Notes under the pieces: model-generated
Told to the model about the DNA's origin: nothing
Seen by the model: only the letters and a program-made list of their open reading frames with translations
Databases searched by the model: none
In this document: one piece after another, positions 1-64,000 of the stretch
How the letters are laid out: each line of letters begins with the position of its first letter
Numbering within the stretch: position 1 is the first letter of the stretch
NCBI GenBank assembly: GCA_038496445.1
Contig: JALMLS010000183.1
Coordinates: forward strand, 62,001 to 126,000
Length of the DNA stretch: 64,000 bases
Origin: Trichosphaerium sp. ATCC 40318
Lineage: Eukaryota; Protista; Tubulinea
Direction: 5' to 3'
Translations under genes and position numbers: made by a program

Positions 1-360
1 GTTGTTTTGAGGAACTGGTTCTTCAAATGAAATAAAGACTCTCAAAACGTTTCCAGAACCAATGACGTTGATGGCTTCGCGTAGTTCTTCGTCTGAGGAT
101 AACTAGAAGGATATTCGAATAAGTACAAAGTGCAATTCAAACTTGAAGTTGTGTATGTGTTCGCGTACAGTAATTTTATCGCCATCAGAGTCTGTGTACG
201 TAATCTTAGCGGTTTCGAAGTTAACGGTCTTGTAGAATGATGAAAGCTTTGTTAGAACTCTATCGTAGGTAAGACCGGCTATTGGGAGTGTTACTCTTCG
301 CAAGTCGTCGCTTCCTTGGCGCTTTGACTTGATTGTAATCTGTTTCTGTTGGGAGGCCAT
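1..360 (-). CDS. PB1-domain protein (p62/NBR1-like N-terminus), runs off the window edge
   Basis: MASQQKQITIKSK..DDLRRV..KITYTDSDGDKIT, GT-AG intron 168-103, then LSSDEELREAI: PB1 with the OPCA acidic motif (YxDxDGDxxT..SDEEL). Confidence 0.8.
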
Positions 361-1066
361 GTTTGTTGAGGAGAAGGTGTTGTATGTATGAGGTTTGTAG
401 ATGAATGATTATATTTACGTCATTGGGAACCGAGATTCGAGAATGACGTTCAAAGAAAGTTTGAGCCAAAAAAAAATTCCGCCAAAAAATCCGTCCAAGA
501 ACTAGCTGAAATTTCGATTACTTTCGGCGAAACAATTGCAAAAGCGCAAGAACTCGCGGGTAATTATGATGAAGCGTATGATAGCACTTCGAAATAGTGT
601 TTGGTGTTGTTAGTCTGTTTATCAGTGCGGCGATCGTTAATTCGCGTAAACGAGATGTCGTTTAGCGTATACATTACTCTGCAAGCTGTATTGTGATGAA
701 TGAGGTTATTTTGCTTTGTACCAACTTGAAATCGCACTGAACGCTGTATTTTGGTTAATTACGCGTGGTAAACGATAATTTGCATACTAGTGCCGGTTAC
801 TAAAAATTACTGGCAGCGAATCTGTTTTGATAATTTAGTACAGTTTAATCACCTTCATTCATCGTGGAAATCAACACCGATACCCTCCAATAGAAAGAAT
901 GTACTTGGACATCTATTTACTGTGAGAATAGTGTAGTACGCCTCCAATTACGAGAGTGTTGCATTAGACGCTCCATATACAGTGTAAGCGGAACAAAATA
1001 CTGTTTTAGAAACACTTTCCTGTTTTAAGTATTCCAACACTACTATCTAACAAACAAGCCCATTAG

Positions 1067-3690
1067 ATGCATCACATGCAGCATTTTGCTATTTTCTCAG
1101 CACTCTTTACGCTTTGCCTTGCTGTGGGACTCACAACTTTTACTGCTACGGATGTTGCAATCAAAAGGCCATTTAAAAGCGTATGACGCATGTTTATCTT
1201 GCTTTCGCAAACAATTACGAAGCTAGCGCTTTGTTTACCTTTTTACCTCGTTTTCGAGTCTATTTCGCTTGCACTACGCCCTATCTATGTATTAACATTG
1301 TTTTTAGCCCTTTTATACGCTAAAAGTTTGTACTACAATAAACCGAGTGAACGCATCTCATGGTACGCGTATACATCCGTTGTAGGAAAACATCGCACAG
1401 TTTTTATTTCAAGCAGTTGTTTCCTTATACGTACAATTTTTCCTCCGTTTTTAGTAATATCTTGTGTATGTGGAGTACACTTGATGTGAACGCCTAGCAC
1501 CTGATTGAAAACACGGTTTTTTTTCCCTTGAGAATCGCCTTGTTTACCCATACACTCTAGGAGTTATGATAGCGATTCAACTGATACTTATAGCAGCGAA
1601 GTTAGCTACAGGAATGTACGTCATCTTTAGAATGAGTTCAAATTTCCGACCATGTACTTTTTGGCCATCAGTTTTTTAACTTTTGTTTGAACTTAGAGCG
1701 CCCAGTACTTGCTTGAGAAAGACTTTCCTAATCTTGTATCATCAAACGGAAAAGAACTTGAAGAACGAGATGGCTGTACTTGTTTCAGAGAGAGCCCAAC
1801 AGCATCAAACGGAAATATTGAAAAATTGTGCTACAAAGGAGACAATATTTGCTTGTATGTCGCATTGTTTCTTGTAATAATATTAATTACAGTTAGTGTA
1901 GAATTCGAGAGTGGAGAAACATGGACATTTGATCCATCAAAGGTTTCACCACGTGACTTTACGAACAATAATTCTGAAGACACCACAAAAAAAAGGTAAA
2001 CACTAGTGTTAAAAAGTTTGCAAAATTATATACACACCTGTTTGCGTTGCTATATTCTATAAAGCAAACCTATAGCCTATGTTGGTATCTTTTGATCTTA
2101 GCTAGTATTATTACTAACTTTGTGTGAATTTAGTGCTAAGAAGAGTATTGAGAACAATATCTTTGATATCGTTTTGCTGTTTGATGAATCTGGTTCGGTT
2201 ACTGCCACTGAGGTGAGTCAAGCCATTTTAACACCATTAATGCTGAAATAGCCTTTATTAGCTTGAAAAGCAATTAAATTTTAGCAGAAGCCTCATAGAG
2301 TCCTTTGATGTATCTCCAACAGGAACTAATTTTGGTAACTCACATTCTATATTTTTAGAGTAGAGCCACCTGGTACTGACTCGACTTCTTTTAGCCATAA
2401 TAGGATACTCTACTTCCACTAGCAAATACATAGGACTCACTGGCAACACGCAAAGCCTAGAAAGTGCCTTGAATAGTAAGCAATTATCATCTTTTTTATC
2501 ACGTGATACTTTATCCTTTTAATCTGTTTTTTAGACGTAAACGCTCAACAAGGCTTCACATGCTATAGTTGTGCAATCGAAGCTGCACATGGAGAACTCG
2601 ATTTCAATCGCAGATTTGCAGCTGAGGGAGTTATTATTATGGTTACAGAGGGTAAAAATAATAGACCATGTGATACTACAGCTTGCGGTTGTCAATCATG
2701 TGGTAACCAATGTTGCCAAAGTCTAGCACCGTAAGTGCTTACTTTCTTTCGCCAAATCAACACGTGAACTGTTCTTCTAACACTGTCTTTTTAAAGTATT
2801 TGGGGACCAGGTGGTACAGGTGACTGTGATGATTGTGGTGGTCGTGATGAACTAATAACAATCACTGATCAAGTACGCAGTGCTGGGTATAAGATGATAT
2901 CTATCGTTGTTGGTACAGATGTTAATGAAGACGATATCAAACTAATCACTACTGACTGGCCTACAAACGCCTTTCAAACAGCAGGTTATTGTTGTGTATC
3001 TTGTGTGGTGCTTACTTAGCATAGATTTTATGTCAATTGACACGGTACTAGAAGATGTAGTAAATGCAACTGGTTTTGTAGGTATGTCACGAATGATCCA
3101 TCTATAAACTGCTGACACTTACTGTAGCTCTAACACCGACAACCTTACCTCCGACAACTTTACCTCCTACAACACTACCACCTACAACAACCATGCCTAC
3201 AACTGACGCACCTACAACCGATGCACCAACAACTGATGCACCTACAACCGATGCACCAACAACTGATGCACCTACAACTGATGCACCTACAACTGACACA
3301 CCTACAACTGATGCGCCTACAACTGATGCACCAACAACTGATGCACCTACAACCGATGCACCTACAACTGCTGCACCTGTTGTACCAACAACTGGCGCAC
3401 CTGCTGTACCACCTACGACTGCTACTCCAGCTGTACCAACAAGTACCGCTCCTGTTGTGCCAACAACTGACGCTCCTACTTTACCACCTACGACTACTGC
3501 TCCTGTTGTGCCAACAACTGACGCTCCTACTTTACAACCAACAACTGATGCTCCATCTGTACCAACAACCACCGCTCCTGTTGTACCAACAACAGAAACA
3601 CCAACTTTGCCAATTGTAACTACTAGCAATGGCAATACCATCCAAATTCTAATCGCTCTGGTTTTTGCTATGATTTTTTCAGCATTGTAA
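1067..3690 (+). CDS. Secreted, probably GPI-anchored VWA-domain protein with mucin-like Pro/Thr stalk (multi-exon)
   Basis: Signal peptide MHHMQHFAIFSALFTLCLA; DIVLLFDESGS (MIDAS DxSxS) near 2165-2200; VIIMVTEG; Cys-rich insert; PTTDA repeats; hydrophobic C-terminus IQILIALVFAMIFSAL*. Confidence 0.85.
3133..3610 (+). repeat. Coding tandem repeats: 15-bp PTTLP/PTTDA units followed by longer APVVPTT units
   Basis: Repeated cctacaactgatgca / ccaacaactgatgca units. Confidence 0.9.
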
Positions 3691-4458
3691 TACAGTGGTC
3701 TAGTTCAAATAAACTGTTAATTGTTTTTGCATTAAGCAACAGATCAGTTAAACGTTTGTTGGTCTAAATAGCGTGTATGTGAGATGATAGATACAACTAC
3801 AAGTATTCTGGATTTTGAGAATAATTTCGTGTAAACTAGTTGTAAACAGTCTACTACCATGATTATGAGTATGGAAATAGGCATGGTTATTCTGCCTCTG
3901 TGAGCTAAATATTATCGTTATGATTAGTTGAATAGGATGTGCGCTATGCACCGCAGCAAGGTTCTTGACGTAGAGCGTCAATCCCATCTTTGATATGTTT
4001 ACAATTTCAATCAAGTGTTTGCTTCCATTTTCCTTTCTAAAGAGCCGAGGTCACTCAATCAATCTGATACATTTGATGGAACAGTGTTGTTGTTAGTGAA
4101 ACCGTAGCTAAAATTGACAAGAAAAGTACAAAGTAACAATCACATCGTTATAGCACCAAAGAAGACTTGATTGAACTAGTTAAATTGATTGATGATAAAA
4201 AGTGATTGATTACAAGATTGAGAAGACATAAGAATGGTGGAACAATTTTACATACAGCAATACTACCTACACTTATTGAGTTTTGAATCAATCTGTTCTA
4301 TTATTGTCAGTTGATGATTGATTCTTGTCAAAACTGATTGGTCAGATATTCCTGTATTGGTTGAAGTGATTGAACAAAAGTGACTTAATAGACTCTCACC
4401 TTAAACAACAAACAAAACATAATTACAAGACAACAAACAACACAACAACTCAACAACA

Positions 4459-5242
4459 ATGAACACAATTACCTTGTTTGTCATCATTCTATCAACGGCT
4501 TCAGTTGCTGTGGCAATCAACTCCACCAATTCTGAGCAGTACTGTCCTGGTATGCTAATCAACTATCCACTATAATTTACTAACACTAATTAAAGCTGAT
4601 CATACATACCCTGCAGCGTACCCTGGTCGATATTTTAATGAGTCTACTCAATCGTACCCAAACAGAAATAGTTGTCATGGAGCGAATAACAGTCATATCA
4701 GAGAAGCCAATAAAACCCTAGGCGGTTGCAACGAAGTATCATCAGAGAGATATATTGACGAGTTTATTTCTCCAATCAATCATGAGTTATGTGCGTGATC
4801 ATCACCTTGGTAGTGAAGCCTGTGCTTATTCAATACATATAGCTGTTCGATTTCCAAGTGCTTGCTATGATTCTAAAGTGAACAACTGTTTTTATGGATC
4901 AATTGCGAGTAATACTGATGAGTTTCAGTGTGAAGGTATGCTACTTTCTCTTTTTTTTAGCAGATATTTATTTTATTTTTTCAAGCTGAATCATTTGGTA
5001 ACACTGCTACCTGCTACAATTTCTTCACTGAGGGACGGTTTGATGGACCAATATGCAAGAAAACTGAGCAATACTGTGTTGGTAAGATTATCATATTGTT
5101 GTCGTTATGACTAACAATGAACATAGGCGCTGGATGTTATGATTCAAATACTCAAGGAACACGATCTTCTACCACTAGCGGAAAAACAAGATTCTATTTC
5201 TTCTTGTTTGTTGCTTTGATGATACTTAGCTTAAGGATATAA
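4459..5242 (+). CDS. Small Cys-rich secreted, probably GPI-anchored protein (5 exons)
   Basis: MNTITLFVIILSTASVAVA signal peptide; exons join in frame through GT-AG introns; many Cys and N-glycosylation sites; C-terminal FYFFLFVALMILSLRI*. Confidence 0.75.
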
Positions 5243-6079
5243 GTTACATATATCAGACACATGTATTATATATGTGGTAGCCACTAGACAACAAGCTTTG
5301 TGTTTTTGACACGTGACATGTAAATAGTACCTTTTCAATTTTTAGTACTTTACTTTCTTGGTGTTGCAGTTACTGTAGTAATTGCAATGTCATGACTGTT
5401 GTTGTAATAAATTAAGTCACTTGATATTACTATGAATCGTGTTGTTACCAAATATTGTGGATACAAACTGAGAGTGCTATTCGCCCTATATGCAATGTTT
5501 TTGCATGTAGAAGGACAACAATAACTTGAGTCTTTGGGTTTTGCAACACAAAAAAGGAGCACCGTTTACCCTCAACTTTGGAAAAGCAACATTTTAGCCA
5601 TAAGTGTTACTATACTAAAGTTGATTGGCAACTTGTTTCTTACTAAGGCGAGTAAGGAATCGATTTGCTTTTTTTAATAGAAATAAGATTGATTCACTCA
5701 CCTTAGATTGATTGCGTATTAAGTTACCACTTAAACAACTAGTGTGTAATAATATGGACACTCAAAGAAGGATATTAATCATCTATCAGTGTGTTACGGC
5801 ACCTTGAGTGCCAAATGATTGATACCTAATTTACACTGTAGAATAGTGCCAAGTTTTGTGCAATTTCTACAATTTCGACAAATTGTAAACTTTGTGCAAA
5901 ACTGTGCTGCCCCACTGTTCATTAAGTGTTCATGTATATGCATTACATCTCAGACTCTCATGGAGACCCAATTTGAGTCTCGGATCATTACCTGAATACG
6001 TTTATGTTACATCTATGTCGGTTGCCTTATCTGGTCTCTTTTTTTCCGTTTTTTTGAAACGACAACCGTATTTGCATCA

Positions 6080-7461
6080 ATGTCACAGCTTGAACTTCTC
6101 CCAGCTGAAGTACTCCTTAAAATAACAACGAATGGATTGGGTGCAGACGATTGTTGTAAATTAACAGCAGTGTCAGGGTTTTTCAATCGTTTGATAGACG
6201 ACAAGGGCTTTTGGCCGTTTATGTGTCGTAATACAACACTTCCAAGAGAGAATGTACCAAAAACCAATAAAAACGCACGTAAACGCTAATATATATCATT
6301 TTAACACGTTTTAACGCGTTTTAGGTGACAACAGCTCTTGAATTCGCTATGCAGTACGATCATTCGTCAATAGCAAGCTCAGTGATTTCTGCTTGTATGG
6401 GAAACAAGAGAATAGGCATTGAAACAGTTTTGAACATCACAAAGTGTGCAACACAAGTTTTAAGTTCCGAAAAAAATGTACTCGACCTTGATGCTCCAAT
6501 AACAATTGTCGGCGATATCCATGGACAACTCGCTGATTTGATGCACATACTAACAAATGAGGGTATGCCTCCACATACAAACTATCTATTTTTAGGAAAC
6601 TACATAAACAGCATGTAAGTACAAAGTTTCAAAAAAACCCGAAAATGTGTTTTTTCTTTCTTTCTTCTTCTTTGTATTGACTCTTTTAACATTGGGTTTA
6701 GAACACGATATTCCATTCGTACTCTACTGTTGTTGTTTGGTTTGAAGGTTAAATACCCTAAACACGTGCATATTCTTCGTGGGAATCGTGAATCTCGAGC
6801 ACATTCACGTGCTAAAGGGTTTGTGGGTGAATGTCAACGGTTGTATGATCAAACTGTATGGAGTGAGTTCTGTATCGCTTTTGATACAATGCCCTTGATG
6901 GCAATAGTTGGAAACCAGTATGTGTGTATACACTCAGGTTTGAGCCCATCGCTTGATACTACTGCGCAGACACAGAGCATAGACAGGTTTCAAGATGTAC
7001 CTATTGAAGGACCTATGTGTGACCTGTTATGGGCTGACCCAAATCATAAACCAGGATATGGTCTCACCGATAGAGGCTATGGTAAGAATTCAACAACAAA
7101 AGGATGTATTTGATTATTTACACGTGGACTAGGCTACACTTTTGGCCCGGATGTGACGCAAAGGTATTTGACTGTGAATAATTTACAGGCGATTATTTGC
7201 TCTCATCGTAGTCGCTTGGAAGGATATGAATTGATCCAGAACGGACATACTCATGCGATCTTTAGTGCATCAGATTTTTGCTACACAGGTGGCAACAAAG
7301 GTACGTTGTGATCAATCTTCACGATGCGAAAAAAACAGTTTTGATGTTAATTTTTTTTAGGTGCTGTGTTACATGTCGCAGATGATTTGAGTATTACTCC
7401 CCACATACATGAAATAACAAAAACCCAACGTGAAGCATTTCATAACAATAACCAACCATAA
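6080..7461 (+). CDS. F-box + PPP-family (PP2A/PP4/PP6-like) phosphatase domain, predicted catalytically dead
   Basis: N-terminal LELLPAEVLLKI..LTAVSGFFNRL..FW; GDIHGQ, FLGNYIN, LRGNRE, CIHSGLSP, GPMCDLLWADP, YTFGPDV, CSHR, FSASDFC. Confidence 0.88.
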
Positions 7462-7835
7462 AGCGAAGGTGGTAGAAAAGGCTAAGGTTGTTATTCGAAG
7501 AGCAGTAAATTGTCCTAAATAAATTATAAAGATATTGGCTTACTTCTGAGCGTTGTTTAGTTGTGCACAAGGCCTGAGGACATGTGTTTTTTGTTAATCA
7601 GTGGGGTTAATGAAATCATAACAGGTTCTTTAACACCTAAATAAATTGTAAAGTCCAAGTACTTTACCTAATCGATTGACGTTTGACTACAAAAACTGCC
7701 ACCGAAAAGGGTAAAAAGATTGAATTTATTTATGAGTGATGTTATTTTTTTGGAAAGTGGGTATTTGACAAGTCAAAGTTCGTCAGAGTACTTAATCGGA
7801 TCGCATGTAGCTGAGTCAACCCACTGTTTGTCCTT

Positions 7836-8600
7836 TCAGGTAGGTCTAGACCTTCCCCAGGACGGTTTTAATATTAGATTTAGGGTCTTGATATAAAACG
7901 ACAGCACTTGTGTCATTCCCTTCCGGAGCACCAATTGGTAATTTAAACCAGCGATGACAGGATCAGAAGGTTTAGGCGTTTTACCAGGCGTAATGAACCT
8001 ACCAAACCTGTAGCTATACCCTTCCGTCAATTCCATGGGCAGGCTAAGCATACTGGTGTTATAATAATTACCAGGATCACCAAGGTCGAAATATCGCGAT
8101 CATACGTGCCACGGGGTAAAGTAATCAAGATATAACCATCAATCGAGTCTTCGTTATTATGTACGAAGGAACCATTTCTAACGTATTGACACGGTTATGA
8201 AAGAGCTCAGAGACCCATTTAAGACCTGTAGCAATTGGCAATTTGTTGGGAATACCGCAAACCACCAACGTAGGCTTGAAATACGGCTTTGAAGGTGCTG
8301 AGATAAACATGGACCATTTTTCTATCTTCTCGGAACGTGTTGGCATACCTGGCTACCCAATTGCGTAAGATTGTTGACAAACACTGCACCACCAAATTGT
8401 CTTGTTTTGTTCCAGGAGATATAAAGCATACAAGCTTTAGAGTTACCTCTTCTAACTGCTACATCCTTATGCGCAAGTTGAATTTCAGATGGATGACCCT
8501 ATGAATAAATGTTGAATCTACGTTGACTTGTATGTAAAGCTATAATAAATACAGATTTCTCCTTACCTTTCCACGTAACACCCAGTCTTTAAGTATTACC
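7836..8600 (-). pseudogene. Probable decayed coding remnant of unknown function
   Basis: Spliced-looking start (VILKDWVLRGK|GHPSEIQLAHKD..) followed by protein-like stretches scattered over different frames; no consistent gene model. Confidence 0.3.
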
Positions 8601-8740
8601 TAGACTTCACACCTATAAATACAAAAACAAATCAAGAATTTAATCAGAACTTAAAAGTAATTTTACTACTCTAGTTTTATACAATGGAACAACAAGGCAG
8701 GCAAACTGAATGGTTATTTTTACTTAATTGAGATTTTGAC

Positions 8741-10718
8741 TTAGAAGAAGAGACCATCAAACTGTTGTTTTGCTTTTGGTTTTGTAGTATCAGAAGTACT
8801 TTGTTTTAAAATTGTTCCTTTGTTGTAATTTTTTCTTACATCGAACAAGAATGGTTTACCCTATAAACAAATGAGAAAATGAAATAAGTAACACCCCGAA
8901 GTAACCAAAGTATAATTAAGGGTACAAAAAATAAGACGGAGGAAGCAATAGGATCCCATTTTTTTCTTTTTTTTTTTTTTTGGCATAATTTGTTGTTGGG
9001 TTTTTTATTGTGATATACTGTACGTACCAAACCAAAGTTTAAGCGTAGCATGTCACCAACAGTTAGTAAACTAACTGTTGGTCGTAGTGATTCGATCATA
9101 TCAAAGGTACAAGACCTGTCAATCAGCTCAACATGCTTCAAATCACCATCAACTGTCCAAAAAGCATATAACTCAACACGCTTTTCAGGGAGTTCTTCAA
9201 TCACTTTTGTAGTTAAACCACATCCTTTAGAAAGTTAAATAATAAAAAAATAAATGTACATGAGCCATCATTTTGTAATGTGGAGAGATACACTCCCATG
9301 CAAAGGCGGCAGGAGTCAGCAAGGATGTTGTCTTTTTTTTTTTTCTTTTTTTCTTGAACACAACTTTCTGCATTTAACAGAAAAACTTGCCAATTGGCTT
9401 TACATCTTTAGTTGTATTTTGGTAGTGTGTTTTAGGACGTTGACTATAATTTACTAGAAAATGATTTGATGTACCTATTATGGTACCAAGAACCAAGTGT
9501 TTAGATTCACCGCCCATAAACGATGTAGCATAAGCAGAAGACCCAAAATATTTACCTGACAGGAATAAGAAATCACTAATTTAGATTTTTTTACTGTAAT
9601 TAGTAAGGAAAATAACTTACCCATATCATCACTATGCATCGCCCAAGAGCCTAGAGATTGTTAAAAAAGAAAGTTAAAAAAAACATTTAAAAAAAAATTC
9701 TAGATTTGCAGACTGTCAGTAGTCACTAACTTGTAGCCCAACCGATCATTTTTTCCGATTGAACATAATCTCTTAGACCTATACCAACACCCACAGCTCT
9801 AAAAGAAACGTTATAATTAAACAAGTTGTCATTTCAATGAAAAAAAAAAGTGTGTAAGTTTTTTAGGAGAAACATTGCGAATGAACGTACTTTTCCCTCT
9901 TTCCACAACCTGTAATTTCAGATTCGTAATAACCAATAATACAATTTGCAAAAGGAGTCTTGTTTGTACACTTTAAATTCCATCCATGGGTTGTCTGAAC
10001 TGTCTATTACAGACAAAAAAATTAGAAAAAGAAAAGAAAAAAAAAGAAAGGAAAAAAAAGATAAAAGTGGAGTCAATTGAAGCCACGTGACTTGGTAATG
10101 CAAAAAGTAAAACAATCACGATTATCTCCACAAAAACAAAAACCAACTCTCAATTAAAGTTTTACCACAACACGACGTATAGCTCTAGATCGGGGGGGCT
10201 CCAAATGTTTAATATGCCATGTTTTATCACCTTCATTAAATTCTGAAATAACACGATGGTGAGGAACCAATGAAGCACCAGGAATACCTCCTTTTGGAAT
10301 AATTAATCACATTGGCTTGTCGTCAAAAAGCTACTTAAAGCGTACGAGATAACACATTGATATAAAGGTCCTTCCATTTTGATGAATCTGAAACAGAATA
10401 ACAAGGTAAAATGACTTGTCCAAACTCTCGGTGAATTCTGGCTTGCCAACGGGATGAATCGTTCAATAACTATTAAAAAATGGTAAACAGATGCGTCGTA
10501 CTTGTGTATAGCGTACTACTAGGAATTGTTTGCAAGTTGAGTAAAAATAAACCTCAGACACTACGTTAAGCAATGATGTAACCTCTATCATCATCTCCTG
10601 GCAGTAGTTTAGTACTAAACACAGTTGTAACGTTTAAAAACACAAATACACAATAACGTTTAAAAGCGCGTCCGTAGCGTACGTAAGGTAAAGCCGTTAA
10701 TCCAGTTTCCGTTTCCAT
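8741..10718 (-). CDS. F-box + SPRY domain protein (multi-exon)
   Basis: METETGLTALPY|EMMIEVTSLL..STCKQF..W (F-box); PWMEFKV..VGVGIG..MIGW..SWAMHSDDMGKYFG..GCGL..AFWTVDG..LRPTVSL..GDMLRLNFGLGKPFLFD (SPRY). Confidence 0.82.
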
Positions 10719-11143
10719 GTGTATTGTTGTGTTTTTTCTAATAATAATTACCGAAGTTGTTTGACCGAGAATTGACTTAATTCATCTTCTTTGTCACTTT
10801 GCTTCACCCTTTTTTCCCACCTTGTTAACGTATTTTACAAGACACTTACTCCTACAACGAAAGGCCATCGAAATTTTGAACTGTGAACCAGCCGTGGGGA
10901 AATCAAAAATAGTCACGTGATTAAAAAACGATTGTGCAAACTGTGTCAAACAGAACTATTTCAGAATCTTTTTGTAAAGTTTGAAGTTATAACAACACAA
11001 CAACTACGTATGGTCCACAGCTCTAATACACAAGAGTTTTTGCTTCCTGAACTTGATTATGTTTGCAATCGTGGATACTGCAGCACTTGCTGAAGAGGAA
11101 GCAGAGAAAGTGTCAATCAACAATTTCAAACGATTGTTTGATG

Positions 11144-12528
11144 CTAAAGCACTTTATTCAACATTGAACCCATCACTAAACGGGCAGGCTCTGAGAAAGA
11201 TTCTTCAACTATTTTGGTAATCAATTCTTGTTAACACATGCATAACGAGTCTTACCACCGCGACCAGTTATAGCGCTGGTTTCAAAGTATGAACAATTCA
11301 AACTTTTAGCAACCGCCATTGCTTCAACACAGTCTACCTAAGGAGGAAATATAACGCTTATGAATAGTACAGTAGCTGTATAGTAGTAACTTACCTGTCT
11401 TGGACCATTCAAATCAATTTTATTGCCAATAAGAACAAATTTCAAGCTTCTTTGAGAAATTTCTTTGGCATAAGATTTAGCAATCTCAAAGCTCTCAACA
11501 TTGTTTACATCAAAAACGATCATGGCACTTTGCCTAACACTATGAGCAATAACAGTCTATTTACAAAATTATCAACTATAACAATACCAATACATCAAAA
11601 CACTTACATGAAACCTTTCAGCTCCAGAACAGTCATTGATTGTAATTCTTACTTTTTTACCATCAACCCTCATTATTGCACGTTCAACCTTTGTAATTGT
11701 CATCAAGCAAATCCTACTAGTGTAAACAGTACCTCTAATACAATAGTTTCTGAATAAGTTAATAGAGTTTTAAAGTGTTTAAGGTAGTGTGTAAGAGCAC
11801 TCTTGCCTAGCATATGGTTACTCAAAGCTTAAATTCATTAAAATGTTACCACTGAAAGAGTTGCCTACCACATAAGTTGTAATGCTTGTATCATACTGTT
11901 TGCTAAATTATAGAGGTTAATTAAGACCAAAAGAAAGTACTAGTACTATAGCATATCCTCCCATTTTTGTTTATCACGCCATAGCAAGTGTGCACATGTC
12001 AGCATGAACTTGGTTTCATTGTGTATGAAATGAATGCTATTGTCCTTTATCCTATATACTGCATGCAATGATATAGAATGTGTAACAACCTACTGGTACT
12101 GTTAACAGAGTATGCTATAACGAGATTTGGACATGTACCTTCCTCTTTGATGAGTTGTATATAGTAAGTTGATGATCTGTCACAGATACAAATACTGTTG
12201 ATCTTCTAGTCAACCACGACAATAGCTATTGTTCAGGTTAGCTAACTTAAAAGCGTTTGGTAAATTAACGAACGTGGCTTTGTGTTTCTTGTTTTGGCCT
12301 TGTAATATGTAAAATAGACCCTCAACACGTGAGGTAACGTGATGACTGATTCTTTTCTACAACATTGTTTGTACAAACAATATTTAACCTCTTTTTACGC
12401 ACTCTCAGTGTAGGTACTTCGGAAATTACGCATTGCCACCTTTTACAGACCCGCATCAACACAACAAGCCGTACTGGAGGGAAACCCTCGAGAATATAAA
12501 CAAACACATCCAAAATTAATGTATCCAT
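11144..12528 (-). CDS. F-box + PH-like domain + Ras/Rab-family small GTPase fusion
   Basis: F-box MDTLILDVFVYIL..LMRVCKRWQCVI; PH-like RRSTVFVSVTDHQLTIYNSSK..SISLHAV..FMLTC..QKWEDML; G1 VVGNSFSGKS, G3 DCSGAE, G4 GNKID, G5 ETSA. Confidence 0.82.
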
Positions 12529-12700
12529 AATATCCTTGCTGCTGAGTTGTTATTAATGTGATTCAACTATTGATAAGCTCAGTCAAACCTATTCAAATGC
12601 TCTTCACTATTTTCTTTGTAAATCGGTTCAACAAGCAATTTTCTTCGAGAGTGTTGCTACTACGTATGACAGAAACCAAAGTATTATTCCCTTGTGCTAG

Positions 12701-13100
12701 AAAATTAACAAAAAGAGGTGGTAGCGTAGCGTGCCCCATAGTGTATTGGGCTCTACTGGAGCTGTAGCACCAGATAGAGCGCCTATGTTACGAAGAAGCT
12801 TCTGCCTCTTCGTTGCTGGTTGCAACGAAGTATGATTTTTCCCAACGCATGAATGCGATTGTATGCTTTTGCAAGGTTTACGAAGTATTATTACAATTGC
12901 AATTGGCATCCCGAGGTAATTAGTTTCCTTCGAAGTATAAACTCAGGTATGCCACGTTGGGAAGTTGGGGCACATCTACTATGCATCTCTACTGATAATT
13001 ATAAGAAGTAGTGTATTTAAGTAACAACATTGAGCAAAGAAATTTCTTGTGGTATTGAAAAGCAACGAAATTTCAAAAAGATGGAATAAGATAAGATTTA
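12701..13100 (-). mobile_element. 400-bp structured interspersed element, copy 1, flanked by a 7-bp direct repeat GTGCTAG (12694-12700 and 13101-13107)
   Basis: Near-identical reverse complement of 35214-35615; candidate TSD; no TIRs; the shared short ORF is frameshifted between copies. Confidence 0.75.
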
Positions 13101-13321
13101 GTGCTAGTCTATTTTAGCTGCACTACAGACGTTGTAGATGACAAGAGAAAGATTTCAGATCAGAATCACTCAATGCTAATCAAACGCGAGCATTTCGAAA
13201 ACTACAATCCAAGAAAGTGGCTTCGACTGCAATGAAATTATTAAAATAAAGAGTTTTATGAAAAGGCGATTTTATTCTTCGCCTCTTATGTACAAGTTTT
13301 TTTAATAGACTAACAATACAT

Positions 13322-16300
13322 TTAACACGAAACATACTTTGTCTGAACACCTAAAGAACCATGCATATCATACATAGACATTAATTCTGTACTAGTTGGA
13401 TTATGGCAAGTGAACACAAGTTCAGTATACGTAAGAGAAGTGACAACAGAAATATCAGACAAGTTTTGACATGGAACTAAATGTCGTGTAATACTTTCCT
13501 CTGGCGAAAGGTGTCCATATTCGTTAAGTATAGTATACAACGCATCTAAAGTGAGCATTAAAAATGGTTTGGTAATAGTTTGCTATGCGTACTATTATCA
13601 ACGTAATAAATTCTATCTGACACTGCTCCGACAAGTGAAGGCAACGTTGAGGATGGAAACCATTGCTGCTAGAGATAAAAAGTAAGCCCATATCAGGGAA
13701 TAACCGGTCTTACATTAACTCTGAAAAAATTAGCTCCAGTGACCTGTCAAGAAAGTGTTAGGTGACAGATGATAAGAAATTTTTTTTTTGGAGGAACTTG
13801 ATCTGACGTACTGTTGAGCTTTCGCCGCTTGTTTGGAGCTGTACTTCCCACATACTAATTGATTCACCTTGGTTTTCAGATATGACAAACAATGTATCGA
13901 ATTCCGCAGTATGTACAAATTGAAGCTTAGTAGCATTGAATGGCACAATCACATCGAATTCCTGGTTTGTTGTGAATAAATTAATGCGTGGTTGCTCAGT
14001 CTCAGATCCTGATACAACGAATATGTTATCTGTTACGTGAGTTGTTAGTAAGAGCTTAATGAATTGATCTGAATAAAAAACGTTTAAAGAGCTGACTCCT
14101 AACTAGAGTAGGACTGCCACATTTTTGAGCTAAAATTTTTGGTGAAAAATGTAAACGAAAATTGAGAGTTTGGGTTCTTGCTGTTGAAAGAGAAAACTAA
14201 CCTTTTAAAGTTCCTATATCGTATGCCATTGGTACATCAATTAGAAATGACCATTCCTCGCCATCATATACATAAACCTAAATAAGTTAAAAAGAAAATC
14301 CTTTCAAAAGAAAACAAAAAGCAAATTCGTCGAAATTACACCTACCTGCGTCATCCCAACTTCCGGTAAGAGAGTCACCAATGCATTCAAGCTATTCACT
14401 CCTTCAAAGAACTTAACACTCGTGGCACCAAAATACCAATTTGTGGAAGCTTCTACTAAAGTACAACTTATATGCGAAGCACAGTAAAGTGGTGGACTAT
14501 TAAAGAACAAGTTAATCAAGACATTTGATGATGAGGCTTATGTGTACTTGGTATCATTAGCGTTTATAACAGCAATATATCTTCCGTTTGTTAAAATGTG
14601 AGTGCTGGGCGCATTGAAAGTGGCAACAAGCCTCAATGACGCTAGTTGGTCGTTACAAAAACAGAAAAAGTTGAAGGAAAAAAAAAAGGTACCAGATGAA
14701 TGTAGAAACACCGTGGAAACAAGTAGGTTGGATGATAATATCAGAGTACCACCAGGATAACTGGCTGTATCTTTGATATTACCTACAAAGAGATCCAAAG
14801 GCTTGGGTAAAGGACCAACAAGCGCTGATACTTGATTTTGCTGAAAAACCACTGCTTTTGTTGTTTGTTGGCAGGTTGTATTACCGTTATCTGTTGATGG
14901 GCCGAAACTTGTAGGTGTTGGGCCGAAATTTGCAGGTGTTGGTCCGGCGTTGTTAGTTTCTGGTGGTACTACTACTTCACCATCAGACTACTGTTTTGTC
15001 AGTAAATTCATGCACACATGTAAATTTTTTTTTTTACTATTTCGCTACTCTTATCACGTGCTTGTTTTTTTGCAGATAAAAACGATACTGATAGAACTAG
15101 AGCAATAAGGCATAATACACTAAATATACCAAATCCCTGTAGTAAAGAAAAAGTAAGTATAAAAGTCGTTGTGCACGTGAAAATGTCAGTGAAAGTTCAA
15201 CCTATTTTTTTTTGGTTTTTTTCTTTTTTTTTTTTTGGGGTACCATTGCGAGTTTATTGTCTTGAAGCCAAGGTAAACGTGTGTCAATGCTTCTCATAAA
15301 GTCTTCATCAAGTTCTATAGCCATTGCCTTTTCAGCATTCTTTCTTACTTTCAAATCATTCCAAACATTACTTAGCCTCTCAAGAATAGAACTACCAGCA
15401 AACCACGTCTCTTCAACATTACCAATATCAAATTCCTTGGCTACAAAAAATATGGTTAAACAACCCAAACAATAAAGCATAGAGTCATCGTACCATGATG
15501 AATGAGATTTGTTGCATTTTCTTCGATAAGAGAAACTTCTAAACTATAGTCTGGTACGCCACTTGGAGAGAACGTTGCAGCTTCAACAATACTACCAAGC
15601 TCATGTTCTTCGTCATTAACGGTGTTCTGGGTACTCTCAGGTGATTTTTCTTGTAATTGGTGCTGCTTTTTTCTTTTCGGTTCTATAGTATCAGCATCAT
15701 CTGCGTTGATATCACTTGCTTTACTAGTCTCAATACTTCTTTTGCTCTACAAGCAAACGCATTATTCTTAATGAAATATAAATAACTGAAGAGTAAGCTT
15801 ACCGATGCGCTTGGTGCCTTTACGCCCTCTTTGAACTGAAAGCGAGTAAGAAATTTAATTTCAATGAAACTTGACTTGTTCACGTTTTTTCTTTGGATGA
15901 AATAAAATGGCTGTCACTAAACAGTACCCGAGTTATAATGACTTCTTCTGTTAGTACGGTATCATTTAACACATCTCCATCATTTATAACGATTGTAGCG
16001 CGAAGCTATGACGAATTTTAAAGGAAAAAAAAAAACCACATGAAAAATAAAACGCCAAAGCATCACGTGCTTTGTTATTCTCACCTTTGCCACAACACCA
16101 TTCTTGTTGTTTTTTATCCAAATGTCTTGGTAAGTCACATGTCCAAAGTTTACCAAGCAAGATATCTTAAAACAACCTTCATCGTATGATGTCTTCCACT
16201 TCCTTGTTAATTTTTTTAAAACAAGTCTTTTTGAGTTTACTGGTTTTTTGCATTTGTTCGCCAGTAAAAACCGATAATATTCAATTTTTCACGCACCTCA

Positions 16301-16600
16301 CGCTCGTGTCCGTATGCTCCGATGCATTAAAAACGACCCAGTTTGATATTAAGTTTTTTGGAACTACAGACCCACAAGGTATCAAATCGAACTGTCTGAG
16401 CTCTGTAGCTTCGCTACAACCAGAAATCTACAGCGTCTGTTACTTTTTACGTTACACGGTTTGTAGATACACGTACCGTTATATGTACGACATTCCAGCG
16501 CGATGCCTTACGATTTAAACGTACTTGATTTAAAAAACATTTAGCGTCCTCCCATTTACGTAAACTCGGATATATTTTAAACTCAAGCCTTTAGAACACT
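13322..16600 (-). CDS. Multi-exon single-pass membrane protein: N-terminal cytosolic region, TM, Pro/Thr linker, beta-rich domain; 5' end uncertain
   Basis: TM GFGIFSVLCLIALVLSVSFL at ~15075-15137; GPTPANFGPTPTSFGP linker; many in-phase GT-AG exons down to the stop at 13322. Confidence 0.55.
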
Positions 16601-17407
16601 TAGTGCTATATAAATAAAGGTAAATTTATACCTTGGCTGTGTCATATACTGAGGATAAGGAATATAAACCAGCAGTTAAGTTGTACTTAAAAAGTCGACG
16701 TCAGTCGCACCATGCAATCGACCTTATAATTTGAAATTTCTATGCGCATTCGCCGTTTACACTGCTGGTGACATCGTAGCATCCCAATAGCTTGTTAAAG
16801 AGATTTACGCTTGCTTCAATTGTCACGTGCCTAACTACATCACATAATTTGTTAGAGGTTAACCAAATATTGATGGGCAGCGTTTTCTTTGTTACTGCGA
16901 TTTAGTGGTACTTACTTGAGGTGTTGATGGTGGCTAGAGTTGTGAGTGATACTGCATGGATGGTGAAGAACCATGAGCCTCTTTTTAGAGTGTACTCATA
17001 CTTAGAACTTCAAAATAGAGCAAATAAATTTGTAAGGTATGAAGTGATCTGGAAGTTTAACAATCATCTCAACTTGGTGCATAAAGTATGTTGGTTTGAA
17101 TCATTTGAGTTGCTAGTTTCATAGCTTCGCTTATTTGTAAAGTGCTTTCCATTGAAGTACAGACCGCTAATAATGAAACGAAATAATTTTATCAATACAT
17201 TATAAAGTTGCATGATTCTCACTGTCAATGTGAGTGTTGAATGGTTTTGTTAGTGAGAATTGAGCATTTAGAAATTGGCACTAAAACAGCTATTCGGTTT
17301 GAAGGCCAGAACGAACCATAAGCAACGTTGAACCTGAAAAAGAAAAAGCGCAGGGCAAGTACTACAAAAATAAGATGCAAACGTGTGTTTATTGTGTTGG
17401 AATACAT

Positions 17408-17848
17408 TCAGAGTCTGATGATATCAAATGTTTCATCCTGGCCGTTTGGTGTTTCAAGGTGAATACGTTGAAAGTTTGACTGCCCAGGTCCAGCATCAAT
17501 CACATAGGCGGTAGGATAACGACCAATAGATGTCGGACCTGAAGTCGAAGTGAGCGTCCATCGTTGTCTTCCTTCACCACTATTACAATAGTTACAATAC
17601 AGCGCAGATCCATGGTGTTCTGCTTCCATACAAAGATCAAGTTTAATGTTTCTAATCTGGTAAATATTAGGTAAGAGTTCATTCATGTCCCACCATTGGC
17701 TCGATAGCTCTGGATTTGACCGTATCAAAGCAGGGCCATAGCCTCGTATTCCAATAGCAAAGGGGGTGCCTGTTTTTACAATCTGTACTCTATAGGCAGT
17801 ACATAAGGTAGCAACGCATAAGATGAAGAGAAGAGACGGTGTGTGCAT
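17408..17848 (-). CDS. Secreted ricin-B (beta-trefoil) lectin-like protein, intronless
   Basis: Signal peptide MHTPSLLFILCVATLCTA; QxW motifs (SQWW, QRWT); YQIRNIKLDLCME..LYCNYC. Confidence 0.75.
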   Translation of the reverse strand: MHTPSLLFILCVATLCTAYRVQIVKTGTPFAIGIRGYGPALIRSNPELSSQWWDMNELLPNIYQIRNIKLDLCMEAEHHGSALYCNYCNSGEGRQRWTLTSTSGPTSIGRYPTAYVIDAGPGQSNFQRIHLETPNGQDETFDIIRL

Positions 17849-18839
17849 TGTGTGTGTTTAGCGTTTATGTTGATATCACACAGTTTGTTGTGCTACGTTT
17901 AACGCTGTCAATGTGAACGGTATTTCTGGTAGAATCGCTAGTACCAGCGCACTACATTAAAAATAGCTACCTAATGAGTATGTGGTTACAAAGTTGTTGT
18001 TTCTATTGACGCTTTGCTAACATCAACATAAATATAGGCTTATGATAACCTTAAGATACACCAGCGCATGAAAATAACAAAGTAGAGAACAAGTGTGCTT
18101 GTAATTGGAATAAAGAGTCCAAAATAAAAATAGGTTTTTGTTACGTACACTTAAAGAGACTACATCAGCAAAACTCAAAAAACAAAGATGATATAGATGG
18201 GATATTGTCTTGTAAGCTGGAATCCAAACTTGGCTTTGAAGGATACGCTTACATGTTGATCGTTTATCTCTTGTTGTTTAAAACTGCGATAATAAAAAAT
18301 GTTTTGAATCAACGCGTTTGAAGCTCAGATATTTATAGAAAAATCACAGTGATGTAAACCAGTTCGTCGTTTTAAAACGGGCCGCCTGAAAACGGTTTTC
18401 GTGTTTGGTTTTGTTCTTACCACACTTTACATACACATTACAGATTCATAGTTTTGTGTTTTCGTATCAGCCAATAGTTTTGAATCACACGTGATTTTAA
18501 TCGTTTTCACGGTTTTTAAACGTCGACAACCGAAAAGTGTTCACCAAATGGCTTTCTTGCTTTAATATTGGTCTCACAACGCTACAGAGCGCATAAAACG
18601 GATAAGTATTGTGTTGGTTGTATAGGTTCAGCTAAAGTCCGAAAATAAAATAGTTAGGCGAAATACTACGTTGCCATTGGTTTATTTTAGGCGAAAGAGT
18701 TGAGCTGCATAGTTGTGGTTATGGTTTTGATAAAGTTTGCTTGATAAGGGAATAGTGGAACACAATACAAGAGCAGATCAAATCCGCGCTTATCTTGCCT
18801 CGTTTTTTTATTTGTTTTCGGGTCAGCAGTCCCAAAAAA

Positions 18840-19125
18840 TAGGTGCTAAAGAACCTGTTATGATTATCACTTACCCACTCATTAACAAAAAATACATGTC
18901 CTCAGCCCTTGTGTACAACTAAACAACGCTCAGAAGTAAGCCAATATCTTTATAATTTATTTAGGACAATTTACTGCTCTTCGAATACCAACCTTAGCCT
19001 TGCTACCACCTTCGCTTTATGGTTGGTTATTGTTATGTAATGCTTTGCTTTGGGATTGTTATTTCATGTATGGGAGTAGTTCCAAATAATTGCCTGGAAA
19101 TTATTTGCTGTCAATACATTTGCGT
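18840..19125 (-). pseudogene. Relic inverted copy of the 3' end of the F-box-PPP gene
   Basis: 18840-19080 is the reverse complement of ~7392-7640 (last exon + 3' flank); 19085-19125 matches ~7157-7200; the intervening part is missing. Confidence 0.8.
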
Positions 19126-19566
19126 ACCTTTCAATTCAGACCATTGCAATGACATGTGATATCATTGGTGTATACACGGCACAGAATAATGCAACTTGGC
19201 GTGTATTTTCTATATGATAAGTGTTAGATGAGTGGCTCGATACTGTGGCTAATAGGAAAAATCGAGGAATGTGTTGAAGAAAAAGTTCAAATGCCTATAG
19301 TTTTATTCATGACTCAAAAACAACATCTCACAGATAGGTTTGTTTAGATTTCAATTTAGTACGCTTACAAGTACAAATAAATACACTGAGCACGCGCTGT
19401 AGCACCGTAGAGTAATACAATAGCTTCAGAGACCAATATGTAGTTGGAAAATTCTCTCATGCATAGTTAGAATTGCGTATCGCCTTACTTTCGCGTCTGC
19501 CGTGCGAGTATAGAGTGCCTGTGCCTGCTTTTTGTAGTATTTATTGTGGATTATACATTGTCTAGG

Positions 19567-20590
19567 TTACTGCAAAGGTTTTCGTGGCTCAAAGCAGTCG
19601 CAAACCTGTGGCATCACTTTGCCTTCAATGAATTGCACACCAGAGCTTGTACCCGTCAGTTCTGCCAGAATATGTATCACGATTGCATTTGAGTAAGAAG
19701 ATAATGGTATGAACGCCTGAAAACAACTTGAGAACTTCATCAGTTTAATAGCGATGTTGCTTGCAATATTGTTGTAAGTAAGAAATCTTAGCACTCTTGC
19801 ATCTAGTAAAACAATGTGCAAATTTACTGACTGCAAACATGTAACGCTAACCAAAAAAAAAAGGCAAATTATGTAACAAAAAGACGGAGAGTGTAGTAAT
19901 CTAGAGGCTTATTATTTATAGTACAATCTGTGCAAACAACAAAAAGTTGGTCATTCGTTTTGTAGTTGAACAGTAGTTTTTTTATGTGAGATTGATGTTG
20001 TAAATTTCAACTGAATCCTTATACGAAACAAACGCAGATTTGTTTGTATTAAAATAAGCAGAAGCTTGATACATGGAGTTTGCTGAATTAAAAATATGTG
20101 TAAGTAAATAAATCAAAAGATATTCGAGAAGAGGCAGTCATTAGCAAAACTTTTTGTTTCACTTTTAGCTTTAGAGCTGTAATTCGCTGTTTTGGAGACA
20201 TAATATTTTCCACCAGAAAAACACTAAAATCCACTCGAGTGGATTTTGGTACCTAGCACATATTAACCTGTGCTGCCACACCCACCAATGGATGACATTT
20301 TGTGAGCGAAGTCGGGTTCTTGTCCCGAGCAAAGCGACGGGCCTGACCGAAAGCGAACAGTCCTCTATATTAGCTTGCATTCGCTGTCCCATACTCGAAT
20401 AGTGTAAAACCAAAACTGGAATACAAATAATCCACTTGAGTGGATTTTAGCCCATATTTTGTGGAAAATGTGTCGTCTGTTGCTGTTTTCGATACGCCAA
20501 CTCATAAGAAATCTCATAATTTTATGCTCAGTTTCAAAACGTCTTCGCGTTTCCTTTAATTTGCTGTGGTGTAAGCGTTCATACAAGTTC
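19567..20590 (-). CDS. Hypothetical multi-exon protein; model uncertain
   Basis: Several minus-strand ORF pieces with plausible splice sites; no recognisable domain. Confidence 0.3.
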
Positions 20591-20620
20591 TATATGGGAC
20601 CCAAAAAAATAGCCATTTAA

Positions 20621-23600
20621 ATGATGGTGATATGTGTACATGCTTCCGCTATAAATCCGAGTATGACATACAATAAAATAAAAAAACATCTCGTTAACAG
20701 TCAAAGAGTGTCAATACGAGAACGCCAATAAAAGCTGCACTGACTGCAAAACACCCAACGCGGGAGAAGTATCTTTTGTGCTAGAATGGCGTCGTTTAAA
20801 CAATTTATTACTATAATAGCGCTTACATGCTATCATACAATTGCTGTTGAATGGAACAATCTTCCTGAAAATAGAGGGCAAGTTTTTTTTCTGGATGAAC
20901 ATTCCGGCTAACATTAATTAAGGTACAACCCAAAACCTTGTAGTTTCGATCTAAACGACAACGGTATTATTGGTACAATTAAAAAAACTGTCAATTAACA
21001 AAAAAGGTCACGTGATAATGTCCTACCGCTCATTTTTTTTTGTAAGGTGAACCAGCAGATTGTAAGGTTTGTAATGGTGTCGACACAGACCCAGACGGCG
21101 ATGGAGTACGCTGACTAGCTTATAACCTTATAAAATTGCTTACTCTGGCTCAAAAAGATTGACGAAAACATGATTTATGTAGATTGTGCTAGTGGAAATG
21201 ATTCTGCAACGTGTGGCAAACCAGGTATGTTTTTTTAATTTTAAGAGCTCGTTCTGGTTCTTTAGTTTCCCCTCATTCATCACTTATACTCTTTTTTTAA
21301 TAATAGATGATCCTTGCTTGACCATAGGTCATGCTTGGATGGTAGTAGCGCGTACAACACAAACAGCAGATGCGGAATCCATTATTTGCTTTAAAGGCAT
21401 TATTTTTTCGTCCGTCTTATCTTTTGTATCTTATCTATTTATAGGTATGTGTTCTACAGAAGAAAATATAGCCCCTGGTGTGAGTGGAATACCTGGATTT
21501 AGAACAAAGACCAAAAGTGGTAGCGAGGAATGGGATTTTCAATACCCAACAAATCCAACAAGTTAGAAATCTCCTTGCTTTCTTGTCTTTCTAATGCACC
21601 TATCATAGTGTTGGTAGGATGGGATACTGACGGTGATGGTAAATACCCACCTTTTGACACTGATGACATTGCCGTTGTTGAAGGAAGCACGTGACCTTAT
21701 GACTGGTAGGCGATTTGCTAATTTGGTTAGAATCCAATGCGCTATCACGATTTATGCAGTTGGGCGCAAACTCTATGGGAATGCCCAGCTATGTGGAGAT
21801 GGCTCATTTTACAGTAACTGGATATGGTAGTTATACCACAGAAACACAAACGGGATTTATCATGATGGGTAAAGGAAGTGGCAGGATAAGCTCACACGTT
21901 TACATTCATGACTTGGTACGCACTTTTTTTTTTTAACTTTACTTCTTGTTAGTAATATCTTGTACAGCACATCTACGATGTCAACCGAGAAAAAGTAGAA
22001 AATGAATCAGCATCGCCTACGCTTATTTTCAATTGGTTCTCAGGGATGGCACATAAGTACTACGAGATATCAAACATGAAGATTACCGAATTTTCATCTT
22101 GGATGTCACGTGGTGGGTTTGGTGAGGATGAAGTTCTGAATGTAACAACAGGACAAGACGAGCATATTAGATATCAGAACTTGTTTGTTCGACCACGTGG
22201 AAAGAACACAGAGCATGCTGGAATGGTTGCTGTAAAAGAATGGGGGTACTCTAACTTAACATGCTTAAGTTGCACTGATTTATTTTGCTTTTGCTCCTGA
22301 CGTTCTGTAGCCTTAAGAATTATGTTGAGTGGATTGATAATGTTTGGGACGCTAATATACCACCTCTTGGACCTTTCAAACCGGAAGCTAATGGAAGATT
22401 GACAGGCGTTCTTATTAATATGTGTATGCAAAACGTTGTGATTAGAAATAATTTGTTTTACAATTGGGCAACGTCAATAAGGATTCAAGCCTCTGTTCCT
22501 GGTTTTTGTAATGTACAACATAAACGCCACAATACTGTCAAGTTACTTACACTTATCATAGGCTAGACAAGTGAATAACGTGTACGTCTTGCACATCTTT
22601 AGTTGGTTAACAAAATGATGTTGCTTTTTTTTTTCTCATTTTATTTTGCTTTTAATTAGGTTTATTGATCACAATATCATTCATCATGACTCTCCTTATT
22701 GGAAATTTGGTGCTAATGGTATCGTTTCGAAAGATGACGGTGGTGGAACAACACCATTTTGTATGTAGCATTAATTTACGTATTTGTTTAACATTCCTTT
22801 TTATTTAAGTGGGATCAATTAAGGACGTATTCATTTCTGATAATATAATTAACTTTGAGAACATTAACACCACAGCTATGCAATCCGGAATATGGGTTCA
22901 CTCAGGAAATAAGGAAAAGAAACAAACAGGTAAAGATCTATCTTCCGAAGCTTACCTCTTTTTGCGTTTTCTTAATTTTTTCCAATTCTGACTTGCTTGC
23001 TCGTTTAGGCACAGTAACAATTGAGAGAAATACAATACGAGCGTTCAAGACACGTAATCAATGGGGAGCTATAACCATAGGTGATCCTGATAAAATGGGC
23101 GAGGTTAAATTCCCTGTACAGAACTTTGTAATCCGAGATAATGACATACGGTACAATACATTTCAGCTAATTTGTTTCGTCTTATCTTGCTTTACACTAG
23201 GGGCGTCATTGGAGCGAAAGGATTTGATCAGTTAATGTATAGATTCGTAGATGATATACCAAGTAACGTTGTAGCTTCTGGTAATACTTATCCTTCATGT
23301 GCAGAGTACAGGGTTGTTGCAGATCGGGCACGTGGTTTTTTTGCCACAGTTTTTTTCCAAGTGATCTAACTTTGTCGTAGTATGAAGATTTTGAAGGTTT
23401 TAGACCAGTGTGGGAACAAGACACAGATATAAAGTTTTGCAAGACAAACAATTGTGATAAGCCTGGCGACACGTGCTCATTGAAGGATTTACCATACTCA
23501 TACACAATACCTGAGTGCGACTTTTATAAAAGAACAATTTTTTTGCGTTGCTTCTAACAGTCAATATTTAGCACGGTGGGGAAAGGTTTAGCTGTTCCTG

Positions 23601-23746
23601 ATTTCGATAGAAATTCTGGTGGCGGTGGACCAAGCCCTCAAGCTCCACTAGGGTCTGGAGGATCCGGCACTTCAAGCTCAAAAAGAGTTTGCAACTTGAG
23701 TGCGATAGCAACGCTCGTGACCATTACTATAATGATGTTGGTTTAA
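20621..23746 (+). CDS. Extracellular, probably GPI-anchored right-handed parallel beta-helix (pectin-lyase-like fold) protein; start approximate
   Basis: Repeats NVVIRNNLFYN, VFIDHNIIH, DVFISDNIIN, TVTIERNTIR, NFVIRDNDI; Cys-rich ends; Gly/Ser linker and hydrophobic tail AIATLVTITIMMLV*. Confidence 0.72.
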
Positions 23747-23913
23747 TAAAATACCGTTACTTTACCGTAATTTACACAAAAAGATTGTAAACAACATTCT
23801 GTCCAAAGACAGTTGTAGTATCGTTTTCAGATTTAGGCAGCCAAAATCTTTTGAATTGTGCAGGGAAATCCGTATGTTCCAGTACGACAATATCCGCCTA
23901 TTGTAGACATAAG

Positions 23914-25096
23914 ATGCTGAGCCTTCCGCCAGAGATGATATGCCGTATTTCGAATCTTGTTCCGACCACTAGTTTTTTGGGGCTTCGGAAAACGTGTATA
24001 CGCGTAAAACAAGTTCTAGGATGTACACCGCTTGGAAAGGTGCGGTTTTGAACGCGTTTATCACATTGACAAACCGTAACTATATAAAACGTACTAAAAC
24101 CATGTTTAGGATATGGAAAACGCTATAATTGCGCGATACGTAATGACAATAGTACCTTCTGGTGGTGTAAAAACTCAAGTGGGAACGAACAGCAAAAACA
24201 ACACGAACATACGCGTTACACTTAATTCAGACGGAAAAGTGCGTATTTGGAGTGTTTAAGCATTTTTTCAGCGTTCCCAAAAGTGAATTTGTCCAACTTC
24301 GTTATCTCATCTTCTTTAGCTTATTTATTGTTACAACCATGCTATATATACTGCAGATATTACGTCAAAGGCTTCTAAGCTAATGGCGGGCAAACCTGAT
24401 ACATTTGGAAGTTCAAACGGAAGTTTCAATAATGCTTCATTTTACTTTCCACATTCTGTCGCTCTGGACAATTCAAAGATGATTTTGAGCGATGCTTATA
24501 ATGGTACAAGGAAAAAAGTGTTTTTTATTCTACTGACATTAAAATCAAGGCATGCTACGATTGATAGATACCAAGCGAAAAACAATATCAAATCACCCGT
24601 ATGGTTTTTTTTCTTGTTTTTTTACGTTTGACCTTATTTTGCATCTAGAGCTACTCCTAGACCTTATAGTAATAAAATTCTACATCCTACGTGTTGTATA
24701 ACAGATAGAAACGGAAATATAATGTTCTTGGATGCAAGTACAAGCGCGTTATGGAAGATTGAAAAGAAAAATGGAAGATACTCGCCAACGCCTATGTCAA
24801 TGTCTCTGAATGCAAACTATCGCAAATCATTTGGTGGCATGATTTTTCCTTATACAATGGCTTGTAATAAAAGAGGAGTATTGTATATTCTAGGACAGAA
24901 CTTGATTAGCATCAATAACAAGGGGATTATGCGAATGGAGCTCAAAGAGAACCAGATTGGTCAGATTTTTAGGAGCGAAGATTCGAGTTTATTCTTTGAC
25001 AAAAAAAACAATGTATACATTGCCAGTACGTCTGGCACTATAATTAAATACTATGTTAAGACAGGTCATGTTGTGAGGTATGCGAAAATCTACTAA
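23914..25096 (+). CDS. F-box + NHL-repeat beta-propeller protein
   Basis: MLSLPPEMICRISNLV..LRKTCIRVK (F-box); LMAGKPDTFGSSNGSFNNASFYFPHSVALD..ILSDAYN, HPTCCITDRNGNIMFLD, FFDKKNNVYIA (NHL). Confidence 0.8.
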
Positions 25097-26314
25097 GAAA
25101 TTTAATCACGTGATTAACCGAAACCCTAGGATGCGCATCTCTTTGCCTTTTGAAAGCAAGGAAATCATTAATTTTCAAGCAACAGCGAGTGTACGTTACT
25201 GTGGTTATCACGTGTCTCTTATATTTATTACAGAAAAGTGGTAGCGCAGCTTGGATAACAGCGACAAATATAAAAGGCGACACGTGCTTGTATAAATGTG
25301 CACTCTTCAAATAAAATTCAGCGCATGAGGTTAGACCTCTTGTGCTTCGTAACTTTGCCTTGCTACCTAACTGGTTGACTTTCTTTCTTGACAAGCTATA
25401 AGGCAAAAAGAGAAACAATTTTGCTAAGGCCTCATAGTCACTGTGACTTAGCGTGGTATACGATTGATTGTGGTTGACGTGACAAAGTGTTGTTGGTAGT
25501 TATTCTCAGGTACAAATCATTTAGCGAATAGCGAATGGATGATACACGCACTTGCGAGAACATAAAACAGAAACCTGTACTAAATAAGTAGAGTACTACT
25601 TTTAAATTATTCTGGCACGTCATTACATCCTTGTTACCATGAATGTTTTAATGGATACGACCATGCTGATGGACTTGTAAAGAGCGATATAATGTCAAGG
25701 AAATGTTTACCTTGTAGATAAAGTACTCTTCTGTACTAACTGTACGAAAATTAAATAAATCGTATTGCGGGTATCATTTTGTTTCTTTGGAGGAAGTTTA
25801 CAAAGAAATACCAATCTTATTTTTGTTTGGACTTGCAGAAAATGATTCAAAGGGTCTTCCTTTTATGGTGTATAATGCTATAGGCATTGGTGCTTTCATA
25901 TTATTGTTGCTGTCATTTTCGTATGCTGCTGTGAAAAAGATGATGACACTACTTCGCAATACAATAAAATAATTTAAGTTTTTAATCAAACATCATAGTA
26001 CTTCCTTGGTTAAAATCAAATGAAAAGTGTTTCTGGTTGTCAGTGTTAATTACTTTAGGAATCACAGAAGCTCACAGAAGTATGTAAAATGACAAAATCT
26101 GACTGGAATCAGTGGTTTTTATTATCATAGCCGCTTTGATACATGACCATAAAGCTGTAGTAGTGGTACACGAATGCGACAAAACTGAGTGCTTATAATA
26201 TTGCCTGTTCAAGGGTAGACTTTTGCAACGTACTCATGTGTGCAAAAGAAAAACTTGCACACTTGTAATAGTTAATTTTTATCTTTTTATAGAAGTACAA
26301 TTACTGTTTGGTTA

Positions 26315-27320
26315 TTATAAGGATGCCGCCCATGTCACTGAGTCTAAGCAGACATAAAAATCGAATGAAGGAATCACCACGTTAAACTGTTGCCCACTAT
26401 GAGTCCAAATCCATTCAACATTAATTGGTGTAGATAGCACATCTCGTACTTCATCCCTAACAGCCCACCATTTTTCTAACTCCGTGTATCTTATTTTATA
26501 TCTCCACTGACGCCCTTTTTTTCGTGAATCAAGCATGTGTACCCATCTAAATAAATTGAATAAGAGCGAAAAAAAACAGACAGTCACAACAATAAAAAGC
26601 GAACTTTTCTTCTTCCGTACCGGGAAAGTGACCTATACGTGCTATATTCACATGTCGGTTTTTTGAACTTCCTAGACGTGAACAGAGACATTCCAAGCAT
26701 GAATTGTTCGTGATTTCTACATAAATGAACAAATGTATTTACAAAAACAGTAAATTTTATGCCCGTTTCCAGGGTTGCCCTGTTCTACCAGGGCACAACC
26801 CTGAACAAAAAACGCTGAGGGCAGATAGATAGAAAAAGTGCCGTACGTTACTAGAAATACATTTGATTCTTGTGTCGGTTTTACGCCAATTCGAAGGTGT
26901 GTAGTCAGGCAAAGAGCGAAAAGAATTGGCCTTGTATTGGTACCAAAATACCTGTTTAAAGAAGGTTCATAGCGTAGTGTGAATAGCTCTATGGGATACT
27001 ACAAATATTTAGTGAACACGTGCTTAAAGTAGTACGGAATATCTTTTGTTGTAAGCAGACTGCACCAAACAATTATGAGGCGTAAAATCCTATAAGCCGG
27101 GGAAAATGGATCAACAGTTTTTTCACCTCTTCTTAAAAGACAGAAAAGTGTGGATTATAAATGAACGTACAACACGCTTGGGTGTTTGCTCCGGTGTCTT
27201 TTTTCTTCTACTTATCGTAGATGTCGAATGCTTCATGTAACAGCTTAGGCTTGGTACATTTAACCTACTTGTAGATATAATTGTAACCATTTTTTTTGTA
27301 TGTCTGTTGATGTGCATCGC
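26315..27320 (-). CDS. Hypothetical spliced gene or remnant with an RNase H-like C-terminal segment
   Basis: INVEWIWTHSGQQFN resembles the RNase HI W(V)xGHSGxxGN motif; upstream exons could not be joined confidently. Confidence 0.3.
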
Positions 27321-28919
27321 AGCTGGTGTTTAGTTTTTTGAATGTAATTTTTAGTTCACTCTTCCATTATAATAGAAATGTTCAACGTGATTCAAGTTCC
27401 ACGGATTCAAACCGTAAATGCAGTCACGTGTAGAAATATTAAACATGTGAGAATTTAGAGTGTCTAAAGTTTGGTTTGTAAGGCACAGAATTTATAAAAC
27501 CCTTCAAGGCACACTATTAAATTTGAGATCTTCTTCTTCTTGAGTATACCTAAAATTAACGTTACGGTATTTTCTGTTATTACAAGAAGTAATGGACAAA
27601 AAAAAATCCACACAAATGAGAAGTGACGGTTTTTTGTCGTTAGCTAACCCAACTTTCTCCAATTTATAAGTTTCATTCATACTTAGACCTACAGAGGCAA
27701 ATAAATACTTATACACGGAGTAACTAATTCTCCATATCACCATACAAGCCACGTGATATGTGATTGTAAAATCGGCCAAAAAAATATCCGCGGAGATATA
27801 TAGATGATTGTCAGTTGCTATTGTTAGGTGTACTACGACAACGCCAAGCATACAAGATTTTTCCTCATACATATACTTTATCTTTGGTTTTGCCTTACCG
27901 TAATCTGTTAAATCTAAACCCTACAATAAGTTTCTAAAGTTTAACACGTTTGTGAAGTTTGTGATTGTGTGTTTCGGAAAGTTTCTTTTTGGAGCGAGTC
28001 AAACCGTATTATAAAACACCATTTTTATATAATTTCAATAAAAAGGGGTTTCTACTACAGCTATTTTCGAAAAGAAATAATTTTCAGCGTAGTTGGTATG
28101 TTTAAAACTCTAGAAAAAAAACAAAATATATTGAGAAGTAAAACTAACAACCACCATTGTTCCCTGTTGATGTATATCAACACATAGCGCTACAATAAAG
28201 TAACCCGGTTTCTTTCATCCACTCAATTATTTATCAATAGACAGTGACGATCAAACGCGTGAGTACACCTACAATAAACTTGTAAAAAAAGCAGAAGTCT
28301 AATCACAACTATTTTTACTAATAGGGAGGGGACGGGATTGAGATCCGACACGATTTTCCGTTATTCGTTTTTTCGTATATTCTGAATATTTAACGTACTA
28401 TGACGTATTGCAGCAGCTGTAATGTTTTGATGGGAGTGGTTTGTTTGTCTATCAAAGTTGTAAGAAAGTTCACTGGCACGTGTTTGATTGTTTTTGAGCT
28501 TCATGAAAAAATCTCGTAGAGCAAACTAGGTATGTTGCGCTTTATGAGGGGTGCATTGTTAGCCTTTAACCCAAAATCGATAGCCTACAATAAAAACCAA
28601 GACATTCATCTGAAACGGTTTTTAATGCGTCCACACTAAAAAGATCGAAAAAAAAAAAAGCTTGCTTTACAAATGAATTTAATACTACCGTTCACCCTAC
28701 CAAGTAAGGATCTCGTTATTTTGATCCTGAAAACGGTAAACCTAGTTTACCCGGGTTAGGGTAAACCAATTGATCCGAATAGTTTGAAAACCATTTTCGA
28801 ACTTTAGAAGGTCGTTCAACTAAAAATAAAAAAGGCAAGAAGGTTAGAATGCCAATAGAATAAAGACACGTGTCACGCGTCACAAAGATAGAATTAACTT
28901 TAAAAAAGCGTTAAAGTAT

Positions 28920-29538
28920 ATACTTAACACATTAGCTTAATGGCTTTAGTAGAACATTCATACCCTTACTGTAAAGCGTTATTGTTAAAATCTACGTTGG
29001 CGTTGTAGAATAAAAAATGAATAAAGAGATGAATACAAATAACCATAAATACTAATCTTTTACACTTACCGATTGTGACTGTAGGAAATAGCAAACCGCG
29101 GTTTTTGCCATTTTTTCCAATCAGATTAGTTCGGTGCACTAATCAATTGATCATCCACAGTGATCGATACCAGATCTGGCGTCGAAGCTGGTGGTGCTTA
29201 CTGCGACGCCATACTTGGTACTGGGAAGGTTTCTTTGGTGGAGATAACTTGCCTTGCAAGCGTAGTCTCTTTCGAAGAGCCTTCCGTTTTGCGAAAATAT
29301 TAGGATTCTTTTTGCGAATCTTGGGCGCTGAGCCCTCATCAAAGGATTCTAATATTCGCACTAACTGGTCTAGTAGCTCATTTGTTACTCTATCTCTGAG
29401 TTTATCAAGCTCAGATAAGCTGTTGCCAAGTGCCTGAAGTAGGCGGTAGACAAGAGCAAATATCAACTGTAGGCTAAAGATAAATAGCGTAACAAATAGC
29501 TGAAACGAAAATTCTGGAACAATGCCAAACAAATACAT
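28920..29538 (-). CDS. Hypothetical basic protein with an HMG-box/YABBY-like motif; boundaries uncertain
   Basis: PPKKPSQYQVWRRSKHHQLRRQ resembles the HMG helix-1 pattern PKRPxSAY. Confidence 0.35.
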
Positions 29539-30920
29539 AATACGCTTTGCGTTTGATTATGTTTTTTAATATTAATTTTCGTCAATAAACAAGTTCAAAA
29601 GGCAGTTTCCATGGAAATAACTTGTGGATAATTATGGATAATGCACATTTCAAAACGCTCATACACCCCCTGTGCGTGTTCCCTAAGTGCATGAGAACCG
29701 TTTGGGCAATGTTTTGGTTCTCGAAATGAGCTACTAAACGAGTACTTCTATTTTTACCTTTCTTTTTATTTCAATTCATTTTTAGTTGCTCCACTGCATT
29801 ACATGGTGTTAATGAAACGTTTGATACTTCCGTTCTACCATGTACAAAGGAAATTGAGTAGAAAATCAGTGAAAACAGTTGCAAAATAGAGCACGACGCT
29901 ACAAACTCGTGAAACGAGAGGGTTTTTATCCCGTTTTTAGATTAAACAGATGTCGTTTCACATAGCGCCTCTTGAGAAAGTGCAACTACTTGCATCAACT
30001 TTCCATTACATATAATAAATTCCAGCTGTGAATAATTCCCGAGGCCGCACGTACTTGCCGTTGTGTCATCTCACAGACAACGTGACTTTACAAATAATTG
30101 GTTCTGAAGCTAAAAATGTCAAATTCCACCACAGAATACTAAAACTCGACGAAAGGTCGGATATGAGTTTCTGCGCGTATTGGATGATAGGCTGGTGTTT
30201 TTATCGCAATCGTGTAGCATTTATTACATTTTGTCTAAAAACTTCCTAACTAACGTGAGACGCATTTAAATCCTATCAATAAGCGGATGTGATGCGTTTA
30301 AAGGCGTTGAGAGGGATTATTGCCACTCATTTCCCGTACTGCCTGAAAAGCGTCGGTGGCTATTATAAACAAGGTCAGGAATAAAACTGGTCTACAGCAA
30401 TCGATTTAGGAGACGTTGAGGAAAAGTCTTGACTCAATTCAACAACTTTCGTTAGGTTAATAGCAAGACTACTGAAATTGTATATCTAGTATTTAAAGAG
30501 AATCTAAAGCGTATTCTGTCTATTAAATGAAAAACCATCAGAACAAGGCTAAAATAACAAGACAAGCTTATGAGGTAGCTCTATATGCGTAAAAAAAAAA
30601 GATTGTACGGTTTAAACCATTTAAAAAATGTCAGCAGATTTGTCAGAATCAAAACGCACTCGTTTCTGTTTCTCCCGCTATAAACACCATAATTTAAGAC
30701 TAGCGCTTTCATTCGAAACCGCTGATTTAAACAATACCGATAAAACCGCCTTCCGGACTCTTTCAACTATAACAACGCAAAAGAGGGTGTGATACGAGCG
30801 TTAAGAGAGCATTTGAAGCAGACTTTCCTTAAAAGACCATCCGGCTATCGCGTGGACCAAAAAACGTGGGAATTCTCCTCCTATAATTCTCCCCGCATTG
30901 TGTTTACCATTCCCAACAAC

Positions 30921-32794
30921 ATGAACACTACTCTGAACAATACTTTACTGATTGATGAAGATGGTGGGTTCCCCGACAAGTTATTCAGCCCAGAGTTGGC
31001 GTATACATCTATTCTAGTATTCATAGGCTCAAGTCTTTGCGCAGGAGCTGGTACGTAACACTGTTTTTGTAGTTGTTAACCTGTAACTTACTGTTAAAAT
31101 AGGAGTTGGTGGCGGGTCGATTTATCTACCTCTATACCTTGTAGTACTTGGTTTAAATGCAAAATCGGCACCGGCGCTATCGCAGGTACGCAATAAACGT
31201 CGGTTCTTTTTCTCTTTTTTTACAAAAAAAAGTGTTCCTTTTGTTACGTCTTCTGAGTCTTGTTTAGGCTACTATCTTCGGTGTTGCGCTTGGAAGTTTC
31301 ATGATAAATGTGTGGAGACGTCATCCAAACCAGAAACGTCCATTGATCAACTATAATCTTGTTCTACTGCTTGAACCAATGATACTTGCAGGTAACTTTT
31401 TTTGTCCCTATTTTTCATACGTCACGTGACATTTTTTTTCAAAGGCACAGTTATTGGAGTTTTCCTTAATACATCATTTCCTAACATTGTGACTATTGTG
31501 ACGCTACTTCTTGTACTTCTATTCGCTTGTTACAAGACCTTCCGAAAAGTACGGTGACATAAGTTCAAAAAAACTGGGTTTAACAGATCACAGGCCTTCA
31601 GAGTCCGAAAGGAAGAACATAAGATTGCCAAGGCTGCTAAAAAAGTTGCCGAAAAAGAAAAAGAGTTGGAGGAAAATTATACAAAAGATTCTCCGGACGC
31701 TATCTCTAGTGCTGGGATTGGGTCTATCGTAACAATCGATATTGAACAACCTTCAACCAAAAATGAAGATCTGATTAAATGTCTTAAAAACGAGGCTAGA
31801 CTCTTTCCTTGGGAAAAGTATATTGTCCTAGGCGTAATGGTATTAGGACTCTTTGTTTTACGTACACTTGCTGGAGGTAAATCAGGCACGTGGTTTTATT
31901 TTAAGCTGTGGTTTCTGACTTTAGATTTTTTTAAATAGAATCTGCAATTGGTATAAAATGCAATTCTCCTTTGTTTTGGACGCTTCTTCTTGGACTTTTC
32001 GTGTACCTTTCATGCGTTAGTGCAGGTGTTGGCGTATGGCTTAACAAGAACTACGCCGCTAAAAAAAAGATGAACTTTCCCTTCGTTGTACGCTGTTCGA
32101 AAAAGAATTCTTTTGCGCTTTTTGTTTGAAGAACTGTTTTCTGAGGTCGATCTCTTATCAGTTTACTAATAGAAAGGTGATATTAAATGGGCCTATAAAA
32201 AGGTGATAATTTTAGCACTTTTAGCGACAACAGGCGGTATAGTTGCTGGGTTTGTTGGTAAGTCAAATAATTTGGGTGTTTTCTTGTTTTTTTCTACTTT
32301 TTTTGGTAGCGCTTCTAATATGTTTAGGTATTGGTGGTGGTATGATCCAAGCACCGCTTATGCTTGAACTAGGTATATTACCTCAAGTCGTATCAGCAAC
32401 ATCAGTGTTCATGGTGGTACGTCACAAGAAACAAAGATAAAGAAAAAAAAGTGTCTTACTATGATTTAGCTGTTTACGTCTTCAGCTACTATTCTTCAAT
32501 TTGTCATACTTGGAAAGTTGCCATTAGACTTTGGAGCTTGGTACATGTGCGTAGGTATGTGTGGCGCGATTATTGGTCACCTGACATTGGGACATTTTGT
32601 GAAAAAATACAAAAAGCAATCTATTGTTGGTACGTTTAGTTTTGTTTTTTTTTGTTGAAATTTGCTATGCTTCTAACAGTTTTGGTTTTAGTTTTCTTAT
32701 TGGGCGCTATTATTATACTTGGTGTATGTGGTTTGATTTATGTGACTACACAAAAGGCGATTGACAAGGAGATCAACTTTAAATTTTCAAGTGT
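30921..32794 (+). CDS. TauE/SafE (TSUP) family sulfite/anion exporter-like membrane protein
   Basis: LCAGAGVGGGSIYLPL..ALSQATIFG..RHP..RPLINYNLVLLLEPMILAGTVIGV; second repeat VAGFVGIGGGMIQAPLMLELGILPQVVSATS. Confidence 0.9.
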
Positions 32795-33939
32795 ATGCGA
32801 CTGACAAACAAAAGAAACTGCAAAAAAAAAAACCTTCCACTTTGTAAATAAAGATACAAACTGTACTTCTATCTACTCTCAACTTCTTCGCGTACATACC
32901 TTCAAGAATACAAAGGGAGCTAGGTCTTATTAAAGGGGCTACAGTCAAAACGTTACAGGTCATCCAAAGGGTTACTAACATATCTACGGCAAACGCAATG
33001 TACAATTCTCAAACTGTAGAATAAAACGTTTCACTTTGGTATTTGTTTAAAAACACAAGGGAAAATGTAGTATTGATTAGCGAGCATGGTGTTTGCGCAA
33101 ATGGATAGTAGATCTCTATTTCAAAATTTTGTACTTCAAGACCTTGGCTACAACTCACAACGCTTTCTTGCAGGTTTTGGCTTGCGATAAATTTTATCTA
33201 CCTACAGCATAATGAAAAGTGTACTAACAAGAGCTGCGGATTCTACACATGAATTTACTATATAATGGGTCATCTGAACAGATGCAAACAATTTTAATAA
33301 AGGCCATAGAGCAATAGAGCTTATTACTTGTCAGTTGAAAATACTTGCAAGCAGTTAGTGAAAAAAAATCACGTGATTTTGTGCGTTCCAATTGGCTTGG
33401 CTTGTCATTGATGCCCACTTCTTTTTTTCAACAGTCACCTGCCATTCAGAGCTATGACAACCCACAGGCGTAATTCACAAGTAACTTCAGCTAAAAGATA
33501 TTCGCGAACTTGGTTTTTTTTTTTTGTTGCTAACAATGAGCATGTTCCAGGACTAAGATATACAAAGCAGCTGCTTCAAGTATGATTGCTAATCACAGCA
33601 TTTTTTGAACTTGGGGTTTTGATTGAAACAAAGTTGTTTCGCGAATTTAAAATCACATGTTGGGTAATCCGTTAGCTAAGTAAATCACGGGAAAATTTTA
33701 TAGTCCTTTTTTGAACAAAAGACACGTGGGTAACGCCACCCAAAAAATACATCCTCAAATAGTTAGCTTTCTACCGACTTGAGCGTAGGTAGATTTATCC
33801 GTTCACCTGAAATTTCACGTGAAAAATTTTATTTGCACCAGTTCACCACCAGTTCACCGGGCAAACAATTCATCAAGCAAGTATTAATCTCAATCATTGC
33901 AAGCATCACAACACTAGAACAACAACAACTAAAAACCAA

Positions 33940-34838
33940 ATGTCTAAGGCATCGAAACCAACAAAGGAAGCAAATCTAGACGATTGGAAAAAAGCTCAGG
34001 CAAAAATTTTGGAAGCTATGCCAGACGAACCTACGGAAGATAAGAGGCATCCTGCTGAATTCACCCTTCCGTTGGACGATGACAATATTAGACAATTATT
34101 GGTGGCATGTTCACAAGACGTTTACCACTTCGAAGAGTTGGGCAAGTTTAAGGATCATTTGAAGAGACTAGAACAACAGAAGCAGGATAAAAAAAGTGGC
34201 AACCTTATTCAATACGGATTATACCAGGTCCTAAAGGGCAAGTACAAGAACAAGAAGATACTTGCTCTCAGAGGAACGAAGACGCTACTTGGTGAGTTTT
34301 TTTCTGATTTTTTGGCTAAATAAGATATACTCAAGTACTTTGTAGATGTTTTACAAGATTTTTCTCTGGTGGTCTCGGGAACTACAATCAGAAAGGCTAA
34401 ACAAAACGCAATAGATGTAGCTACGGAATTGAAACCTGACTTTATTACAGGTACACAAAAACAAAAAAAAACAAAACAAAAAAAAAAACTTAACTCTTTG
34501 GTTTTCCTTAAGGTCACTCACTTGGCGGAGCACTTGCTGAAATGGCAGCTTCTGAAATACCACTCCCTGGCGCTTCATTTAATTCACCAGGAGTATATTC
34601 TTGGAAACCCAAGTTTAATCTGTGCGGTGAAAGCAAAAAGTATGCTGACATACAATATGAAGTACATTTGACAAAAGGTGACCTTTTTTCGATGATTGGT
34701 GCCTGCCGTTATCCTAAAAATGGGCACATTGCAGAGCCAAAATGGGCCAAAGCTGTTGCGATACCTAATGGAACTAAGGAAGAACAAAAGAAGCATGCTG
34801 TCAAGGCCTGTGTTGCTAGAATTGGAGCACTCAAGTAA
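33940..34838 (+). CDS. Class 3 lipase-like alpha/beta hydrolase
   Basis: ILALRGT..DVLQD..FIT|GHSLGGALAE..SFNSPG..D..H across 3 exons. Confidence 0.85.
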
Positions 34839-35213
34839 GCATTGCAATGCTCTTGGTATTAGAATAGATAAGAAAACGAGAAGAAATTATTTGTCAACAA
34901 AATAAACAAAATAATTTTTTTTCTTTATTGTCCTAAAAGCTTATATTACCGATTGTTCGATTCTTCTGTTCTTTGTCTTATGCAACTTGAAGAACCATGA
35001 AAACACTCAGCACGTCATCGAATCGCATCTTTTGATATACAACAAGCTGTAGCTTTGACTACAAACAAAGCAAAATCTGCAGCGCAGAACAAGCTGTAAG
35101 AGACTTATTACCCTATTAGCTCGTTTGTTTATACTGGTAGACAACTATGCGATACGCTAAAACAATACTAGTTCCTCAAGAACGTAGTATGAATCGATTC
35201 TCTCCAAGTAAAG

Positions 35214-35615
35214 TAAATCTTATCTTATTCCGTCTTTGTGAAATTTCGTTGCTTTTCAATACCACAAGTAAATTCTTTGCTCTATGTCGTCACTTAAATA
35301 CACTACTTCTTACAATTATCAGTAGAGATGCATAGTAGATGTGCCCCAACTTCCCAGCGTGGCATACCTGAGTTTATACTTCGACAGGAAACTAATTACC
35401 TCGGGATGCCAATTGCAATTGTAATAATACTTCGTAAACCTTGCAAAAGCATACAATCGCATTCATGCGTTGGGAAAAATCATACTTCGTTGCACACCTG
35501 CAATGAAGAGGCAGAGGCTTCTTCGTAACATAGGCGCTCTATCTGGTGCTACAGCTCCAGTAGAGCCCAATACACTATGGGGCACGCTACGCTACCACCT
35601 CTTTTTGTTAATTTT
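35214..35615 (+). mobile_element. 400-bp structured interspersed element, copy 2 (possible ncRNA core at 35324-35606)
   Basis: Inverted near-identical copy of 12701-13100; nested stems; T-run at the 3' end. Confidence 0.72.
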
Positions 35616-35804
35616 CTACAAATCCGAAAAATGCTACACATTTTGAAGCGACATTCATCTTCGTTTTTATGTCCTCAGCATCTTATGATGCACAGATGCC
35701 GCTTGTGGTAAGTTAGATACTTTCAACTCCTAAATTACTGCAAACTTTCAACAAAAGTCAAGAGTGGTTCTCTGAGAGATCAGAATCCTTACCATCTACA
35801 CGAG

Positions 35805-36868
35805 ATGTCAATTAACGTGATACTGAAGCTTATTGGAAGTATTGAAGTCGATGGCGGGAGAAAAGAGTTCTTACCAACACTCAAACAACATCAAGTCGAA
35901 AAGTTGCTAAACAGCATCAATGCTTCTCTATACTTGTTCTGGCTTCCTGCCCAAGGTGCTGATCATTTTATACTATCAATCTCCCATAGAGGGTCTGTAA
36001 TAGATCACAAGCAGATACCAATAACAGAGATTAACAAGAGAGACAATATGCGGTCAAGAATCGGCACTGCACGTGAGTATCGGTTCGAATTTCATAAACG
36101 AGTCTTTGATACCTCACAGCGGTTTTATGCTATAAGTGTAAACAACAAGCCTCCCTCAATGAAACGTAAACACAACGGAAGTGGATGGACTGTCGAAGAA
36201 AACGTAATGCACCTTAAATGGAACCAGGCAAGGCTTGTATTCTTGTCTCACCTGAAGGGTGGTATTTTCAGTTGGCTGCCAATGGAGATTATCGTCATGA
36301 TATTTGAATGTATTGTGATATGCCATGTAGCTGCGCTTGGTACCCATAACATTGATATGCTCATTGCCTCAATGCTAGCCCAACGCTTAGAGATGAATTC
36401 GATCACGTGTTTGTACCTGAAAAAAGTCCACTTTTATCGAGGCGTCTTTGAAACGCTTATGGAAGGTCTAGAGAAGAATAGCTCGCTTGAACAATTTAGT
36501 CCAACGATGTCTTCACGCAAGTCACCATGGTAAGCTTACTACCATTAAGGAACCATTCTAATAGTGTTTTTAGGCGTGTTCAGAAAAGTGTGCTTCCAGC
36601 TTTACAGCATATTGACAGCCTAACAGCGCTACAACTTGAATACTCAGAGGAACTAATTACTCTCCTTGCCAATCCAAAGATCGTTTTCCCGAATTTGCGT
36701 ATCCTCATCTTGAACTACAGTACTGTTCCTGATGAATATCTTGACCTTGTAAAGGATATTTGCAGGCTTAGAGAAGGCATATTGGTTCGGTTTATGACGG
36801 GATACAGTACAGGAGCTGTGTACAAATTTTTGGTATCCAAAAATTTAATGTCGGATCGTTTTGCATAA
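35805..36868 (+). CDS. Degenerate SH2-like + internal F-box-like + LRR (RNI-like) protein, 2 exons
   Basis: FLPTLKQHQVEKLL..YLFW..HFILSISHRG..DHKQI (SH2-like); FSWLPMEIIVMIF (F-box-like); SITCLYL, SSLEQF, SLTALQL, PNLRILIL; a GT-AG intron near 36530-36573 joins the two ORFs. Confidence 0.65.
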
Positions 36869-37431
36869 ACCACGTGTAAGCTTAATCTTTTGCATCGGTA
36901 TTTTAGTTAATAAATGTAGTAAATTACAGCGCTTCTCTTCTTAATACGTAGTACAGGCTAATCATCCTGTTTAACGTGCGAAAAAAATGAGGAAGAGTTT
37001 GTTTTCATGACTTGCACGAATATTCGCTTAGTCCGCCAAGTACAGCCAACTCTTTTGCCGTAGCCTTTGTTCTTCACAACTTTGTTGTTTTGCAGGTTTT
37101 TTATTACGTTCGAATAATACAAGGATTCAAAGTATCTGAGAACCCATCACACATTCATGTTTTTAGGTTAGAAAAACTAAGTTGTTAATGAACCAAGGAA
37201 CGTATCTCATGCTACTTTCACTATAGGACAATGCGTTTATAAAGCAACTGTTTGTACATACATTAGTAGTACACAAGATAGAAAGCTTTTTGAAGGAGAA
37301 AACAGTTTGTCATAAAAAAAGGTCACGTGATTTCTACTAATCGGGAGCCTGTGAAAAGTAGCTTAGCGGAAAATGAAAATAGCGCAATTTTGGCGCACAA
37401 AACAAGCAAGTCTTCGCAGAAAAAGTAAAAA

Positions 37432-39239
37432 ATGACCGATTATGACACAACACACCTTATATTCTCTCGAATAAAGTCTTTACTAGTACTATGCAGAGCT
37501 GGTAACCTCAATAAAGCTTTATTTTTTGTAATTTAATTTAAAAATAGCTTGTGTGTGTAAAGAATGGAGTGTGGTAGCGTCAGATGACATTTTTTGGCAA
37601 ACTATATTAAAAACCACAAGTTCGTCGTTTAATGAACGTTTTGGTATTACCGCTCGTGTCAGTACATCTATACAAGTACTATTACCTCATTATAGCTTAG
37701 AATTTTTGCAAATTGGAGTATACGCCTATATACTTCGCAAACGACTTTAATTCTCGCTTTCGGAGCCATGACGTCACACGCCAAGTTGAAAAAACAGGAT
37801 ATCACAGAACACCGTTACATGTATTGGGTAGCAAGTCCCTACAGATATCATCAAGAGTGTTAGGTGCTATAAACACTATTTTTTACTGTTTTTAACCGTT
37901 TCTGTAAGCCAATCAACGCGTTTTAAACTGCTACTTCGCTGTCCATACTGCACTTATCAGTGACGCTTGTACAGTCCTTGGAGCGCTATTAACAGATAAT
38001 GCAGCAAAGCCTAAAGGTACGGATCTACGCTTTTTGGGTCGTTTAATAATTAAAACACTAACAGAAGGCGCCTCGAAGCTGCCGTCAGTGTATAAGAAAC
38101 GGATTCTTGAGTTAAAAGACGTTGGTTATGATTTCAAAAAACCAATGTTCCGTTGTGATCCTACATCTACGCCTTTAGCGTGGTGTTTGAAGAATGAGAA
38201 GTATATGTGGTTCAGATTCCTTATTAAAAAGTGTGACCTTGATCCTCTTCAAGCTCGATTGGATTTATTCTGTAGTTCACCTACGGCATCTAATGATGGT
38301 GTGAAGATAAGAAATTTCATTGTTAGGTGTCTTAACGAGCGAGGTTGCAAGAACGAACTTGAAAATATTTTTTTAAGCGCATCCAAATTTGGGAATTTAG
38401 ATCTGTTGAAGTACATCAAGGAACGTCTTGATATACATGTTGATATACTCACGAACGCGGCCTTGATGATGGTACAACAGGTTGTTACATTATTGGATGG
38501 AAGACCATTCTATTTAGAGGATTATTGCTACTTTAGTCAAAATTCTATTTCTACTTTAAAATACCTTTTCAAAAACGGGGCAAGTTTTAATAAACTTGAT
38601 AAATATGGTTTATCTGCAAGATCATGGGTTAATATTATATCTTCCTCTATTAAGCCTATATCAGATAATATTAAAACAATTGTACGTATATATATTGAAA
38701 CGAATAGTTCAACGTTAGATTATACTGATTTAATTGGATTTTAGAGTCAGTTTGTTCTTTCAAATAGTAAAGATATTCCAGGTTCAAGTGTCATGTGTCA
38801 AATGTGTCATGAAATTCATCCTCCTGGGAAACATGAGTGTGTTACTTATTATACACTTGAAGATACAGATAATGAAACAAGGGCTTTTAGAGCAAAGTAT
38901 TATGAATTTCGTTTGTGGCCGGATAAAACTTTTGGATTTGAAGAAAATACTTATGTTGAGACATCCCGACATAGTTTTAGGAGTTTATCTCCTTATTCAG
39001 GTACTTACAAATTGGAACGTAATATTGGGGATGAGCCTTGTAGTATTGTGTTCGATTTTGATGATAAAAAAGGGTGTTGGGTTTCAGACACGTTCTTTAA
39101 AACTGGTAAACCGCACACCGTTTCTAGCACGAGTATTGTTTTATTGCCTGAAACGCACGTGTTTTCGCGTTTAGAAGATGTATCAGAGGTTAAATCTGCG
39201 AGGCCAGGCTACTACACTCATCCAATCGGAAGATTTTGA
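37432..39239 (+). CDS. F-box + ankyrin-repeat protein with a C-terminal CxxC-containing domain
   Basis: LIFSRI..LCRA|ACVCKEWSVVASDDIFW; TPLAWC, ASKFGNLDLLKYI, LFKNGASFNKLDKYGLSA; an intron ending at 38744 joins ORF 38793-39239 in frame. Confidence 0.78.
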
Positions 39240-39355
39240 GAATAGACAATAAACTGTCAGCACACCAGACTAAAGAGTAGATATTTATTTGAGCTGCCAT
39301 AAAAAATAAAATGTTTGACATTTTTTTTGCTCTTCATTTTCTTAACAATGTCAAT

Positions 39356-40513
39356 TTACGTCCAGCTATTAGGTTTAACAAATACGTTCGGTAATGAATC
39401 AATACATTCTTTTGAGATATTGATACATCCAGTCATATTTAGGTATACAACTGACTTCAAATGCTTGATACCCTCATCAGTTATATTACAATAGCATAAT
39501 GTAACTTTACGAACATGGCCCAGTGCTTTCAACCCATCATCTGTAATATTTGTGTTTGAAAGATTAACTTCTGTAGCAGACTTAAGATGTTTAATCCCTT
39601 CGTCTGTTATGTTTGTAATACTCAAATCAACAACTTTTGCACCTGCCAAATACTTAATACCCTCATCTTTTATATTTCGACATTTCATCAAATAAACTTC
39701 ATTTATACCAGAGAGATGTTTGAGAGCTTTATCTGTAATGTTTGTACAAGACAAATCAATTTTAGTTAAAATGTTTCCATTTCCTTTTATGAACGCCTCT
39801 ACACCAACATCTGTCACTTTTGTACCAGTCAAATTAATCTCATGAACACCTTTAAGATATGATATACCCTTATCTGTTATTCTTAAACAATAACAAGCAA
39901 TTATAGAGTGAGTACCACTTAACCCTTTTAAGCCATCATCATTGATATTTGAATGGCTTACATCTACATTATGTACACCGCTGAGGTGTGCGTAACCTTC
40001 ACCAGTGATGAGGGGACAATCATAGATATCTACAGTATGTCCCAGCAATTGCTTTAAGTCCTTCGTTTGTTATATTGTTACACTCCCAAAGCGCTATAGT
40101 ATGCGCTCTCGCTAAAGACTTTAGACCTTTATCTGATACACAACTGTTAAGTTCAATATGTATATTCTGTATGCCCTCTAGTGCTTTCAAGTGTTTATCT
40201 GTTAGAATAAAGTCATATGTACCAAAAATAACCTTTGTATTGTTTAGATGTAATAGTGGGCTGTCACAAATAAGTTCAAAGCCTTCTTGTGATGCTATAC
40301 GAATACACCCATAGCCCACATGATAATGTATGATGTTTGAGAGTGTCCAACACGTTTGCGCTGCAGCGAACTTTGTATTGTTCAAAAACGATAAAATATG
40401 CCCTAAAATCTCTGCTGGCAAGTCTATTAACGCAATATCAGCTAGAACTCTTATAAAACAACATTAGTTCAAAAAAGGTACGAAATAACATCAACAACAT
40501 ACGTGGCTTGCAT
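39356..40513 (-). pseudogene. F-box + LRR (FBXL-like) gene interrupted by one frameshift near 40040
   Basis: LIDLPAEILGHILSFL; ~22-aa repeats ITDEGIKHLKxVxxLNL; reading frame breaks at GGG ACA T ACT. Confidence 0.7.
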
Positions 40514-40877
40514 GGTAGACAAAGAACGAAGCAACATTTTGTTTCGTTAAGTCAATAAGTTCGATTCCTTAACAGGATCACATTTTATGTGAAAGAAACG
40601 GTTACAGGAAGGTAAAGAAGTGAACTTGGACAAAAGTCAACCATCATTGCAACGCAGAATGTGACTGTTACACGTCACTGCGACATTGATTATTAGCTTT
40701 CACTTCATACACAAAATAACTCTAAACAATATTACCATGATGGACACGATTGAAGTTAAGCATTCTGATTTTTTTTTTACAGTGGTTTTTGGTATTTTTT
40801 TTTTGTTGGGCTACTAATAATACTATGGTACAGTTTAGTTCTTTTTCTATTCCCTTTAAGATAACCCTTTTGTTTTG

Positions 40878-43800
40878 TCAGCCTATCAATAACTTACTCA
40901 AGTGCATTTCAGCATACTTGACAAAGCAGTCACCATCAGAAAGAATTATCTTGTTAAACTCCTTGATAGAACGCGTCGAGTGTAGATGTTCAAAAACGAA
41001 ATTCACAATATAAAACCTCAAGTGAGTCGCATTATATAAGTTAGCTAGCTCCCAGATATGAGTAGCATTGTTCTTATCAATAAAATTTCGTAAAAAATAC
41101 GAGCAATAGTGAGCAAGAGCATTCACATTGAACTTATCTAAAAAAAAAAACCAATCAGCAAAGAATTAAAAAAAAAGTGATCAAGCAGGTGCGTTAGCGT
41201 ATCAATTTATGCATACCTGCGAGCACCAACATATCCTCGGCATCTTGCATTGTACTGAGGTTTATTTTTTTGGTGTATAAAAACTCAAGGAGTCTTATAA
41301 ACAGTTTTCGTGGTACGTCATTTATCGGTATCGTAGTCATTGAACTCTCCTTCATACCATTCATCAATAACGTCTTGAAGTATGTACAACGAGATGTTAA
41401 CATGAATTTAGAAGCGTGTACAGGCGCATCACATCCCTCCACTGTACATGGAAGACAGTAAGTAAGCGATCAAGAAAAAAACTTGAAAAAAAAAACCAAA
41501 CAGTAAGTTTGGGCGTACATATAAATTTGACATCTGAAACGGTTTCATCATTGACACCTTCTGAAAACTCAAGAGAGGGCTCAACTGGTTTATAATACAG
41601 ATTCTGTGAATCGAGAGGAATGTTCCGCGTCAAAACACGGATACTCTCAATCGCTGCAGCATAGTCTGCCTCCTCACGTAGACCAGCGAGTAAGTCTTTC
41701 AAGTAACCCTTAGAAACGAAGCTGTGTACCGCTATAGATAAAAAAAACATTAGCTTTTTAAAGCACGTGGGGTATACAGGCACACAAATCAAAAACAAAA
41801 AAAAACGTACGGAATTCGGCATAACGATCTTTGAAAAGGCATGGAGCTAGTACACTTGTTTCACGGCGGAATACTGTTCTATCTGTGTTTTGCTTAGCAC
41901 CAAGAAGATCATGAACTATGAGGATGTTAGAATAAGGTGATATCAGTGTATTCCAAGTGGGATTGTCATAGTCATTGTCATTGGTACCAAATTTTCGAAA
42001 ATTCGTGAGTATAAGGTCTAGGCATCCCTCTGTAGCTTCTTCCCTTGGTGCTTTTAAAATTTTGGTTCCCATGGCATATATTGAGTTTATCAGGGAATCT
42101 ATAATTCAAAAATGAGATTAAACAAAAAGTAAATAGGAAGACGAACGTGTTGTGGCTCGTTTTATACGTGTTCCAAGCTGTTCAGTAAAGAGCTCTAAAA
42201 TCGCCTTTACTGCAAATGAGCACACAAGTTGTTGGCTGCCATTTGCAAGGACAATATTTAGTAAAGGTCTTAAAGCCCGAGCCTTGATAAGAGCATCACG
42301 AGAGCTCGCTAGCTTAGAAGTAAGTATTTTGTAATTATTTTACAAACGCTGACATTACCTTTCTTTGTCATGTAAAAGAAAACACTCGACAGATATCTAG
42401 TCTATGTAGACATGTAAGAATGATAAATATACACTATCAACTTACAATGCTAGAATCAACCTTGTGATACCTCTGTGCAATTCTACACAATAGCTGCAGG
42501 TTTTTATCTGTAGCTATCCTATCCTTGTTTTTGTCTGAAAACAACCGGATAAGCACATTCAACTATGACACAATTGCAAGCGTACCATTCTTACTGAGGT
42601 TCCTTAAAGCGCCGGCGCAATGTTTAAGCACTTCGGTATTATCACTATGTTCGTCCATCAACCTCATAATATCTAAACAAAAACGGTTAAAATTTCAATT
42701 TCAAAAAAAAAAAAAAAAAAGGACAAATGCCAAGGACAACAAAAAGAAAAAAAAACCAAGAACTAACCAGGGATACATGTGCCAATAAGGAGCTGTTGTG
42801 TAGCTAAGAGATATCCAATTAGTATGTCAAAAAAGTGGAAAAATTAGAAGTCTTGTAGGTACGTACTTGAACGGGCTAGGTTTCTTATAGTCGCAACAGC
42901 ACGCTTTTGAGCGTTTGCATATGATTTCTCTGCATTTAGAGCTTTTAAAACAATACTAAACCCATTGGCTGCAGCTATTGTCTGACCAATCTCATCTGTA
43001 CAAAAAAAAAACATTTAGTTTTTACCCAAGTGAAAAAAACGCATTTAACGTACCATGAGCTGCAAGGTTCTGCAAAACACCACATGTGCTCTCAACAACT
43101 TTAGCCTCTTCATAGTGCCTGTCAAGTACACCAAGTAATATATCGACGCCAGAGTTATTCGCTACGGTGAGTTTATTGTCATCTAATACAAAAGAAATAA
43201 GAAACCAAATATTGTAAAAAAAAGCTTGTTGGGGTGTTACCAGAATGCAAAATAATATTTTGTAGTGCACCACAACAATGAAGTACAGCCTCAGCATTGA
43301 CTGTATCGCCTTTAGAAAGTTCTTTTAAACATTTTAGAAGCGTTCCGATACACTCAGACCTTCCAAGAGCGACACGAAGCTCCGCTGTAATACAAAAGTA
43401 AGTCAAACAAAAAAAAAAAAGAAGGTGTCATCAATACGCACAATCATAAGCCATATGTTTCAAAATACCACTACAACCCGCTGTGTATTCAACATTATTT
43501 GGATACGTGCTAAGAAGACTCATGGCAATTCTACCACCGCCACATTTGTGAACAACTCTGACGTGGCCAATAATGCATATTTCGAATATTACTGTTATAC
43601 CACCCTTCTTAACACGTGTGCAATCGCTTGTGGTAATGGATGATATTATTTCAGGCAGTATAACATCCACACAATCTTCATTTATCTGTGCAGAACAAAG
43701 ACGAACGAGAGTTCTGCAAACTTCAAAAATTTGAAGAAGATTGTCGACTCGAGGAGTACCAGCTGCAGTAAACTCCTTTATTTTTTCTATTAATGCGTCC

Positions 43801-44640
43801 CATAACTATAAGGTATCATATTAATACAAAAAAACAGAGGTAAAAAGCGGGAAAACTACAAAAAAAAATTCAAATGAAAAAAAAAAAGCAAAAAAAACGT
43901 TTCCAAAAAGAAATTAAAAACGATCAAATCAAGGCAGTTATATTTACTTTTTTGCTCAAAGTGTGTTTGTTTTTTGATTGAAAGGGGAAAAAAAAAAACC
44001 CAAACGTTTTTTCTCGTTAGCGTGTGCGTACCTCTTTAGAAGGAGGTTCCATATCGCGAGAATCGATACTTGTGAAGTGTTGCAAGAAGTCCCATCGTTC
44101 TTCTTGTATATTCTTTAATAATTGAGGTTTTGTGCAACAGATTGCGTCTGCCTCGTTTTGAGAATCATTAGGACCTCTTAACAGTCTTCCATAGAATGGT
44201 GGCACTACAAGGAGAATCAACAGAGGTTGTCAAAATAGAAAGACATGTTAAACAAGGCTATCAAAGGCAAGAAAAAGTTTTGGCGCCTATTTATGGCAAG
44301 ATTATACAGTATGCGTTGCGTACTTGGTGAATCCCTTGGTGTTTGCGATTCTTGAGATAGAAAGGGCCCGTTTTGTACAGGCTTGTCCTTCACACCAGAA
44401 CTTGCTGCTCGCGATTTTTTTCGCGGCGTCAAGCATTCCTACTCAATTTTTAGCTCAAATAGCCGTTTTTTTTTTTCCCGTTTCATGGTAAAAGATAGGA
44501 TCAATATCAAAATTAACGTATATAACGCTAAAGCGCGGTATGATAAAAGCAATACGTGCCACAGTCGGTGGATCCTCGCGTTTACGCTTGCGCTGGCGAG
44601 TTGCGAGGAACGGACGTGGTATTGAAGGTGTTTTATCCAT
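40878..44640 (-). CDS. Armadillo-repeat + C-terminal BTB/POZ protein (ARIA/ABAP1-like architecture)
   Basis: ARM repeats (CCGALQNI, TCGVLQNLA, AVATIRNLA, CAGALRNL); BTB SDVKF..VEG..VHASKFMLTSRCTYFKTLLMNGMKES..LLEFLYT. Confidence 0.82.
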
Positions 44641-44862
44641 GTTTCAGTAGCATCTGTTCACCAGTCATAATTTTGTAAATTCTGGGTACCTGACTTGACT
44701 GGCTAATCGCAGACTTCGTTGAAAGTAAACGACAGGCATACACACGTGCATACGTACCTATCGCAGTCACCAGTTCTGCATGATTGGCCATTGACTTAAC
44801 TTGTTTTATAACAGCTTTTTTCCCATCAGTTAATAGCGGCTCCTGAGCGTATATTACCCTCC

Positions 44863-45922
44863 ATGGGCAACAAGACTACTTTATCGAGACAAGAGCAGGC
44901 TGCCTTTAAAAAAACTTACAGCTGTACACAATTTGAATAAACGTTGTTGAATGCACCTTAGTGCATAATTTAACGCGAAATCTACCCTTTTGTAGTTTTC
45001 TTGCTTTTTTTATGCTAATTTGCATCTTAGTACCGCGAGGGAAGTTTAAATCGATGGTAAAAGCGTTTAAACGAGAAGCAAAACAAAATAAGGGCAAGAT
45101 TACCCGAGAACAATTTTTAAACACCTATGCACGTCATGGTATCATGGATATTGAACTGGGTAATCAAGTATTCGATTCATTTGATAGAGACAAAAACGGG
45201 TACAAATCTTTTTTATGTATTCATTCGTCGTGAAACCTCTCCTATTCGTAGATTGAGCGTCGTAGACTCAAACGCCGGTTTTTCAATAACTACCAACTTT
45301 AAACCGTTTTACTCACAACTCTATAGACTTTTAGATATTCGAGAGTACTTATCACTTATGGGAGTTGCATATGGCGGTACTTTAGAGCAAAAATTAAAAG
45401 GTGTGAAAATAATTGCCAAAAGCCATTTTAAATACTTGCCACATACTAATTTTCCAATCAACAGCTTCTTTCGAAGTGTTTGATAAAGATGGTGATGGAG
45501 AATTGAGCAAAGACGAAATCCGTGATATCATAGTGATTATAATCAAACAAATTGAGAGAACAAGGCTAAGAGAGGGTTCATCCAACCCTTACATTACTGG
45601 AGAGACGCCAGTACGTACATCTAACAAATTTATGGACGCAACACGTTAGGATGTTAATGCATGTCCTATTATGGAATTATGACTTAATTATATTGCACGT
45701 GTAGGTTACAATCGACAAAGACGGACAAGCTAAAATTGAAAAGATGTTGAACGAAGTTTTTGATGTTGTTGACACAGATGGTAGTGGTACAATAGATGAG
45801 GATGAGTTCATAACCGGGTTCAAAAAACATGGAGGTATGTCACTTACACTCGCAGTTTAAATTTAGAAATGAACGACTGACACACTTGGATAGACGTATG
45901 TGAATTTTTTAATCAGTTTTAA
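44863..45922 (+). CDS. Myristoylated EF-hand calcium sensor (NCS/recoverin/calcineurin-B-like)
   Basis: MGNKTT; FDSFDRDKNG|LLDIREY, GTLEQKL..SFEVFDKDGDGELSKDE, VDTDGSGTIDEDEF. Confidence 0.9.
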
Positions 45923-46092
45923 CCAACAACGCCTACTCCCCCAAACCCACACACTGTTTTCATCAAGATGTGAACTATTGTATTTGTAATATAGATTCAA
46001 TAAATACATTGTTTCGAACCAAAAGGTCTCAACTGTTTACTAGTGTGTCACTCAGTTTTGTTTATTATTTATTGACATTGACTTTGTTAGAG

Positions 46093-49000
46093 TTATGCTG
46101 TAACCAAGTTGAGTATTTCTTTTGAAACAAGGTTAACCTTGGTATTGGCGTTTGTTGAGTATGTTTTCAGTTGCGATTCAAAAGTCTGTGCTACACCACC
46201 ACGAATGGCTTTTTGACCATGAAGCAGTGTTCCAACTGCCACAAGGCAATTGTATAATATATCAGCATTCTGAGTATCGCTAGCAACTTGTCTCATTACC
46301 TGAAAAAGTTGATGGTTAATATCCAATTTTCTCATCTTAAACAATCTTGACAACAGAAAATAGACGTACAGTAAAGCTCGATGATATAAACCTAACTGAG
46401 ATACTATTATTGTTCATCTTTGACAACATTATAGCCATACTACGCCAAAATATTAGTCTGTTATGAGGTTTGTAATCAAAAAAAAAAACAAACTTTGGTA
46501 CAAGCCAAAATATGTGAACGTACTTTATCATACAAGTACTGAGCTGCGATAAAAGAGATCTTTTAGATTTTTCATTAGTGCAAAACATGCCAATTACAGC
46601 CTACATAACAACAACATTTTAGCAAAAAATAGTGAACAGTGCACGTGAGCAGTACTTTATCAATTGTCACTTCAATCAGTTTTCTAGATCCTTCAAAAGC
46701 AAGGGCGTTTGTCATAACTCTCAGTTTTAGAAGTTTTATAGGAAGTGAGTCATCTTTGAACTTGAGAAGAGCAGCAATCAAAGAATCTTTTTCATCGTTA
46801 AACTTTAGGCTACAAAGAATTTTGTTCGCTGTTTTGTTTACAAGAGCAGCACGAACCAAGTCCAGAGCTTTTTTTGAAATAAGTTTTAGAAACCACAGTA
46901 TATTTAGGAAGGTACCAGGAAACATTTTGTTTTGTGGCCAACTAGATATAATTTTTTGTAGAGGTTGAAGCATTGACATATTTACCGAATCATCAGACTC
47001 AATTGCTTTGACCAGTGCTTTCAATCCATTAAGTTCATCTTGAGATAACCTGAGTGCTGTATCTACCTAATACAATACATAAATTTAAAACCAAAAGATG
47101 GAAGGAATCAAGTACTTGTCCTTGGAATTGTACTAGCTTTGACATTATCGCTTGAAACTTTGTTGCTTTTTGTACAACATACTCCTTCTATGACCGATTA
47201 GATTTTGTTCAAGACAAACAAAGTGAATGTTAAATTTGGCAGCGAAGGATCTACGCACAACAGGAAAGTGACGGGGATTTGAGGCACTAGGACCATCTGT
47301 ACCACAAGTCATAATAGATCCACCAGCTGTAAAGGAATATTACTATACAAATTGGCACAAAACTGACGTACTAGAAAATTGCCATGAAGTAATATCATGC
47401 GCTACAATAACCCTTTAGTAATCCCATAATAACACAAAGGTGCGCTTACCTTGATTCAACCCGCCAGTACCAGCAGTGAATCCAACAAAGGCTTCTTTAG
47501 CACCAACACAAGCAGAGACATCAACCTAAGAATTGTTTTTGAATAAAGAGTTAAACATTTTCGGATTGTGTTGTACCTTAGCATGAACCACCAGTTTTTC
47601 GTTAAGGAATACTTGTAATACACCTCCTCCTGAAGATATTATTCTAACATTATGTAGTGCACCTCCATTAAGCTTTGGAATATCGCCACTGCAACCCAAA
47701 GAAAATTTATGATGTGAAGAATTAGGCTTATCTCTTCGTGTATGTATACTAACAAATAAAGTCTGTTAAAATAATTTCTAGTTGAGCCTTGCATTACCTA
47801 ATATGATTGCCACTAGGATCCTGGCAACGGTCCCATGTTTCGTATGTATCAAATTCAACAGCGACACTAGCACATATTATTAGCAGAACGTCACTTCTAG
47901 AATGTCCTTTACCTGTGTGGGATACCACCATATCCCATATCGCAACCACCACGACCTATTGCTCGAGCTGATTCATTTTGTATGACCTAATAACAGCCAT
48001 ACATTAGCAACAAACACTTGAATAAAAAAGGGGAATTCAAAAAAGTACAAAAGCAAATCCATCAGCGCCACTACCAGATATTTGTGCTGAAAAACAAACT
48101 ACAAATGGATCTGCGATATTAACAGCACTGCTTGACCAAGCAGCACCAACTTTATCATTCGCAGCTGGTGTTAATCTCAGTCTATCACCTACATGCATCT
48201 ATTAAACTTGAGCCTAACATCACTTCCCATACCAACAACGCGAGCATCACCAACACACGTAATTGAAGCGCTACTAAAAGAAGATACTTTGAAGACTTCT
48301 TTCGCTTGTTCCAGCTCTAAAGAAAATAAAATTAATCACGTGATGCTTGTCCCTTTCACTCTCTAGCCAGAAACGCACTTAGTTTTGCAATCTTTTCTAT
48401 AGCTTCCCCCATCTCTCCGCGCTGTTTTCTCCATGCTTCTGAACCAGAAACTCTTCCACCATAAGCACCTTGGTTCAAATGTGCATTTGCATTCGCTAAT
48501 TCTTCCAACTCAGCCAAACGCCTTGATGCCACAAACTGGCTTCGTGATTGTGGCATGTTTGCAAGATAAAATTGGTTGATTTGGGCAAGAGTATGTGTCA
48601 ACCACTCCTCTGAAACCTCAAGGAAAAAATGAGCAATTTCAAGAAACTAAAGAAAAAGGTACAAGATTTCTTCTTGACATCATTTCTGGAGCGCCATAGT
48701 TAGATACATATCTTCTTGTAACATCAACCACTTCTTCAGCTATACAATAATGCTATTTGAGGTGAATTATCATTGAAAATGATGCGTACAGGAAAACGCC
48801 AATACATAATTAAGTTTTTTTTTCCATCCCTTGTCATACAACAAGGCACAATCGTAACTTGCTTCACAAGAGTCACAGTGAATCCACCTCTTTTGATCAG
48901 TACTATAAACTTCTGTCCAGACATGATCAGACCAATCCCTAACATATCGAGCATCATAACCAAGTGCACGACAGCATAGCGTGAAGCTAAAAGAAAAAAT

Positions 49001-49768
49001 GTTAACTCAGATTTTGCCAAAAAGCAGCCTACCAATTGGCATACTCGCCACATCGTCCTTTTCGCGTCTGAAGCAGTTTCCCAGCTGTTCAAGTATAAGC
49101 CAAAAGGGTAGACTTTGATTCCATGTTTTAAAATAAAATCACGTGCGGTTGTTATAACGAGGGAAGCGAGTGACAGTTGGACACAATGTACATTTGTATA
49201 TTTCAACTCTACCAGCACCATGTTTCATGTCATCAGGTGTTGGTTGACCCATACCTAGTTGGTTTGTCTTGCCCTTTAATAACATACTCAGTAATCCACA
49301 ATAAAGACATGAGGATATTAGTCATTAGGTACCTGACAAAAGTGGCAAGGAGGGGCGTTGACCTTTGTTTCAGAAAAAATCAGTTTAACTTTTTTTTGAG
49401 AACATTGTCTTATTTTTGTTGAATAGTCTTTTTTTAAACGGCTTACCCATGTAAAAAACTCGTTTTTCCACCATTTTAACAACTGTACTATAAATTCGTC
49501 TTTTGCTGAAGGTAATTTATCATCATTCGCTTCAGCGCGTTTTCTTAGCTCATCTATGGGAATACAAGACAATGCTTGCGCCTAGAATCGATTTTGGTTA
49601 AAATAAATCTAAACCAACACAATTACGAACAAATTGCTTTCTACAACGCAACCACGCGTATTGCGTCGCATGAAGCTAATTTAAACAAAAAATCAAAATA
49701 CTCACCTGTAACACCTCATCTTCGTAAGCTAAGACTTGCATTCTACAATTCTCAATGATGCTCTTCAT
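46093..49768 (-). CDS. PNG1: Cytosolic peptide:N-glycanase with C-terminal L-type lectin and PUL domains; start approximate
   Basis: [73 protein letters not shown]; [30 protein letters not shown] (legume lectin); ALDLVR..LVAVGTL (PUL). Confidence 0.9.
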
Positions 49769-50558
49769 TTTCACTGCTAATAAGTTCTATTTGATTGCGC
49801 CTTGGAAATGTTTTTTGTTATTATTAATACCCACAAATTTGAATTCAACTTATTTCAACGTTGTGTCACTCGTTTGTTGTCAGCCCACATTAGTCGAAAG
49901 TAGTGCCAACTATAGCAGAGATACGTGAAAATACAATCACGTGTTAAACGGATCAGTCCATTTGGGTTGATGGTAAGAGATGGCATGCGAATGCTCAACT
50001 TGAAGAACAATGTATGTGGTTCACTGAGTAACAACATGGCGAAAGTAAGGGCTGGCATGAAGATGGTGCAAGAATGGACATCGTGTTGGAGGATTTGTTA
50101 AAGCATTTGTACTTCTTTACTCTCGTCATGGAAGAATCATAGCACAGTAGTTTTGCTTACTTGTACAAAAACACAGCTGCAATTGTTCACAGTTTTCTCA
50201 CAGTTGTTGTTTGGCATACGCTAAGCATTTCATTCACATGATCGATAAAAGCGATTGTAACGCCCTCAGGACACAACGCTCAAAACTGCTTGAAATTTCG
50301 CTAAACTACGCAAGCCCATTTGCAGTGGCTTTGTGTCCTAGTGAATAAACCACCATAGAATTGTTGAAAGGAACTCACAATTTTAAAGGTGAAGGCCTTC
50401 TGTTGCCATAATTAGGCTTACAATACTATTGAATAAGCCTTTGGGCGCATACAAGATCACTTTTATAGCTTGTTATGCTTGAACGCTATGAGAAAAAGGC
50501 GTCAACTTTTTATGTCAACTTTATTCAAAGTTTTCAAAACAGTTGTATATCTACGACC

Positions 50559-52252
50559 ATGAGCGTTGGTGCCGTAGGTATTAAAAGAGATTACAGTGTA
50601 AGAGAAACAGGTAGTGCAGTAACTGTACCAGATGATCCAGTGGCCAAATTGCTGTACTATCTTGATTGCGCATTCTCCTGCGTCGCTGAGCAGATGCGAA
50701 ACGATTTACCAAAATTACAGGATTATTACAAATTAACTCGATCTGAAGTACGCCTATATCCTCTATATGTCTTTATTGGAGGCAAAGAAAATTCTGTTTG
50801 TCGAAGTATTTTTTTTTGAAATCACGTGACACGCTGACTCCCGACTTAAAACAAAATCTTATATTTTGTTAGATCGACACTGTTATAGAAGTTGCGCGGT
50901 ACATATCTCCAGATGTACTCTCAGGTATGCATTGAGTTGAGCGTTATTAGTTGTTTCTTACTCTCATTAAATCAGGAAAGATATTCCACAAAGTCCCATC
51001 GCATAACGAGGTGCTGCGAGGACGTTCGAACAAATTCTATGCCATCACAGAAGACCTTTCGATTTACGGAGGTACAAAAAAGTGATTTACATTTTATCGG
51101 CATTAAACCACAACTAGTTCACGTCAGCAAAGTCGGTGCCATTGAAGTTGGCGGTAAACAAACATCAGTAGTTAGTATTATGTTTCATACTACTGGTTGG
51201 TTAAACGAGAATTACTACACTCCTCTCAACCTACTAAACAGGTTAAAGAATGAGTTATAGAGCCTTTGTATTTATCTCCTTATATAGGCCTCCAGTTGAT
51301 GTCACAGTGAACATACACACTCCTTTAACACACAGAGCTAGTAGTAGAAGTAGCAATACCTTCCAAGTTGAAGACGACTGGCACAACCGAAGGCCAAAAG
51401 ATGAAGGATGTGCTGCATGTTGTAGAGGCTTTTGCTATACCATGTGGGTTGTCATTGTTGTAGTAGCCTTGATTGGCACTAATATGTTGCCAATGTACAT
51501 TCATCAAGAAGGAAACTCGCAATTTCCTTGGTCCAAAGCCCCAGTGCAATCATCAACGCACGTGAAAACCTCAAACTAACAATCTTGTGAACCTATGGTT
51601 TTTTTTTTCTTAAACTATTGGTAGAAACGCTACATGGGTCGGATACTTCAGTTTCCGATTCCTGCAAGAAGAACCACCCACGTTTTTGGACTATTTCCTT
51701 TTTCATCCACAGATGGGTACAGTCTACTTTAAATACAAGCCAATAAAGAAAGATGAACAAATACACGTTCGACTGCTGATTGGTGGTACTGGTGTCATAG
51801 CAGGTTCTGGAATGCAGTTACTATGTCTGTTATTCGGTCTGTGTTGTTGCTGTTCTAACAGACGTACGGACGTTTTTATATAGTCAAGAATTTGCGTTTA
51901 ACTGTTTTCATAGGAGGAGGCCTCACACTAGCGTTGTTGGGCTGGATATTCTTTGTTCTTGGACTGTATGTTATTTTTAAGTGCTATAAAACAAACTGAC
52001 TTACATTTCACTAGGGGAGTGTGGGCTGCCGCATTTCCTTATACCAGTGACTGGAGCGTGTTTCCGGGAAATGAGTTGATGAACCATTTGGGCATCGGTA
52101 CGCCTTTGTTTTTGTTCTCACGTGGACTCAAAAACCTAATTCTAAAAAATGAAATAGGCATGTATTGCGCACTTGGTAATGTTGGCGTCACATTTCTTTT
52201 TATAGTATTCGGATGTTGCTGTTGTCGTCAAAAGAAACGAAGTGCATACTAA
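50559..52252 (+). CDS. Uncharacterised multi-pass membrane protein with Cys clusters
   Basis: Soluble N-terminus VPDDPVAKLLYYLDC; several TM segments each flanked by CC/CCCC; stop at 52250. Confidence 0.7.
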
Positions 52253-52920
52253 GTTAATAATAAAACCCACACAACATTTTTTTGTTTTCTTTCTACCAAT
52301 TGGTTGATGATAAGGGTTTTTCGAACTACAGAACATGCCAATAGCAGACACTAAAACAAAGCGTTGTGACATCACTTTACCTGGAGAATCACACTAGTAT
52401 TTCCCCTTTAGCTCCATTTTTGAGATGGGAAAAAATACAATTGGAAAAGAAGGCCCAGGCACTACATGAGGCACATTAAAAGATAAGTCGCAATTTTGGT
52501 TCTACTAAGAATGTGTCGTATTAGTACAGTTATTTAGCAATTGTTCACATGTGTAGTGTATTCGTTCGTTAAGTGATAAACTAATAATGCACATGTCAGC
52601 GTATTCGTTCGCTAAGTTATTTCGCAATAACGCACATTGCGCATTCGCCAGCCCTGGAAGATAACTAATATGAATCCTCATTAAAAATTTGTCGGTTCGT
52701 CGACTTGTTAACAGTTACCAATCTCTACGAGATATCATGTTAGCTACACAATAAGCTCACATAACGTTAGCCATTGGGTAGGTAACGCAAACTTATTATT
52801 GTGGAGATCAATGAAACAGTCTAGTGCAGTACCCAAATAAAAATAGATTTTCTGAACAGTGCACACGTGATATGTGAGTTAGCAAGCAAACAAATATCAA
52901 AACACATCAGATACAACAAC

Positions 52921-54931
52921 ATGAACACGCACTTGGTCATTCTTTTGAGTCTATTAGGGATTTCTCTTTGTCAAATCGTATCGTTAAGCAAAGCTGACTC
53001 TGGTCTATGTCAGGTACTGTCACAACCACATTAACAAATTCGTCATAGTGTTTTAGCACTAATTTGTTATTAGGCGAACACAGGTCTGCCACTTCGTTCT
53101 GTACAACAAAATAAGTGCACAACCATTCTTGATGGCTACTATAAGCTTTACTGTCATGGTAGAAAAGTAAACTCGTTTTTGGGGTTTTCAAAAATACCAC
53201 GTGGTAGTCTAACTGGTTTTTCACTTTTAGGTAATCGCAAACCGTTACACCACTTCTGATTGTAGCGACACGCCCCGTATTACCGTTCAGTATGGAACGT
53301 TCTGCATGTACGCCAACAATACTGTGTTTTTCGTTTAACGCCAACAGTAGTGATCACTTTGGAACCAATATTCGTGGTGTCTGTAAAGGACGTACGCACA
53401 TCCATTTTTCTTTTGATAGTCGTTAACAGTGTACCTTGTAGACGTAGACGCTAGCCTTCTTCCATCCAATGTCGTAAAACAGCAACTAGTGAAACGCAGC
53501 TCAGAACAATCATGTGACTACGACTTTCTACCATCACTTATTCGTCAGGCCTTTGAGACAACCCCACAAGACGTACAACAAGATCTGAAGCTGACTATGG
53601 TTATTCTAATGCTTATATTTATTAGTGGCCCGCTAACTCTGCTTGTCCGAATACTGGCGGCCAGACCTGTTGTAAGGAATCTACATTGACGGCTATCAAT
53701 GCAATATTCTCTACGAGCAGGTTCACCTTGAGTTTCGCTGGTAAGACATTAAAGCTAAACTACAAAGGCTAACAACTTTGCTACAGTTAATGTAATAGAT
53801 GCAGCTTTGAGTAAATTGGATACAGCTCTCTCAGCTTTTTTGAAAGCAACATCAGACGGAACTACAATTCCTGGGGGGAGAGCAATACCATCTGACGTTG
53901 GCACATGCGCGAAAGGTACAAATACAACACAATTCTGAACGCATTTTAATAACCTCCTTTGTGACAGATTTCATTCTTGAGTTTGCTACAGGAAGCGCAC
54001 AATTGACCTCTAATAGCCTTAAGTGCGTATCAGGATTAACTGCGTTCGCTGTAAGTACCCAAATTGATCATCATGTTGAGTCCTTACCTTTTCTCTAGGG
54101 TGGTGCTCTTTGCTATGCATGTGACTCTGACCCTAGCCGGTTTATATCTCAAGGGAACGTAATTTCTATGGCCACTGCAACTTGTACAGATGTTGCTTCT
54201 TGTACGTCAACTAGACCACATATAGTCAACAATGCTAATCTACAAGTTAGTGTGTACACCATGGCTTGATGGCTTCCGTGATTTGGCTATAAAAATAGGA
54301 AATTGTGGACCTGCTATTATTACATTTTTAGATGGCTTAACGTTACCTATCACCGTCAAGAACCTTCTCAAATTGGATGACGTAAAAGATGCGCTGCAAC
54401 CAATCAGTACGCATTCTAGAAAACATGACAAAAAAAAAAGTGAGTTAACAACCAAGTAGTCGATGTTGCAAAGGATATTTGCTCAAATGAACAGGAATGT
54501 TCCAAATTCATATGTGACACAATGATTAACAAACTAGTCCCTTCATTCCCCTTCTTCAAAGATAAGATCGATGCTGGCCTTCAAAAGCTCAACATCCAAA
54601 ACCCAAGCGATGGTCTCACAGCAACAATCAGTTTTACAGCTACAGGCACGTGACCGAAATGAATCACCTTCAGAAATGTACTAAAGTTTCATTTTTAGGA
54701 TATGATGCATTTGCAGTGGGTCGTGCGTACTCGGGTGACTTTACTGGAACCGAGCCAGTTCCAGAACTTCCAGTAATAGACCTCCCTACGCGTGGCATTG
54801 CGCCTGCAAACGCTCCACCAACAGACAATTCTACACCATCAGACGGTTCTACACCATCTCAAACTTCTAGTTGTTCTATTTTGACAACATCCCTGCTTGC
54901 TCTCCTTGTATTGCTCTTCTTTGTACACTAA
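52921..54931 (+). CDS. Secreted, probably GPI-anchored Cys-rich protein
   Basis: Signal MNTHLVILLSLLGISLC; many in-phase exons (GALCYACD..); Ser/Thr/Pro linker and hydrophobic tail LLALLVLLFFVH*. Confidence 0.78.
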
Positions 54932-55496
54932 AGAGGCGTAACAACACATCTTAAACCGTGTTAAAAATACAGGTGAACTTTCTTATAATGGCGTAATTAT
55001 TGTGTTCTCTTTTTGTACCCAATTGTACTCTTTATTGCTACGCCAAATTGAAAGGGTTTCTTGTTTGTTTGTGTACACATTTTTGGAGGCTATAAAGCAA
55101 GTTTTTCGGAATATCAGACCTTTTGTCAAAGTTTGCAATTAAATATTTGTTTTGCGTTTACTACTCCAACTTTACGTAATGCGCACGCGCCACGCCGAAT
55201 TTGAAATTTCTACACTTGTATCCCTATTATTGCGCGGAAAGAACTCTAAGTATGTCACCGCTCATCGTGCAACGAAACGTTGGTAGAAATGGAGTTCTTT
55301 GGTCGTTTTTTGGAGTAGGTTTTTGGTTGAAAGCAAAAACCACCAGAATAACTACACGCTACTATGTACACACTTTAAATGTTTTCGGCCTACCGAGCTA
55401 AGCCATTTTAGTTTTTTAGTTTAATACTAAATAAATTTGCCATTAACTACAAACTGAATAAGCACCTCTAGCAACTTCATTGTATTATCATCTTCA

Positions 55497-58400
55497 ATGC
55501 AAAGTAGCTCACCATACGCAATGGCGTACTCGTGTGCAGTTATCCTATTTATTACAGTGTTTGCAACTGTCGCAAATGCAACACAAAGCTGCCCTGATCA
55601 TCATACGCTAACAACAGTTACCTGGGACGAAAACAACTTCGCAGCTGGTCTTATTATCAGCGATCAATACGAACAGTCTCATCACTTTACTGGCGAATCA
55701 TTTGGTACGTTTCTTTTTTAGAAGCGTCTAGTTTTTCTTCTTGCAACTATAAACTCAACAAGTAATCCTTAAAAGAGAGAAAACAACACAACCTAAACGT
55801 GGTATTCAAATCCTTCTTGAAGGAGGAAAAAACAAAAAAAAAAAATTGTGTTCGTTTTGCAACAAATTGTTTTCAAACTTTCCATTTTCAATTTCAGACT
55901 TTGGTTTTTTTTAAAAAAGGTTGTTTATTAATTGTTTGTTTTGTATAGACCAAAGTGATCACCCTCTAATGTTGTTCGATTCTGAAAACCCAACTGGCGG
56001 TGACTGGGATCTTGGTACGCCGAATAACCGATATTCAGGCCCTGGTGTCGGAAGCGGTGGTAGGTCTAACAGGTACGCAGTTTTCCGATTCAAATTGAAA
56101 TTCCAGCACAAAAGTATCGTCACTGATTAGTTTTTAGAGTCCCCTTGGGAAACTTGCTCATCATATCAGCTGATGGAAGCACACAAGATCCAAACGACCA
56201 CGGTGTACGTACAATCTAATTTTACCTTGAATGTTGCGCAGTTTTTTCACTTTTTTTTCTTATTTTTCTTGTGTTTTAATTTTTGACTTAGAGCGGTGGT
56301 CACTTTAACCTATACTTCGACAAAACCGTAAAGATTCTAACCATGGTTGTTGTTGATGCTGATAAGAACGAAGAGATTGAAGCCGAATTATACGATAAAT
56401 CAGGCAACAGAATTACTACAGTTGATGCTGACGATTTGGGTGGTAACAGTGTACAAACATTGGAAATCTACACATCCAACGTTCGAAGAATGAAAGTCGG
56501 AGCCACGAATTCTTTCGGTATTGACACTATCAAATATTGTGTACCAGACTACTGTCAGCTTCGTACCCAAACACAAGGTGGATGGGGTAATACCTGTAAT
56601 GGAAATAACCCTGGATGCTACAGAGATGAGATGTTCGGAAGCTGCTTTGCATCAGGACTTGTTGTTGGTAGCAACTCTGGATACACCTTGAAACTCACAA
56701 GCGCTGCTGCTGTTAGAAACTTTCTTCCTGCAGGTGGTCCATCAAAGGCACTGTACGTTCAAGTGTAATACATACTGACAAACAACTAAATGTCTTCTTA
56801 CTTAGAACGCAAAACCTTGTGAATCCAAACAACTACAAAAACAATTTGGCCGCACAAACTGTAGCTTTGACGCTCAGTGTAACTTTTGATTTGTGTGATT
56901 CAGGTTTTGGTGACGATAGCTCCAACTTGGAAGACTCTGTCGTAATAAGCGGAGATTGCGCTGGTATGACAGTCAGGCAAGTCCTCGACGAAGCCAACGC
57001 TGTACTCGGTACGCTTACTTTATGTCAATTGGCTGTAACCTAACTCTTTCACCTCTAGGCGGTGCAGGAACAATGAGTGCATCCACTATTAAGGGCTGTG
57101 CTGACTTGATAAATAACAATTATGTAGACGGTACAACCAACAACCACGACCTAGACTGTGATGCCCCTACCATCCCACCAACGACAATGCCACCAACGAC
57201 AGCTCCACCAACGACAATGCCTCCTACTACAATGCCTCCAACAACAGCTCCACCAACGACAATGCCACCAACTACATTGCCACCTACTACAGCTCCTCCT
57301 ACGACATTGCCTCCAACAACATTGCCACCAACTACAATGCCACCTACTACAGCTCCTCCTACGACAATGCCTCCTACTACATTGCCACCAACTACATTGC
57401 CTCCAACAACAGCTCCACCAACGACAATGCCACCAACTACAGCTCCACCAACGACAATGCCTCCTACTACAATGCCTCCAACAACAGCTCCACCAACGAC
57501 AATGCCACCTACTACATTGCCACCTACTACAGCTCCTCCTACGACATTGCCTCCAACAACATTGCCTCCTACTACATTGCCTCCTACTACAGCTCCTCCA
57601 ACGACAATGCCACCAACTACAATGCCTCCAACAACAGCTCCTCCTACGACAATACCGCCAACAACATTGCCGCCTACGACATTGCCTCCAACTACAATGC
57701 CACCTACTACAGCTCCTCCTACGACATTGCCGCCAACAACATTGCCACCTACTACATTGCCTCCTACTACAGCTCCTCCTACGACAATGCCTCCAACAAC
57801 ACTACCACCTACGACATTGCCTCCAACAACAACGGCACCAACTACTGTACCTACAGATGCACCTACTGTATCACCAACAGTACCAAGCACATGTCCAAAT
57901 GGATCGATAGCTGTGATGATCACATTTGATGATCTGAATCGCGTCGCTGGAGACATTGTTACAGATCAGTACTCTCCAAACTTTCTGACATTTGTATCAA
58001 CCGGCTCAGACCAACTGATAGTCGAGGATTCAAGCAATCCACAACTCAGCCCTAACTTTGCAACACCTGGCTTCGGACCAAACAACGGGTACGTATTCGT
58101 AGTGTTTATTCTTTTTTGCCTATATTCTGACTGCCCTGTAGTGTTGGCCTCAACAATGTTCTCACTTTGACCAACGCTGGTTCAGCCAGTACAGGATCAT
58201 ACCAACTCAGATTTTCAGAACCAGTGCTATTCCAAGCCATCTCTGTTATTGATATTGATCTTGAACAAACGTGGACAATTTCCTTCTTTGACAGCGACGA
58301 TACCATTATTGCGACCATCCCTGCTCTAGAATTTGGTGAAAACAGCTTCCAGCGTATTGAACTTTTCAACGCTGTTAATGTGTCCTATGCCATAATAGAG

Positions 58401-58703
58401 ACTGACGGACTGCACGCCATTGACAACATTCGTTACTGCACTGGCGTTCCGAACATAATACCTAACCCACCTAGTCCTGGTGGCGGTATCCCACCAGCTG
58501 TTTTCATTGGAGCTGGTATTGCTGCAGCAGTCCTAGTTGTATTGACAGTTGTTGCTGTCTTCTTCCTTGTCCCTGCGTCACCAGCGCCAATTGCTGGATT
58601 TAGTAATCCTGCTGGTGTACTAGCCGGTGCCAACACAAATGCAGTCTACGCCCCAGCAGGTAATTCCGGAAATCCTGCAACATATGTTCCTCCTGGAGTA
58701 TAA
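55497..58703 (+). CDS. Type I membrane mucin-like surface protein with duplicated beta-rich domains
   Basis: Signal peptide; related domains before and after the stalk (VTWD..AGLIISDQY / ITFDD..AGDIVTDQY; GGNSVQTLE..IDTIKYC / GENSFQRIE..IDNIRYC); TM VFIGAGIAAAVLVVLTVVAVFFLV. Confidence 0.82.
57166..57840 (+). repeat. Coding minisatellite, 15-bp unit encoding PPTT(M/A/L), about 44 copies
   Basis: Directly visible in the sequence and ORF track. Confidence 0.95.
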
Positions 58704-59598
58704 ATAACATGCTGCCCTTTCGAAAAAAAAAGAATGTACTATAAAGAATGTGACATGCTAATAAATAAACACAGTTTCTTTTGGTCATGTGCTACTTTAG
58801 ATGTTAGATAACTTACCATTGAGCAGTATTTAATTGTCCGCAAACATCACAAGCTTGCGAAAGAAAATAGGACAAAGGAGTTTGTTCGTTGTTCACTCTG
58901 AGTATTATGTAATAACTGAATACCACAAAACCACTTGGTTTCAATTCTCGCAAACCTTGAGTAAGCTATGATTTGTGCAATACAAACAAACTGTAGCTCC
59001 AGAAAATAACTACCACGGACCTTTTTACAATGGAAAACTCCTGTACAATAATTGTACTCGAACCGGCTTTAGTTGAACTCCTTAAAATGTTGCATACTAA
59101 CCGCCATCAATACAACTAATAAAATTTCAGTTGTGCACCTCTACAACACCACAAAAATATACAGAACTTCCATAGTGCGCGCTAACCTATATTGTACCCT
59201 TGGACGATGCTGAGTGAGGCTACAAAGCTATAATTTACTGAGTTCTCTCTTTGTTTACTTAAAAAACAAGGCTTTTGCCTCCGTTCGTATTAGCACTACA
59301 CCGGCTGACATGCGATATGTAGTGTGGGTGCTCTTAATGTGGAAAATTAAGTTACTGTTTCGATAGCGCGACATACACAAAAGATCATTAAGCGACAGAC
59401 AAACAGGCACTACAACAATCACGTGACGGCGCTGTAAAAGTTTGGTATGTTTAAAAACGATATCTATCGCGAATTGGCATCGACAGGAACCAAAAAGCCG
59501 AAACGACAACTAGAAAACCCGTACGTAGGTCACCCTGCCATCGAAAAAAATTTTAATCAAAAACTGCGTTTTTAATTGAGCATAAACTGAAAAAAACA

Positions 59599-60412
59599 AT
59601 GGCTAGTAGTTTTCAGCTAACGATACGGATTCTGTGCGCTGAACGCAATAAATAGCAAATAATAAAGGGATTCGTATCTTTTTTTAAATTGTTTGTTTTT
59701 TCTTCACTTTGTTTTTTGGTCTTCTTTCTTTCTAATTTCGTTCTACAGACTCGTATGTCTCCCTGCGGATATCCAACTTGCGATCATACATACCGATTTT
59801 GAAATAAATAAAAAATGGGCTCTTCTTTGTTATGGCACAGCGACGAGCACAAGGTTTAACGCTAAATTGGATAAATATGGCACATGGGAGGCACGTGATA
59901 AACGTGGAAGACTAAGACGCCGTGTGCACTTTAATTCGGTTGGATTGAAAGAAGGAACATACAAAAGTTGGCACAGAAAGGGAACGCTTAAAGTGTGGGC
60001 TAGGTATCACCTAGGACAAAAACGGGGGAAATATGAAAGTTTTTACAGCAATACAAATCGAGAAATACTATCTCACTACAAGTACAACGTCAAACATGGT
60101 CCTTACAAGACATTCTTTCGGAATGGTGATCCCATGGTAGAGTGTAATTACTATAAGGGCAGGTTTCATGGCCAATATAGGCAATGGAATAAGGAAGGAC
60201 ACTTGATTGGCTATATTGAATTCAAAAGAGGTAAAAGACACGGTTTGTATAAAAGATGGGAAAATGGAATTTTAACAGCACATGCCTTATATGAACGTGG
60301 CGTCCTTGTTCGTGATAGAGCTATGAAGAAAAGTGCTGGTCAATCAATGGCTAATATTAGTCCGAGGGAATTTAGGAGGTATGGTTACAGGACATCACTA
60401 CGACACACGTAG
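59599..60412 (+). CDS. MORN-variant (YwqK-like) repeat protein with a degenerate N-terminal F-box-like motif
   Basis: LVCLPADIQLAI; repeats GLKEGTYKSWHRKG, GQKRGKYESFYSN, KHGPYKTFFRNG, GRFHGQYRQWNKEG. Confidence 0.75.
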
Positions 60413-60682
60413 TCATTAGGCGTTTTTTATGGCTGTACAAATGTAAATAAAAAAAGTGTGAATTTCGAGACTAGGAACTGGCACTCCGCTGAGCTACACC
60501 ATCAAATGCACAGATCGAAAGGCCCTTATAATTTGGTCATTCTGATTAATTACTGCCTAGTTAATGAAGTATTTGTGCACCGTTATGGCGCCCTATTTGC
60601 AGTCTGTGCTTAAACATTGTTGAACAGTGTGGACTCTAAAACATCTTCTCATTCATTTTATTGGAGGCAAGGAGTTTCAGTA

Positions 60683-62625
60683 ATGGCGGCACTCAGTGAC
60701 CTCGAGCCAATGCGGATACGCGACCTTGTCGACTACATAACAAGCGTTGAAGCTACACGTACGTTTTGGTTTTTTCAGTTCAGGTTCTTTCATCGCATCC
60801 ACACCAAACGGTTTTATCAATCCCTGCGAGCTTTGGTTTTTAAACAAACTACATTTCTGCAAATGGTGTTTTTCTCCCTGACGTCCCCCTTTTCATTACC
60901 CAGCTATCCACCGTGTAACTCTCTATGCGTAGCCGAGTGTAGGCAAGCTGTTGTTCTAACTATGGATTATTACACAACCAAACATAGGCTCCTGTCCAAG
61001 GTGTTCGACGGGTATGCGCACGTGTTTATTTCATGGGCTTCCAAACTTATTTTTGTTTGCGAGACATTTTGTAATTGGTTAAATAGATTCCTTAATACCG
61101 GAGACGCAAAGAAACGTGATTTACTCCTAGAATTTTTATTCGCATGGTGGCATACACGCCGACGTGAACTTAAAAACGACACCAAATTTACAGACCGTAT
61201 TAAAGCTTTTGCAGCAGAACTGCTGGAACGTGAAGACGTGCAAGAATATGGCATGAGAGTAACCAGACAGGTACGATACACCCGCAGCATCGTATTCGTT
61301 TTGAGCGATTGTTCCATTTGTGTGGAAAATCAATAAAACATCACGTGATTTTCACGTGATCATAAAAAATAATCTAACATATTTTAGATGATCACTGCTC
61401 CTTTAAAAAGGTTTGGTAGTAAAAACACAAGGCTTCAGAGGCGAGTTGTCGCCGTCAAAGTGACCGATTCTTTGCGAAGTATTCAACAAAAAAAAATTGG
61501 TTTGGATTATTGAAGTTTACAAATATTTTAGTTTCACGCTTCACGTGGCGAAATTTGAACGCAGAAAGACTTGCAATGTACCTCACAATGGTTGATCAGG
61601 AACTCACAAATGATATAAGAAACGCAGACTTGCTACAAGGGTATAAAATTGTCTTACAATTGAATTGTACTTGCTTATAACCTGGTTAGACGCTGGAACC
61701 TAAAAAAAGGCCACAATGTAAAAGCATCGGCAGTGCGTGTTCACAGGCTAATAGACTGGTCCAACATGGTACAACGTGCAATATTCATTGATTAGCAGTA
61801 AATATTTATTGTGTTTTAGATAGGAGATTGGGTGGCTACAGTTATTTGTATGGCTCCAAAAACAAAACAAAGAGCTTTTGCAATCTCGTACTTTGTTCGG
61901 GTTTTAAAAGTACGTAGCATACGATATACAATATAAATAATCCCTTACGGTCGATTAGCACTTGCGACACTTCAATAGCTTTAATTGTTTGTTTGTGGTG
62001 TGGTCTGCATTATCTAGCTTAGCCGTACAATTCCTAAGAAGGTGTGTTCCTATTTTTCAATCGCTTTTACTGATATCTCTCAGAGAATGGAAAGAGCTCT
62101 CTTCAGAACTACGTGATGTCTGGGACGCCGTGAATGTGGTACTGAGCATGTCCGGTAACTTTCAAAACTACAGAGATACTATTGATGCAGCGCAACCTCC
62201 TGCCATACCATACCTAGGTACACATTCACTTGGCATAAATCCATCATTTCTAACAATTTACTTTAGGATTGCTACTACAAGATATCATACACGCGGAAAC
62301 CGATGAAACATTTGTAACGCAGCCATCAGAATGTAGGCGATCAAAGTACCGCAAACGTATTAATTTGAGCAAAATGAGCACTATTGCCACAACGTTGAGT
62401 ACAAGGGAAAAGAGTCTGGATGACTACCGATGGCTTACAGACCTATCACCAATTACTGGATCGTACTTTCTTCACTTGAACAATCACGAGGAGGTACTTG
62501 GTACTGAGGCTCTAAAACAAAGAGTAAAATCATTACCAAAGGAGTCAGTATCTAAAAGACAAGCACACAGAATAAGACGCACGTGGAGTTTATCACGTGT
62601 CAAAAAGCATAAAGTGTACACGTGA
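60683..62625 (+). CDS. Ras guanine nucleotide exchange factor (REM + CDC25 domains)
   Basis: LVDYIT..VLTMDYYTT..LL; WVATVI..RAFAISYFVRV..FNSFNCLFVVWSALSS; SGNFQNYR..PAIPYLGLLLQDI. Confidence 0.88.
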
Positions 62626-63547
62626 ATTCACCAATGTAATAAATTAATATGTAAAATAACAATACGAGCAACGAAGCAACTTGATTATGAGAACATGCTC
62701 TATGAATCTGCAATTACGGTTTGGTAACCCACAACAATGTGTACACCAACAAGAAGGATGGAAAAGGATCGATACTGGTAATCTGTAAGTTATCGGGTTT
62801 TAGTGCTACTTTTTGCAAGATTTTTTATCTGTGGCGTTAATAACGTCGTAGAGGATGTCCACCAAAGCTATAATGAAGTTTTGCGTACAACCAAACCAAG
62901 AATTCTACACGAGTGCCGAAAATCTAAATTATGTCGCTATTCCATCTATTACGCCTCCCAGCACTCTAGATAATCTCTCGAGAGTTTCTCAGCGAATTTC
63001 AAGCCCAAGGAGTATAAACCGCGATATGGAGCCCAAAACTAAGTACCTCATTGTCGTGACGTATGGCAGTCTTTCTTTATATGTGTTGTCGTCACTTTCG
63101 GAATTATTTAAGCGCATGTATTCCCGTTTAGTTCGGTCTTTTCCTTTTTAACCGCCCCCGTTGCATCAAGCAGACAGCAAATATAAAAAAGAAACAAAGA
63201 ATTCGCGCGTTAGCTTATTGTATGACAACCGAATGATACCACTACATAAACTGCGTAAAGCTAAAACTGAATTCGATTTCGTTGCAGCCAAGTGTGTAAG
63301 CATGCGTTTTTAAAGAGTATTTTGCATTCTTCTCTCGTTTAATATACCCAATAAGTAACACAAATTAATTGAAAAATTTATAGGTGATTTGTTGCGCACG
63401 GATACCCCTTTCAGAGGTCAACTCTCACATTTGTAGCGCGTCGGTAATTATTTATTTTTATTTTTTGAAAAACAAACGCATTGGCTGCTCAAAAGCACAT
63501 CAACGCCTTTCAATTATTCGCCGTAACTCAGGTAGATTGCGCGCAAG

Positions 63548-64000
63548 ATGAAGAGAAGAGCCAGATCTGTTGGGAGCGCCTTCAACTTTACAGGCGTCGA
63601 TTTTAAGCACGCGACGGTAGTACACCGTCGTGTACGCTCAAAATCACTCAATGTAAAGGAGAATGATAAAAAGAAAGCTGTGAGAAGGACGCGAAGCTTT
63701 AATGAGTTGACACCTAAAGAACCTCAAAAACCAAGGAAACAGCGTAAAACAGGCATACGCTCGTGGAAGTTTGACAATAAACTTTACGTTTCTACGCCAC
63801 AAAAGAAGCGTAGTAAGAGTACGTTATTTTTTTCCATGACTTGGGCATTGCCAGTGTGAACGAGTCGCCGTCAATTTTTTGAAAACGAAAAAAATTAGCA
63901 TGTTTTTTTTTTTCTTCTTTTTCTTATTCTTGTCTCACAAACAATCGCGAGCCAATATAACTATAAAATTTAATATTTACACCATATCCACAATAGCTAT
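63548..64000 (+). CDS. First exon of a basic, Ser-rich protein; continues past the window
   Basis: ATG at 63548; three RxRSx motifs; GTACGT donor near 63819 followed by intron-like sequence. Confidence 0.5.

Follow-up and report, generated by a model that had tools for sequence, protein, structure and literature searches.

An F-box exon joined to a predicted inactive PP2A-like phosphatase domain in an eight-member gene family of Trichosphaerium

Described pseudophosphatases and F-box receptors

Pseudophosphatases of the PPP family have been recognised only recently, and we know of none that is wired to the ubiquitin system. PfPPP8 of Plasmodium falciparum was described by its authors in 2023 as the first pseudophosphatase of this family; it carries the sequence GNLINRG, the authors inferred from this GN.IN change that phosphatase activity is lost, it is essential, and binding to phosphoproteins has been proposed for it (PMC10317984). 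A catalytically dead phosphatase of a different fold, STYX, is functionally tied to an SCF F-box protein, since it binds and inhibits FBXW7 in trans (as described where PMC5852641 is cited in PMC9485057). Two further groups bear on the gene reported here, namely the catalytic subunit of PP2A (PPP2CA, in the PP2A/PP4/PP6/PPG1 clade) and the F-box proteins FBXW7/Cdc4 and beta-TrCP, which read phospho-degrons with WD40 domains.

The gene lies on the forward strand of a 64,000-nucleotide stretch of Trichosphaerium sp. DNA (the window) and appears to combine two of these known kinds, the F-box receptor and the PPP pseudophosphatase, in an F-box-PPP design found nowhere else that we searched. Compared with PfPPP8, its nearest precedent, through the published description of that protein, it shows the same change of both Asp residues of GDxxDRG to Asn within a domain that is otherwise retained, reading GNYINSI here and GNYVNRG in most of its paralogs; the pattern GN.IN is found in this copy and in 7/8 paralogs. 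PfPPP8 however has no F-box, belongs to another PPP branch and has homologs across Apicomplexa and beyond, whereas the amoeba family appears nearest to PP2A and is so far found only in Trichosphaerium, and the present copy has also lost Arg89 and His118 (PP2A C numbering). Since the closest relatives we found are of PP2A type, an origin independent of PfPPP8 is likely.

With the PP2A catalytic subunit the gene product shares the fold and, in the exon 3 core, the closest sequence relationship, and the GDxHG motif, the His of HGG, the RG pair, the His of RAH and DLLW are kept in common. It differs in that Asp85, Asp88, Arg89, His118 and Tyr265 are substituted, the DYFL tail is missing and the N-terminus carries an F-box in addition. 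Like FBXW7/Cdc4 and beta-TrCP it places an N-terminal F-box before a C-terminal interaction domain, and, should phosphate bind in its dead cleft, it would recognise targets in a phosphorylation-dependent way like those proteins; here, however, the recognition module would be a disabled phosphatase fold rather than WD40, LRR or Kelch repeats. STYX, in the account cited above, has a tyrosine/dual-specificity fold and acts on its F-box partner in trans, whereas the amoeba protein would be a PPP-fold pseudoenzyme with its own F-box in cis.

Gene structure and domain content

A sequence-only reading of the window had proposed an intact frame at 6080-7461 that joins an F-box to a PP2A-like phosphatase domain with altered catalytic motifs. 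These coordinates are exact: an uninterrupted ATG-to-TAA frame of 370 codons is spread over five exons separated by four GT..AG introns (Table 1). The start ATG at 6080 is preceded by an in-frame stop at 5993 with no ATG between them, it occupies the same position in the paralogs on contigs 25 and 144, and the TAA stop is at 7459-7461. The published draft genome of Trichosphaerium sp. measures 70.87 Mb, with 37.7% GC and a mean intron length of 75 bp; contig 170, which carries this gene, and contigs 25 and 8 are its scaffolds 00170_137981, 00025_477026 and 00008_824997, respectively. A search of the window against Rfam gave no matches.

Table 1. Coordinates of the gene, its exons and introns, and the phosphatase motifs in the window.
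Feature	Position	Strand	Description
Exon 1	6080-6253	+	holds the start codon and the F-box; 58 codons with the favoured intron 1, end at 6278 with the alternative one
Intron 1 (favoured)	6254-6324	+	GTACCA...TTTTAG, 71 nt, phase 0
Intron 1 (alternative)	6279-6334	+	GTAAAC...ACAACAG, 56 nt, in-frame
Exon 2	6325-6614	+	N-terminal helices of the PPP fold, GDIHG, start of GNYINSI (from 6595); Metallophos
GDIHG	6511-6525	+	residues 121-125; GDxHG signature intact
GNYINSI (for GDxVDRG)	6595-6702	+	interrupted by intron 2; departs from signature
Intron 2	6615-6701	+	GTAAGT...TTTAG, 87 nt, phase 2
Exon 3	6702-7081	+	PPP core: GNRE, IHSG, DLLWADP, DRG (from 7069); Metallophos E 1.3e-12
GNRE (for GNHE)	6781-6792	+	Asn kept, His118 to Arg; departs from signature
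IHSG	6928-6939	+	
DLLWADP	7021-7041	+	kept
DRGYG	7069-7134	+	
Intron 3	7082-7132	+	GTAAGA...ACTAG, 51 nt, phase 1
Exon 4	7133-7300	+	GYTFG, CSHR, SASDF with beta12-13 loop
CSHR	7198-7209	+	His241 equivalent
SASDF (for SAPNY)	7264-7278	+	
Intron 4	7301-7360	+	GTACGT...TTTTAG, 60 nt, phase 1
Exon 5	7361-7461	+	last strand, family-specific C-terminal tail (QR.AFHNNN), TAA; no DYFL
Candidate polyadenylation signal	7518-7523	+	AATAAA, 57 nt past the stop; sequence match only

By enumerating all in-frame pairs of splice sites we found two GT-AG solutions for the junction of exons 1 and 2, and with either one the F-box stays in frame with the phosphatase domain. We favour the upstream donor, since the sister copy on contig 25 shares both its GTACCA donor and the TTTTAG acceptor and must use them, the GT at its other donor site being mutated. 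The donor of the alternative intron is homologous to that of the distant paralogs. A conserved stretch just 3' of GTACCA was considered as a coding extension of exon 1 and rejected, because intron 1 diverges as the other introns do and the alternative donor is absent in the sister copy.

Searching Pfam with the encoded segments bore out the predicted architecture. Exon 1 matches the F-box-like family PF12937 over residues 5-50 with 27.3 bits (cut-off 24.3). The same family is matched by the F-box exons of all eight paralogs, six of them above the cut-off, and residues L7, P8, E10, I15, L20, L28, F44 and W45 (LPxE..I...L...FW) are invariant across all eight. Genes for Skp1 are present in the Trichosphaerium genome (contigs 137, 57 and 88/430). 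The genome paper remarks that F-boxes are common among viral transfers, which suggested a giant-virus origin for this one; this is unsupported, as the giant-virus contigs searched hold no relative of the F-box exon and, among PPP genes, only canonical active PP1-like ones.

Exons 2 and 3 both match Metallophos (PF00149), and exons 2, 3 and 4 each align to solved PPP chains (PP2A, PP1, PP2B or PP5). Carrying over the residue numbers of PP2A C by alignment with a PP2A representative, we find Asp57, His59, Asn117, His167, Arg214 and His241 retained. The bridging metal ligand Asp85 is changed to Asn, Asp88 also to Asn, the general acid His118 to Arg and Tyr265 to Phe, and Arg89 has no equivalent. 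The motif changes are thus as first read, including the preservation of GDIHG and DLLWADP, and they predict that phosphatase activity is lost. Five of the six metal ligands and Arg214 remain in this copy, so that residual binding of metal or phosphate, or even weak activity, might persist in it.

The description of the domain as PP2A-like holds for its core and less well for its surroundings. Exon 3 scores best against residues 92-215 of the human PP2A C subunit (130 bits), and its top matches among 1.84 billion protein representatives are animal and plant PP2A catalytic subunits of about 50% identity. For exon 2 the best PDB score is that of calcineurin, slightly above the others; it aligns to PP2A and PP1 as well, with GDIHGQ matched and LFLGNYIN lying over LFLGDYVD. 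Exon 4 scores best with PP5, and PP2A is also aligned. Overall identity to PP2A C is about 39%, and the (TP)DYFL tail is absent from all paralogs, the present protein ending in ...QREAFHNNNQP. PP2A-like is therefore a reasonable term for the core, yet the nearness of exon 2 to calcineurin and of exon 4 to PP5, together with the missing DYFL, suggests that the protein is no regular PP2A-type subunit.

Paralogs, selection and relatives elsewhere

We searched the F-box exon against the whole 70-Mb genome and found it in exactly eight places, which are also the best eight matches of exon 2. The other seven are on contigs 25, 177, 144, 8 (two copies), 109 and 127. In every case the F-box exon stands immediately upstream, on the same strand, of PPP-like exons lacking the bridging Asp, so that the fusion first proposed from one locus recurs at the DNA level in 8/8 paralogs. 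The gap between the two parts is an in-frame GT-AG intron, 45-77 nt long in seven copies and lengthened in the eighth by an insert of about 1.1 kb. The closest paralog, on contig 25, is 70% identical in amino-acid sequence. A phylogeny, suggested in the earlier reading as a check, gave a monophyletic family (support 99/99) when compared with PP2A, PP1-like proteins of giant viruses and two degenerate PPPs unrelated to the family, with the window gene and the contig 25 copy as a sister pair (100/100); PP4, PP6, PP5 and PP2B are absent from the reference set, and the tree omits one of the contig 8 copies, that on the minus strand, which seems to be cut short after its fourth exon.

Asp85 and Asp88 are lost in all copies, most of which read GNYVNRG and GNIHG. 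The sister pair keeps GDIHG, which is GNIHG, GNIQG or GSIHG in the others, lacks the Arg of DRG that the others retain within GNYVNRG, and has five exons instead of six. The position of GNHE is occupied, depending on the copy, by GNRE, GSHE, GNHE, GRHD or GIRE. Among six copies only 3 of 11 catalytic sites are invariant, and two of these three are the shared D85N and D88N. Conserved across the family are LRG, GLSP, DLLW, EGY and the SAS..C..C.N cleft loop. Since the catalytic positions drift while the structural motifs and the cleft loop stay, selection appears to preserve something other than catalysis. Canonical PP2A-type catalytic genes coexist in the genome, on contig 110 (62-82% identical to PP2A C) with further copies on contigs 2 and 109, and the F-box-PPP family would therefore be an addition to them and not a replacement.

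A decaying gene was one of the outcomes that would have told against the sequence-only reading. Compared with the contig 25 copy, the window gene has a dN/dS of 0.33 (Nei-Gojobori; bootstrap 95% interval 0.24-0.45), which divides into 0.26 for the F-box exon and 0.34 for the remainder. This excludes neutral decay, for which a value near 1 is expected, and it places both the F-box and the phosphatase part under constraint. Two other pairs of paralogs gave 0.24 and 0.46. PPP catalytic subunits are usually under far tighter constraint than a dN/dS of 0.33. At the DNA level the exons of the two sisters are 76-82% identical with no frame-breaking indels, in contrast to their introns, which are 58-69% identical with many indels (68% in intron 1, 58% in intron 2); flanks of 200 nt on both sides are at shuffled background. 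The eight linked paralogs, the dN/dS value and this contrast in indels between exons and introns indicate that, at the DNA level, the two parts are truly fused and the gene is not decaying. We consider it very probable that the locus is a genuine fused pseudoenzyme gene.

We looked for relatives elsewhere exon by exon. Among the 1.84 billion protein representatives, the best 150 matches of exon 3 are PP2A-like with at most 53% identity, and none has an F-box when examined with the family F-box profile and, for ten N-terminally extended matches, with Pfam. In profile word searches, which cover only proteins of near-exon length, the F-box profile gave no matches, and the family profile of exon 2 retrieved PP4 and PPG1 fragments first, along with PP2B fragments. 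Metagenome contigs yielded canonical PPPs and PP2A variants with Asn85, and no F-box. The Asn85 variants keep GNHE, SAPNY and DYFL and are probably ciliate, since their open reading frames are broken by in-frame TAA/TAG. One further candidate, P0215, resembles the contig 127 copy and was rejected as a relative, as it lies on a GC-rich Logan contig with no F-box. Literature searches on F-boxes with pseudophosphatases, with Metallophos or in Trichosphaerium turned up no account of a protein that unites an F-box with a PPP domain. As far as searched, the family thus appears lineage-specific, and these searches could have missed an ortholog of about 40% identity from a sparsely sampled amoeba; no ortholog in another species that would support an old, conserved function was found by the exon-wise searches.

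Possible function and its alternatives

We propose that the F-box docks on Skp1 and so would make the protein part of an SCF (Skp1-cullin-F-box) ubiquitin ligase, with the dead phosphatase domain serving as the substrate-recognition module. The former active-site cleft would most likely hold the ligand, which would then be ubiquitinated. Candidate ligands are a phospho-Ser/Thr protein bound without hydrolysis, or one of the usual binding partners of PP2A-type catalytic subunits. Selection keeps the fold and the cleft loop and not the catalytic residues, so that use of the domain for binding rather than hydrolysis is most likely. The receptor role is suggested by the layout, an N-terminal F-box followed by a C-terminal interaction domain. 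For the statement as a whole, that an intact and selected gene joins an F-box to a non-catalytic PP2A-type fold acting as an SCF substrate receptor, we put the probability at roughly 0.55. A more specific form of it can be offered only tentatively. Here, the PP2A-type fold would have turned into a phospho-degron reader whose non-hydrolysing, metal-poor cleft, in which Arg stands where the general-acid His was, would hold phospho-Ser/Thr targets for the F-box to pass to SCF, and the eight paralogs would form a diversified set of receptors.

Among the alternatives, the one that survives best treats the domain as a decoy of PP2A C. Although dead, the domain might still bind the scaffold A subunit, alpha4/Tap42, TIPRL or B subunits, and the F-box would bring SCF to them, either degrading these regulators or making a PP2A-like holoenzyme into a ligase receptor that chooses targets through its B subunits. 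The 50% identity of the exon 3 core to bona fide PP2A catalytic subunits fits this idea, as does the retrieval of PP4 and PPG1 fragments ahead of others by exon 2. Methylation of the DYFL tail governs the binding of B subunits in PP2A, PP4 and PP6, and here that tail is replaced by a family-specific one, so that a full PP2A-type holoenzyme is mildly disfavoured; the overall identity to PP2A C, just 39%, also speaks against the decoy, which we regard as rather unlikely.

Certain F-box proteins function outside SCF. The amoeba protein might be one of them, or might be a pseudophosphatase that regulates Skp1/SCF by sequestering Skp1 with no presentation of substrates. The action of STYX on SCF through its binding to FBXW7 (as PMC5852641 is cited in PMC9485057) offers a precedent. 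Set against this, the order of the two domains is that of a canonical receptor and the eight diverging paralogs look like a diversification of target specificity, and we consider such a role unlikely.

The protein could alternatively still be an enzyme, an atypical phosphatase tethered to SCF whose targets are Skp1, cullin or the substrates of SCF and in which Asn takes the place of Asp as a metal ligand. Asn is able to coordinate metal ions, this copy retains the six catalytic residues listed above, and the gene is under purifying selection. However, the general-acid His and Arg89 are gone, and the lesions in the catalytic motifs differ in every paralog, a pattern that speaks against catalysis as the target of selection. 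Replacing the Asp residues that are lost here has moreover been reported to disrupt PPP activity (PMC10317984), and retained catalysis seems to us quite improbable.

It is very improbable that the fusion is an artefact of the gene model, with an F-box-only open reading frame at 6080-6289 followed by an independent PPP-like gene or pseudogene. Reading through exon 1 does give a frame of 69 amino acids that stops at 6287-6289, and exon 2 contains an internal Met. Yet the spacing between F-box and PPP exons has been held to 45-77 nt in 7/8 paralogs despite saturated synonymous sites, and a gap of this size is too small for a terminator and a promoter; the gap is an in-frame GT-AG intron every time, this type of F-box occurs nowhere else in the genome, and intron 1 diverges as the other introns do. 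Hardly any credence can be given to a decaying duplicate of a PP2A-type gene, to which the degenerate motifs and the seemingly truncated minus-strand member on contig 8 might point, in view of the intact 370-codon frame and splice sites, a dN/dS whose upper bootstrap bound is 0.45, and indels that are plentiful in introns and never break the frame in exons.

If the proposed role as an SCF receptor is correct, a disabled PP2A-type fold used as the recognition domain of an F-box protein would be a new coupling of phosphorylation state to degradation. Should the phospho-degron reading in particular hold, the fold would be a substrate-recognition domain of a new class among F-box proteins and a PPP that traps its substrates by nature. 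Such natural traps could help to identify the substrates of PPPs and the rules of their docking. For the amoebae themselves, the family would strengthen the evidence that these organisms build unusual SCF receptors.

Neighbourhood and pairing of the F-box-PPP paralogs

The two family members on contig 8 of the Trichosphaerium sp. assembly are separated by about 500 bp. The minus-strand copy apparently ends after exon 4 and is therefore probably truncated. Intron 1 of the plus-strand copy extends over about 1.14 kb and is rich in AACCCTAA/TTAGGGTT-type inverted repeats, and may represent an inserted element. GTPase sequences lie near both the window gene and its contig 25 paralog, and the Ras-family exon beside the latter weakly matches window positions 11266-11436. 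We suggest that these sequences may be the remnant of a common neighbourhood. Further along the window are an extensin-like ORF and two tandem ORFs with weak matches to MORN repeats; according to the Trichosphaerium genome paper, MORN and F-box are the commonest domains among giant-virus-derived genes.

Features of the window, the paralogous loci and the metagenome set
Feature	Location	Remarks
Pro-rich extensin-like ORF, 404 aa	window 56956-58170	45% GC patch
Two tandem ORFs, 239 aa	window 59693-61336	
F-box-PH-small GTPase gene	window 11144-12528	called in the sequence-only reading; 4 kb downstream of the window gene
Ras-family GTPase exon	locus L002, 391-747	adjoins contig 25 paralog
Two F-box-PPP family members	G000 contig 8, about 542,300-546,700	loci L005, L019; head to head
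PP2A-like proteins, bridging Asp to Asn	metagenome loci L039, L041, L054, L057, L059, L067, L070, L072, L080, L083	

Loss of the bridging Asp in other protists

The single Asp85 to Asn change (PP2A C numbering) is recurrent in PP2A paralogs of other protists. Ten metagenome loci read LFLGNY[IV][DN].. at this site, with GNHE, SAPNY and the DYFL tail otherwise retained. Because in-frame TAA/TAG codons break their ORFs, these loci are probably derived from ciliates.

Other PPP-like genes

A GC-rich eukaryotic PPP-like gene was found on a 2.6 kb contig of Logan run SRR32481272 (locus L101). It carries the motifs LFLGAH and LFSAS, and its LLHIFNTAGWP stretch resembles the divergent contig 127 member of the F-box-PPP family; the 660 nt upstream contain no F-box. 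The representative search also returned a protein of 1121 aa (P0112), in which a Cys-rich, RING-like N-terminus, for which there was no Pfam confirmation, precedes a PPP domain and EF-hands. In this protein, too, a PPP phosphatase may be naturally joined to a ubiquitin-ligase module.
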